A DNA stretch of 60,432 nucleotides from Narcine bancroftii (taxonomy: Eukaryota): positions 198,465,569 to 198,526,000 of the forward strand of contig NC_091475.1 of the NCBI RefSeq assembly GCF_036971445.1, read 5' to 3'. Shown here in pieces: positions 1 to 60,432 of this stretch. The stretch's first letter is position 1, and each line of letters starts with the position of its first letter. Made by a program: the position numbers and the translations under genes. The notes beneath the pieces are model-generated. The model was not told the origin of the DNA, made no database searches, and saw only the letters and a program-made list of their open reading frames with translations.

Positions 1-1076
1 GGTGGACAGAGAATTGGGTTGGGTCAAATGTTAAAAATCTGAAATACACACACAAAATGCTGGACATTCTCTGTCACTGCGTAGTATTTATGTTGTGTCC
101 ATGTTTTGGCTCTGAACCCCTCAAGTTAGTGGTGGAGGGCTTGAGGGGGTTTTTTCTGTTGTGGGGGAGGGAGAGAGTTCTTTTCTTCCCCCCCCCCCCC
201 CCCCCCCACTAGATTGTGACAGGTGTCGGACATTGTTGAGAGAAGCAGCTTGTAGATCCTGCTGATGGATTTGGGGATGGTTGTCGAAAGATGTTTCTGC
301 TACTCAAATCTTTATAATAAAGGTCAAAATACCATTTCTTCACCTTCCATGTTATCTTCTACTGATTCACATATCGGCTATTAAAGTCTCTCTGAATGTC
401 AATCCCTCAAACTTCTATTGTTTGGATCAATACTACACCTTACCTGACTTTTGTTTGGAAATTAATCTTGATGTGAATGAACTTGAGCAGTTTGTCCAAT
501 GCAGAGGATTTTTTTCTCTGCTTCTGATGGGAATTGAATATGCTACTTTGATGACATCCAGGATTTGATACTGTTCTTCGTTTTTATTTTCTAACCCCAT
601 TCTTGCACAAAAACCAAGAGGGAGGGTGGGTGGGTGGGGCTGCTTCACCGGATAACTTTCATGGTTATCCAAAGCTTCTGTCACAATAATAAATAAATGG
701 GGAATGGGCAATATGTTGGAAAAGAGAGACCTATAAAAGGATAGATAAAATCTAAATAACTGATTTTATTTTGGCAATCAATAAAAACTAATCATTGCCT
801 CAAATTTGGTATTGCCCATTATCCTGTTTTCTGCCACAATGGCCAAGGCTAATCTATTATAATACGAGAAGACCTTTGAAAAATGGGCTGCAATGATTGT
901 AATGCTGTTAAATATACCTGGTTAAAACAATTTCCTTCAACTAATGCAAAATCTTGAAGTCCTCCCCATGACCTTACCAACCCCCAATTGATTCTCTACT
1001 GACATTATGAAGTCTAATATTTACTCTTTATTGTGATTCAAATGATGATAGAACAGACTGGCTTGTTCAAAGCAGT

Positions 1077-1392
1077 GTACAAGGACTGCCTAAAGAAATC
1101 TCTTGGTGCCTGCCCCATTGACCACCGCCAGTGGGCTGATCTCGCCTCCAACCGTGCATCTTGGCGCCTCACAGTTCGGCGGGCAGCAACCTCCTTTGAA
1201 GAAGACCGCAGAGCCCACCTCACTGACAAAAGACAAAGGAGGAAAAATCCAACCCACCAATTTTCCCCTGTAACCGTGTCTGCCTGTCCCGCATCGGACT
1301 TGTTAGCCACAAACGAGCCTGCAGTTGACGTGGACATTTACCCCCTCCGTAAATCTTCGTCCGCGAAGCCAAGCCAAAGAAGAAGAAAGAAG
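1077..1392 (+). mobile_element. 5'-truncated RTE-clade (BovB-like) LINE, 3' end
   Basis: Translates YKDCLKKSLGAC..DHRQWADLASNRASWR..RRKNPT. Ends in a GAA-rich tail and is nearly identical to the copies at 13.3 kb and 18.9 kb. Confidence 0.9.
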
Positions 1393-2559
1393 CATTGTGT
1401 TTAAAAAAAAAAAAAAAAAAAGTTCATTCACAATGGGGGTTTACAAAATACCTTGGTAGAATTGTTTGGCGAGAAAATGCCAAACAGTTGTATATTTTGT
1501 ACCCCAGCGTGCCATACCCTATCCAATTCCATTTTTTTTAAACCAAGGAAAACTCATTTGTAGATTGTGGAAAGTTTACACTTGTTAGATTAAAGTAATT
1601 GAGTGCTATTTTATCTACAATTCAATTTAAAATATGCTTGTTGCAAGTTGCAAGTTCATAAGCTGCTGCAGGACCACCAAAATATATGTCGGCACTAACT
1701 GCAATATATATTTATCTATCCTTTTATAGTTATTGTCAGCGTACATACACGACATCACATACAACCCTGAGATTCCTTTTTCTAGTGGGTGTGGCAGAAT
1801 TACCATCTTTTGGTAGTGCAAAAAAAAATGGTCACATAGCATATCATGGCTGCAGCGAATTAGAATTTCAATACGTGTGTACATGGCACTTGCACTAAAC
1901 TCTAATATTTCTTATTATGTCATACTTAGGAAACACTTCCCCCACCTCCCGTACAGATGGTGCTAAAATGGTTGCAGTTGGGAAGAAGATCATTTGGCCT
2001 GTTGTGTTTGAACCACTTCCGATAAAGGAGCAATCCAGCTTGTCCCTTGACCACTCCCTCCCTCTCCCATAACCCTGCAGATTCTATCCTTCTTGATACT
2101 TACCAGCATTCTTTGAATATCATTGAATTGGTCTTCACCGTTAAGCATTAGCAAGAGGTTCTAGGCCTGTCCCCTCATAATTAGCTCTTGCTATTGTGTA
2201 TGAAGGCATACTGGAATGTGTGTTGAGGTAGTAATTAGACAAATTAAACACAAACTTGACCAAATAGTTTGTAGATAAAGAAACCTTAAGAGGCCGATAT
2301 GCCTAATGAAAATCAATTGTAATTTTTTCTTCTACAAAATAAACATCAGTTTACAAAGCATTCAGTACCATTTTGGGTGGTAAATACATTGATGGAATAT
2401 TTCAGGGGCGTTTCTTTTAAATCGAATATAAATGTTTTGTAGACAATAGAAGCAGATAACCCTTTTCATAGCTACAACACACATCAGTGTAAATGAAGGC
2501 AGAACATTCCCCAGTAACAAATTTTATTTTGCCAATAAAAATCTGGATGAAAAGTACAT

Positions 2560-4130
2560 CAAATATAAAACATTACAGCACCGGACAAGCCCTTCAGCTC
2601 ACAATGTTGTGCAGACCTACAGAAACAAACTCCGGGATCAGTCTAACCTTTCCCTTCCTCAGAGGCCATAACCTTGTTTACAGCCATGTGTTGGTCTAAG
2701 AGGTTTTTAAATGTTCTATTATATCAGAATCTATCACCATTCATTCCAGGCACTTGCCATTCTCTGTGTAGTTAATAATAATAAATTAAAAAAAAACCCA
2801 CAACCTTACCTCTGACATCTGGCCTAAACTTTTCTACATTTACCTAAGTGGATGCTGATATTGGCCATTGCTGCCCTGGTTTTAAAAAAAAAATGATGCT
2901 GACCATCTGCTCTGTTTATACCTATCATAATCTTATACCCCTCTATTAAGTTGCTGTTCATCTGCTGTGACTCCAAAGAGAAAAGCCCTAGCTTGTTCAA
3001 TGTTTCCTCATTAAACATGTTCTCTAATTCATTGGTCATCCTGGTAAATCTCTGCCCTCTCTCCAAAATGTCTGCATCTTTCTTGCACAAAATGCTTTCT
3101 TAATCACCCTAAATACTTGCATGGCAACTTTGAGGAATCTATTGACTTGAACCCCAAGATCCATCTGTTCCTCCAAACTGCTCAGAATCCTGCTGTTAGC
3201 CTTGTACTCTGCCTACAAGTTCAATTTTCCAAAATGTATCACTTTACATTTTCCAAATTGAACAGCATCTCCGCCCAACTGTGCATCCTGTCGATACCCA
3301 CAATAACATTCTATGTTATCCGCGATACCTCTGCCTTTGTGTTATCACCACACTTAATAACTGACCCCTCTACTTCATCCATATCTTTTGCAAAAATCAC
3401 AAACGGCAGGTGTCTTAGAACCGATCCCTGTGGAACACCATTGGTCACCGATCTCCTGGCAGAACATGCTGTATCTACTAGCCCTTGCAGCCAGATTTCC
3501 GTGGACCCCATGCCTCATTACTTTCTGCATGAGCCTACCATGGGGAACTTTGTCAAACAAAGGCACTGTCCAGTTAGGGGGTGGTTAGCACAATGCTATT
3601 ACAGCACCAGTGACCGGAGTTCGAATCCAGTTCTGTCTGTAAGGAATTTGTACGTTCTCCCCATGTCTGTGTGGGTTTCCTCCCACCCTCCAAAATGTAT
3701 GGGATTATAGATTAATTTGAGTGTGATTAGGTTGCCCGGGTTTATAAATGGTTGAATTAACTTCTACCATGCAGTAAATAAATAAAATAAATTTTAAATT
3801 CCCGACATAGTGCACATATATATATATATATAAATATATATATATATCACATCCACCACTTTACCTTCATCAATTTGTTTTGTCATCTCCACAAACAATT
3901 AAGCTTGAAGCATGGCCTGCCTCTCACAAAAAGCCATGTTGACTGTCCATAATTAGTCTATGCTTCTCTAAGTGCTCTTAAATCCTGTCCCACAGAAACC
4001 TCTTCAACAGTTTGCCCATTGTGATGTTAAACACACCGGTTTATAATTTACAGGATTATCCTTATTGCCTTTCTTGAACAATATTTATCATCCTCCAATC
4101 CTCTGGTACCATTGATGTGGCCAGGGAGTG
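2560..4130 (-). mobile_element. Decayed CR1 LINE fragment (interrupted by a SINE)
   Basis: Minus-strand peptides FDKVPHGRLMQKV, VTNGVPQGSVL and LNKLGLFSLE are CR1 RT motifs. Boundaries approximate. Confidence 0.8.
3565..3795 (+). mobile_element. tRNA-derived V-SINE (HE1-like)
   Basis: Box-B-like GGAGTTCGAATCC followed by the V-domain core TGTAAGGAATTTGTACGTTCTCCCCATGTCTGTGTGGGTTTCCTCC and an AT-rich tail. Confidence 0.75.
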
Positions 4131-4344
4131 CAAACAACTCCACTAGCTCAAACCTCCCGCTCTCTGCCAATAAACCTCCAACCCCCGCACCCCCCCCTCA
4201 CTTCCATGTACACATCCAACCTTCTCTGAAATGACAGAAGGGACCCTGCTGCAACTATCTCATTCGGAAGATCATTCCATTCTGCCACCACTCGCTGAGT
4301 GGAAAAAGCCACCTCTAATCATGTTTTCCCTTTAACCCCTTAGA

Positions 4345-4960
4345 ACATTATGGTAGAGTACAGGCCCTTTGGTCCATGATGTTGTATTGACCAATAGAAA
4401 CCTACTCTACAAACTAAACCTTTCCTACCTTGTACCCAGAGCCCTCTATTTTTCTGGTATCCACGTTCCTAAGAAGCTTTTAAAATGTCCCTATTGTATG
4501 AGGCTTCACCACCCCAACAATGCATTCCAAGTGCCCACTAATCTGTGTAAAAATAAATAAAATGAAACATCCCTAACATCACTACTGAACTTTCCTTCCC
4601 TCACCTTGTTCAGATGTCCTCCAGTGTTTGCTACTCTTGCCTAGATGCTGACTGTCTACGGTATCAAAGCCTCTCATAATCTTGTCGATCTCTATTAAGT
4701 CACGTCTCGCCCTTCTTCGCTCCAAAAAGACATACCTCTGTTATTCTCCTGGTAAATCTCTGTACCCTCTCCATAGCTTCCACATCCTTCCTGTAATGAG
4801 ACAAGCAGAATGGACACAATATTCCAAGTATGGTCTAACCACAATTTTATATGGCTATAACATTACTTTACACTCTTGAACTCAGTCCAACTAATTAAGG
4901 TCAACGTACCATATGCATCTTAATTATTCTACCGACCTGCTTAGCAGCCTTAAGAGAAGT
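4345..4960 (-). mobile_element. Decayed CR1 LINE 3' fragment
   Basis: Resembles the 3' UTR and 3' ORF of the other CR1 copies (GGCCCTTTGGTCC.., ACACAATATTCCAAGTATGGTCTAACC). Boundaries approximate. Confidence 0.6.
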
Positions 4961-5842
4961 TCTACCTTTACTCGAGTTATTCTCCTGTTCTGCACGTGTG
5001 CATTACTTTGGAGTTTTCATTAATCCTACTTGCCAAGGCTTTCTCATGTTCCCTTGTCCTAAATACCTTATTGTTCCTTCCTGGCTATCTTCCAATTCTT
5101 CTCTGATTTTTGCTTCCTAAATTTCAAATATGCATCACCCAGATTTACTACATAGGAATTTGATTTAAAAATGGAGATAAAATCGGAATTTCATGATAAT
5201 GAATGTAAAAATTGGAACAAAAATGAGTGGTTAGAACACATGGGATTGGATTGTGATTATGTTATTAGTCAATATGTTACTTGGTCATTGCTTGCAATAT
5301 TAACTGAAAGTGGAACTAGTTTTTGTAGTTTTATTTTACTTTCACCAAGCAGTTGAAGGGTAAGGTGTTTTAAAATTATTTTGGAAAAGATGATAATTAT
5401 AACAGTTCCATTGCTGTGATCTTTTATTGTTATTTGAATAATCTGTGTAATTTAACAGCTGTTTCCAACAAGAACAAGTTTGGTGTCACTTTTGTGCTCA
5501 AGATCAAATTCTGGTGGAATAAATTTCTTGTATTCAATAGAAAAAAAATGTTAGCAGTGTTTCTGTCAAAAACCTAAGCCTGGTGTTGCATTTGTGTTTG
5601 CAAGATTCATTTCTGGTGGAGTTTGTTTCCTGTATTCAGCAGAAAAAAATGTTAACATAGTTCCTATTTGGGAAGCCATTGCACAAAGTGCAATAGGATG
5701 GTTCTTACCACACACTTTCCTGCACTATTCTCCAATTAAGGCAAGCTGCTGAGCAACTATTTCCATTTCTGACACCAAACATAATTCGGCTGCTTAGCCT
5801 ACAGTTATTTTCAAACCTTACAAATGAGCATACAGTGCAGGT

Positions 5843-5887
5843 CTCTCTCTCTCTCTCTCTCTCTCGCTCTCTCACACACACACACAT
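5843..5887. repeat. Compound (CT)n(CA)n microsatellite
   Basis: Directly visible dinucleotide runs. Confidence 0.9.
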
Positions 5888-6249
5888 AATTTGAGCCAAT
5901 ATTGATTAATGAAAATTATTTATGGAATTTGTTGGAATTGGAGATGATATATACTAGTACCTAAATGGAACAAACCAGTGGACTTGGGATATTTAAATCT
6001 TCCGAAGATAACCCTCCTCAATTTTGGGTAAAATAAACTGATGAAGATGGATGATTGGATAGAAAACAGAAGGAATAAAAGGAACATTGGTGCATCACAA
6101 TGTTGAAGCTTACTGCTGCTTCTATGTTCCAGCAACCAAAAACTTGAGCTGAGGCAGAGAAGTCATAATTAAAGATAAAATAACTTTAATGTTGGACCAT
6201 TGAGTAAATTCAGAATTTCTGTCATTTACATCTGTGAAGGTTGATTAAA

Positions 6250-7100
6250 CAATAAAGAGGATAACACTGCACTTAAAACAAAAGTGGTGAGTGAGACAGA
6301 CACGTCGCAAATTAAATTTAATACCTTGGAGTACATTAACTTTAGCAGGAAAAACAAGGAAAGAAAATATTGATCAATGGTACAATTTTTAAAAGAGGCT
6401 ACACAAAGTGATATCAGTGTTCTTATGCACACAACTCTGAAGGTAATATCGTAGTTGAGAAAACCTCATGGTTAGGTTCCTTGGCTTCATTCATGGAGGC
6501 ATTGAGTACAAAAGTGAGAAGATAACATTAAATATTTTATAAAATACATGCAGACTCTAATAGTTTTGCATTACACTTTGCATTTTAGAGGAAAGTTGCA
6601 AATGTCTTTGGAGAGGATGCATAAGATTGACTAAATCTTTACTAAGATTTACTAAAACAGCCCAGAGAAGAATTTCAGCTATAGTTCGATTGGATTTCAG
6701 CCATAAAGTTAGTTAATTATGATTACAACAGGATTTAGATGAAATAGGAAAGCGGGTCAAGGAATGGCAGATGAAATTTAAATTAATTTGTGACTGGTTG
6801 CACTTTAATAGCTTAAACCAGGGGAGGAATTGCACAGTGAATGGTCCGGCCTTGGGGAGAGACTTGTGGGTGCAGGGACATAGTTCTGTGAAAGTGGTGA
6901 CACAAGTAGACCGAATGGTGAGTAGGGATGAACTACCAGAGGAAGTAGTAGAAGTGGAGACTATTATAAAATTTAAAAGACATTTAGACAGTTCATGGGT
7001 AGTAAACATTTTTAGGAATGCCGGCTGAACGTAGGCAAATCGGACTAGGTTGGTTGGCATGGACAAGTTGGGCTGAAGAGCCTGTTTCTGTGCTGTAGAA
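6250..7100 (+). mobile_element. Decayed CR1 LINE fragments
   Basis: Peptides WQMKF, DLWVQGHSSVKVVTQVDRMV and ELPEEVVEVETIIKFKRHLD are typical of the CR1 ORF2 C-terminus. Confidence 0.7.
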
Positions 7101-7439
7101 CTCTGACTCTATAGATAAATGGGAATTGTTTCTGGAGTAGATTTGCAAGAGATTTAATGGAGGTGTACAATATCTTGATAGATTTAGCAAAGAGGTCAAA
7201 GACCAAGCCAGACTGATCCAGAGATGATCCAGGAAATTGTTATCCATAATTGATAGGTGGCGAATAGACAACTAAATTGATCCTTTAGGGGACCTATGTA
7301 TATTGCTATGGGAGATGAGCAAAGCCTTAAATGCAAGGAGTCACTAAAATGTAAGAGAAGGTGCTCACAGTTTTAGAGGGACAAATCCCCAAACATTCAG
7401 CATTTCTGTGTTGCTTTACCTCCTATGGATGCTGCGAGA

Positions 7440-8030
7440 TCAGTTGAGTTCCTCCACCATTGCTGTCTCTGGAGGGATCATCTACTGCATCCAGTGTTCC
7501 TGTTGTGGTCTCCTCTACATCAAAGCCATTGGGTGCAGAGTGGGAGATCGTTGCTATCTGCCACAATAGTATGGATCTCCAATGGCCATTCATTTCAATT
7601 CTCTGTCCCATTCCCATGCTGACCATGGTCTTGTGCACTGCCAGACTGAGACTACCTGCGTATTGGAGGAACAATGCCTCATCTTCCATCTGGGCACCCT
7701 CCAACTGGCTTGAATTAATATTAATGGGTTTCATTTTAAACCCCCCTCCCCCCAATCTTCATCATCCTCCTTTCCTCTATTTCGTGATTTCTCTCTCTTC
7801 CCCCCACCCCCCTCCCTTTTCCCTGCCTCCCTTCACAGACCCAAAATCAATTCTCACCTTTCCTCTTATCCAATTAACATCTTTTGTCTGTTGGTCTCTA
7901 CTCCCATTCTCCCCCCTTTTTCTCCTCAGAAGTGCTCAGGCCTGAAATGTCAGTACTACAGGTATATCTTTACCTCCTGTGGTTGCTATGAGACCAGCTG
8001 AAAATCCTCCAGCATTTTTTGTGTTTTTAC
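7440..8030 (+). mobile_element. Penelope-like element remnant (GIY-YIG end plus pyrimidine-rich tail)
   Basis: GIIYCIQCSCCGLLYI..RVGDR near 7474 and LEEQCLIFHLGTLQ near 7662 match the GIY-YIG endonuclease C-terminus of Penelope elements. Confidence 0.65.
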
Positions 8031-8830
8031 AAATCCTCGGTGCCTGGCCAAGTGTTTTCCTAAGGCATTGTGGGAAGCTAGGGAAGAAATTGCTGGGGCA
8101 CTGGCAAGAGATGCTTGCATCATTATCCGTGGGTGAGATACTGACAGACTGAAGGTGCCTAATTGAGATGATGGTAGGTGGCTAATGTTGTGCCTTAATT
8201 TAAGAAGGGCTGCAAAGACAAACCATGGAACTACAAGGCCAGTGAGCCAAACACCAATGATGGGCAAGCTACTGGAGGGGATTCTGGGTCTACCTGCATT
8301 TAGAAATTGATTGAAGGTTGCCTGATGAGGGTTCCAGTCTGAAATGTCAAGACTGTTTCTGTCAGGGACGCTGCCTGACCTGCTGAATTCCACCAGCTCT
8401 TTGTTTGAAAGACAGTAAGCATGGTCTTGTGTGTACAAAATCTTATCTCAAATTTAATTGAGTTGAATACACTACCAAGGAAGATTGACGAGGGCAGGGG
8501 GAGGTGGATGGAGCAGGTACGTGTCTACCTGAATCTGGAAAGGATTCAGAAAAGGTACACAAGGATGTTACTGGGATTGGAGAGCTTAAGTTACAAGGAG
8601 AGGCTGGAATTTTATTCTCTGGAGCTTCGTGTGACCTTGTAGACCTGTACAAAATCATGACGGCCACAAATAAGGTGAGCAGTCTTATTCTAAGGAGATA
8701 TGAATGCAAAAATAGGGGTGATGGGGGCAATTTTTTACACCCTGAGGGTGGAAGGTAAATGGAATGAATTGCCAGAAGCTGTGTAGAAGGTGGTACAATC
8801 TTGACGTTGATCAGATATTTAGACAGGTAT
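8030..8830 (+). mobile_element. Decayed CR1 LINE fragments
   Basis: GNYRPVS-like motif near 8226 and LERIQKRYTRMLLGLESLSYKERLE. Confidence 0.7.
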
Positions 8831-9796
8831 GGGGAAGAATATTTTCTGACTGCTGGTGTGAAATCTTTAACAAGCTGCAAAAGACATTGCCTCAGCATTT
8901 CCTCATTATTGAAGTGATGCAATCATACATTACTTCCATGCTATCATTTGAAAATCAACCAATGAATTAACTGTACCAAACTGGTATTTAGATGACTTTA
9001 CCTCTTTCTGAATTCTAAAGACGGAAGTGAAAGTGTGACTATTTTCATCCACGCTAATGATATTGAAATGACATCTGGACGGGTTCAACCACAGCAACTC
9101 ATGGACCAACTCAACCATGTTTATTTTTTACCCAATATATTTTATTTTATGTAAAGCTCTCATCATGAGCTTCTTTGAACACATTCACATCATGTTCACT
9201 TTACAGCAGAGATACTAATAAACTGGATACCTTGCCCCCTCCCCTCTTCCCTTTTGAGTTTAGCTACTGCTCGACTGTGAATAACTAGTTTAATGCAGGC
9301 TGATTTAAAGTCCCAGTAGTTTCCTGATCAGTTTTATTATTTTTTTTACATTTATTTCTCCGAGTTATAATCTTCTTCTTGTATTGTGAAAATAGTGAGT
9401 CCTTATTCTGTTTGGGTGAAAGGATGTATACTAGCTATTCCGCTTGGCAGATATTCTTTAATGCAGCTACTTTTGATTTGCGGAAGTATCATTCCCTCTA
9501 ATCTGGATCTTTTTGTTCTCTCTTGCATTTGCATCTCAACCACTAGCAGGGGTATTTTTCATGGAAATTAGAAAATTATCCTTGCTACTGTTCTAAATTA
9601 TGTTGCTCCTTTCAATGTCACAGTTGAGGTCTGGCTATCAACAGTTCCTGACTACAAGTTTCCTTCTGCTTGCCTTTTTCCTTGTACTCTGTTTAACAGG
9701 GCTGAGGGACAACATTTTTTGAAATTAAGCTGCAATCCAAGGTCAAAATCTTTCCATACTGGAATTTTGAAATAATTTGTGCTTTTGTTTCACCAG

Positions 9797-10462
9797 ATTG
9801 ATGTTAAGGACTATATGCTAGTTGGCTTAAAGGATCAGACAGTGGGACGGTTGCCAGGTAAAGTTGCTGGTGAGCAGTTTGTCATTGAAGAATGTGAAAA
9901 CTGCAACATATATATATTTGACCACTCTGCTACCATTGCCATTGATGACTGCACCAACTGCAGGATATTTCTGGGACCTATCAAAGGAAGTGTGTTTTTC
10001 CGCAAATGCATAGACTGCAAATGTGTCATGGCTTGTCAGCAATTCCGTACACGTGATTGCAGAAAAATGGACATCTTCCTTTGCTGTGCAACCCAGCCCA
10101 TAATCGAATCATCTACGGGCATGAAGTTTGGCTGTTTCCAATATTACTATCCTGAGCTGGGTTATCAGTTCAAAGATGCAGGGTTGAGCATCTTCAATAA
10201 CAACTGGAGCAACATACATGACTTCACCCCTTCTTCAGATGAAAACAATTGGGTGTTGTTAGCTGAAGATACATTACCTCATGATTATGTTCCTCTTCCT
10301 GAATCAGAGGAGCTGAAAGCTGTTCGGATCTCAACTGATTTGAACAAAAGCATCGTTCCAGTTACACGAGGCCAAAGACAAAAGAACAGCGAGGAGTCAT
10401 GCTTAGTTGTGTTTTTTGCTGGAGTTTACACGACAGCCAATGCCAGGAAGTTGATTGATGAG
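9797..10462 (+). CDS. RP2: RP2 (protein XRP2, ARL3 GTPase-activating protein) coding exon 2, TBCC/C-CAP beta-helix domain
   Basis: Acceptor TTTCACCAG|ATT and donor GAG|GTGAGA. 666 bp, phase 0/0. Translates [63 protein letters not shown], collinear with human RP2 exon 2 including the catalytic CQQFR motif. Confidence 0.98.
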
Positions 10463-10743
10463 GTGAGAAAATTGTACGTCTGTGTACATTTCTTGTTGAC
10501 TTTTGGGGCAAGTGACATGTTCAAAATTGAATTGGAGCCATTGTTACTGTAATCCAGAATTGTGTGGCAGCATTGTAGAAAAGAGTGACATACTTTATAA
10601 GCTTGCTTCCATAGGACAAATTGGCAGTGATCTGAGAGCATTTAGTTTATTTACAAAAGCATGCTAACTAGCATAAAGAAATGAAAATAACATTCCTTTT
10701 TGTTAAATTTGTATGGCGATAAATTATGAAAGCAGTGACATTA

Positions 10744-11079
10744 CAGTACGTTCCCCCGTATCCAAAAACCTTGGGACTGGAAGGTTTTTGGTTATTGGGT
10801 TTTTTGGTTAATGAAACAATGGCTTTAAGTAGCATCAGGAGAATATTTGTATCAGCAGTTAAACAAAAAAAACGGCAGGATTTTCGAGCATGAAATAATG
10901 TTTCATACGTACCAAAAAACAATTCACCACAAACCACGAGAGCTCTGTTGTTATCAAAATGACTCCATCAAAGCATTCAGAGCCCCACATGGGCAAGTCG
11001 GTGATAAATTTGTTTCCAACTTGTGATGTCATGTCGGTGCCGCAAAAAAGTTTGACTTCGGATAAGGGGAAATATACAG
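10744..11079. mobile_element. Tc1/mariner-pogo (Tigger-like) MITE
   Basis: Imperfect TIRs CAGTACGTTCCCCCGTATCCAAA / TTCGGATAAGGGGAAATATACAG with flanking TA dinucleotides. Confidence 0.55.
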
Positions 11080-12091
11080 TATTAGAATGATTTAAATGAA
11101 GAATTAAGTGGTCAAATGATCAATTGTCAAAATATTAACTCCTATTATGAACTGCCAAATGACTTGCATAATGTTTTCATCATTAGGTTTGGGGCAGTTT
11201 GTGTCGGCCTTGGATTGAAACCTGATGTCCCCAATTTCATTGTTCTTCTTTCAGGTGGAATATTGTACGATGAGACATTATTGAGCTTCCTGATTTAGTT
11301 CTTTCAGACACTTTGGCACAAAAACAGTCTGACATGGCGTTTTCAAATGAGCCATGAAAACTTGGCCCTGTAATTTTCACTTTTTAAACTGTCAACCAGC
11401 ACAAGGCATTGAGAAACAAATGATTGTTAATGGTAGATTTACTTTACAAATATGACATTTATAAACTTGTTAGTGGTAGATATCAGTGGATAATTTGTCT
11501 GTTGAAGTAGACATATGCCAAAGTTCAGAAAAAAAGTCTAGATGAAGTTGAGCACAGACTGAAGAGTTGCTACAAATGGATGAGCTCACAATTCCAGCAA
11601 CTGTAGTTCCTTGTATTTCCATAACTCGATACTTATCCCCTTATAGATTCTACATCCAGTCCTTAAAGGAAAACTAACAGCAACAGGACTGAATTAAGTT
11701 GTAGATTTTTGCCATTCTGATCAGCATTTTAAAGTTCTTGGAATTGATTTTGTAATATAATTCTATTTATCTTGCTGCGTTTGTGTTGCATGTTTGAAGG
11801 AGCTACCAATTCTGTTCACATTGTCTGTGGTCATGGAAATTTCTCCAGTTCCAAAATTTATTCAAATATCCTTATTATTGCTCCCATCATATTTTTTCAG
11901 GCAGTGTAGTCCACATCTTAATAAATAAATGTGTGAGATTCCAGAAAAGTAGTAATTTGTCTTTATACCAGTTTTAAAAAAATTAAATATGATGCATGCT
12001 TTATTCTGAAGACTGGTAGAAATAAAATTGGTATCCTGTTTTGCCTTAATGTTTCTGGCAGTAAAATTAACTTTGTTTTTCTTTTCAAAAG

Positions 12092-12206
12092 ATGGCTGCA
12101 AAGGATTTTGCTCTTGTTCAAACAAAGGAAATTTTGATGAAACCAGATGATGCCAATAGAGTATTTAAAGAGAAAGCAGCAGGCTTTATTCCATTGATTC
12201 AAGAAG
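12092..12206 (+). CDS. RP2: RP2 coding exon 3 (NDPK-like domain)
   Basis: Acceptor TTTTCAAAAG|ATG and donor AAG|GTAGTT. 115 bp. Translates MAAKDFALVQTKEILMKPDDANRVFKEKAAGFIPLIQE(G), matching human [29 protein letters not shown]. Confidence 0.96.
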
Positions 12207-13317
12207 GTAGTTATGATTGTGAAGAATATTTTTAATCAACATTTATTGACGATCATTTTCTTCATTCACATGGTCCTTTATCACCCTGCGGCCACACAAT
12301 TGTCTTGTCCCTATCCCCACCACCACACCTCACGAAACCATCAACCAAAGTTTGTCTTGTTTTCCAAAGTGCCTGATGCAATCTTTTACAATAATCAATG
12401 GCACAAAATATTTCCAATGTTTCAACTTCGTGTCATTTGTTGTAAAATCCTGTCCTCTTTGATTGGTCAAGAACGATGTACTTCAGGATTTTTAATTGAT
12501 CATGCATGCTAAGTATTTATTTTGAAATGGAAAAAAATTCAGTGAAAAGTAAGTCATTTAATTGTCAGCTAGCCTGAAGCTTTGTGGTAATTTTGCTAAA
12601 GCAAAAAATATAGTAAATCTTTGCACAGCACTGGTCACAGACCTCTACTCTCTCTCTCCCTCTTATCAAGTCATTTCTGTATCCCATTATCAAGATTATT
12701 CTGGATTCCTTTTAATCTGACTTTCAGGACCAATCTACCTTGTGGAACCGTCAAAAATGTTGGCAAAGATCATGTAGACTATCAATTTACTTGGTCATCA
12801 ATCATATTACTGTCACTTTAAAAAAAATGTTTTGTATGAATTTACTATTACATTTCTTGGTGATTTTGTATCGATGGCTTCCAGTTATGCCTTTATCCAT
12901 GTGGAAATCATCTCTCGATTTACATCCAACATCACACTTTTAAGATGAGAATTTATCTAATATAGGTTGAGCATAACTTCCCTCGTTTCAGAAAGGAACC
13001 ATGTCCATTGGCTTGCTTTATAAATAACCTTGATGACCTGTGCTGCAGCTTTCAGATTGTCTATTGGTGTTTCTAATAATCTCTTTACGCCATTCCCTTC
13101 CATCTTGGGCTCACACTCAAAGTATTAAGTGAATTCCATAGTCTTCAAACCAAAATCTACTTTTTATCTTTCATTTAAGTTTTGAATATAAACTTTTCGA
13201 AGCTACTGAGCTGCTTAAAGCCATGTTTATTATAACTCCTCCACCACCCCTACAATTTTAGAAACACAAATCCATTAATTCTTAAATCATTATCCCAGCA
13301 TTGAATCTTGTGGCACA

Positions 13318-13899
13318 TTTTTTTTTTTTCTTTGGCTTGGCTTCGCGGACGAAGATTTACGGAGGGGGTAAAAAGTCCACGTCAGCTGCAGGCTCGTTTG
13401 TGGCTGACCAGTCCGATGCGGGACAGGCAGACACGATTGCAGCGGTTGCAAGGGAAAATTGGTTGGTTGGGGTTGGGTGTTGGGTTTTTCCTCCTTTGCC
13501 TTTTGTCAGAGAGGTGGGCTCTGCGGTCTTCTTCAAAGGAGGCTGCTGCCCGCCAAACTGTGAGGCGCCAAGATGCACGGTTTGAGGCGTTATCAGCCCA
13601 CTGGCGGTGGTCAATGTGGCAGGCACCAAGAGATTTCTTTAGGCAGTCCTTGTACCTTTTCTTTGGTGCACCTCTGCCACGGTGGCCAGTGGAGAGCTCG
13701 CCATATAATACGATCTTGGGAAGGCGATGGTCCTCCATTCTGGAGACGTGACCCATCCAGCGCAGCTGGATCTTCAGCAGCGTGGACTCGATGCTGTCGA
13801 CCTCTGCCATCTCGAGTACCTCGACGTTAGGGGTGTGAGCGCTCCAATGGATGTTGAGGATGGAGCGGAGACAACGCTGGTGGAAGCGTTCTAGGAGCC
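13318..13899 (-). mobile_element. 5'-truncated RTE-clade LINE in RP2 intron 3 (antisense)
   Basis: ORF 13382-13810: QLRWMGHVSRMEDHRLPKIVLYGEL..RGAPKKRYKDCLK..CNRCNRVCLSRIGLVSHKRAC (C-terminal zinc finger). A-rich tail at 13318-13329. Confidence 0.93.
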
Positions 13900-15256
13900 A
13901 CTACCTTAATAATTCCACTTCTACTTTAATAATTTCTCTTTCCTCTTACTCTCTGTGCTTTGTCTTGAAGCCAGCTGGTCATATTCTGTGGTTGAGGCCT
14001 AACATCTTTTGATGGTGATCCTTTAAAGATTTTTTGCACATCAGACTGCTTTATCATTCCCTTGGTCAATTCTGTGCCATTCAATAAGAATGGGCTGACT
14101 ATTCATTATTATACTTATGTCCACATGTTTTGTATAATCTCTTATAATTTGGATTCCTTTATTTTTCATACCATGAATATTAAAGAAATGCTTTACAGAT
14201 TCCTGTAAAAGCTGTCTGTTCATTGCTTAAAAAATAAGTATTACCAGTATGTTACCTAGTCACCAGTCTGACAATACTTTCCTATAATTTTAGTCAGATG
14301 ACCTTGTCCTGGCATTTAAAACCTTTTGCTATAAAAGATGACATATCCTTTGCTACCCAATTTCCATCAATCAGCTGTCATATTCTAGTGGAAATTGTTG
14401 GTCAGCTAATGAGTTAATAATTCTGTCACATTTATAATCTTTTTACATAGTTATTTTGAAACATGTGAATGTAATCTATACGCATGAGGATTTTTGTATG
14501 TAACTTTTGAATAGTGTACTTAATATGTAGTTTATTTTTTTAAGCACTCTATTTATTATATAACTTGGCTTTCAATGTCATAACCACCTGTTTTGTCTCC
14601 CTAGTGAATTCTGAAGAATAATAATTGAATAAGTCTGCCTGTGACCACCAGTGGTGTTGTATAGACCAGCCATTCTTAACAGGCCATACAGGCCTCTGGG
14701 GGGGGGGGGGTCACAAAATATTTCATGGGGGTAATGGACTGAAATCATAAAATATTTGTTCTGTTTTTTATGTAGTTGGTAGGAGAGAAGTATGTAAGAA
14801 ACCAATTAAATGCTTCACAGGAAAGGGGCCCAATAAACTTTGAGTCCTAAGGGGGCCATAGCCAAAAACTGGTGAAAACAGCTGGTCTAGACTATATCTT
14901 AATCACAGGAATTACCAGAGGAATTTCTATCAAAATGGTTCTTCAATTTAATGCTGCTTGACCTGATAACAATTTCCAGCATTTTCTGTTTCTGTTCTTT
15001 TTTTTTTAAATGGTGTTTATAAAATAATTTAATATCCTATTTTATGTTCTCGGAAGTTGCTGTCTTTTTTTTAGTCTAATAATAAAATGTTGAAAATTTT
15101 GCCATTATGACATTGATAAAATCTGGTTGACTTGAATATAATGTAATCTGAAAATTAAAACTGAATCATCCAATTGCCACGATACCCAAGAGATGGTTAA
15201 ATGTATGTTTCAGGTACAGCAATAAAAATTTTGTTTTTTTTTAAATCCTTTTACAG

Positions 15257-15342
15257 GTCCTGTTGTTGCATTGGAATTTAATGGAGATGGCTCAGTGGAG
15301 GTCTGTCAGAATATAATCAGTTCTGTGTTCAGTACTTCCAAG
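15257..15342 (+). CDS. RP2: RP2 coding exon 4
   Basis: Acceptor CTTTTACAG|GT and donor AAG|GTAAAA. 86 bp, phase compatible with exon 3. Translates (G)[28 protein letters not shown]. Confidence 0.96.
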
Positions 15343-16559
15343 GTAAAATGGACTTTCAAAAATGAACAGATTGTAGACAATTTTTTCATGATTGGGTGGA
15401 CCATTCAATAACCTCATCAATATTAAAATCTTTAAATTATTAAATCTCAATATTAAATCTCATTTTAATGCCTTGCAAATGTTACCTGGTTGGAAAAACA
15501 TTTCAATGTTTCTGGAGACGTGGAAATACTGACTAAGGTGTGACAAGTATTCTTTTGGATTTAAGGTTCCATTTTAATCTGAGCAACTGAGTTTGTAGTG
15601 AATGTTACCCAATTGATCCTTGATATTCAATGTGTGACATTTGAAGCATATTCTCTATGCTTGAAAGGAACACATGATCCTGATGAAAGCTTTGTAGATC
15701 TCCCTGTCAATTTATTATTACTCTTATCTCTAATATAATAATAATACTCTAATATATGGATAAACATAATGTGTTTATTGCACATTGTACTGTGCTTTCC
15801 TGTTAAGACTATTGGATGCTTTTGTAATTAGGTAATGTTAATCAAAGAATTGTATGCATTTAAAATTTTTTTATTTGCACATTCACAAGTTGATGCCTCA
15901 CCTCCATGAGCAGCACATTACATTGAGCAAATAACTAAAAAGTGACAAAGCGTTAACAAAATCATTCAGATACTTATAACTTGGGCACATGCCCAAGGTC
16001 ATTAGGGCATGGAAACTTCCTTTGGCCTAACTTATCCATACTGAGCAAACTAGACTCATTTTCCTTCATTTGGCCTGTGTCCACTAAACCTTTCTTATCC
16101 ACGTAGCTGTTGAGAGATACTAAACCTAGAGGAGAGTTAAAGCCAGGAAATTAGAAACAACTTATCCTTTCGAGATAACTATTTTGTTTGTCTCTTGCCC
16201 ATTCTGGAATAGAACAACTGTCCAAGAATGTACATGGTGCAGTCATATCCTCCGAAACATCAGAATGAGATAGAAAATAAAAACTTTGTGAAAATATATA
16301 TTTTAAATATTATGCAAATTCGGGAGTCTGCATCCTATTGAGACATAGCCGATGTAAAGTACTCCATTTTCTGTCAATACTCCACATAGAAATAATTTTT
16401 TTTTTTCACAAAACAGCATGAAAATACTGTTTTTTAATTAAAATATTTGTAGAATGGACTAAAATATTTGAAGGTAGTAGATGTTTGATTTGTTTTTGCA
16501 TGCTATGTGGACATCATTTCTAACAGCATCTGCTTTTGTTTTTTTTTAAAAAAAAACAG

Positions 16560-16643
16560 GTGTTTGTTTCTGAAAGCAAGTCTTCAGGATGCCAAGATGT
16601 GGACAATTTCTATAATTACGCTGATATACAAATGGGAATGTAA
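16560..16643 (+). CDS. RP2: RP2 coding exon 5 (terminal, to stop codon)
   Basis: Acceptor ACAG|GTG. Translates VFVSESKSSGCQDVDNFYNYADIQMGM*, matching human [27 protein letters not shown]. Confidence 0.96.
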   Translation: MFVSESKSSGCQDVDNFYNYADIQMGM

Positions 16644-17004
16644 AAATATACAAGGGTTATGCGCCAATATCAAATCAGCAAATTGTTATTTTCCTGTTGT
16701 ATAATACTGTATCTTAACGTTGACCTTCTGGAAATAGTATTGTGAAGTAAGGGTAATTTTTGCAAAGATTTAATATCCTTAATGTTATGTTTTCTAAGTA
16801 ATGCTCGTCAAAGTATTATACGCATTCTTGTGTACATTTTAAACATTGTCTGCTTTTGTTCATTTAAAGGAAAAATACAGGTTCCTGGAGTACTTTTTAT
16901 TTGATGTACCAGTAATCATAGTTTTACTGTAGAACATGAAAATATTTGGACCAACATACCTTAAGTTTTTCACCCATTCTCAGAATAGCTGAAGAAAGTA
17001 AGTG

Positions 17005-17575
17005 ACACAGGTGGTACAACTGTTTTGATAGCTGCACCAGCCATGCAGGTTCAATCCTGACCTCCAGTGCTCTTTCTGGCATTTTGCATATTCACCCTGT
17101 TATCCTGTGGATTTATCTGTATGCTGGCATTTCTTCTCACATCCTGAAGGTATATGTTTGTTGACTAATTGGCACTGTAAATTCTCCCTTGTGTGTAGCT
17201 GAGTGGGTATTGATTGGAATGAAGTTTTTCATGCAAGTGTGCACTTAATGGTTGGCATGGACAAATTTGCTGAAGGGCCTGTTTCCATTCTTGTATGACT
17301 TTAAAAATAAAGTTGTTTCCCCATCCCATTTACACGTCCTTGAGCAGCATGATTAGCGTAGCAGTTAACACAATACTATTACAGGGTCAGTGACCCAGAT
17401 TCAAATTCGTCGCTGTCTGTAAGGTGCTTGTACGTTCTCCCCTTGTCTGCATGAGTCTCCTCTGGGTGTTCCCTCCCACCTTCAAAATGTACAGGGATTG
17501 TAGGTTAATTTGGGATAGTTGGACGGCAAAGGCTTATGGGCTGGAAGGCCCTGTTACCGTGCTTTATGTCTAAAT
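17005..17575 (+). mobile_element. Two adjacent V-SINE (HE1-like) copies
   Basis: Box-B-like GGTTCAATCC (17048) and GATTCAAATTC (17398), each followed by a V-domain-like TTGCATATTCACCCTGT or TTGTACGTTCTCCCCTTGTCTGC. Confidence 0.65.
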
Positions 17576-17744
17576 TACCCACACAATGGCATTTGGCATG
17601 GAGGCTCCTTAACTCAATTTTATTTTGTTAATTATTTCACTTTTATCAATAACTTTGATTTGTCTAGGATCTTTCAGGGAAAAAGTTGCTTAAGGGGTTT
17701 CCAAGATAAGTATTTATAAAAATGGTCATCAAGTCTAGAGGGAA

Positions 17745-18290
17745 GTTTAATTCAAAGTTCAGATTTATTGACAAGAGTAACATAAACAATCCTGAGATTC
17801 TTTTTCCTGCGGGCCAGGCAGAATTTCTACTTATTGGTAGTGCAAAAGCTGTACTCAAGAAAGATACGTATACAAAAGAGAGAAATGTATACCAAAAAAA
17901 TAAATTCAAACTATTCAAAAGAGAAAAAAATTATATCATAAATATATGTAAAGCAAGAGTCTTTAAATTGAGTCCCTGATCGAGTTTGTTGTTGAGGTGG
18001 AGGGGTAGCAGCTGTTCTTGAACCTGGTGGTGCACATCTTGTGGGACTTGTAGCTCTTTCCTGATGGTAGCAGTGAGAACAGAGCATGTTCTGGGTGTTG
18101 TGGATCCTTGATGATTGAAGCTGTTCTTTGATGCCAGCATTCCATGTAAATTTATTTCTATGGTGGGGAGAGTTTTACCTGTGATACTGTATACTGGGCT
18201 GTGTCCACTACCTTTTTGGAGGGCTTTCCACTCAGATATTGGTGCTCCCATATTAGACTGTGATGCAGCCGGTCAGCACATTCCATTACA
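17745..18290 (-). mobile_element. Rex1/Babar LINE 3' fragment
   Basis: Translates RTASIIKDPQHPEHALFSLLPSGKSYKS..TTRFKNSCYP, the typical Rex1/Babar C-terminus. Confidence 0.8.
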
Positions 18291-18938
18291 CATTAGTTCA
18301 AGTTTTTCGATTGGGGACACATGGGCAGAAGTTTAAGTGATATCTTTAGTTTTGTGGGAGCTACTCAACCATTGAAAAACCAACAAAATGAAGGAAGGTT
18401 CAACTCAGGAAATTGAAGTTTTAAAATTTTAACATCCAATAAAAATTCTTTTCCCTTGTAACTTGGGCTGATCTTGTAGCCTTTAAGTATTTTTCATCTT
18501 TTACAGTGAAGTGGCATTTATACTATTGACACAATGTAATCTTTAATGATTTTATTGCTGAAAAGTAAAAGTTGGAATTTGGATTTCTTAATAATTCTAA
18601 CAGTAGGACAGATTACAATGTCAACTTTATAAAAGAATTGTTGAGATAGTTGAAGGTTACATTAATGAACACTAATGGAAAAATATATTTTAATCAAACG
18701 TTTCAGATCTACCCCATCCTAGATATTTCTTACTCCTATGGGAAACTTGTAGCTTGGTTTTGTGATCGTTTTTGAATTTTTGTGGCAGATGGTAACTTTT
18801 GAATTTTTCTAGTTAAAAACTTTGTGCTAAATATTTACACCTTATTTTCTATGTACATTTTTAGTAAATTGTGCTTTAACAAGTCATTTGTCAATTTTAT
18901 ATACAGTACCATTGGTCAGAAATTATGAGCTGTAGTTT

Positions 18939-19858
18939 CTTTTCTTCTTCTTTGGCTTGGCTTCGCGGACGAAGATTTATGGAGGGGGTAAAAGTCCACG
19001 TCAGCTGCAGCCTCGTTTGTGGCTGACAAGTCCGATGCGGGACAGGCAGACACGGTTGCAGGGGAAAATTGGTGGGTTGGGGTTGGGTGTTGGGTTTTTC
19101 CTCCTTTGTCTTTTGACAGTGAGGTGGGCTCTGCGGTCTTCTTCAAAGGAGGTTGCTGCCCGCCGAACTGTGAGAAGCCAAGATGCACGGTTTGAGGCGA
19201 TATCAGCCCACTGGCGGTGGTCAATGTGGCAGGCACCAAGAGATTTCTTTAGGCAGTCCTTGTACCTCTTCTTTGGTGCACCTCTGTCACGGTGGCCAGT
19301 GGAGAGCTCGCCATATAACACGATCTTGGGAAGGCGATGGTCCTCCATTCTGGAGACGTGACCCACCCAGCGCAGCTGGATCTTCAGCAGCGTGGACTCG
19401 ATGCTGTCGACCTGCCATCTCGAGTACTTCGACGTTTGGGATGAAAGCGCTCCAATGGATGTTGAGGATGGAGCGGAGACAACGCTGGTGGAAGCGTTCT
19501 AGGAGCCGTAGGTGATGCCGGTAGAGGACCCATGATTCGGAGCCGAACAGGAGTGTGGGTATGACAACGGCTCTGTATACGCTTATCTTTGTGAGGTTTT
19601 TCAGTTGGTTGTTTTTCCAGACTCTTTTGTGTAGTCTTCCAAAGGCGCTATTTGCCTTGGCGAGTCTGTTGTCTATCTCATTGTCGATCCTTTGCGGAAA
19701 CTGCCAAAGTGTTTGGCCTGGAAGTCAGTCTGAAGAAAACTGAGGTCCTCCATCAGCCAGCTCCCCACCATGACTACCAGCCCCCCCACATCTCCATCGG
19801 GCACACAAAACTCAAAACGGTCAACCAGTTTACCTATCTCGGCTGCACCATATCATCA
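18939..19858 (-). mobile_element. RTE-clade LINE with 5' inversion and 12-bp TSD
   Basis: Minus-strand RTE 3' part at 18939-19692 and plus-strand RTE segment at 19691-19860. TSD GAGCTGTAGTTT at 18927-18938 and 19859-19870. Confidence 0.92.
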
Positions 19859-20927
19859 GAGCTGTAGTTTGAAACAGAGGCATCCAACATTCTTTTAGAT
19901 TGTAAATAAACAAAAGATACCCCAAATAATCAAGTGAGAACCAAAGTAGGTGGGAAAAATACTGGAGAGGTAGAAGACTACATTTCACAACAGGACAAAT
20001 AGACCCTTTACATTTTGTGCTATTAATTTCCTATGGTTTAATAAAATAGTAAAGCCTGCACTATTCCTTTTGTTACAATAAATTGTTTGCTCTTTTGTTA
20101 ACAAAAAAAATTAACACTTCGTTCACAAGAAGCACACTATAAGTAAACAGTAATACAAAGAGACTTGATTAGAATCTTTGGCTGCATTGTGTGTAAAATT
20201 TATTTCAGTGTTTAACCTGCATAATCATGTTAATTATGTAAATATCATTAGTTGACACTTTGATCCACTTCATCTAGATGGACTAATTTCTGTTTGGTCT
20301 CAACTTTGTAATTTTATTCTCTTTCATTATGTCATAAAGCTTCCAGATTTAAGGTGTCTATTAATTGCTTTCCAGACTTTTCATGCAACCCCTTTACAGA
20401 AGGAAAGTCTAATGAGCTTTTTTCATGGGTGTGCTCTTTGCAGCAACATTAATTCTGAAATAAGTCATGAAAGATTTTAATTATTTTTTTTACAGATTAA
20501 AAAAGTTAGGTACAGAAATGGACATTGATAGACTTTTTAGAGTATTTATGCTCCAGGGGAGCTTGCATACACCCCTCCATCCAACTCTAATTTACCTTTC
20601 AATCCATTCACACTTTTTGTCTGGATAATTCCAAGTAATTGTAGTAGTCAGTGAATTCATGATTCCACAACTAAAATCATTAAATAATCTGTAACAAATT
20701 TTGGAATTTAAATATGAAAGTCAACTTACATAATGGTAAATTATCTGCAATCATTCCGAGGTAACATTGACAAATGCTTGTTAGAAAATCAGTAGAAAAA
20801 AATCTCAGATTTGCTGAAGAAATGTTCTGGTTGCAGATCATAAGTGGTTTCAGCTCAGAGACCTTGTTCATCTGTCAGCCCAACTGTGCTAACAATCTTG
20901 TTACCACCGCACTCCTTGCTCATTGAA

Positions 20928-20959
<32 letters not shown>

Positions 20960-21227
20960 TTTTTTTTTTTTTTTTTTAAATTTTTTTATTTTTCACACCA
21001 TAAATCACATTAGCCATGATATACACTATTTCTTTTCACACATATACAGTGACTTTTTCTCCCCCCCCCCCCTTTCCTCCCAAACCACCCCCCCACCCCC
21101 CCCTCTCATCCATTTTAGGTATACAATCTAGGTTGCATTAAGCCAGTCAGACAATGTTGTCATTCAACCAAATTACACCAGAAATTCTACTGAGTCCATT
21201 CTTTTCTTTCCTTCTCCTTCCATCAAC

Positions 21228-21435
21228 TTAGGTAATGTTTGTCCCCGGTAGGTTTTCGCTATTGTATTTAATGTAAGGCTCCTATACTTGTTCGAATATT
21301 TCAATGTTATTTCTTAACCAATATGTTATTTTTTCTAATGGAATACATTTATTCATTTAAATTTGGTAGTTTCTTCCTTTTAATTTGGTTATGTATTCCA
21401 TTAATATTTAAAGACATATAGTTCAGCGTAGCCCT
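21228..21435 (-). pseudogene. Fused N- and C-terminal stubs of L1 ORF2
   Basis: 21435-21358 reads (R)ATLNYMSLNINGIHNQIKRKKLPNL (APE endonuclease start). 21356-21228 reads MNKCIPLEKITYWLRNNIEIFEQV*EPYIKY (fish-type L1 ORF2 end). Confidence 0.8.
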
Positions 21436-22034
21436 TTTATATTTTGTTTATCTTCTCTTTCCGTTTTTCCATCATTACCTTTCCTCCTTTTCCATTTCTG
21501 TTTTCTTATTTTCAACTCTTTATAAGACAACATTCCTACAACATCTAACATTTTCCTTATTCTCCTATTTCTATCTTATTTATCCCCAATCTCCCCTTCA
21601 CCTCCTGAGTTGTCCTTTATCCCTTGTCGGACAACCACATCTCCCCTCTCCATTTGGATTTGCGAATCCACTCGCAAGCGTCAACTGATTTTGCAGTGAC
21701 CGCTATTTCCCCCCACCCCGCCTCCCCCAGAAAAGATTTCACTTTTCATATGTCACAAAGGTCCCTCTTTTAATTCCCTCCTTATTCTCTCTATTCCATT
21801 ACCTTCCCTTATTAATTCTTGTCTATACTATCCATATTTTCCTCTAAGTACAGATACATTCATGTATGCTCATTGTCTCTATTCACTCTTATACCTCTTT
21901 ACCTGCATACATATCAATCGTGATCATTTTTACTCTCATTACCCGTCTTCATCCCTCAGTCTATTTTTGTCTTTACCCACATACATATCAGTCGTGATCG
22001 TTTTAACTCTCATTACCCGTCTTCCTCCCTCAGT

Positions 22035-23258
22035 CTATTTTTGTAATTGTTCTGCAAATTTTCGTGCTTCTTCTGGATCCGCGAATAGTCTGTTTTGTTG
22101 TCCTGGAATAAATATTTTCAATACCGCTGGATGCTTTAGTATAAATTTATACCCTTTCTTCCATAAAATCGCCTTTGCTGTATTGAACTCTTTTCTCTTC
22201 TTTAGGAGTTCAAAACTTATATCTGGATAAATGAAGATTTTTTGCCCTTTATACTCCAGTGGTTTGTTGCCCTCTCTTACTTTTTCCATTGTCTTCTCCA
22301 GTACCTTTTCTCTTGTAGTATATCTTAGGAATTTTACTACAATAGATCTTGGTTTTTGTTGTGGTTGTGGTTTAGAGGCCAATACTCTATGTGCCCTTTC
22401 TATTTCCATTTCATGCTGTAGTTCTGGACATCCTAGGGTCTTAGGGATCCACTCTTTTATAAACTCCCTCATATTCTTGCCTTCTTCATCTTCCTTAAGG
22501 CCCACTATCTTTATGTTATTTCTTCTGTTATGGTTTTCCATTGTATCTATTTTTTGAGCTAGTAGTTCTTGTGTCTCTTTAGTTTTTTTATTAGATTCCT
22601 CCAATTTCTTTTTTAAGTCTTCTACCTCCATTTCTGCTGCTACTGCCCGCTCTTCCATCTTGTCCATTTTCTTTCCCATTTCTGTTAAGGTCATCTCCAT
22701 TTTATTTATTTTCTCTTCTGTGTTGTTTATTCTTTTTCTTAAATCCTTAAATTCCTGTGTTTGCCATTCTCTAAATGATTCCATGTATCCTCTAATAAGA
22801 GCAAGTATATCCTTTACCTTGCCTCTCTTTTCTTCTTCTATTTCACCATACTCTTCCTCTTCTTCTTCCTCTGGGTTGGCCATCTGTTGTTTCTTTGGTG
22901 CCCTTTCCTCCTCTTCTATCTTGTTTCTATTGTCTTCTGTGGTCTCTTCTTGCTGCAGGTGTTCTGCAGCTGTCGTTGCCGGCTGTGGAGATCGACTCCC
23001 CAGCTGGTCCCCCCTCCCGTCGGTGTGTTTTTTTTCATTCGCATCGCGCATGCGCGAAACTTCGCGCATGCGCGGTTGCGCACTTTTGTTCGGCTCTGCG
23101 AGCCATTTTTGTAGTCCATTATTTACCGACCTGAGGGAGCGGGTTTCTCTCTCCGCAGCGGGCCTCTTCGGACAGGTAAGGCCTTCACCTTTTTCCTCCT
23201 TTGTCTTCTCTTCCTCTCTTCTTACCGTTGCTTTCGACTTTTCTTTTTTTGTCGCCAT
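22035..23258 (-). CDS. L1 ORF1p (coiled coil + RRM + CTD; Transposase_22 family), 407 aa, uninterrupted
   Basis: Heptad-rich region followed by ENHNRRNNIKIVGLKE, EIERAHR, PRSIVVKFLRY, IYPDIS..KRKEF and HPAVLKI. Confidence 0.93.
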   Translation of the reverse strand: MATKKEKSKATVRREEEKTKEEKGEGLTCPKRPAAERETRSLRSVNNGLQKWLAEPNKSAQPRMREVSRMRDANEKKHTDGRGDQLGSRSPQPATTAAEHLQQEETTEDNRNKIEEEERAPKKQQMANPEEEEEEEYGEIEEEKRGKVKDILALIRGYMESFREWQTQEFKDLRKRINNTEEKINKMEMTLTEMGKKMDKMEERAVAAEMEVEDLKKKLEESNKKTKETQELLAQKIDTMENHNRRNNIKIVGLKEDEEGKNMREFIKEWIPKTLGCPELQHEMEIERAHRVLASKPQPQQKPRSIVVKFLRYTTREKVLEKTMEKVREGNKPLEYKGQKIFIYPDISFELLKKRKEFNTAKAILWKKGYKFILKHPAVLKIFIPGQQNRLFADPEEARKFAEQLQK

Positions 23259-24374
23259 CTTCTTTCCACCTTTATACTCACTTTTCTGTAACTTTTATTT
23301 CTGTGCCTTTGTGTTTTCTCTTGTTTTTCCCGACTTTTCTGGAGAGGGCTGGAGTTCACCGTCCGGCCACTACTCCATCACGTGACTCCTCCCGCTCATT
23401 GAATTTTTTGATGCAATTATCTAATTTTCTTTTAAAAGGACATGTCATCAGATCAACAAGAACGTGACACACAAATCCACATTCCGTATTGATGAGTGAC
23501 TTTTTTGGAATGTTATCAAAATATTTGTGACTGGTTGGTAGAATAGACCATTGATTACAACCTGGTAAAAGTAGATGATTTTAATTTTTTTCCTCCCCAT
23601 ACAGAACATTTGCAACTTTTTTCAGTAACAACTCTTCAATGAAAAAAAAAATCCCAATGTTTATAAACTGTCTTCTGCATTAGCCTAATACAAGGCAGGA
23701 AATCAGCTCCATAAACAACACCCTACCCTATAATCCAGCTTTCAGAATTAGTAACACAAGGAATATTTTACATATTGCTTGATTCTAAATGTAATTTTAC
23801 AACAAATCCTAGATCTACATCACTCTCACCTTCCCTCAATTTTTCAACCTAGATTTCAGTGGGACTTAATTCACCACACTTTCGAATTTTGAATGTTTGT
23901 TACCAAATACTTGTCATTTATTTGTCCATGGAACATACAAATATGCCACCAATGTTTGAACCATTTTCTGATGTGTTAAACCAATAATTCTGCTTTGGAG
24001 GTTCAAACCTAATGGTGCTGAAAACTGGAGGTTTTAAAGAATGTACATCTTGTGTGAGCACGACCTTATTATCTCAAATCTTCACAAGACCAACTGTTGA
24101 CTTGTAAATTGAACATTTTAAAGTTATTGTTGTTCCTTTTGTAAAAGCAATAAATAGATGTCTCATATTTGCAATCATCTAGTACTTTAACCTTGAAAAC
24201 ATTTACTTCAGTAATGTTGGGAATAATTGTGAAGATTAAATCTGAAGCAATTGAATTTGATCCGCATTAATATATTTCTCAATGTTACTCTTGATGATGA
24301 AGTGGTTTAATTAAAAAGTTCAAGGACTTATTCAACGTACTTTTCTATTCAGAAAACTCGTAAATGGAAGGCCA

Positions 24375-24790
24375 ATATGACAAAAACTCTCTTTACAACT
24401 CTATCCACCTGTGACAGCACTTTCCCAGTTCCCTCTGTTCTACCGCACTCCTCAGTGCCCGACCGTTCACCGTCTTTTCATGGTTTGTCCTTCAAAACGC
24501 AACACCTCACAGTTGTTCATGTTAAATTCCATCTGCTGTTTATTCCAGCTGGTCCAGATCCCTCTGCAAGCTTTGAAAACCTTCCTTGCTGTCCACAACG
24601 CTTCTGATCTGAGTATTGTCTGCAAACTTGCTGATCCAATCACCACATTGTTGTCCAGATTGTGGATCTAGATGACAAGCTACGCTGGTCCCAGCACCGA
24701 TCCCTCCAGCACACCACAAGTCACAGGACTCCAGTCTGAGAAGCTATTGTCCACGGCCACTCACTGGCTTCTCCCACACAGCCAATGTTT
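24375..24790 (-). mobile_element. Decayed CR1 LINE fragment
   Basis: Reverse complement carries SGVPQGSVLGP-like sequence (GGATCGGTGCTGGGACC) and KFADNTQ. Confidence 0.7.
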
Positions 24791-25346
24791 TTGAATATTT
24801 TAATATGAGATTTCACATCCAAAGTACAGAGTAACTATGGATAGATGTTAAAATTCTCAAAGATACACTACACTTAAAATCACCAATGCCTGAAGAGGGC
24901 GCACAAAATCAGTGAACCGGTGCGGACTTAAAAGGTCAACATGGCCTATATGGTAAGCTGATTTTCTTTTAAAACATCTTTGACCCTAATTAGAGCTGCT
25001 AATTTATAACCGAGTGCTTAAAATCCAATGAAACTCAATTGCCTTGTCTGAATTGTATCCTTTGCTTTTCAAAATAATATATACATCCTTCAGATTCAGC
25101 CCATTAAATAGGGATGGTTTGATCGATGTACAATTTACTTGTCCCCCTCCTTCATTCTATTTTTGAAAATGACTTTAAAAATATAATAGATAAAATATTC
25201 TATTGGCATTCAGATGTACTGTATAACTAAAGCAAATTGGCTATTATAGTTTTGATGAAAGTATGTGCAGGAATATTGTATTGATGGTTTATTGGAATAC
25301 TTTGCCACCAAGCGGTAAAACCATGAAGTCACAGAATTCATTGTGT

Positions 25347-25717
25347 TGTAGCGAGGTCACTACAGCTAGGTTATAGCTCTCGGTTATAGTCCTAAGGCTG
25401 TAGCTCAAATCCACAAGAGAAGACACATATATCTGTAGAGTCTATTTGACACTGAGTTTATTCAGTGGTAGCTTTGCCTTTTCTAGTCAGCTTGGCCACG
25501 TCACCACTGGGGCATGGCTTGAGCAGGTTGGCTGCCGATTGGTTATCTCAGATGCCTGGGCCCCAATTCTGCCCTCTGCGATCTAGCGGCGGTGATTGGG
25601 CAGTTTCACTGCTCTGCCAATGGCCTTTGGAAGTGGGCGTTTCAGCCCACATGACGCTTTGCCGCTCGCCACGTTGGATGGCCATTTCCTGTGTCGGAAC
25701 GAGGCGAGGGCTGCTAA
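25347..25717 (-). mobile_element. Probable solo LTR
   Basis: A GC/CpG-enriched island of about 370 bp in AT-rich DNA. Begins TGTAGC and ends GCTA(A), an imperfect terminal inverted repeat. Minus-strand AATAAA near 25457 and CCAAT boxes. No clean TSD. Confidence 0.45.
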
Positions 25718-26419
25718 TTTTGTAAATTATGAATTTGTAAATATTGCAAATATATACATTTTATGCCATAATTTATGGTGAAATGAGAGAATGGATTTTT
25801 TAAAAATTATTTCCTATTTCATTTCCATCTGTTGGACGTAACAGACAAACCAATAAACCACTTGTTAAAATTGAGGGGTCATTAACTGGTGGGAATCTAA
25901 AAAAGACCAGTGACACAGTAATGGAGTAGCAGAATGTGTTCAGAAACTAGAGAGGCTTGCAGAGGGAATGTTGCATCATTGGTAATTTTCCATTTTCATA
26001 CAAATTGGGGAAAAAGCAGAGTAGTTCATGTCTGGTAGTGAACTTACTGAGTTTGAATGTTTTCTGTGGCATTGTGACCCAGGACCCGCAAGAGGCTGGT
26101 TGCACTGGTAGGCTAAGATAAATTTTCCATATCATTAACTTTGCTAAATAGATTCATTGATTAATTGAAAGGATTATCCATTGCTAACTTAATATTTAAT
26201 GGGACAAGTCAGTCTGCAATCTGAACAGAGTAAACTGGTTACAAATGACTAATAGCTGATCAGTGAAAAGAGATAAAATTTTTTGGTTTGATTGGATTCA
26301 TGCCAAGTTTTCAAGAGGTGACATGAATTTTAGTATATTGCCTCACAGAAGTTTTTTAAGGGATTATGAAAAGAGTAATCCTATACTACTTGAAGATATA
26401 ATTTATGATCATTTTAAAT

Positions 26420-27950
26420 ATTAGAATTTGTCATGAACAAGTCACGAAATTCAGATTTTTGCAGGAGCTTCATAGTGGAAATATTCATACTATTACCATC
26501 TTGGAACAATAATATAAGAAATAACAATAATTGAGCACAAAAAGTAGCAGTGTCTTTGGTTCAATGATAATTCAGGAATCTGATGGCAGCGGGGATGAAG
26601 CTGTCCTTGTGTTGCTGTGTGCTCCTCTTTAGGCTCCTGCACCTTTTTCCCTGATGGTAGAGTGAAGAGGGCTTGGCCTGGGGGATGGGGGTCTTTGAGG
26701 ATAGAGGCTGCTCTTTTAAAACACTGCCCCATGTAGATGTCCTCGATGGAGTGGAGTCTGGTGCCTATGATGTTGCAGGCTGAGTTTACAATCAGGAGTT
26801 TTTTCTTGTCTTGAGATTTGGTGCCTCCATACCAGAAAGTGATAAAACCAACCAGAATGCTCTCCATGGTACACCTGTAGAAGTTTTGGAGTCTTGGGTG
26901 ACATACCGAATCTCCTCAAGCACCTCACAAAGTATAGTCACTGGCATCTGTATGGAGGCTTCAGGGCAGATCCTCAGAAACGTTGACACCCAGTGATTTG
27001 AAGTTCTTGAACTTCTCAACTATTGAGCCCTCTGAGGACTGGGTCATGTTCCCCTGACTCCCTCCTGAAGTGCACAATCATCATCTTGGTTTTGCTAATG
27101 TTGATCGCAAGGTTGTTGTCAAAGAGCTGATCTATCTCCCTTCTATACGCTTCCTCATTGCCGTTTATGATTCTACCGACAACTGTGGTGTCATTGGCAA
27201 ATGTAGATAGCATTGAAATTGTGCCTGACCACAGAGACATGGATGTATAATGAGCAGGGCAGTGGGCTAAGCACGCATCCTTAGGTGCGCCTGTGTTGAT
27301 GATCATTGAGGAGACGTTGCTTCCAATTCATACCGACTGTGGTCTTCCAATGAGAAAGTCAAGTATCCAGTTGTAGAGTGGGGTACAGGGCTCAGAGTTT
27401 GTATCTTGACCAGCACTGAGGGAATAATGGTATTGAAGGCTGAGCTGTAGTCAATGAAGGCCAGCTGTACGTATGAGTTGCTGTTTTCAAGGTGTTCTAG
27501 AGCTGAGTGGAGAGCCAACAATATTACATCTGCTGTGCAGCGATTGTGATAGGCAAATTGCAATGGGTCCAGATCTTTACTTAGGTACGTGTTAATTTTG
27601 GCCATGACCAGCCTCTCAAAGCATTTCATTACAGTTAGTGCTACTAGGCCATAGTCATTGAGGCAGCTCACCCTGCTCTTCCTGGGCACCAGGATGATTG
27701 ATGCCCTTTTGAAGCAGGGTGGGAACCTTTGACAGCAGCAATGAGAGGTTGAAAAGGTCTGTGAACACTCTAACTAGTTGGTTGGCACAGATTTTCAGTA
27801 CCCTGCCATGTATGCTGTCAGCCTGACGCCTTGCAAGGGTTCACCCTCTTGAAAGATGTTCTAACATCGTCCTCGAAGACAGATGTCGCAGGGTCTTCAG
27901 CCTTTGCAGGGATTCTAGTAGGCACTGTTTGGTCTTCTTCTCAAAGCAAA
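26420..27950 (-). mobile_element. Rex1/Babar LINE, 5'-truncated and frameshifted
   Basis: Translates [65 protein letters not shown] and ASILKDPHPPGQALF. Confidence 0.9.
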
Positions 27951-28022
27951 CATAATATTGGATCTTAAATAGAACAGTGCTACTCCACGATCAATCTAAC
28001 ACTTTCCCCTCTCAATCCTCTC

Positions 28023-28948
28023 TCCAGTTAATACTTATTCCTCTACTATATTCAAGGAATTGCTTGCAGAGGCAAAGGTTGGCTCTTGTATGCATGTGCC
28101 TATCTAAGAGTCTTTTAAATGTCCCTTTTGAATCCGCCTCAACCACTAGTAATGCATTCCAGATATTGCTCTCCAACAAAGAGAGAAAAGCACTGGATTT
28201 AAAAAAAAAATTGAGATAATGCATCTCCATCAGCAGGAACACTGAAAAATTAATTCATACAGTGCAGGGCAATTTTATGTGATATGCAACAGTTGGCAAT
28301 ATCAGTTTTGCTATGAGTAAAGTTTTGGAGAAGCAGAGAGAATTATCAACCAATTTTGAGAACATTGGAAACTAGTAGCTAAAAAATAATAATAGAAATT
28401 CACCATTGAATATTCTTCCTTTATTTTACAGCACAAAAGCAAATTATTGTAGCTTTGGTATTTAGACTTGTTCTGTAATAGAGCCATCCAAAATTTGTTG
28501 CTTCAAATATAGTCATATATTAGCAGTCCTGTGGTTAACACTATGCAAGAAGTTGCAAGGTATATAGGGTTAAATATCTCTGTTGCAGATGAAATGATGA
28601 TTTGGTGTATTTGCAACATAAAACAATACAGCACAGGCCTTTCAGCCCATAATGTCTATGCCAAATTAAAATAAATCCACGTGCCTTCATTTGCTGCATG
28701 TTCCTATGCTTATCAAGAGAAAAAGAAGTTATTAAAAATGGCACTTCAGATGGATGTGTTCCTGAGAAGCTAAGTTTATTTACTGCATATCCAAGTCTTG
28801 AATGATCTGTTCCTGCACCGAGAATAAGGGCTTAAAGCAAGAGTAAATCTATTGGAAAGGCAGAAAATTGTTCACTTGGTTCAATCTGCCAACGTTTGCC
28901 TCTGCAAGCAATTCCTTGAATATAGTAGAGGAATAAGTATTAATTGGA
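28023..28948. repeat. 61-bp inverted repeat pair (28023-28083 and 28888-28948)
   Basis: The arms are reverse complements with 2 mismatches, about 800 bp apart. Confidence 0.9.
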
Positions 28949-30229
28949 AAGAAAGAGTACTAATATCAGGATTATGATTTAAAGATACTCTAGAAATGGA
29001 AGACTTTGATATATCCAAAGAATAGCTTTATACAAATATTGCACTTGAAAATATATTAGACTGCAGCTGGGATACTCACAATAGTCTGTTCATTCTGGTA
29101 TTGTTAAATAACCATAAAAATTATATCATGAAGACTTACTGTAATTTGAAGTATAATAGGAAGCAAGATCCAGAAGTCAAATTTTCATTATAAAATAAAA
29201 ACTGAAGGATGTCAGCAAAAGTGGTCTTCTACTGCTTTGATAAAGAAATTGAAACTTTTGATGTGTTTAGATGTGACAAAGTAGATACATTGGGGGAAAA
29301 ATAACGAATGTATATTGCGTGTTTCCTCGTTTGAATGCTTGACTACTTTTGTTTTCCCCAAATTCATTAGATTCATTCATCACTCACATTCATTATTCTT
29401 TTACTCCTTTTTAAAATGATAAATAAAACAGTATGTTGCACATTTAAGCTGTCATTTTTTTCCTTGGTATTTTATTTTGCTGATTGATGTTTGAACTAGA
29501 GCCTTCCAGGGGATAATTCTGGCTGCATTAGATTCCTTATACTGGTTTTCTAGTTTCATTTGCCATTCCAAAATCTTCCACATTAAAAAAAAAATTGATT
29601 ATATATTTGCATTGCTTCCGGAGCATCATATTATAAGGTGTCAACACGGAGAAAATTAAGCACATGGATAAACTCTTGAGTACCATTCATGCATCTTAAA
29701 ATACTGATTAGTTTAATCATGTGAGATCTCAAGTGACTACAAATTTCCAGCCATTATGGGAAAAGGTTAGTTGATGTCAGCCACTTAATGCTTTTCTATG
29801 GAAGATTTAATTAGTCTCAGAAACAAAAGACAGACATCATTTGCTGAAAGTTATTTTGAGAACAAAGAAACTGGAAAGGAGTGTTGGCATCTCATGCAGA
29901 GGTGATATTATCACTGATTGGGAGGGCACGGTGGGTGGGCATGAGACGGTAATAAAAACAAGTGAGCTCTAATGGATTCAATATCATAGGATGAGTGTGG
30001 CAATTTAAAAGAGAACTCTGTTCATTTTATTATCACATAATTGTTTATTTGTCATATATCAAAATACAGTGAGAAACTTTGTATGCTATCCAGGCAATCC
30101 AACTTGTACAGCAGATGGTGCAACAGTAATAAAAAAAAACCCCACAAATAGTCAAATAAGAGCAGAGAGTAGAGGAAAAGTAGTCAAATAGTGCAGGGTA
30201 TAGAGACCAGTACAAAAACAGCATGGAAT

Positions 30230-30480
30230 TGAGGCACGGTTAGCATAGAATTATCAGAACGCTGTTATAGAGCTAGTGATCAGATCAGGGGTTTGAATCT
30301 GGTGCTTTCTATAAGGAGTTTGTACGTTTTCTCTGTGTCTTTGTGGATTTCCTCCGAGAGTTCCATTTTCATCCCACAGTTAAATAAAAATGTTTGGGGG
30401 GGGGGGGTTAGGTCAATTAGGTGTAGTTGGGGGTCACAGGCTCATGGGCCAAAAGGGCCTGTTACTGTGGTGTATACCCG
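30230..30480 (+). mobile_element. V-SINE (HE1-like)
   Basis: GGGTTTGAATCTGGTG..TAAGGAGTTTGTACGTTTTCTCTGTGTC core and the CR1-like tail GGGCCAAAAGGGCCTGTTACTGTG. Confidence 0.7.
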
Positions 30481-31149
30481 TAAAGGCCTCATCTTTCGTC
30501 AGTTTTGAGATCCAGTCAAGTCTGATAACATTAGGAAAGAAACTTCCTAAATTTCATAATTCAAAATAATCTTTAGAAGTTCTTGAACAGTTAATGTTTG
30601 GCTAAATACTACTCATTCTGTTAAACCTAGTAACTTTGATGGAATGATGAATACAAGATGGTATATGATGGGATAACTAGAATATGATGGTGTCCCAGAG
30701 AAGCTGAAGGAAACCAAAGGATCACCAAGAATGAACAAAATTTGGAAGGTTGCCAAAATTAAAGAACAGAGAACTGAGATGAATTAGACTAGAGGCTATT
30801 TCAGCATGAGTAATTCTGCTTATTCCTTGAAGAAGGGCTCAGACATGCAACGTCAGCAAAACATCTGTCTCCTATGGACACTGAAAAACCGGCTGAATTG
30901 CTTCAGCATTTCAGTTTGTTTTTACTACAATCACAGTATCTGCAGACTTCCATGTTTCACTCAGCAAGTCAAGTCAAGGGAAAATTTTGAAAACGAATAG
31001 AAAAGTCTTACAATCAAGATGCTGCCAAACCCTAAAATCAACAGGACAAGGGTAATAGAACTCGATGCAAATTGGGAGACGGGCAGCAGTATTTTGGAAT
31101 TACAGAGATGGGAAAAGGCCACGAGGGCATTGCAATAGTCAGGTATGGT

Positions 31150-31380
31150 GATAATAAAAGCATGAATAAAGACTCTGGGAGCAGATGAACTATGGAACCA
31201 ATGGAGACAGGCAATTTTATAAGGAAGGCAGCAGTCTTACTTGGATTTTGAAGCTGATTTTTGGATAACAAAAGCATGAATAAAGACTCTGGGAGCAGAT
31301 GAACTATGGAACCGATGGAGACAGGCAATTTTATAAGGAAGGCAGCAGTCTTGCTTGGATTTGGAAGCTGATTTTTGGAT
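31150..31380. repeat. 114-bp tandem duplication (2 copies)
   Basis: 31150-31263 is repeated at 31264-31377 with about 4 substitutions. Confidence 0.9.
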
Positions 31381-31809
31381 CAAATACAGTACCAAATATG
31401 TGAACCATTTGCTTCTATTTCACATCTGGACCACACAGTTTTTTTTTCCGAAAAAAAAAAACTAATAAGTTTGCGAAACTTCTTAAGTAGGGGAGGGGTG
31501 GTGGAGGGCAGGGATTTAAATCATTTTGTGGATGGGGAAGGAGTGGGAAAAGGAAAACCATTTTGCAATGTTTCATGTGATGGTGTTTGCTTCTCAGACA
31601 AGTTCCTCTGCAGGACTTCAAGACAACTGGGCAGAAGCTCTGACACAGTTCTGTTGTCGTGGGATCAGAGTGAGGGGCATCATTTTTCAGAGGACAAGTG
31701 AAACTTTACAGCTCCCTCAGCTCATTGAAAAAGATGGCGGGGGCTTAAGGGAAGGCAAATTATTTCACGCCTCGCGTCGCCTCCATCACATCCTATCTCA
31801 CACGACTTC

Positions 31810-33060
31810 ATCATGTCAGTTCCCTCATCCCCTCCCTGTGCCCGGCAACCTCTTCCTCACCACCGTTCGGGGCCACAAAGAGACCGTCCAAGCGAAGCGA
31901 TGCTTAACTTGAAAATCTGGGGGTCATTTACCGCTCCCATTGTGGTCTGCTCCACAAGAGAGGGAGACGGGGAGGTTGTTTCTCTGAGCAACTTCGCCCT
32001 GTCCACTGCCATAGTAAGGGCCCACCCACTGGCCAACCATTTCAACCTCACGCTGACACATCCATCTCATGCACTGACAAATCGCAAATTGGAGGAACAG
32101 CACCTCATAATCCAACAGGGCACCTCATAATCCAACAGGGCACCTCATAATCCAACAGGGCACCTCATAATCCAACAGGGCACCTCATAATCCAACAGGG
32201 CACCTCATAATCCAACAGGGCACCTCATAATCCAACAGGGCACCTCATAATCCAACAGGGCACCTCATAATCCAACAGGGCACCTCATAATCCAACAGGG
32301 CACCTCATAATCCAACAGGGCACCTCATAATCCAACAGGGCACCTCATAATCCAACAGGGCACCTCATAATCCAACAGGGCACCTCATAATCCAACAGGG
32401 CACCTCATAATCCAACAGGGCACCTCATAATCCAACAGGGCACCTCATAATCCAACAGGGCACCTCATAATCCAACAGGGCACCTCATAATCCAACAGGG
32501 CACCTCATAATCCAACAGGGCACCTCATAATCCAACAGGGCACCTCATAATCCAACAGGGCACCTCATAATCCAACAGGGCACCTCATAATCCAACAGGG
32601 CACCTCATAATCCAACAGGGCACCTCATAATCCAACAGGGCACCTCATAATCCAACAGGGCACCTCATAATCCAACAGGGCACCTCATAATCCAACAGGG
32701 CACCTCATAATCCAACAGGGCACCTCATAATCCAACAGGGCACCTCATAATCCAACAGGGCACCTCATAATCCAACAGGGCACCTCATAATCCAACAGGG
32801 CACCATTATCACTGACTGTTCCCCCCCCCCCATATCTCTCTCTCTCTCACTATCCCTCTTTCTCCTTTCCCCCACCCCCACCCCCACCCCCACCCCCACC
32901 CCCCCCCCCTTCTCTACCCTTCCCTGATCGGTTCTTTTTCTCCTCTACCTTCCTCTCCCACCTTTGACTTCAGGCGCCCGCCTGATTTTGTTCAACACCT
33001 TGCCGACGGGCTGAGGCCCGAAGCGACTCCCTCAAGGGGGATGCTGTGTCCAGGTCCTTG
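31810..33060 (+). mobile_element. Penelope-like remnant hosting the 20-bp array
   Basis: Degenerate GIY-YIG sequence (..PLANHFN..RKLEEQHLI) followed, after the array, by a pyrimidine-rich tract. Same layout as 7440-8030. Confidence 0.6.
32101..32784. repeat. Minisatellite, 34 identical copies of CACCTCATAATCCAACAGGG
   Basis: Perfect 20-bp period with no variant units or spacers. Confidence 0.98.
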
Positions 33061-33160
33061 TGAGCATTGCATTCTAGAGCCAGCACCCACCCACCACGCC
33101 AGCAAACGGCCTGTTCATTACCGGCACGACGGTCGAAGCCCAGTCGCGGTGCACGCTTCC

Positions 33161-33737
33161 CCACGGCTTCAGGACAGTCCGAGGCCCCCTGCGGTCCCGT
33201 CGCCTCCGGCCTCGGAAGGCCGACCGTGGCCCCTCCCACCATGCTTTGCGGCGCGCACGCGCGCTGGCTTCTGTCCCCGTCCACGGCTTCAGGACCGTCC
33301 GAGGCCCCCTGCGGTCCCGTCGCCTCCGGCCTCGGAAGGCCGACCGTGGCCCCTCCCACCATGCTTTGCGGCGCGCACGCGCGCTGGCTTCTGTCCCCGA
33401 CCACGGCTTCAGGACCGTCCGAGGCCCCCTGCGGTCCCGTCGCCTCCGGCCTCGGAAGGCCGACCGTGGCCCCTCCCACCATGCTTTGCGGCGCGCACGC
33501 GCGCTGGCTTCTGTCCCCGTCCACGGCTTCAGGACCGTCCGAGGCCCCCTGCGGTCCCGTCGCCTCCGGCCTCGGAAGGCCGACCGTGGCCCCTCCCACC
33601 ATGCTTTGCGGCGCGCACGCGCGCTGGCTTCTGTCCCCGACCACGGCTTCAGGACCGTCCGAGGCCACCTGCCGTCCCGTTGCCCCGCCCCCCCCGCCAT
33701 GCTTTGCGGCGCGGGCGCACGCGCACTGGCTTCTGTC
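33161..33737. repeat. GC-rich 120-bp tandem repeat (4 full copies + 1 degenerate)
   Basis: Units start at 33161, 33281, 33401, 33521 and 33641 (CCACGGCTTCAGGAC..). The last base alternates T/A/T/A. Confidence 0.97.
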
Positions 33738-33789
33738 AACACGAACAGGAGGCGGCGAGAGAGAGAGAGAGAGAGGGAAGGAGAGCGTG

Positions 33790-33919
33790 TGTGTTTAAAA
33801 AAAAGCGAAGCAGCAACGTCGCGGAGCCGCATAATAGGAGCCCTTGTCGAGGCTTGGCTGAGATGGAGCGAGCGGCCGTCGGCTCTGGCGGCTTCCAGCA
33901 TCCCGAGCCCGAAACCTCG
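33790..33919 (+). other. Putative first exon of the next gene (JADE3 candidate by synteny); start approximate
   Basis: Consensus donor TCG|GTGAGT at 33919/33920 inside the CpG island. JADE3 follows RP2 on the same strand in human. No JADE3 coding exon was recognised in the window. Confidence 0.55.
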
Positions 33920-34289
33920 GTGAGTGCATGCGGTCTTGCGGCGTTTTCTTTGTGTGCGGTGGCCAGAGGCTCGGAATCGAGGCCGCGGGGGCCAGTGCAC
34001 TAGCCTCCCCTCCTGGATGCAAGGGCAGGCTCCCAGCCGTGCATTCTCTCTCCCTCCCCCCCTCTCTCAAACAAAAAAGGATATTTAATGGAAAGTTCTG
34101 CAAGTTTTGCCTTTGAATGGCGCGTTGGACTTGCATTGCGAGCTGCCACACGGCGGCGGTGCTGGCTGACTTGGCCAACGTTTGGCGTGGAGCAGAGAGG
34201 GCTGCTTCACATTGAGCTTTGGCGCCAAGGCCCCAGCCTGTCCCTCCCTCCAACTCCCCATTCAGTGCCAGCTCGGCCTTCCTTCCAGA

Positions 34290-34592
34290 TGGGATGGAGG
34301 ACGATTTGCCTTGGGATGAGATGGGGTGGGGGGGATTTGCCTTGGGATGGGGTGGGGGGGATTTGCCTTGGGATGGGGTGGGGGGGATTTGCCTTGGGAT
34401 GGGGGGGATTTACCTTTGGATGGGGGGGATTTACCTTGGGTTGGGATGGGGGGATTTGCCTTGGGATGGAATGGGGAGGCGATTTGCCTTGGGATGGGAT
34501 GAGTGGGGGGGACGCCTTGGGATGGGATGAATGGGGGGGGGGATTTGCCATGGGATTGGGGGGGGTTTTGCCTTGGGATGCGATGGGGGGGG
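34290..34592 (+). repeat. G-rich minisatellite (GATTTGCCTTGGGATGGGG..., about 10 variable units)
   Basis: Recurrent GATTT(G/A)CCTTGGGATG core separated by G-runs of variable length. Confidence 0.9.
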
Positions 34593-35124
34593 AATGCATC
34601 AAACTTCTTCGCTTGTTTTTGTTGTTCAGAAGAAAAGCTCAATTTCAAATGTGTTCAGTAGTTTAAAGCAGGTCGTCCTTTGCTAACAAATTATCCAAGG
34701 CTGAGTAATATCTGCATCTTTGAAGGTTTCTCGAATGCGGGTGTCGCGAAGCCATGACCAGCTGATAGAGAGGAGTCTCCGCTCTCCATCAGAGGGTTGC
34801 GGGGTTCCAAGTTTCGATTGTTGCATTTGAACACGCTGAGGGGACGCTGTATTGTCTCTGGTGCCATCTATTGGCTCGGATGCCGGAGTTGAAGCCCCAT
34901 GTGACCTCTTGGGAGGTGGGGGGGGGGCGGGGGCAAGTAAAAGAATTGTTTTGTGCAGTTTCAGGGGAAGGGGGTCGATTGTCAATGGTTTATCCCTCAG
35001 TGGCAATACGGTTTGTCGGAACTTTTACTGTTGCCAGCAGCATTTTCTAAAATCTCCCCAGCAACTGTCCCAAAGTAATTACTGGCAGAAGTAATTTTGG
35101 GATGATTTTTGGCCCAGATTTATA

Positions 35125-35640
35125 ACATAAGAGATAGGAGCCGAATTAGGCCAATTAGCCCATTGAGTCTGCTCTGCCATTTAAATCATGGCTGATGTAG
35201 TCTTCCTGTCAATGACATTTTCCTGGTGTGAAACACGAAATTCTGTAGGTGCTGTGATTGGACTTAAAACACAGAAATACAGAAGGATTCCCGCGTTCTT
35301 CCCATAACCTTTGTCCTTTGGCCATCTATTGGCAACGCATTCTGTAGATTCTCCACCCTCTGGCTGAAGAAATTTCTCCTCATCACTGTTCTAAAGGGAG
35401 ATCCTTTTATTCTGAGGCTCTGCCTCTGGTCCTGGACTCTCACACTATTGGAAACCTCTTCACGTCCATTCTATCTAGCCTTTCGATATTCAGTAAGTTT
35501 CAATCAGATCCCTCATCCTTCTAAGCTCCAGCGAATGCAGACCAAAATCCATTCAATTTCTCATCAGATGTTAACTCTCACATTCCCGGGAGCCTTCTCG
35601 TAAACCTTCTCTGGATCCTCTCCAGTGCCAGAACATGTCG
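35125..35640 (-). mobile_element. Decayed CR1 LINE 3' end
   Basis: Similar to 53760-54280 (ACATAAGAGATAGGAGC.., CACCCTCTGGCTGAAGAAATTTCTCCTCATC). Confidence 0.7.
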
Positions 35641-37154
35641 TCTTATTCTTTACACTGATTCACAACCTTTTTTGATCTTGGGCCCACCTGGCTTCTGACC
35701 TAACGTGCCATGGCCCACTAGTGGCAATGATTGAGCAATTTTTTTCGAGTCAAAGGCAACTCTGTAAGAAACACATCTTTATCTAATTTACTATCTTATT
35801 TAGCAGTCTCTATGGCTGACATGGAAAGATGCTGTGGCCCACTGGTTGGGAATTATTACTTTAGATATTTTAGTTTTGTACATTGATGGAAAGAAAAAGG
35901 GATTTCTGGATGCCTCACTATTTCTTTACAGCAATAGGGTTACTTTTTGCAAGAGAAATGTGGATAATAATTTGATAGATAATTATTATGCAAAAAAAAT
36001 CTGCAGATTCTGAAATAAAAATTGAAAAAGCTATACTTGGGGCAAGCAATTCAGTGAAGAGTGAATATATAATAGATAATCTGTCTTTGTGATGTTAATT
36101 ATGCAATTTACATTGGCCAAGGCTCCAGATAACACTGCTTTAAGATAGTCCAATGGGATTTTTTTTACATTTCCCCTGAGAGAGCTGAAAGAAACTCCAT
36201 TTGACATCTTGCCTGAGAGGTGGTATTTTTGGCAGCGCTACCCTCCTTGAACATTGGTGTGTCAACTTTGATTTCACGTTCAAATCTTTGGATTCAAGGT
36301 TAGCAGGTTTTCAATCTCCCACTGCTTGCTCCTCTCCAACCAGGAGTCTTGTACACTGTAACCTCTTCAAATATTTAGGGATACCATACCTTGAGGCTTT
36401 TCTCAAGTAGATTTTAACCAGGAGAACAGTACGACTGCAACAACAGATTTCAGCAATTCTTGACTGAAGAGGTAGTATCTTGTTGGGTAGGACTTGAACT
36501 GGTAACTGCTGGTGGAAAATATTCTTGTGTGGAATTAAAGCAAATAGGTGATTTTATTTTTTTCCTTTTAAATGATCATAGCCAACCTATTTTTTGGTTC
36601 CATGACTTTTGTGTAAAATAGCGACATATGTCATGAGTCATGCTGTAGTACATGAAAGCAGTTTTTGATTACATGTGGCACCAGGCAGTTGTGGTAAGGT
36701 TGAAGTCATTGAAACTTTATGGCTGAAGTCATAACTTCCACCAAAAAAATGTAAATGTAAAAAATCCCATTAGACTATCTTAAAGCAATGTTATCTGGAG
36801 CCTTGGCCAATGTTATTGGCATTCAGTCGTCTCCATACCCATGTTTTGTAAGGGCAGCCTCTTGGGTTTTACTGTCACAGCCTTGGAGGAAATGTTTCTG
36901 TTCTATGATGGTCTACAACTTTGCAATCAATTTGTAAACCTTAAAATGATGAGACAATATACAGTGAAGAGTGATTTGCCTTCTCAAGTTCTGTGGGTTC
37001 TGAGCTGGCTGAAGAAGACAATGAGGGACCAACAGATTGTGCAATGTACATATGCACCAAAATTCTTTCTTGCTGCAGCCTAACAGGTACTTCAGGAAAA
37101 AAAACCTATGCATTCAAGTAATAATCAGTAATAAATATATAAGGTAAGTAATAG

Positions 37155-37390
37155 GGTGGCAAAGTTAGCGTTGTGGTTAGTGCAATGCTGTTACAGTGCT
37201 AGCAACCGAGAACGTGCTTTGAATCCCGTGCTGTCTTTAAGAAGTTTGTATGTTCTCCCTGTGTCTGTGTGGGTTTCCTCTGGGCGCTCCAGTTTCCTCC
37301 CACCGTTCATACCGTGGTTGTAGGTCAATTGGGTGTACGGGCTCGTGGGCCGAAAAAACCTGTTACCGTGCTGTATGTCTAAATTTAATT
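37155..37390 (+). mobile_element. V-SINE (HE1-like)
   Basis: TTTGAATCCCGTGCTGTC..AGTTTGTATGTTCTCCCTGTGTCTGTGTGGGTTTCCTCTGGGCGCTCCAGTTTCCTCCCAC. Confidence 0.8.
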
Positions 37391-38184
37391 TAAACATTTA
37401 GCTACCACAGTTTAAGAAAATATCTTCAGAAACTCCAGCCCATTGGTTTACACGGATTTCAAGGACACAACCAGTTATACTGTCTGGGCTGAAGGCTTTT
37501 CAGGGTTCCACCCTCCTGAAGATCCAAGGATTCCACTACAGATATGTGAGAGATGCTTGATGAAGTGGATAGGTAGTTTGGGAAATGTGTTTTCTTTCCT
37601 ATTTTTGAGCTTGGCTTTGCGAGGTCCCACTGAAAAGACTGCACTCAGTGCTATCCAGTATGAATGGTAATGGCCCAAGGATTCCCTCAATTTAATGAAG
37701 ATGTTATGCATTTTCAAAATTGAGAAATTCTATTTGCAAATTTTTTCCTGTCATGGAGTTTGGAGAGGTGGCCTTGGGGGTTTGGTGTTTTGTGAATGTC
37801 CTACCCATTGGAGTCAGCTAAGTGTAACTAAACCTTTTGTTGGGAATGTCCTGGCAGAGGGCACTGACATTGGAAAGCTTATCCAGGAAGTGAGTTTGGA
37901 TCATTTTGCAAAGATGGCATTGAGGGTACCTCTCCTGTTCATTGAGATGCTTTCTATCTATTGTTGGTCATGTATATCAAGATGTAAAAAGTTTTGCTTT
38001 TTGTGTTTTCCAGATAAGTCAACTTGTATAGCAGGTAGAGCAATAATTAATAGATGAATACATAGACAGCCATACAGAGAATAATGTTACAATGTCAAAT
38101 AGTGTAAGATATAATGTTACAAAAACAAATTGCAGGGCATGAAGATGAGTACAGTAAAAAATAGCGCAAGTGCATACCCCCACC

Positions 38185-39145
38185 CCCCCATCCCCCGCAA
38201 CTGGATCCTTGACTTCCTCTTTGGAAGATCAGTCAGTGCGAATTGGAAACAATGTCTCCTCCTCACTGATTATCAACACAGGCATACTTCAAGGATGTGT
38301 GCTTAGCCCACTGCTCTACTCGTTATACACCAATGACTGTGTGGCCAGGCACAATTCCAATGCTATCTACAAGTTTGCCGATGACACCACAGTTGTCGGC
38401 AGAATCACAAACTGCAATGAGGAAGTGTACAGGAGGGAGATAGATCAGCTCGTTGAGTGGTGTCACGCCAACAACCTTGCACTCAACGTTAACAAAACCA
38501 AGGAGATGATTGTGGACTTCAGGAGGAGGTCGGGAACATGACCCAGTCCTCAGAGGGCTCAATAGTTGAGAGGTTCAAGAACTTCAAATCCCTGGGTGTC
38601 CATGTTGATGCAATCACGAAGAAGACTCACCAGCGGCTATACTTTGTGAGGTGTTTGAGGAGATTCGGTATTGTCACCGAAGACTTTCGAAAACTTCTAC
38701 AGGTCTTCTGTGGAGAGCCATCCTGAGTGGTTGCATCATTGTCTGGTATGGAGGTGCCAACTCTCAGGACAAGTAAAAACTCCAGAGGGTTGTAAACTCA
38801 GCCTGCGTCAACACAGGCACCAGACTTCATTCCATCAGGACATCTACAAGAGTTGGTGTCTTTTTTTTTAAAAAAAAAGCATCCTGTATCCTCAAAGACC
38901 TTTTCACTCTTCGACCATCAGGAAAAAGGTACAGGAGCCTAAAGCCAAGCACTCAGTGGCACAAGGACAGCTTCTTCCCTGTTGCCATCAGATTCCTGAA
39001 TAATCAATGAACCAAAGACACTGCCTTACTTTTTGTGCACTTCTTAAAAATTTATTATTGTAAACTGGTTTATATGAATATTTGTTCTATGATTGCAGCT
39101 GCAAAGTATCACATTTTGTGTCTTGTTCATAACAATAAATTCTGA
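38185..39145 (+). mobile_element. Rex1/Babar LINE, 5'-truncated
   Basis: Translates NTGILQGCVLSPLLYSLYTNDC..KFADDTTVVGRI..WCHANNLALNVNKTKEMIVDFRR. Same family as the 26.4-kb copy. Confidence 0.9.
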
Positions 39146-39312
39146 TTTTACCATTTAAGTTTCTGATACAGGTTGAATAACCCTTATCTGAATACCTGAA
39201 ATCTGAAACGATCCAAAACTTTTTTCATCTGTGATCCCAAAAGGTAATATGTAATAGAGTTCAGAAATCCCGATCGAAGAACGGGATTATTGAGTGTAGA
39301 TTTTTCAATATA

Positions 39313-39610
39313 CAGTGAAACCTCATTAGAACGCGATTCGTTAATCCGCGGAAACGCTTATAGTGTGGGTGTTTGTGGACCCCAAACATTGATTTTGGGA
39401 TGCCAGGTTAACAGCCACAAACTCCTAAATGGACTCCTGACTCATTTGCAAGATGTGTATGTTAATATGTGGAGTTTATAGGGTTTGAGTCACGTTATTC
39501 TGTTTTCCTGCTTCCTGAATCATGATGTATATGCATTTGTTCCGCGACTCGGCTGTAACGCAATATGAAATCTTGGACCCCAGTTACTGCGTTCTAATGA
39601 GGTTTTACTT
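39313..39610. mobile_element. Tc1/mariner-pogo-type MITE
   Basis: TIRs CAGTGAAACCTCATTAGAACGC / GCGTTCTAATGAGGTTTTACT with TA on both flanks. Confidence 0.8.
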
Positions 39611-40639
39611 TATGTCTACGTCAATTAATTTTTGCTTGTGTATCTTCTGTCCGATGGAATGGGGAGAGAAAAATTTATGACTTGAGTTGGGATAGGTCCT
39701 TTGATGTGTTGAAAGGCTTCCAGAGACAGTGGGAGATATAGACAGAAAGAGTGTTTGAAGTTTATAGGAATGGCTGCTAATTAGACCGTGGGTGTTGGCT
39801 TTGAAATATTGATCTTTAAATGCTGCTTTCTTCAAGTGACCGAAGGCTGTACTGGCACTCTTTTGTAAAGAAATGATGACATTGGTGCCTTAATGTACTG
39901 GAAATGGGCCATTCATTCTGGGATTTCTTGTGGACCCTTAATGTTAGGATGTGTTTCGCATAAGAGAGCATTTCTTTAGTGTAAAACGATGATGACCGAC
40001 TGGGAGCTTGTCCTAATGTGCATGTGTGCAAGCCTGATCTCCATACGGCAGCTCTAAATGAGGTTGGAGTGTCCGAGAATCTGGTTTAAAGATGAAGAAC
40101 AATTTCCTATTGTTTTATTCAATTTTGATAGGAAGTTGAATAGGGGAAAGTTGCAGTATTAAAATAAGGAGAGTTGTTCAGGAAAGTATTGGTTCCTGCT
40201 GCTACCTCTCTATGATTGATGGGCATTCTTCCAATCATCTCTCAGCAAGGTGGACACTTCTTGGGTGTTTATGCAGGAGATGATCTTGCCAGGCATTGAA
40301 GAATCCACATGTCATGCTTATCATTGAATTTTTGCATCTCTTCCTCTTTTATCAACAATCTCTGGCAATTCCTTGGCCTTGAGGATGACTTTCACCCTGA
40401 TTTTACAGATATTGTGGTGGCTCAAAGCCATATGTGGAAACCACAGACTTCTCACCAAAAGTGCCGGTGATACAGGTTCTTCGCCTGCACCCATGTACAC
40501 CCATTTCATTCTCGGCCCCCTCCAATTCTACCGCTCATCTTGCACACTCGGGGCAATTTACGGTGGCCAATCAACCTTTCAGCCACATGTCTTTGAGGTG
40601 TGAGATGATACCAGAACATGTGGAGGAAGGTCTGCAGTA

Positions 40640-40800
40640 CAGCAAGCCTGGACCCTTATCCCTGCCCCAGGAATCGTTTGGTTCCCAAGTGTTGGTGGGG
40701 ATGTGCTTTTGAGACGTGCTTGACGTCCTCTTGGTAATCTCATCCCAAGGCAAAATGGTGTCTGACTCGGGAGTCTCATACAAAGTGCGAAGATGAAGAG
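40640..40800 (-). mobile_element. Very old RTE-like LINE remnant (may extend further)
   Basis: Peptides RLPRG and QKHIPTNTWEP resemble the RTE C-terminal R.PGGQ..KKCNIPT..WE. Confidence 0.35.
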
Positions 40801-42610
40801 GCCTGCGATGAGTAGCGAACTTAGTGTAACCTGGGTCTCAGCACTGGGAAATGCTTATCTGTCCAGCGAATTTGGAGAATCTTTAAAAGGAAGCATTGCC
40901 AGTGCTTTCCAGTACATACTTGCAGGGATCGCTGCTGACTGGTAGATTGTGGATGTTGCCCCATGATTGTTTTTGTTCTTCAAATACCATTTTCCTCAGT
41001 CGATCAAACCAAAGGGCTGTGATATCCATTGAAGGCAGTGGAGAATGTCATCACTGTTTGTCTTGGTTAAGGGGTGACCAAAATATGAAAAAAAGAACCA
41101 TGTTTTCCAAAGTCTCACGTGGAACTTTATTCTCACAGTATACTGTCTGGTGGATGTCGAGTGCAAGGCGCATGGAATGTAGCCTCCGAGCATAAATAGA
41201 CACATAAACTATATTTGCAGGTCCTTGAGATGTTTAACGTTGATTATCTTGCAGCTTTTTTTTGTGCCATTCTTTTGTTGATAATACAAATTAGCAGGAG
41301 GTGACACCAACAGTCATCAGTGTCTGTCTTGGCCTAGGGATCTGAACATCCCAATAGTTTTTAGCTGGGTGATGATCATAGCCAAACAATGACCTTTATC
41401 TTCTGACTTCCCATCCTTAAAGAAGATGCACTCCTACTTTTGTACTTGGAGCTGGCCAACTCTTGCCTATCTGTGTCAAAAGGTAAATTGGAATGATCCT
41501 TGAGCATTCTGATGTTTGTTTGGGACCTGGAATCGTGTTGTGGAGTAGAACGTCATGTGAGGGACTTCTTTTGCTGTGAGCTGGCCAGAGCAAGCTAGCT
41601 GTCACATAAGGTCAATGGCATAAAGTCCTGGTCGAGTAGCAGAGAAGCACAAGATGATACAAAAGGGTATGAGCGTGGGAACGTTTTGGTGCACAAAATT
41701 CAAGGGTGAGTTCTGGCTAAAAGGTCGTTGCCATTTACACCACCTCATCCTCCCTCTAACCCTTTTCACTACTGATCCTTCATGTCACTGAATTTCCCTG
41801 CCCCTCCCCCATCACCACCCAACACTTCTTATCCAATCTTCTTGTGTCCTACTCTGCTTTCCTCCTTTCTCTGCCCTCACTCCATCCTGTAGCATAAACA
41901 TACTCAGCCACGAAAGCAAAGTCTATCAGCCTCTTCCTCTCCATTGTTTTCTGCTGAGTATTGATAGCAGCCAAGTGAAATGCACCCGCAGTACTCTGTT
42001 GGCTGGGAAATTGTGTGCTTGAACTTACCCACCTGACTGCAGAGCATTAAGAAATTGACCTGCTGACATCAGACAGTGCCTTTGGCTGAAAATTCTTTAA
42101 GTTTATTAAGGAAGGTTCAGGGATTCTGATTCGGTCACGTGCTTCATGCAATGTTGTTGTTCCCATGGGTGTATTTGGGGAGGAATGGCAGTCATAAGAG
42201 AAATGGAGGCTGACCAGAGGTCTGTTAGAAAGAACAGGCAAAACAAGACAACAAAGCAGGTGGTGGGGTGGGGGATGGGGCAGGGGAGCAGTGTGTGCTA
42301 ATAGAATGGTAACTGAGACACAAGTAGGAAAACTGAAGAGGATCATTAGACCCTGAATCCAACTATCAATATCCTTGAGATAACTATTGTTGAAAATTAA
42401 ACTAAACCACGTCTGCTTGACTGGTGGAGAAAATTGGACAAGAAATTCAGAGACTAACCTTCCAATTTGTTAAAGATATTTTTACCACCTGTAGGATTGT
42501 TTTTAATTTATTGGTTCACAGTATATGGATGTGCTAGCAATGTTTGCACGTAAAAATAAAAGACAATTGAGAACAAATATAGACGCCTTGCAGTCTAAGA
42601 CCTGACTATA

Positions 42611-43184
42611 CAGGTGCTCCTTAACTTACGATGGGGTATGTTTTGGCAAACCCATCAAAAGTAAGTTGAAAAAGAATGCAGGAATACCTTGTATAACACT
42701 GACAGTGTTGTATTGGTACCCACACTGATTCCACTGTCTTGCTCTCTCCCCATAGCGCTGCATCAGTTCCCATACTGATCCCACTGCCCCAATCTCTTCC
42801 CTAGAGCCTTGATCAATCCCAACACCGATCCCACTGCCCAGCTCTCCCCTGACAGCGCTGTTTCGGTCCCCACACTGATCCCGTTGCCCTGTTCTCTCCC
42901 AGCAGCACTGATTCAGACCCCATACTAATCCCAATCCCCTGCTCTCTCCGGGCAGCCCTGCATCAGACTCTGCAGGCTTTTCAACTGAACTAGAAGTGAT
43001 TGATCAAGGAGGCTACAAAGAATTCATCCAAGAGGAATTATCAACATTTTTTAAAAAATCAATAATGCTTACTATTGCCTTACTTTAATGTATTACATGA
43101 AAGAAAATAATGACGGTCATTCTATTGTACCATCGTAATTTCAGAAAATTGTAATTTGGGGCATCATAAATAGGGAAGCACCTG
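42611..43184. mobile_element. Tigger-like MITE with an internal degenerate ~50-bp tandem repeat
   Basis: TIRs CAGGTGCTCCTTAACTTACGATG / CATCATAAATAGGGAAGCACCTG with TA TSDs at 42609 and 43185. CCCACACTGATCCCACTGCCC-like units at 42718-42970. Confidence 0.75.
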
Positions 43185-44589
43185 TAAATGAAAATAAGAC
43201 AAAGTACTGGTAATTAATTAGTTTGTGTCTGTGGTCACAGAAGTGATACAAAACTTGATGAATATATTGGAGATTAGAGTTTGTAGTGAAAATTAGAAAC
43301 TGAAGGAACTAACTATTCAAAATGTTGTACCAATTAATTTGGAAACCTCTAAGCTTGGTCATTTCTGAGATGCAACAATCTTTTTTTTAGTTGCATTATT
43401 GGTTAAATTATAATTTTGTTTTCCATAATATGGGCACAAGAAAGTATACCGATTGCGTCTTGATTATATTCTGTTTTGAGCATTGATCTTTAGCATTGGT
43501 GCAGCCCTAATTTTTTTAGGTTCAGGACTCGCCAGAAACAGTACTAAGGAGAAGCTGGAGCTGCCCCATGAGGTGCCAAGAGGGGTGCTCCTGCAACATT
43601 GCACTCCTGATCTTCAAGGAGGAAGCACAGAGGTTGGAATGTTGCCATGCACAAGGGTCTTCATTTAAGTAGAAAAAGGAGAGAAACTGAAAATATTTCG
43701 GTTAAAGAGAAAATAATTGTAATATATAATAGAAGCACTCAGAATCAAGTTAGATTGAGAACTGGAGGCCATTGCATTGAGCTTGGAAATTTGCCAGAGG
43801 TGAAATGAGGACAATTTTTTCTGCACATTAAGTTCTAACTTCAAATGAACTCTCTGAAAGGATGAGGGAAGCAGATTCTGCATTAACTTAAAAAAAAAAT
43901 TGGAAAGATAAGTAGGCCCTTCAGCCATTCATGTCTGTTCAGCCATTTGGTGTTGCTTTCTCTAATCTAAATCCTGAACCTGGTTACCTCTCACAAAGAT
44001 GGAATAGTAAAAGGCCATGGAGAAAAGGCAGTGGAGTGAGACTAATTGGAAAACTCTTAACAGCTCAGTGACTTCTCACTGTTGTCAATAAAATCATGAT
44101 TCTTTGCATTAACAGTTGTCGAAGTAACAAGCAGTTAAATCATCCCTCCTGGAATGTACAGGTCTTAAATAGCTTTGATAGCATTCGATGGAGCGTGCAT
44201 TCATGATTTGTTAGGATACTAATTAAGCTGACTGTAGCTTTTATCAACTTTTTAAAGTATTGTTATTAAGCTTTTGATTAAATAAGAATAAAACAGGTTA
44301 AACATTGATACTAATTTGAAATATGACATAGGAAGGAATGCAGTTATGGATTTTTGTCCATTTTTACATTTTTTTAGATCTATGAGCCCATGGTGCTCAA
44401 ATACACAATTAACATTTGGTAGATTGTTTCAGGTTATTCATCCTGGTTTTTGAAAATAAAATTAAAGTTCAGAATTTCATAATATACTTTTCTTAAATGT
44501 TCTTCCCTTCTGTTGTAGCTGCGTACGGGTTTTTGTATTTAAGTGGCACGGCTCATAGATGGGAAGGGCTAATTACCATGCTTCTCCGT

Positions 44590-47500
44590 GAATTGTCACC
44601 TTGTTGTTGTGGAGAAGCTTGATCCCAAGAGTGAGACCGTCTGGAGCTATGCTCCTGGTAGAACCGCCCATGGTGGTAAGGTCAAAGGTGAGGTCCCTGA
44701 CAACAATCTAACCAAGACCTCAATGGTGGGCGGACAAAGTTACTTTGAACTCAACGGCTGTGAAGGCAGATGAAGCCTGCACAAATCTATCAGCTCCAAT
44801 CATCATGGTTTTCATGCCACTAGAATTAGTTGTTTGATTTATAAAATATCATGAGCTGTTTGGAGTGCAACGTTAAGTACACATTAAACAGATACATACA
44901 TGGGTGTCTTTGCTCTGTGGGCTATTTCCTCAAGTCTTTTGGCAATCGGGGGAGGGTGATGGAAGCAGGCAATGTGATGGCTGGAAGTTCCAAGCCAAGA
45001 ACTGGCACAAAGACAGTGAATACTTGATTCAGTCACTCAACGTTTCGACAGAAGCAGGAAAATTGCTCGGCAGCAGTATTCATGTCTGAGCAATCCTATT
45101 TAAGATCCATTCTGCTCACCCTGAACTAGGAGGGGGCTAGAAAAGGTGCCCTAAAAATAGTCTGCTTCACCCCTGTTTTGGGAAGGTTTGTGGCTTTCAC
45201 ATGACAGCACTGACCTCTACCTCGTCAGAGGACACAACAGCTGGCAATCAAGGTTTGGTTCCACACCTTGCTGTTGGATCCATGTACATGACCTGGACTG
45301 TACTCTCCAGCCTGCCTGTACTTTGCCTTGGGGGGGTTGGCTGCTGTAATTGGATTAACCCTCCTGACACTGAGCCTTTTTTTTAAACCTGCTAACAACC
45401 TGACTGGACCTTCCAGCGCTATAAAGGTGTCATGTGTTCTTTGTTCTCCCTCTGCCATCTTGAGACCACTCTGCTTCACTCCAGGCTAGAAACTTGGAAG
45501 GGAGCTGGAGAAACTTCATTTAAGATGTGCACTGTTAAAAGGATTGGGAGTGTTTAGTGTCCCTTGTAGCATAGAGCCGTGCCTGCACTGAGTTAAGGAG
45601 TGGTGGGGCATCATAGTGATTTTTCCCTTGATCATTATGTGTATTCCCATATTCATCCAGATTCCTTGCCTTTGAGACCTACCAAACCTGTTTTCTCACT
45701 CACAACAATTGGTGCTGCGAGCAAGGTCTCGGCTGGACACAGGCATAGAGAAATGTTCTGGGTCAGGGGCAAAAAAGCTAGTGCAGGCACCGAGGATGGG
45801 AATCCCAGGTGGATATATGAGAGGGAGGGATTTGAACACTTGGCCAGCGTGCTGGCAGGCCATGGTAAACCAGTAGACTGCTCTGAGCAGTTGGACGCAC
45901 ATGGTGAGAAACTTGGGCACCATGTGGCCTCCCTCCTCAAGAAGATGGGGTTCCCCAAAGCCAAAGGGAGTCAAAAGGGGTGCCTTTTTGCTGTTTGCAT
46001 CCCTCCTGAGATGTCAGGTTGGGATTACTAACCAGATCCAGCATTTATAAAGCCAGAAGGACAGGGAGTTAGAAGAGCTCCAGCGGCACTGCTACACACT
46101 GCAGGAGGCAGTCCAGGCCGCCCAGACTCGAGCCAACGAACTTGAGGATGGGGGACTGAAGTCACCTGCAGGCTAATACAGTTGCAGCAGGTGCGGGCAG
46201 CCGACCCTGGTTCAGCATGGTAACAAACGTCATGAGGCTGGAGGTTGGGGATATATGGTTAAACAGTGATGAGGAGGGGGTGCCTGATGAGCCAAAGTCC
46301 AAAAACTACCCTTCCCACTATGCACCTGAACCTCTGCACGTTTGACCCATCACCCAAGTCCATCACCCATCACCATCGGTCCCAAGTCCACTGCAGAGAG
46401 GAGGAGGATGTGGATGACCAAGTCACCGGGGGCATGCCCATAGTCACTTTGAGACCACAGAGAAGCTTACTCAGCGGGCAGATCGCTACCACTAATGGCT
46501 GGGTGAGCTCCTGGCCAAGTGGTTGATCCGGCTGTGGGATGAGGGGGCCCCCAACTTGAACCTCTCTCATCAAAAGGCGAGCACCCTTGGGAGTCTCTCT
46601 GACCAGTAAAACATCAACAGTGCCCTTCGGGCACCATAGCCAGAGATCCAGGAAGGCACTACCCTGTGGGATCGGGTAGTGTCCACTGTGAGGGTCCAGT
46701 ACCCCATCCTCCTGGAGTGGGATCTACACCAGTGCCTGCAATGAGGTACGGTCATGAGGACACCCAGGTTATTAGAGAGTGGGTGCTAGTCAACGTCATC
46801 TACCAGGGAGTCTGCGACCGTAATTTTTTTAAAAGAAAATACCCAGGTGACCAGTGCCATAGCAGGATACCTGGACACCCGTGCGCTCTGTGTGGGATGC
46901 CATCACCCTCCTGGAAGGGCTAGAATACATGCAGTGGGGGGGGCTACACCCATGTCAGTAGGGCAGTGGTAAGGTCTGCAAACATGCAGCAGCTGTACTT
47001 GGATCTGCTGTGCATAGGGGTGGAGAGTGCCAGCATAGATAGGATCCCGACTGCTGCCATTTATGCCTTGTGGAAAGAGCTATGTTGGGGGAAATCTGGC
47101 TGGGGAAAACCTACAACCACCCTGGGATAAAACCTAGGGCTCCCCCTGCGGACACTGATGTGTTTCTCCTCCTCTTTCCCCCCCCCCCCCCACTCGAAAC
47201 AGTCTCTCCTGCCCTCAAGGAGCTCAGAGACCTGCTGAGACAGGAACTGTCCCATCTGCGCCAGTAGGAACCCTCACCCATGGGATGGTAGACTCCCCAA
47301 CCCCCCTCTTATAGAATGATGGCCAGGGCCCCCACCACATTGGTTCCATTGCCCACTCCTGCCCAGGTTACCTGAGGCCACAGTCTTAATAGTACCTTTA
47401 TCTGAATGCATTCTTAGGATTAATGTTTTAAAGGCCCTTTATACTACCTCTGGCAAGTTGGGCCATGATTGGAGATGGGGGAAAAGGGGAACCAGTTGTT

Positions 47501-50500
47501 GTCCCCCCTCCCTCTCTCCAAGGTTGTCTGTAGCCTACAGTACAGATCCTGCAACAAGAAAACTTTCTTTTCCATTCCTCTCCATTTCAACTCACGAGCA
47601 ATTTGCAGTTACTTGGGACAAGAGACGAGACACAATCCATAGTACAATCATAGAGTCAATTGCTCACCTCAGAGGCCTTTCATGTACTAATTTCCTTGGC
47701 CCCCCCCCCCCCAAAACTGCCAGGCAGGTATACCTTTTAAATTACACATCTCGCCAAGTGAGGTGGTTGCTGAATGGAACCTCTGGCAGAAGATCCAAGG
47801 GTGCAGAGTCCTGCTAGGCTTCTGGACAAAATCTCTGCTTGGAGCCGCTGCTCACTACAACCCATTCGATACTGGGACGTCGGCCAACAATTTCCTTAGG
47901 GTCGCTTATAATTTTGCTTGCACCTTTACAGAGTCACTGAACTAGCTACTGACTGACCAACAAGACAGTTTGTCATGTATTATGGAAAAAAAAACTCTCA
48001 GCAAGAAAACATCTGTTGCTATGGAAACATTGTCACTGGACATTCTAGCTTATCAAGCTTTTGTAATTGATTTTTTTAAAAATGGCACCCTTAGCTGTGG
48101 TATTTACTATGCATAATGTATCTAAACACACTAAGAGAACTAACATTTATAGGTGCATAATTGCAGTTTGTGGATGCAAAATTAGTTTGTAAGTTGACCG
48201 TCATTTGTAAGTTGACCACCCCAAACTCCCATTAACAGAAAAAACACCTCATGGGTTGGGGGCTGTGAGAGCCTTTATTTAAAAATACTAAATTGGCTAA
48301 CTTTCCATCTCGACTCCTCCTGGCTATCATTACAGGGATCCAACCCAGGCACTTGGGGCATCCATTGAAAGGGAGCACGAGCAGGAACGAGATACTGGTG
48401 TCAAATGTCAGCCCAGAAAAACGGGCGCCCCAGGTACATTCGGGGTGTATACCTGTGGCCTGCATCCTGCCTCACCACAGGATAGCATTGTGACAATCAT
48501 CTGGGTTCTGTGCGTAGGGAGCGTCAAGGCGCTGGATGAGGGCACCTGATGGATGACCATGAACTGCCTGTTCACAGACATTGGTGATAAGGGTGCTGAC
48601 ATTTGCCAGCCAAGCCAGAGAAACCAGGCATGTGAGTCAGTGACCAAACAAATTTCTTTATCTACCCTCCCTTCTGACACTGGGGAACAGCTCCTTCAGC
48701 ACCCTGTCCCATTGGTAACACAGTGACCTTGTTTGGTGGTGGTGGGGGGGGCTGGTGAGGCATTGTCATTGAATTTGATTATGTGCCTTGTCTAGCATTC
48801 AGAAGGCACTTGTGTATAAATTGACCCACTTGATTAGTATTGATTTTTAAAATGTCTTTTTGTTTCTACTTATAACATATACACAAGAGTTATTGATTGG
48901 GTCATGATTGGTGAGTGGTGTGGCCTCTGAAGGATAGATTGTATTGGAAAGGGTTGTTGCCATCATGTAACAGCACTGCTCCCTACCCAGTTGGAGGACA
49001 CACCAGCTGACGATCAAAATTTGGTTCCACCCCACCCATTAGTGAACACCTTGCCATTGACGATATGTAAATGACCTGGACTGGACTCGCCACCCTGCTT
49101 ATACTTGCTCTTGGCTGCTGTAATTGGATTAACCTTCCTGGCACTGAACCTTTTACCTGCTAATGACCTGGGCTGGACCCTCCAGCACTATAAAGGTGTG
49201 TGTTCTTTATTTTCCCTCTTTACCAGCAAGGGACCATCCTGCTTCACTCCAGGCCTGGAAACGTGAAAGGGCACTGGAAAAACTTTGTAAGATGTGCACT
49301 TTTAAAAGGATTGGGAGCGTTTAATTAGTATCTCTTATAGCATAGAGCTGTGTCTGCAGTGAGTCGAGGGGGTGTGGGGCATTGTAGTGATTTTTACTTG
49401 ATCATTGTATGTACCAGTTCATTTTTGTATGTGTGTATTTTGTTCCCATGCTATTTACCCCTCGTTCGTTATTGTCTGCTATTACTTTCCCATGACTGCT
49501 CTGTGTGTGTGTGCGTGTGTGCTGCATCTATTACCATTTCCTACACTTGCCTTCTGTAAATAAAATCCTTCCCTGCCAAAACTGTGTGTTCAGAGTCCTT
49601 GCCTTTGAGATCTACCAAACCTGTTTCCTCGCTCACAACAACCCCATCCTATCTGGAAAGTCGCGTCCAGGGGGATCACCATCATGCAGTCAAAAAGCAT
49701 CGAGACGTGAAACTATGAAATTTGGAACCTGGAATGTATGAACTCTGACGTATAACCCAAAATCAGACCTACCAGAGAAAAGAACTGCCTTTGTTGCTCA
49801 GGAGCTCAAAAAAAATCAACTTTGACATTGTTGCTCTGAGTGAGACTCGCAAAGCTGGAAAAGGGCAACTAAAAGAAGAGAGGTCATTATAGCTTACTAG
49901 AAAGATCTTGATCCTGAATCCATGGAGTAGGTTTTGATACCCAAAATAGCCTAGTTCAGAAGCTGACAGAGCAACCACTGGGAATTAATGAACATCTCAT
50001 GACTTTGCAAATCTAGTTCGTCAAGAACCAACATGCCACAATCCTCAGCACCTATGCTCCAACTATGGATGCTCAAGATGAACTTCTATGCCCAACTTGA
50101 CGACGACCTTTCCTCTGTTCCCAACAACGACAAGATCATTCTCTTGGGAGACTTCAATGTCAGAGTTGGAAAAGATCGTAGGCTCTGGACTGGAATAATA
50201 AGCAGAGAAGGAGGTCAATGCTAATGGAACACTGCATTGTGTTCAAATGTGCTGAACACAACCTGGTCATTACAAATACCATATTTTGCCAGAAAAATAG
50301 GCCGGAAGTTTTCTGGCAGCATCCACACTCTAAACATTGGCGCCTCATTGACTACATAATGATCTCGGGACCAACGATGTACTGATAACAAGTGCTGGAC
50401 AGACCATCAGCTCATCTCGTCCACCATGATAATGAAGGTTCAGCCCAAAATGAAACATCAAAATCAGAACACTATTAAGAAATTCATTATTTACTCTTTC

Positions 50501-52500
50501 AAGACATCAACCATGTTCAGAGGTTCCAACAATATCTTGAAGAACAACTGGCTCAACAAATCCCACTGTCTGTAGAAGAACACTGGAATCAATTGAAGAA
50601 TGCTGTCATCATTTCCTTGCAAAGAAGAATTGGGTTCAGGACATTAAAAAAAATCCAGATTCGTTCGATGATAATGACAAATTACTCTCAACAACTCATC
50701 AATGAGAGGAAAAAACTCTCATCATCTTACAAAATGACCACCAATCAGCTACCAAAAGGAAATGCTAGCTAGAATGCAAGGCTGCAGTCCAGAAGAACAC
50801 CTGAAACCTGAAAAATCAATGGTGGAAGAAGAAAGTTCAGGAAACCCAACAACTAGCAGATGCCAATGACATTCAAGGCTTTTTTTTAACGCAAATAAAG
50901 TTATTTTTGGCCTAACTATGGTCAAGCCCCTCTCAAAAGCAAAGATGGTTTAACCATCCTGAAGAACAATGCTGACAATTTTTGATTGAGGGAGCACTTT
51001 GAAGATCTTCTAAATCAAACTGTCTCATTTGACAGGAATATGATTAACAACACTACGAAACAACCCATTCTCAACTCCCTAAAGCAAAAGAAGTCAAGGG
51101 AGCCATCAAAACCTTGAAAACAATAAGGCCGCTGGACTCCATGGAGAGGTCTTCAAAATTGGAAGTAACCTGCTTCATTACCAACTGCATCAACTTCTCA
51201 TCAAGATCTAGATAAATGAAGATGTACCAGAAGACTTTAGAGACAGAAGACAGAAGAAAAGGTGATCAATCCAAATGTGGAAATAATTGAGGAATTTCCC
51301 TGTTGGCAACAGCAGGAAAGATCCTCACCCGCATCATGAATAACTGGCTCAAGCCTTTCACCGAGATCCTTCCGGAGACATAAGCCGGTTTTAGACCATC
51401 AAGTGGAGTAATCAATATGATCTTCATAATGCAACAACTGCAAGAAAAATGTCAAGAACAACTTCAACCTTTATATGTGGCAAAGTCTTTAACTCAGTAT
51501 CAAGGGAATTCCTGTGGATGTCCTGAAAAGTTCATTCGAATCCTGAGACTCCTCCATGAGGGCATGTTTGCCACTGTCATGGTCAGCGACACTAGCAGTA
51601 AACCTTTTTAAGTCAAATCCGGGATGTGTGATTGCCCCAATTTTGTTTATCATCAATCATCCACATAATCAAGGATGATCTACCCCCAGGAATCAAAATT
51701 GTCTACAGAACTGATGGCAGACTTTTCAATCTTGCCCATCTCCAGTCCAAAAACAAGACATCCGCAAGTTCCCACGTAGAGTTCCAATACGCAGATGACA
51801 ACCGTGTTGCAGCTCTCCCAGAATACCACCTAATACAGTTTCTGATGGCCTTCAACTGTGCATATGTGAAACTTGGACTTCCTATCAATTCCAAGAGGAC
51901 TCAAATCATCTACCAACCTTCACCAACTGAGACAAATCGGATAAAACCATCAATTCAACTTGGTGAAACAACCCCGTCGACCACTTCCTGTATCTTGGAA
52001 GTCACTTCTCTTGTTGACCATTTTCACGAGATCCAACATTGTTTTAAATGTGGTGGAACAGCTTTTGGACGTCTCTGAATAAGTCTTTTATGATTGTGAC
52101 ATTCGAATGGACTTCAAAATGTTAGTGTACAAAGCAGTAGTAAAAGAAGTGAACAGAAGAGATTCAAAGATGTCTTAAAATCCAACATGAAGAAATGTAA
52201 TATTGACACCAACAATTGGGAAACCAATGCCAAGGATAGGAAGCTCTGGCAAACCATCATCTGTGAAGGAACAGCAACTTTCAAAGCCAACAGATGTGTA
52301 GAACTAGAAGGAAAAAAAGTAAATGGAAAGAGGAACAGCAACAACCAAAGCCTGATCTGCCATCTGGAACTGCCTGTCCTGAATGCGGAAGATCTTTCAA
52401 AGCCAAGATTGGACTCGTAAGCCACTTAAGATCCCATAAATAGATCAACAGAATGAAGTCCATCATCCTTGACCTCGGGGAGTAGCCACGCTGACGATGT
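44590..52500 (+). mobile_element. Near full-length decayed RTE LINE, split by an ERV insertion in its 5' UTR
   Basis: RTE-type 5' end near 44590. The ORF begins MKFGTWNV (49715) and includes DKIILLGDFNVRVG, MIFIMQQLQEKCQEQ, FQYADD and KKCNIDTNNWETNAKDRKLW. Many stops and frameshifts. Confidence 0.85.
45174..49640 (+). mobile_element. Internally deleted class III (ERV-L/ERV-S-like) endogenous retrovirus
   Basis: LTRs at 45174-45707 and 48940-49640 (TG..CA), TSD ACCCC, PBS TGGTGCTGCGAGCAAGG at 45710. Gag motif GELLAKWLIRLWDEGAPNLNL..LGSL; pol fragments EQFAVTW and WNLWQ..LGFWTKSL..HYNPFD. Confidence 0.82.
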
Positions 52501-52584
52501 GGCTGCAGATGTGTGCTAAATAACCAGTTTTGGTCATCACAAGCTGTTTTGTTTGTGAATAAGAGATTATTGTCTGCAAGCATG

Positions 52585-52598
52585 GTTGCCATGGCAAC
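52585..52598. promoter_or_regulatory. Perfect palindromic RFX X-box GTTGCCATGGCAAC
   Basis: Exact match to the RFX consensus GTTGCCATGGCAAC in non-repetitive DNA. Function not shown. Confidence 0.5.
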
Positions 52599-53478
52599 AG
52601 TGTTCTGTATGTTGGCCGTGTGACATTCATAAAGGTTTAAAATAGTTGCATTGCTATCTTGCTCGCAAGTTTTTGTGCCTTTCATGGTGATGGATACGGA
52701 AATAACATTTTGGTTAAATTACCATAAACTGATTATTAATTTCTGTGTTTGCAAAGGGCAGACTAAACTCTCCATGTAGCTCTGTGTCTTATCTTGCAAA
52801 ATATTTTACCTCCAAAGAAACTAATTTGGATTGTTTCAAACACACTACTTTAATTGAATTAATTCCTTTGGCAGGTGATTAAATAATTACTAATTGATGG
52901 TCATGGATTGTTCGCCTTGTTGAAAACAAGGTTTGCAGGTTTATAATTAAGGGGTGGATCTTCAGTCCCTTTATTGTTCTGAGGATGCCAGATTGAAAAC
53001 TCAGTAACTTGTGAGTCCTTTGCCAGTCATCTGCAATTCCTGACTGTTCACAAATTAAGACTTGAGTCAATTAAGTAAAGCGCAAAGCGAGTTAAATCTA
53101 GTCATTGTGCCCTCCTGCTAAAGGGAGTAGGAGAGGACTTTTTCAGCATTACCCTCCAATTTCTGACATAATGCCACTTCATATTATTTTCATATTATTA
53201 GTGAGCAAAGGGCTATTGCCCAGCATGGAGGAACATTTATTCTTCGAGTGAATTATGAAAGCATATTTTTCTCATCAGTAAAATCATGCACTTTGGCTGT
53301 GAAGTATTTGGAGAACTCCTCCTAAGATTGTCCATTCTTTTGTAATGGGCAGTCTTTTAGTAATATAATTTGACATGGGTCATTTGGTTAAATCGACAAT
53401 GAATGTCCCACTTGAACAGAAAACATGACCAAGTTTTTGTCACTTGCTTCCCAGTAGATCAATGGAATATGTCTATTG

Positions 53479-53582
53479 CAGTGGTTCTCAACCTTTCTCC
53501 ACTCACCTGAGGATACCGTAGGTGTAAGGGATTACTTAAGGGGATATGTGAAAGGGGGATAAAAGAAGGTTGAGAACCGATG
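53479..53582. mobile_element. hAT (Charlie-like) MITE
   Basis: TIRs CAGTGGTTCTCAACCTT / AAGGTTGAGAACCGATG with an 8-bp TSD GTCTATTG / GTCTATCG. Confidence 0.8.
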
Positions 53583-53751
53583 GTCTATCGTGTCTCAGTC
53601 GTTGTGCTTATTGGAAAATGTTGCACTCTTCCACGTTTTTGACATTTCCTTTGTGTGAGAAAAGTAATTATTTTGCCTCAAAATGTTGTTTTACAGGAGT
53701 TTGGGGAGATGGGGAACTGCTCAGCTTTGTCTGTTTATACCATCACAGTAC

Positions 53752-55388
53752 TAGAAACATAGAAACATAGATGATAGGAGCAGGAGTAGGTCATTCGACC
53801 CTTCGAGCCTGCTCCGCCATTCAACGAGATCATGACTGATCTTAAAGTTCAGTACCCTGTCCCCGCCTTCTCTCCGTAACCTTTAATACCCTTATACTGA
53901 AGAAATAGATCTAATTCCCTCTTAAATAGATTTAATGAACCTGCCTCTACTGTCCTCTGTGGCAATGAATTCCACAGATTCACCACCCTCTGGGTAAAGA
54001 AATTCCTCCTCATCTCGGTCCTAAATGGTTTGCCTATTATCCTCAAACTATGACCCCGGGTTCTGGATTTTCCCATCCTTGGAAACATCCCATCTGCAAC
54101 CATTCTGTCCAGTCCTGCCAGAATTTTATATGTCTCTATGAGATCCCCTCTCAATCTTCTAAACTCCAGCGAATACAATCCCAATTTGCGCAATCTTTCC
54201 TCATAAGTCATTCCTGCCATTCCAGGTATCAGCCTGGTGAATTGCCTCTGCACTCCCTCCATTGCAAGAACATCCTTCCTTAGATCAGGTGACCAAAACT
54301 GCACACAATACTCCAGGTGGGGTCTCACCAAGGCCCTGTACAGCTGCAGTAAGGCATCCTTGTTCCTATACTCAAACCCTCTTGATATGAAGACCAACAT
54401 ACCATTTGCCTTTTTAACTGCCTGCTGTACCTGCATGCTCGCCTTCAGAGACTGGTGTACAAGTACCCCTAGGTCTCTCTGCACTTCCCCATCTCTTAAT
54501 CTATTGCCATTCAAATAGTAATCTGCCCTCCGGTTTGTATTACCAAAGTGGATAACCTCACATTTATCCACATTGTAGTGCATTTGCCATGTATCTGCCC
54601 AGTCCCTCAATTGATCCAAATCACACTGGAGCTTCCTGACCCCCTCTTCCGTGCACACAACCCCTCCTAGCTTAGTGTCATCTGCAAATTTGGAGATATT
54701 ACATCCAATCCCCTCATCCAGATCATTAATGTAAATTGTGAACAGCTGGGGTCCCAGTACAGATCCCTGTGACACCCCACTGGTCACCGCCTGCCACTCA
54801 GAAAACGAGCCATTTATCCCAACTCTCTGTCTTCTTCCTGCCAGCCAGTTCTCAGTCCACATCAATACTTTGCTCCCAATCCCATGAGCCTTGATTTTGG
54901 AAGCCAGTTGTTTGTGCGGAACCTTATCGAAGGCCTTTTGGAAGTCCAGGTACACCACATCCACTGGCTCTCCCCCATCTATTTTACCTGTCACCATCTC
55001 AAAGAATTCCAATAGATTTGTCAAGCACGATTTACCTTTTGTAAATCCATGTTGACTCCATCTGATCCCTTCTCTGCCAGTCATATGCTCCACTATTACA
55101 TCCTTAATAATGGATTCCATCATTTTGCCCACTACTGACGTAAGGCTCACCGGCCTATAATTCCCTGCTTTTTCTCTACCCCCTTTTTAAACAGTGGGGT
55201 AACATTAGCTACCCTCCAATCCATGGGTACTGATCCTGAGTCTATTGAGTTCTTGAAAATAATTCTTATAGCATCTGCTATCTGAATGGCCACTTCCTTA
55301 AGTACCCTAGGATGTAGATTATCAGGCCCTTGGGATTTATCTGCCTTTGATCCCATCAATTTCCCCAAGACTATGTCCTTAGAGATTC
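53752..55388 (-). mobile_element. Young 5'-truncated CR1 LINE with a 433-aa open RT region
   Basis: ORF 53849-55150: SQHGFTKGKSCLTNL, YLDFQKAFDKVPH, GVSQGSVLGP, SKFADDTKLGG. One frameshift joins it to 55147-55368. (CTATGTTT)n 3' tail at 53752-53770. Confidence 0.95.
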
Positions 55389-55509
55389 TATTTATAAAGT
55401 TTGAGGTTCACCCTTCCAATTCTGAGTCAGATGGTCCACAGTTCTGGGGTGCTTTTATGATTATTATTTTGCTTATCTCAAGTTGTGTTGGGTGATATTC
55501 ACCATTCAT

Positions 55510-55700
55510 TGCCTTTACAGTGCCAGTGATCAGGACTGGGGATAAATTCTGCACTCTCTGTAGGGAGTTTCTATGTTATCCCGTGTCTATGTGGGTTTCC
55601 CCCGGGGACTCCAGTTTCCTCCCACCACTGGGGGGGGGTTAAAGGTTAATTGGGTAGCACAGACTCATGGGCCAAATGACCTGTTTCCATGCTGTATGCC
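55510..55700 (+). mobile_element. V-SINE (HE1-like)
   Basis: TGTAGGGAGTTTCTATGTTATCCCGTGTCTATGTGGGTTTCCCC..CTCCAGTTTCCTCCCACC core. Confidence 0.65.
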
Positions 55701-56931
55701 GAACTTTTTTTTTGTTCCTTCCACCTCTTTTGAAAAGAAAAGTTTTGATGAAAGGTCCTCAACTTGAAAAGTTAACTCTGCTTCATTCTTTGTGGATGCT
55801 GCCCCTAACCTGAGTATTTATTTATAAATCATTTAGATGTCTTTGTGTGCATCATTGACTCTTGGCAGTTTTTTCCACTTGTAATGAGTGTTGGTTTGTA
55901 GTTGAAATCCATCTTATTCGAATTAAAATCACGCAGCCTTCAGTGGAAAAATTTAAAGAGCTAAAATGTCCTGCATCTGATGATACCAAGCTTCCACATT
56001 AACCAACTGACGAATGTCACAACCAGGGGAACAAGAAAATCTGATCTAATTTTATTGAATGGGCATAAAATTGACTGACCAGTTGGTTTTAAGATGCTTT
56101 AGTATGATTCTACACCCCTTTCACACTTGCATCCCATTAAATTGGCCATTCATTGTCCTAGGATAGGAATGGGGATTTGGCTTTTCACACTTGACACTGA
56201 ACGCTTTCACGCTTGCAAGGAGCCATCCCTGGGTGTTAGGACTGTTCTACCTTTTACTGGTGACGCTATGGTGGATCTGCCCTAAATCTTGATCAGAGTA
56301 TTGTGATCTTGTATTTGAATAAAATTAATCACGCCAAATTATAACATAATTAAGCTTAATGTGCAACACAGTCTGAGCCCTTCAGCCCCTGCTGTTGTGA
56401 TGACCTATGTAAACCTTCATAAGGGACTGTTTGAAAGTGTTAGTAATAAATGGCAATAGCGGACAAGTTTTAAGCAGGATGTGAAAATTAGTAGTACTAT
56501 CGCATACAATTTACAAATACCGTGAGGGGGGAAAAGCAATGGTGGGCCTGCCTTCCCAGAATTCCATGTGGCAGAGAAAGGGCTGTATGCCCAACTGTAT
56601 ATATGGAACATAGAGAGATTTCTCTGCTGCATGACATTCTGGGAATTCAGGTCGGCTTTTGCTTTTTTCCCCATAGTCTTTATAAATTTATGTGGTGTAG
56701 CGCTACCAATTTTCCCATGCTGTTTAAAAATGTTCCGCTATTACTATTTATTTCCTCTCTCTCGCGCGATCTCTCTCTCGCTCTCTTTCGCCCCCCCCCC
56801 CCCCACCACACCGTGACTTTCCAAGTATGAGCCCTTCAGCCCTGTTGTACTGAACTATATAAACCTTTATAAATTTTTAAAGCACCTGGGGGAAGTGATA
56901 GCAGAAATAAAACCATAGGCATACAGTGGAG

Positions 56932-59900
56932 TGTTACTGAAGCGAACAAACGAGACAAGCTCATTTTGCTCAAATGGGCTCATTTGCATTCAAAGTTTAT
57001 TTTTCTTTCACGCGCTGCATTTTAAAGCCACCAGAAGATCCAGCCCCTTGCACCGGAAACCACGTCCATGTGATGCCACCGCACTGCACATGTGGGCCCG
57101 CAACCTCTGCCGGAGGAGACGAATGCGCGGTGCCACCTAAGATGTGGCTGCTCCGCTGACGTGCGCGTGACACACAGCCAGTTCACCTGACCATCAGTTA
57201 CGTGCACTGCCACACGATTCCCCCCACCCTCCCGCACCCCCCCCCCCCCCACCAAAGAACAGGCACCAGTTTCTGTATTTTGCAGAACTTTTAATTTGAG
57301 GGGTCTACCCCTGCGCTTGGCCGACTGGGGTGAAACCGGCTGACGTAAGTCCAGGTGGGCCAGTTTCAAACAGTCAATGGTGAAAAGTCCCTCCCTACAT
57401 CCAACGTCCAAAGTGAATGTAGAGCCGTTGTTGCGGATTACCTTGTAAAGTCCCTCATAAGGTCGTTGTAGGGGTGAGAGATGGGTACCCCTGCGGACAA
57501 ACACAAACTCAGTGTGTTTTAAGTCTTTGGGTATGAAGGAGGGGCTCTGACCCTGGTGGGCGTGGTGCAAGATTGCTTAGCTTGTTGCGGAGCCGTTGGA
57601 GAACTGTGGCGCCTTCAGGTTCCTGGTCGCTTGTTCGCTGATGATGCTTGAAGGTCCTCTATCGAGACTGTACAGATCCCAAGAAGGACCCAGGGTAGCT
57701 CGTCCACCCAGTTGGGGCCGGTCAACTGGCCCATGAGGACCGATTTGAGGTACCTGTGAAAACATTCCACCAGGTCGTTGGATTGGGGGTGGTAGGCTGT
57801 TGGGTGGTGCAGTTTTGCGTTGACTAGGCGCGCCAATTCTGTCCGTTGGATGGAAGTGAACTGTGCACCTCTTTCTGTAGTCAAATGTGCAGGGATTCAA
57901 AAACGGGATATCCATGCGGACTACAGCTCTTGCTGATGGGTTCTGCCTCCAGCCATTTTGTAAACCAGTCGACGATGGTGAGGAGGTAGACTAATAGGGG
58001 CCCCACGATGTCGACATGTATATGTTCGGCTTGGTGTCTCGAACTGCTGGATAGGGGCCTTAGTGTGCTTGTGGATCTTGGCAGTCTGGAAGTGCATGCA
58101 TGTTCTTGCCCACTCACTGACCTGCTTGTGAGGCCGTGCCATATAAGACGAGGCGACCATGCAGACCGTTGTCTTGATGGAGGGATGGGAAAGGCCATGG
58201 ATTGAGTCAAAGGCCCACGGAGCGGGGATTACCAGATGAGGGTTCTCCGTGGACACATTGTAGAGTAGTGTCCTCTTGCTCTGCGTCAGTTGTACATCCT
58301 GGAGATGCAAGCCAGCGATGGCAGTGCGGAGAGCTCGAGTCTTTGCATTCATCTCTTGTGCCTGCGCAAGCTCTGTGTAGTCTAGCCCTGTACTAATGTT
58401 TGAATCGCAGACCTCAAGAGGACATCTGCCGTGATGTTGTCTCTACCAGAGAGTTGTCGGATGTCCGTGGTAAATTTGGAGATGTAGGCCATGTGGCGCT
58501 GCTGCTGGACTGACCAGGGCTCTGAAACTTTTGAAAAAGCAAATGTTAAAGGCGTATGGTTGGTGAATATTGTGAATGGCCTCCCTTCCAGGAAGTATCT
58601 GAAATTACGCACTGCAAGGTAAAGTGCCAGCAACTCCCTATCGATAGCACTGAATTTTAGTTCTGGTGGCCTCAAGTGGCAGCTGAAGAAAGCTAAGGGT
58701 TTCTAAGCTATTTGAGAACCCCGCTGATGGTGGTGGCAGATGCATCGACAGTGAGGACGGTAGGAACATCTGTCCTTGGGTGTACCAGTAATGAAGGATT
58801 GGCCAGAGCATCTTTTGTTTGTTGGAAAGCTACTGAGGCCTTGTCGTCCCATACTAGGTCTTTCTTTGTTGCGGCCATAATGGCGAAGAGTGGTCGCATG
58901 ATCTTGGCGGCTACTGGAATGAAGCAGTTGTAAAAATTGACCATGCCCGCAAATACTTGCGGGTCTTTCATCATGGTCAGCCTGGCGAATCGTATCACTG
59001 TGGTTGGCAGGAGTGTTGCACCATCTCTGGTGATCCTGTGGCCCAGGAAATCAATGACCTCTAATCCAAATTGGCACTTAGCCGGGTTGACGGTGAGGCT
59101 GAAATCACTGAGGCGGGAGTACAACTGGTGCAGGTGGGAGGCGTATTCCTAGTGATCCCTGCTGGTGATGAGGATGTTGTTGAGCAGGAAATCCAAATCC
59201 TTGCCAACTGCGTCCATGAGACGCTGGAATGTCTGTGCCACATTCTTGAGACCAAAAAGCATGTGCTGGAACTTGGAGGCCAAAGGCGTGATTATGGCTG
59301 TCTTCTTGATGTTGTCGGGATGCACGGGGATCTGACAGAATCCCCGCACCAGGTCGACCTTTGAGAAAATTTGTTGGCTGTGAAGTCTTGAATGTGGGGG
59401 ATAGCAATCTGGAATGGTGGTGTCATTAAGGTGTTTGTAGTCCCCGCTCAATTCCCAACTGCCGGTGGCTTTCTGGACCATATGTAACGGTGAGGGCTGT
59501 CGGATTTGCGGATGATGCCCAGTTCTTCCATCCATTTGAACTTCTTCCTTTGCCAGTTGTAGGTGTTGTGCATGGAGGGGAGAGCTCTGGGTGGTGATGT
59601 GGTGTTGAATGCCATGCTTCAGCTTGGCAGATGTGAATTGGGGCCTGGAGATTGGCGGGAACTCTGCCAAAATGTGGCTTTATTTAACGGTGGGGGCTGA
59701 TACCAAGGCAAGTTGTGGGGCTGGCATTCAGCTTCCTCGAGTGGGAAGGCCTGGAAAGTTTACACGTGCACCAATCATTTGGCCTTTAGGTCGACTAGCA
59801 GGCTGTGTGCTCTCAGGAAGTCTTTGCCCAGGAGTGGTTTTTGTCCTGATCCAAGCTTGAAATCCCAGCGGAAAGTATCCTAGCCAGACTGCCACCCACT

Positions 59901-60432
59901 GTTTGCTGAAAGTCTCCTAGCCAGACTGCCATCAGCCATTTGCTGAAAGTCTTTATAGAGGTGTTGTTGGCTGCTTGTGGGGTCTTGTGCAGGTCTCGAG
60001 TGCTGTTGGTGTGATTACGCTGATCTTTACTCCTGTGTTGACGAGAAACTGTGGGCCGAGGATTTGTCTGTAACGTGGAGAAGCCTGTCCATGTGGCCAG
60101 CCACCAAAGCCATCAGCGGCATCTGGCCTGGGCGTTTCCCGGAAATGCGCAAGGCTGCCGACATTTACGAGCGTCCGCCCCCCCACCTCTGGTAGTAGAA
60201 ACACCATTTTGTGTCCGCTTCCTCATGTGGTCTGCAGGGACATTGTTGGTCATAAGGCAGGGGGTGGATTTGCTTTGTGGCTCTGTTTGTGAGCGGGTCA
60301 ACTGGCTGATGGTGCACTCGGTCTCTTGCTCGGTCTGCCAATGTATGTCTGCTTTGGCAGTGACATTTCTGGGTCGGCCAGCAGCAGCTAGATGTCGTTG
60401 GGCAGCTGTTCTAAAAACATAAGGCATGGTCT
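56932..60432 (-). mobile_element. Decayed Ty3/Gypsy LTR retrotransposon (3' LTR about 56932-57214; element runs off the window)
   Basis: Minus-strand order is protease (FLVNTGVKISV), RT (FSKVDLVRGFCQIPV..KTAIITP..FGLKNVAQTFQRLMD), RNase H (TVDAS, DRELLALYLAVRNFRYFLEGRPF) and integrase (HVDIVGPL, YHPQSN, GPY-like RPYEGLYKV). A G-rich PPT precedes a TG..CA LTR with AATAAA at 56996-57001. Confidence 0.9.

What the first reader, a model, noticed from the sequence alone, without database searches (positions are those of the whole stretch)
20918..23409. Complete ORF1-only ('half-L1') retrotransposon: intact ORF1p, with ORF2 collapsed to fused end-stubs
Seen: a 2.46-kb minus-strand unit bounded by a 16-bp TSD, at an L1-endonuclease-type site (TTTT/GA), with an L1-like GGGAGGAG 5' end, AATAAA and a long poly(A). 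It carries an uninterrupted 407-aa ORF1. Where ORF2 should be there are only about 210 bp. The first ~26 codons of the endonuclease (ATLNYMSLNINGIHNQIKRKK, with AGG at the expected start codon) are joined out of frame at about 21357 to the last ~40 codons (LEKITYWLRNN..FEQV*EPYIKY, with a stop at the expected Trp). Known: HAL1 elements encode ORF1p only and are mobilised in trans by L1; the ones I know of are mammalian. Inference: perfect TSDs and a long tail indicate a recent insertion. Disabling changes in the tiny ORF2 stub alongside a clean 1.2-kb ORF1 suggest that the deleted form is itself a propagating family under selection for ORF1p, which would be an independently evolved HAL1 in a cartilaginous fish.
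Basis: partly seen in the sequence, partly recalled or inferred. Interest (0 to 1): 0.85.

Follow-up and report, generated by a model that had tools for sequence, protein, structure and literature searches.

The report
ORF1-only L1 retrotransposon in a ray
This is a recently inserted, full-ended jumping gene that keeps its RNA-packaging protein but has lost almost exactly its copying enzyme, probably a parasite of L1 like the mammalian 'half-L1' elements, though only one copy was seen.

Summary
The anatomy is confirmed: a 2,460-bp minus-strand L1-type insertion with a perfect 16-bp TSD, TTTTTT/GA target, complete 5' end, open 407-aa ORF1p (coiled coil-RRM-CTD) and an A tail. Only about 209 bp stand where a ~3.8-kb ORF2 is expected. 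The closest ORF1 proteins are labelled Narcine bancroftii (88-90% identity).

New here: a 13-bp perfect inverted repeat straddles the ORF2 junction (2 of 3,000 shuffles reach it). Start and end of ORF2 could pair, and reverse transcriptase could jump the loop.

Internal clocks favour an inherited deletion. ORF1 shows no stop and no CpG decay, while a spacer duplication and the ORF2 stubs carry lesions unlikely to post-date so young an insertion.

The defining test failed to run: no second copy with this junction and no autonomous partner could be retrieved. The C-terminal stub's identity rests on recall only.

Verdict: probably a HAL1-like non-autonomous lineage outside mammals (about 0.68), a new variant of a known kind. 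A one-off, stem-guided deletion is the main rival (about 0.2). No fish HAL1 appeared in ten literature searches; Repbase and Dfam were unchecked.

The parts
23394..23409 (-). 5' target-site duplication (16 bp)
   Evidence: identical to 20918-20933; flank gives TTTTTT/GA on + strand
23259..23393 (-). 5' UTR, 135 nt; 11-nt motif at 23379-23389 also opens the zebrafish L1-8 consensus, so the 5' end is probably complete
   Evidence: supplement of PMC5381506 part 7; zebrafish 5'UTR range 113-267 nt
22035..23258 (-). ORF1, 407 aa: disordered residues 1-140, coiled coil 140-244, RRM and CTD to 404
   Evidence: PDB E 4e-13; AlphaFold2 model, pLDDT 82-96 per block from residue 151; Pfam Transposase_22 only E 0.027
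23045..23074 (.). 14-bp perfect CpG-rich palindrome inside ORF1
   Evidence: (I3)
21896..22043 (-). 74-bp tandem duplication spanning the ORF1 stop; copies differ at 6 of 74 sites, 3 of CpG type
21436..22034 (-). inter-ORF spacer, 599 nt, retained whole
   Evidence: zebrafish range 311-730 nt
21358..21435 (-). ORF2 N-terminal (endonuclease) stub, 26 codons; AGG where the start is expected, in-frame ATG at codon 7
   Evidence: weak PDB hits; Atlas lead, a cluster with 13% Exo_endo_phos at rank 19 of 30, score 0.90
21391..21403 (.). inverted-repeat arm 1, in the N-stub
21355..21361 (-). approximate deletion junction, out of frame; about 3.6 kb missing if ORF2 had the zebrafish mean length
   Evidence: frame switch; size estimate; exact base inferred
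21336..21348 (.). inverted-repeat arm 2, in the C-stub
21228..21356 (-). putative ORF2 C-terminal stub, 43 codons with internal TAG at 21282-21284
   Evidence: ORF-like base composition; no database match; identity recalled
20980..21227 (-). 3' UTR with G-quadruplex-type tract (21061-21103) and AATAAA (20985-20990)
20934..20979 (-). poly(A) tail, 42 A in 46 nt
20918..20933 (-). 3' target-site duplication

Best explanation
A young copy of a non-autonomous, ORF1-only L1 derivative that works like HAL1. Shown: full 5' end, intact ORF1p fold, missing ORF2, TPRT hallmarks. Inferred: the internal 5' promoter makes a ~2.4-kb polyadenylated RNA; its own ORF1p coats it in cis; ORF2p from an autonomous sister L1 nicks TTTT/GA-type DNA and copies it in trans. 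Inferred origin: in an ancestral full-length RNA or cDNA, complementary stretches at the start and end of ORF2 paired and looped out ~3.6 kb, and reverse transcription jumped the loop. The shortened element then kept copying, with selection on ORF1 but not on the stubs.
For: Youth: perfect TSD, long tail, open ORF1, and 0 of 39 detectable CpG half-sites decayed, against 3 of 33 in paralogue P0003 and 3 of 16 in the spacer duplication (Fisher p=0.02). Both stub lesions arising after insertion with ORF1 left open has model probability of 0.004 or less at any divergence up to 3%; given two disabling changes, both falling in the stubs has p=0.03. Private ORF1 changes concentrate in the N-terminal half, 16 vs 5, p=0.008. 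Only 1.9% of uniform deletions would spare ORF1 and both ends while removing 90% of ORF2. The 13-bp inverted repeat across the junction is reached by 2 of 3,000 codon shuffles and 0 of 2,657 random element pairs; duplex -26.1 vs -15.2 +/- 3.2 kcal/mol. In cell culture, human ORF1-only RNAs are mobilised in trans only with functional cis ORF1p (PMC11260458 section 30).
Against: No second copy was seen and no partner ORF2 was retrieved. AGG and TAG are assumed to be derived and disabling, but the partner could share them: an in-frame ATG lies six codons on, and the TAG is near the end. ORF1 selection could all date from the autonomous phase. The conservativeness test of private substitutions was not significant (p=0.087). 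The statistics were chosen after seeing the lesions. The inverted repeat makes a one-off or recurrent deletion at this spot more likely too. Internal deletion is a normal fate of L1 copies (PMC5872511 passages).
Confidence: 0.68

Rival explanations
1. One-off (or independently recurring) template jump during this copy's own insertion from a full-length L1 RNA, guided by the stem; a dead-end copy, not a family.
For: The inverted repeat gives a ready route. The intact ORF1 and perfect TSD follow from youth alone. Single copy in the window.
Against: It requires the source to carry both AGG and TAG while still supplying or borrowing ORF2p; post-insertion origin of both has model probability of 0.004 or less.
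Confidence: 0.2
2. A full-length L1 inserted here and lost ORF2 later by a genomic deletion (hairpin- or microhomology-mediated).
For: Non-mammalian L1s are subject to frequent DNA deletion (PMC5381506 passage). An imperfect 22-bp direct repeat (77%) lies at the junction.
Against: Little time has passed since insertion. Endpoints both within 131 nt of the ORF2 termini are 0.1% of uniform deletions.
Confidence: 0.07
3. ORF2 was removed as a cryptic intron and the spliced RNA retrotransposed.
For: Spliced L1 insertions are known in mammals (recalled; the search returned nothing).
Against: The 5' side of the junction lacks the usual exon-end AG; the inverted repeat offers another route.
Confidence: 0.03
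4. Assembly artefact: ORF2 collapsed at a hairpin.
For: A hairpin sits at the junction.
Against: No N in the window; coherent TSD, tail and reading frames; the stub lesions would be unexplained.
Confidence: 0.02

Closest known systems
HAL1 (half-L1) of mammals
   Same: L1-derived, encodes ORF1p only, non-autonomous; arose several times independently in mammals (PMC5753468, PMC5786205 passages).
   Different: Host is a cartilaginous fish by the ORF1 hit labels. The ORF1p is ray/fish-type. The spacer and both ORF2 end-stubs are kept. Multi-copy status is not shown here.
ORF1-present bipartite non-autonomous LINEs: HeT-A (Jockey clade), Ag-Sponge (CR1 clade)
   Same: 5' part with ORF1 joined to the 3' part of the parent LINE (PMC5786205 discussion).
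   Different: Other clades, in insects; HeT-A's telomeric role (recalled) has no counterpart here.
Autonomous non-mammalian vertebrate L1, e.g. zebrafish L1-8
   Same: Short 5' UTR, long spacer, short 3' UTR within zebrafish ranges; shared 11-nt 5' motif.
   Different: ORF2 (3,516-3,837 nt in zebrafish) is reduced to 209 nt; ORF1 is longer (1,224 vs 780-1,059 nt); the 3' UTR is G-rich rather than T-rich.
Narcine bancroftii ORF1-type proteins P0001, P0003, P0002
   Same: 90%, 88% and 68% identity.
   Different: No genomic context is available, so whether they sit in full-length or deleted elements is unknown.

Membership tests
HAL1-type non-autonomous L1 | L1-type ORF1p, intact | tested here: met
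HAL1-type non-autonomous L1 | No functional ORF2 | tested here: met
   209 nt in two frames between spacer and 3' UTR
HAL1-type non-autonomous L1 | Inserted by TPRT (TSD, A tail, L1-EN-type site) | tested here: met
HAL1-type non-autonomous L1 | Multi-copy family sharing the ORF2-less structure at independent sites | not testable with these tools
   none in the 60-kb window; no eukaryotic genome collection; prokaryotic scan gave 1 spurious locus of 223 candidate stretches
HAL1-type non-autonomous L1 | Purifying selection on ORF1 after ORF2 loss | tested here: inconclusive
   selection pattern on the lineage, but its timing relative to the deletion is only inferred from stub lesions
HAL1-type non-autonomous L1 | Co-existing autonomous partner L1 | tested here: inconclusive
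   no ORF2 relative found; the tools call such blanks weak evidence
Mammalian HAL1 lineages (by descent) | ORF1p and ends derived from a mammalian L1 | tested here: not met
   best relatives are ray and fish ORF1 proteins; 5' end is zebrafish-L1-like
L1 clade (versus Tx1) | Reverse-transcriptase phylogeny | not testable with these tools
   RT is deleted; ORF1 type, 5' motif and target site point to L1

The most novel reading that the evidence does not exclude
An uncatalogued, recently active ORF1-only L1 family in a ray, independent of mammalian HAL1. It was born because the start and end of ORF2 base-pair and let reverse transcriptase excise the gene almost exactly: a built-in, possibly recurrent route from an autonomous L1 to a defective-interfering parasite of it.
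Probability: 0.4. Interest if true: 0.68.

Novelty: new variant of a known kind. Interest (0 to 1): 0.5.

Why it matters
If it is a family, the HAL1 strategy evolved convergently outside mammals, and a young example with visible ORF2 end-stubs exists. Old mammalian HAL1s rarely show how ORF2 was lost; here a specific stem-and-jump mechanism is testable. It would give a natural test of the cell-culture result that cis ORF1p licenses trans-mobilisation. It also points to recent L1 activity in a chondrichthyan, where a 2016 survey found only fragments (PMC5203782 passage). If it is a one-off, it is an ordinary internally deleted L1 with a neat junction.

Tried and rejected
Other copies in the window: blastn gave only self-matches and 7 short hits at E 0.036 or worse. 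A Pfam scan of 126 of 145 ORFs of 75 aa or more found families in 7, none L1 ORF1 or endonuclease; tandem-repeat ORFs and the element were excluded beforehand.

Partner ORF2: C-stub against longer proteins, 0 of 2 candidates; ORF1 domain against 714-2,035-aa proteins, 0 of 338; N-stub against 1.84 billion representatives, 0; C-stub against PDB, 0. Contig counts for the ORF1 clusters and an Atlas look-up of the C-stub were not obtained, so copy number and C-stub identity stay open.

Prokaryotic genomes: 1 locus, 32 residues at 47%, judged spurious. Rfam: 1 match at E 0.81, outside the element.

Rejected: an intronic position in RP2, which I first assumed. The gene's last coding exon ends near 16,640, so the element lies about 4.3 kb downstream, antisense. 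Rejected as evidence: the Leu-to-Pro-like codon before the junction, which may be templated by the adjacent 22-bp repeat; and the 74-bp duplication as a marker of the deletion, since it could sit in autonomous L1s too.

Bao and Jurka 2010 was not held. The zebrafish consensus sequences were cut at 400 nt, so ORF2 ends could not be compared.

Full report
Observation. On the minus strand the unit runs 23393 to 20934 (2,460 bp) between two identical 16-mers, which occur only twice in the window. The + strand reads TTTTTT/GA at the left edge of the target. A 14-16-bp TSD is the peak for full-length human L1 (PMC2912911 passages). The tail has 42 A in 46 nt, after AATAAA. These are TPRT hallmarks and not chance.

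The 5' end looks complete. The 135-nt UTR is within the zebrafish range, and its 11-nt motif at 23379-23389 also opens the zebrafish L1-8 consensus (PMC5381506 passages and supplement parts 1 and 7 of 7).

ORF1. It is open for 407 codons and matches human ORF1p structures over residues 195-402 at E 4e-13. It folds as a disordered head, long coiled coil, RRM and CTD. Of 24 hits among 6,392 candidates, four are labelled Narcine bancroftii, the best at 90% and 88%; the host is therefore inferred to be that ray or a near relative. ORF1 ends about 7 codons earlier than P0001 through a one-base frame difference present in both copies of a 74-bp duplication. This falls after the last predicted helix and is probably harmless.

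ORF2 remnant. After a 599-nt spacer, 209 nt hold two short frames. The first resembles the L1 endonuclease N-terminus: 6 of 6 listed PDB hits are L1 EN residues 8-27, but at E 1.4-2.4, and the Atlas gave only a lead. The second matched nothing. I take it as the ORF2 C-terminus from its position, its ORF-like composition and a recalled fish-L1 end motif that comes from no call. With the zebrafish mean ORF2 length, about 3.56 kb is missing.

A 13-bp perfect inverted repeat straddles the junction, with one arm in each stub (21391-21403 and 21336-21348), extended by an outer helix. It is reached by 2 of 3,000 codon shuffles and 0 of 2,657 random segment pairs from the element. The stub duplex is -26.1 against -15.2 +/- 3.2 kcal/mol, with 1 of 500 shuffles as good. 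Only three sites in the window have such a repeat with a short spacer: a microsatellite, this one and a palindrome in ORF1. If both arms are native coding sequence, they lay about 3.6 kb apart in the parent and could pair, bringing the ends of ORF2 together. A template jump across the loop is my inferred origin. It also means similar junctions could recur independently.

One-off or family? No second copy is in the window, and no tool reached the host genome. Indirect evidence follows. (a) Youth: against the two close paralogues, 0 of 39 detectable CpG half-sites in ORF1 have decayed, whereas P0003 shows 3 of 33 and P0001 1 of 9. Three apparent decays seen only against distant P0002 were set aside because the close paralogues share the window's residue. 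The spacer duplicates differ at 6 of 74 sites with 3 of 16 CpG half-sites decayed (Fisher p=0.02), so the duplication predates this insertion or ORF1 was under selection. (b) Private ORF1 changes fall 16 in the N-terminal half and 5 in the C-terminal half (p=0.008); five ambiguous sites (two N, three C) and the terminal residue were left out. Their conservativeness was not significant (p=0.087). (c) A lost start and a new stop both arising after insertion, with ORF1 still open, has model probability of 0.004 or less; given two disabling changes, both in the stubs has p=0.03. This assumes both are derived and disabling, which is unverified: an in-frame ATG lies six codons on. (d) Only 1.9% of uniform deletions give this anatomy, though the stem would raise that. 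Together these favour a source element already free of ORF2 constraint while ORF1 was kept, that is a propagating lineage, at about 0.68.

Mechanism. Inferred: transcription from the internal promoter, cis coating by ORF1p, and trans use of a sister L1's ORF2p at the poly(A) tail. In HeLa cells an ORF1-only RNA is mobilised in trans, and an RNA-binding-dead ORF1p abolishes this (PMC11260458, passages and section 30). The aligned basic pair is R-K here against R-R in human. That result explains why ORF1 would stay under selection.

Known relatives. HAL1 is defined as an ORF1p-only L1 derivative that arose several times in mammals (PMC5753468, PMC13756887, PMC4161310 passages; bat HAL1 table in PMC3342881). 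HeT-A and Ag-Sponge are insect analogues from other clades (PMC5786205 passages). The element works like HAL1 but does not descend from mammalian HAL1, and the multi-copy criterion is untested.

Novelty. Ten library searches (listings only, except the papers cited) showed no HAL1-type element in fish or elasmobranchs. A 2016 survey reported only L1 fragments in Chondrichthyes (PMC5203782 passages). The primary HAL1 paper was not held; Repbase, Dfam, subscription journals, bioRxiv supplements and the metagenome and viral contig collections were unchecked. A catalogued consensus is therefore possible.

Context. The element lies about 4.3 kb downstream of the last coding exon of an RP2-like gene (TBCC domain, E 5e-47; gene name recalled), in antisense. 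No effect on it is evident.

Verdict. Real feature, new variant of a known kind, interest 0.5. One genome-wide BLAST would move it up to about 0.68 or down to about 0.15.

Noticed in passing
window 9776-10462, ~12092-12206, ~15256-15341, ~16560-16640 (+): Four coding exons of an RP2-like gene (TBCC domain; name recalled); the element lies downstream of the stop.
   Followed up: partly
window 21061-21103 (-): G-quadruplex-type tract in the 3' UTR. PMC5381506 calls the 3' poly-G tract mammal-specific, yet this ray L1 has one. A second G-rich tract lies in the spacer near 21700-21730.
   Followed up: no
window 21896-22043 (-): The 74-bp duplication plus the one-base shift puts the P0001-like C-terminal peptide back in the ORF1 frame, 18 codons after the ORF1 stop; readthrough would restore it. 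Probably coincidence.
   Followed up: no
window 20934-20979: The tail is two A21 runs, each preceded by TT; it may include the parent copy's genomic tail or reflect slippage.
   Followed up: no
window 23045-23074: 14-bp CpG-rich perfect palindrome within ORF1, in a 10-codon stretch absent from paralogue P0002.
   Followed up: no
window 32100-32804: 20-bp tandem repeat, 35.2 copies at 100% identity.
   Followed up: no
window 33161-33684: 120-bp GC-rich tandem repeat, 4.4 copies at 98%, in a 70% GC island that may be a promoter.
   Followed up: no
window 53849-55186 (-): 445-codon open reverse-transcriptase frame (RVT_1, E 1e-29), CR1-like by recall; a young LINE 3' fragment.
   Followed up: no
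window 1068-1391, 13318-13899, 18940-19507: Three related LINE 3' fragments at 88-94% identity, RTE-like by recall.
   Followed up: no
window ~57600-59700 (-): Degraded LTR-retrotransposon pol region with RT and RNase H matches in broken frames.
   Followed up: no
window 26417-27373 and 38198-39149: Two opposite-orientation copies of another LINE fragment, 78% identical, with RVT_1 and ALKBH8_N matches in the second.
   Followed up: no
proteins P0002, P0004: NCBI models named FAM122B and tRNA adenosine deaminase 1 consist largely of L1 ORF1p, i.e. chimeric or mis-named gene models.
   Followed up: no
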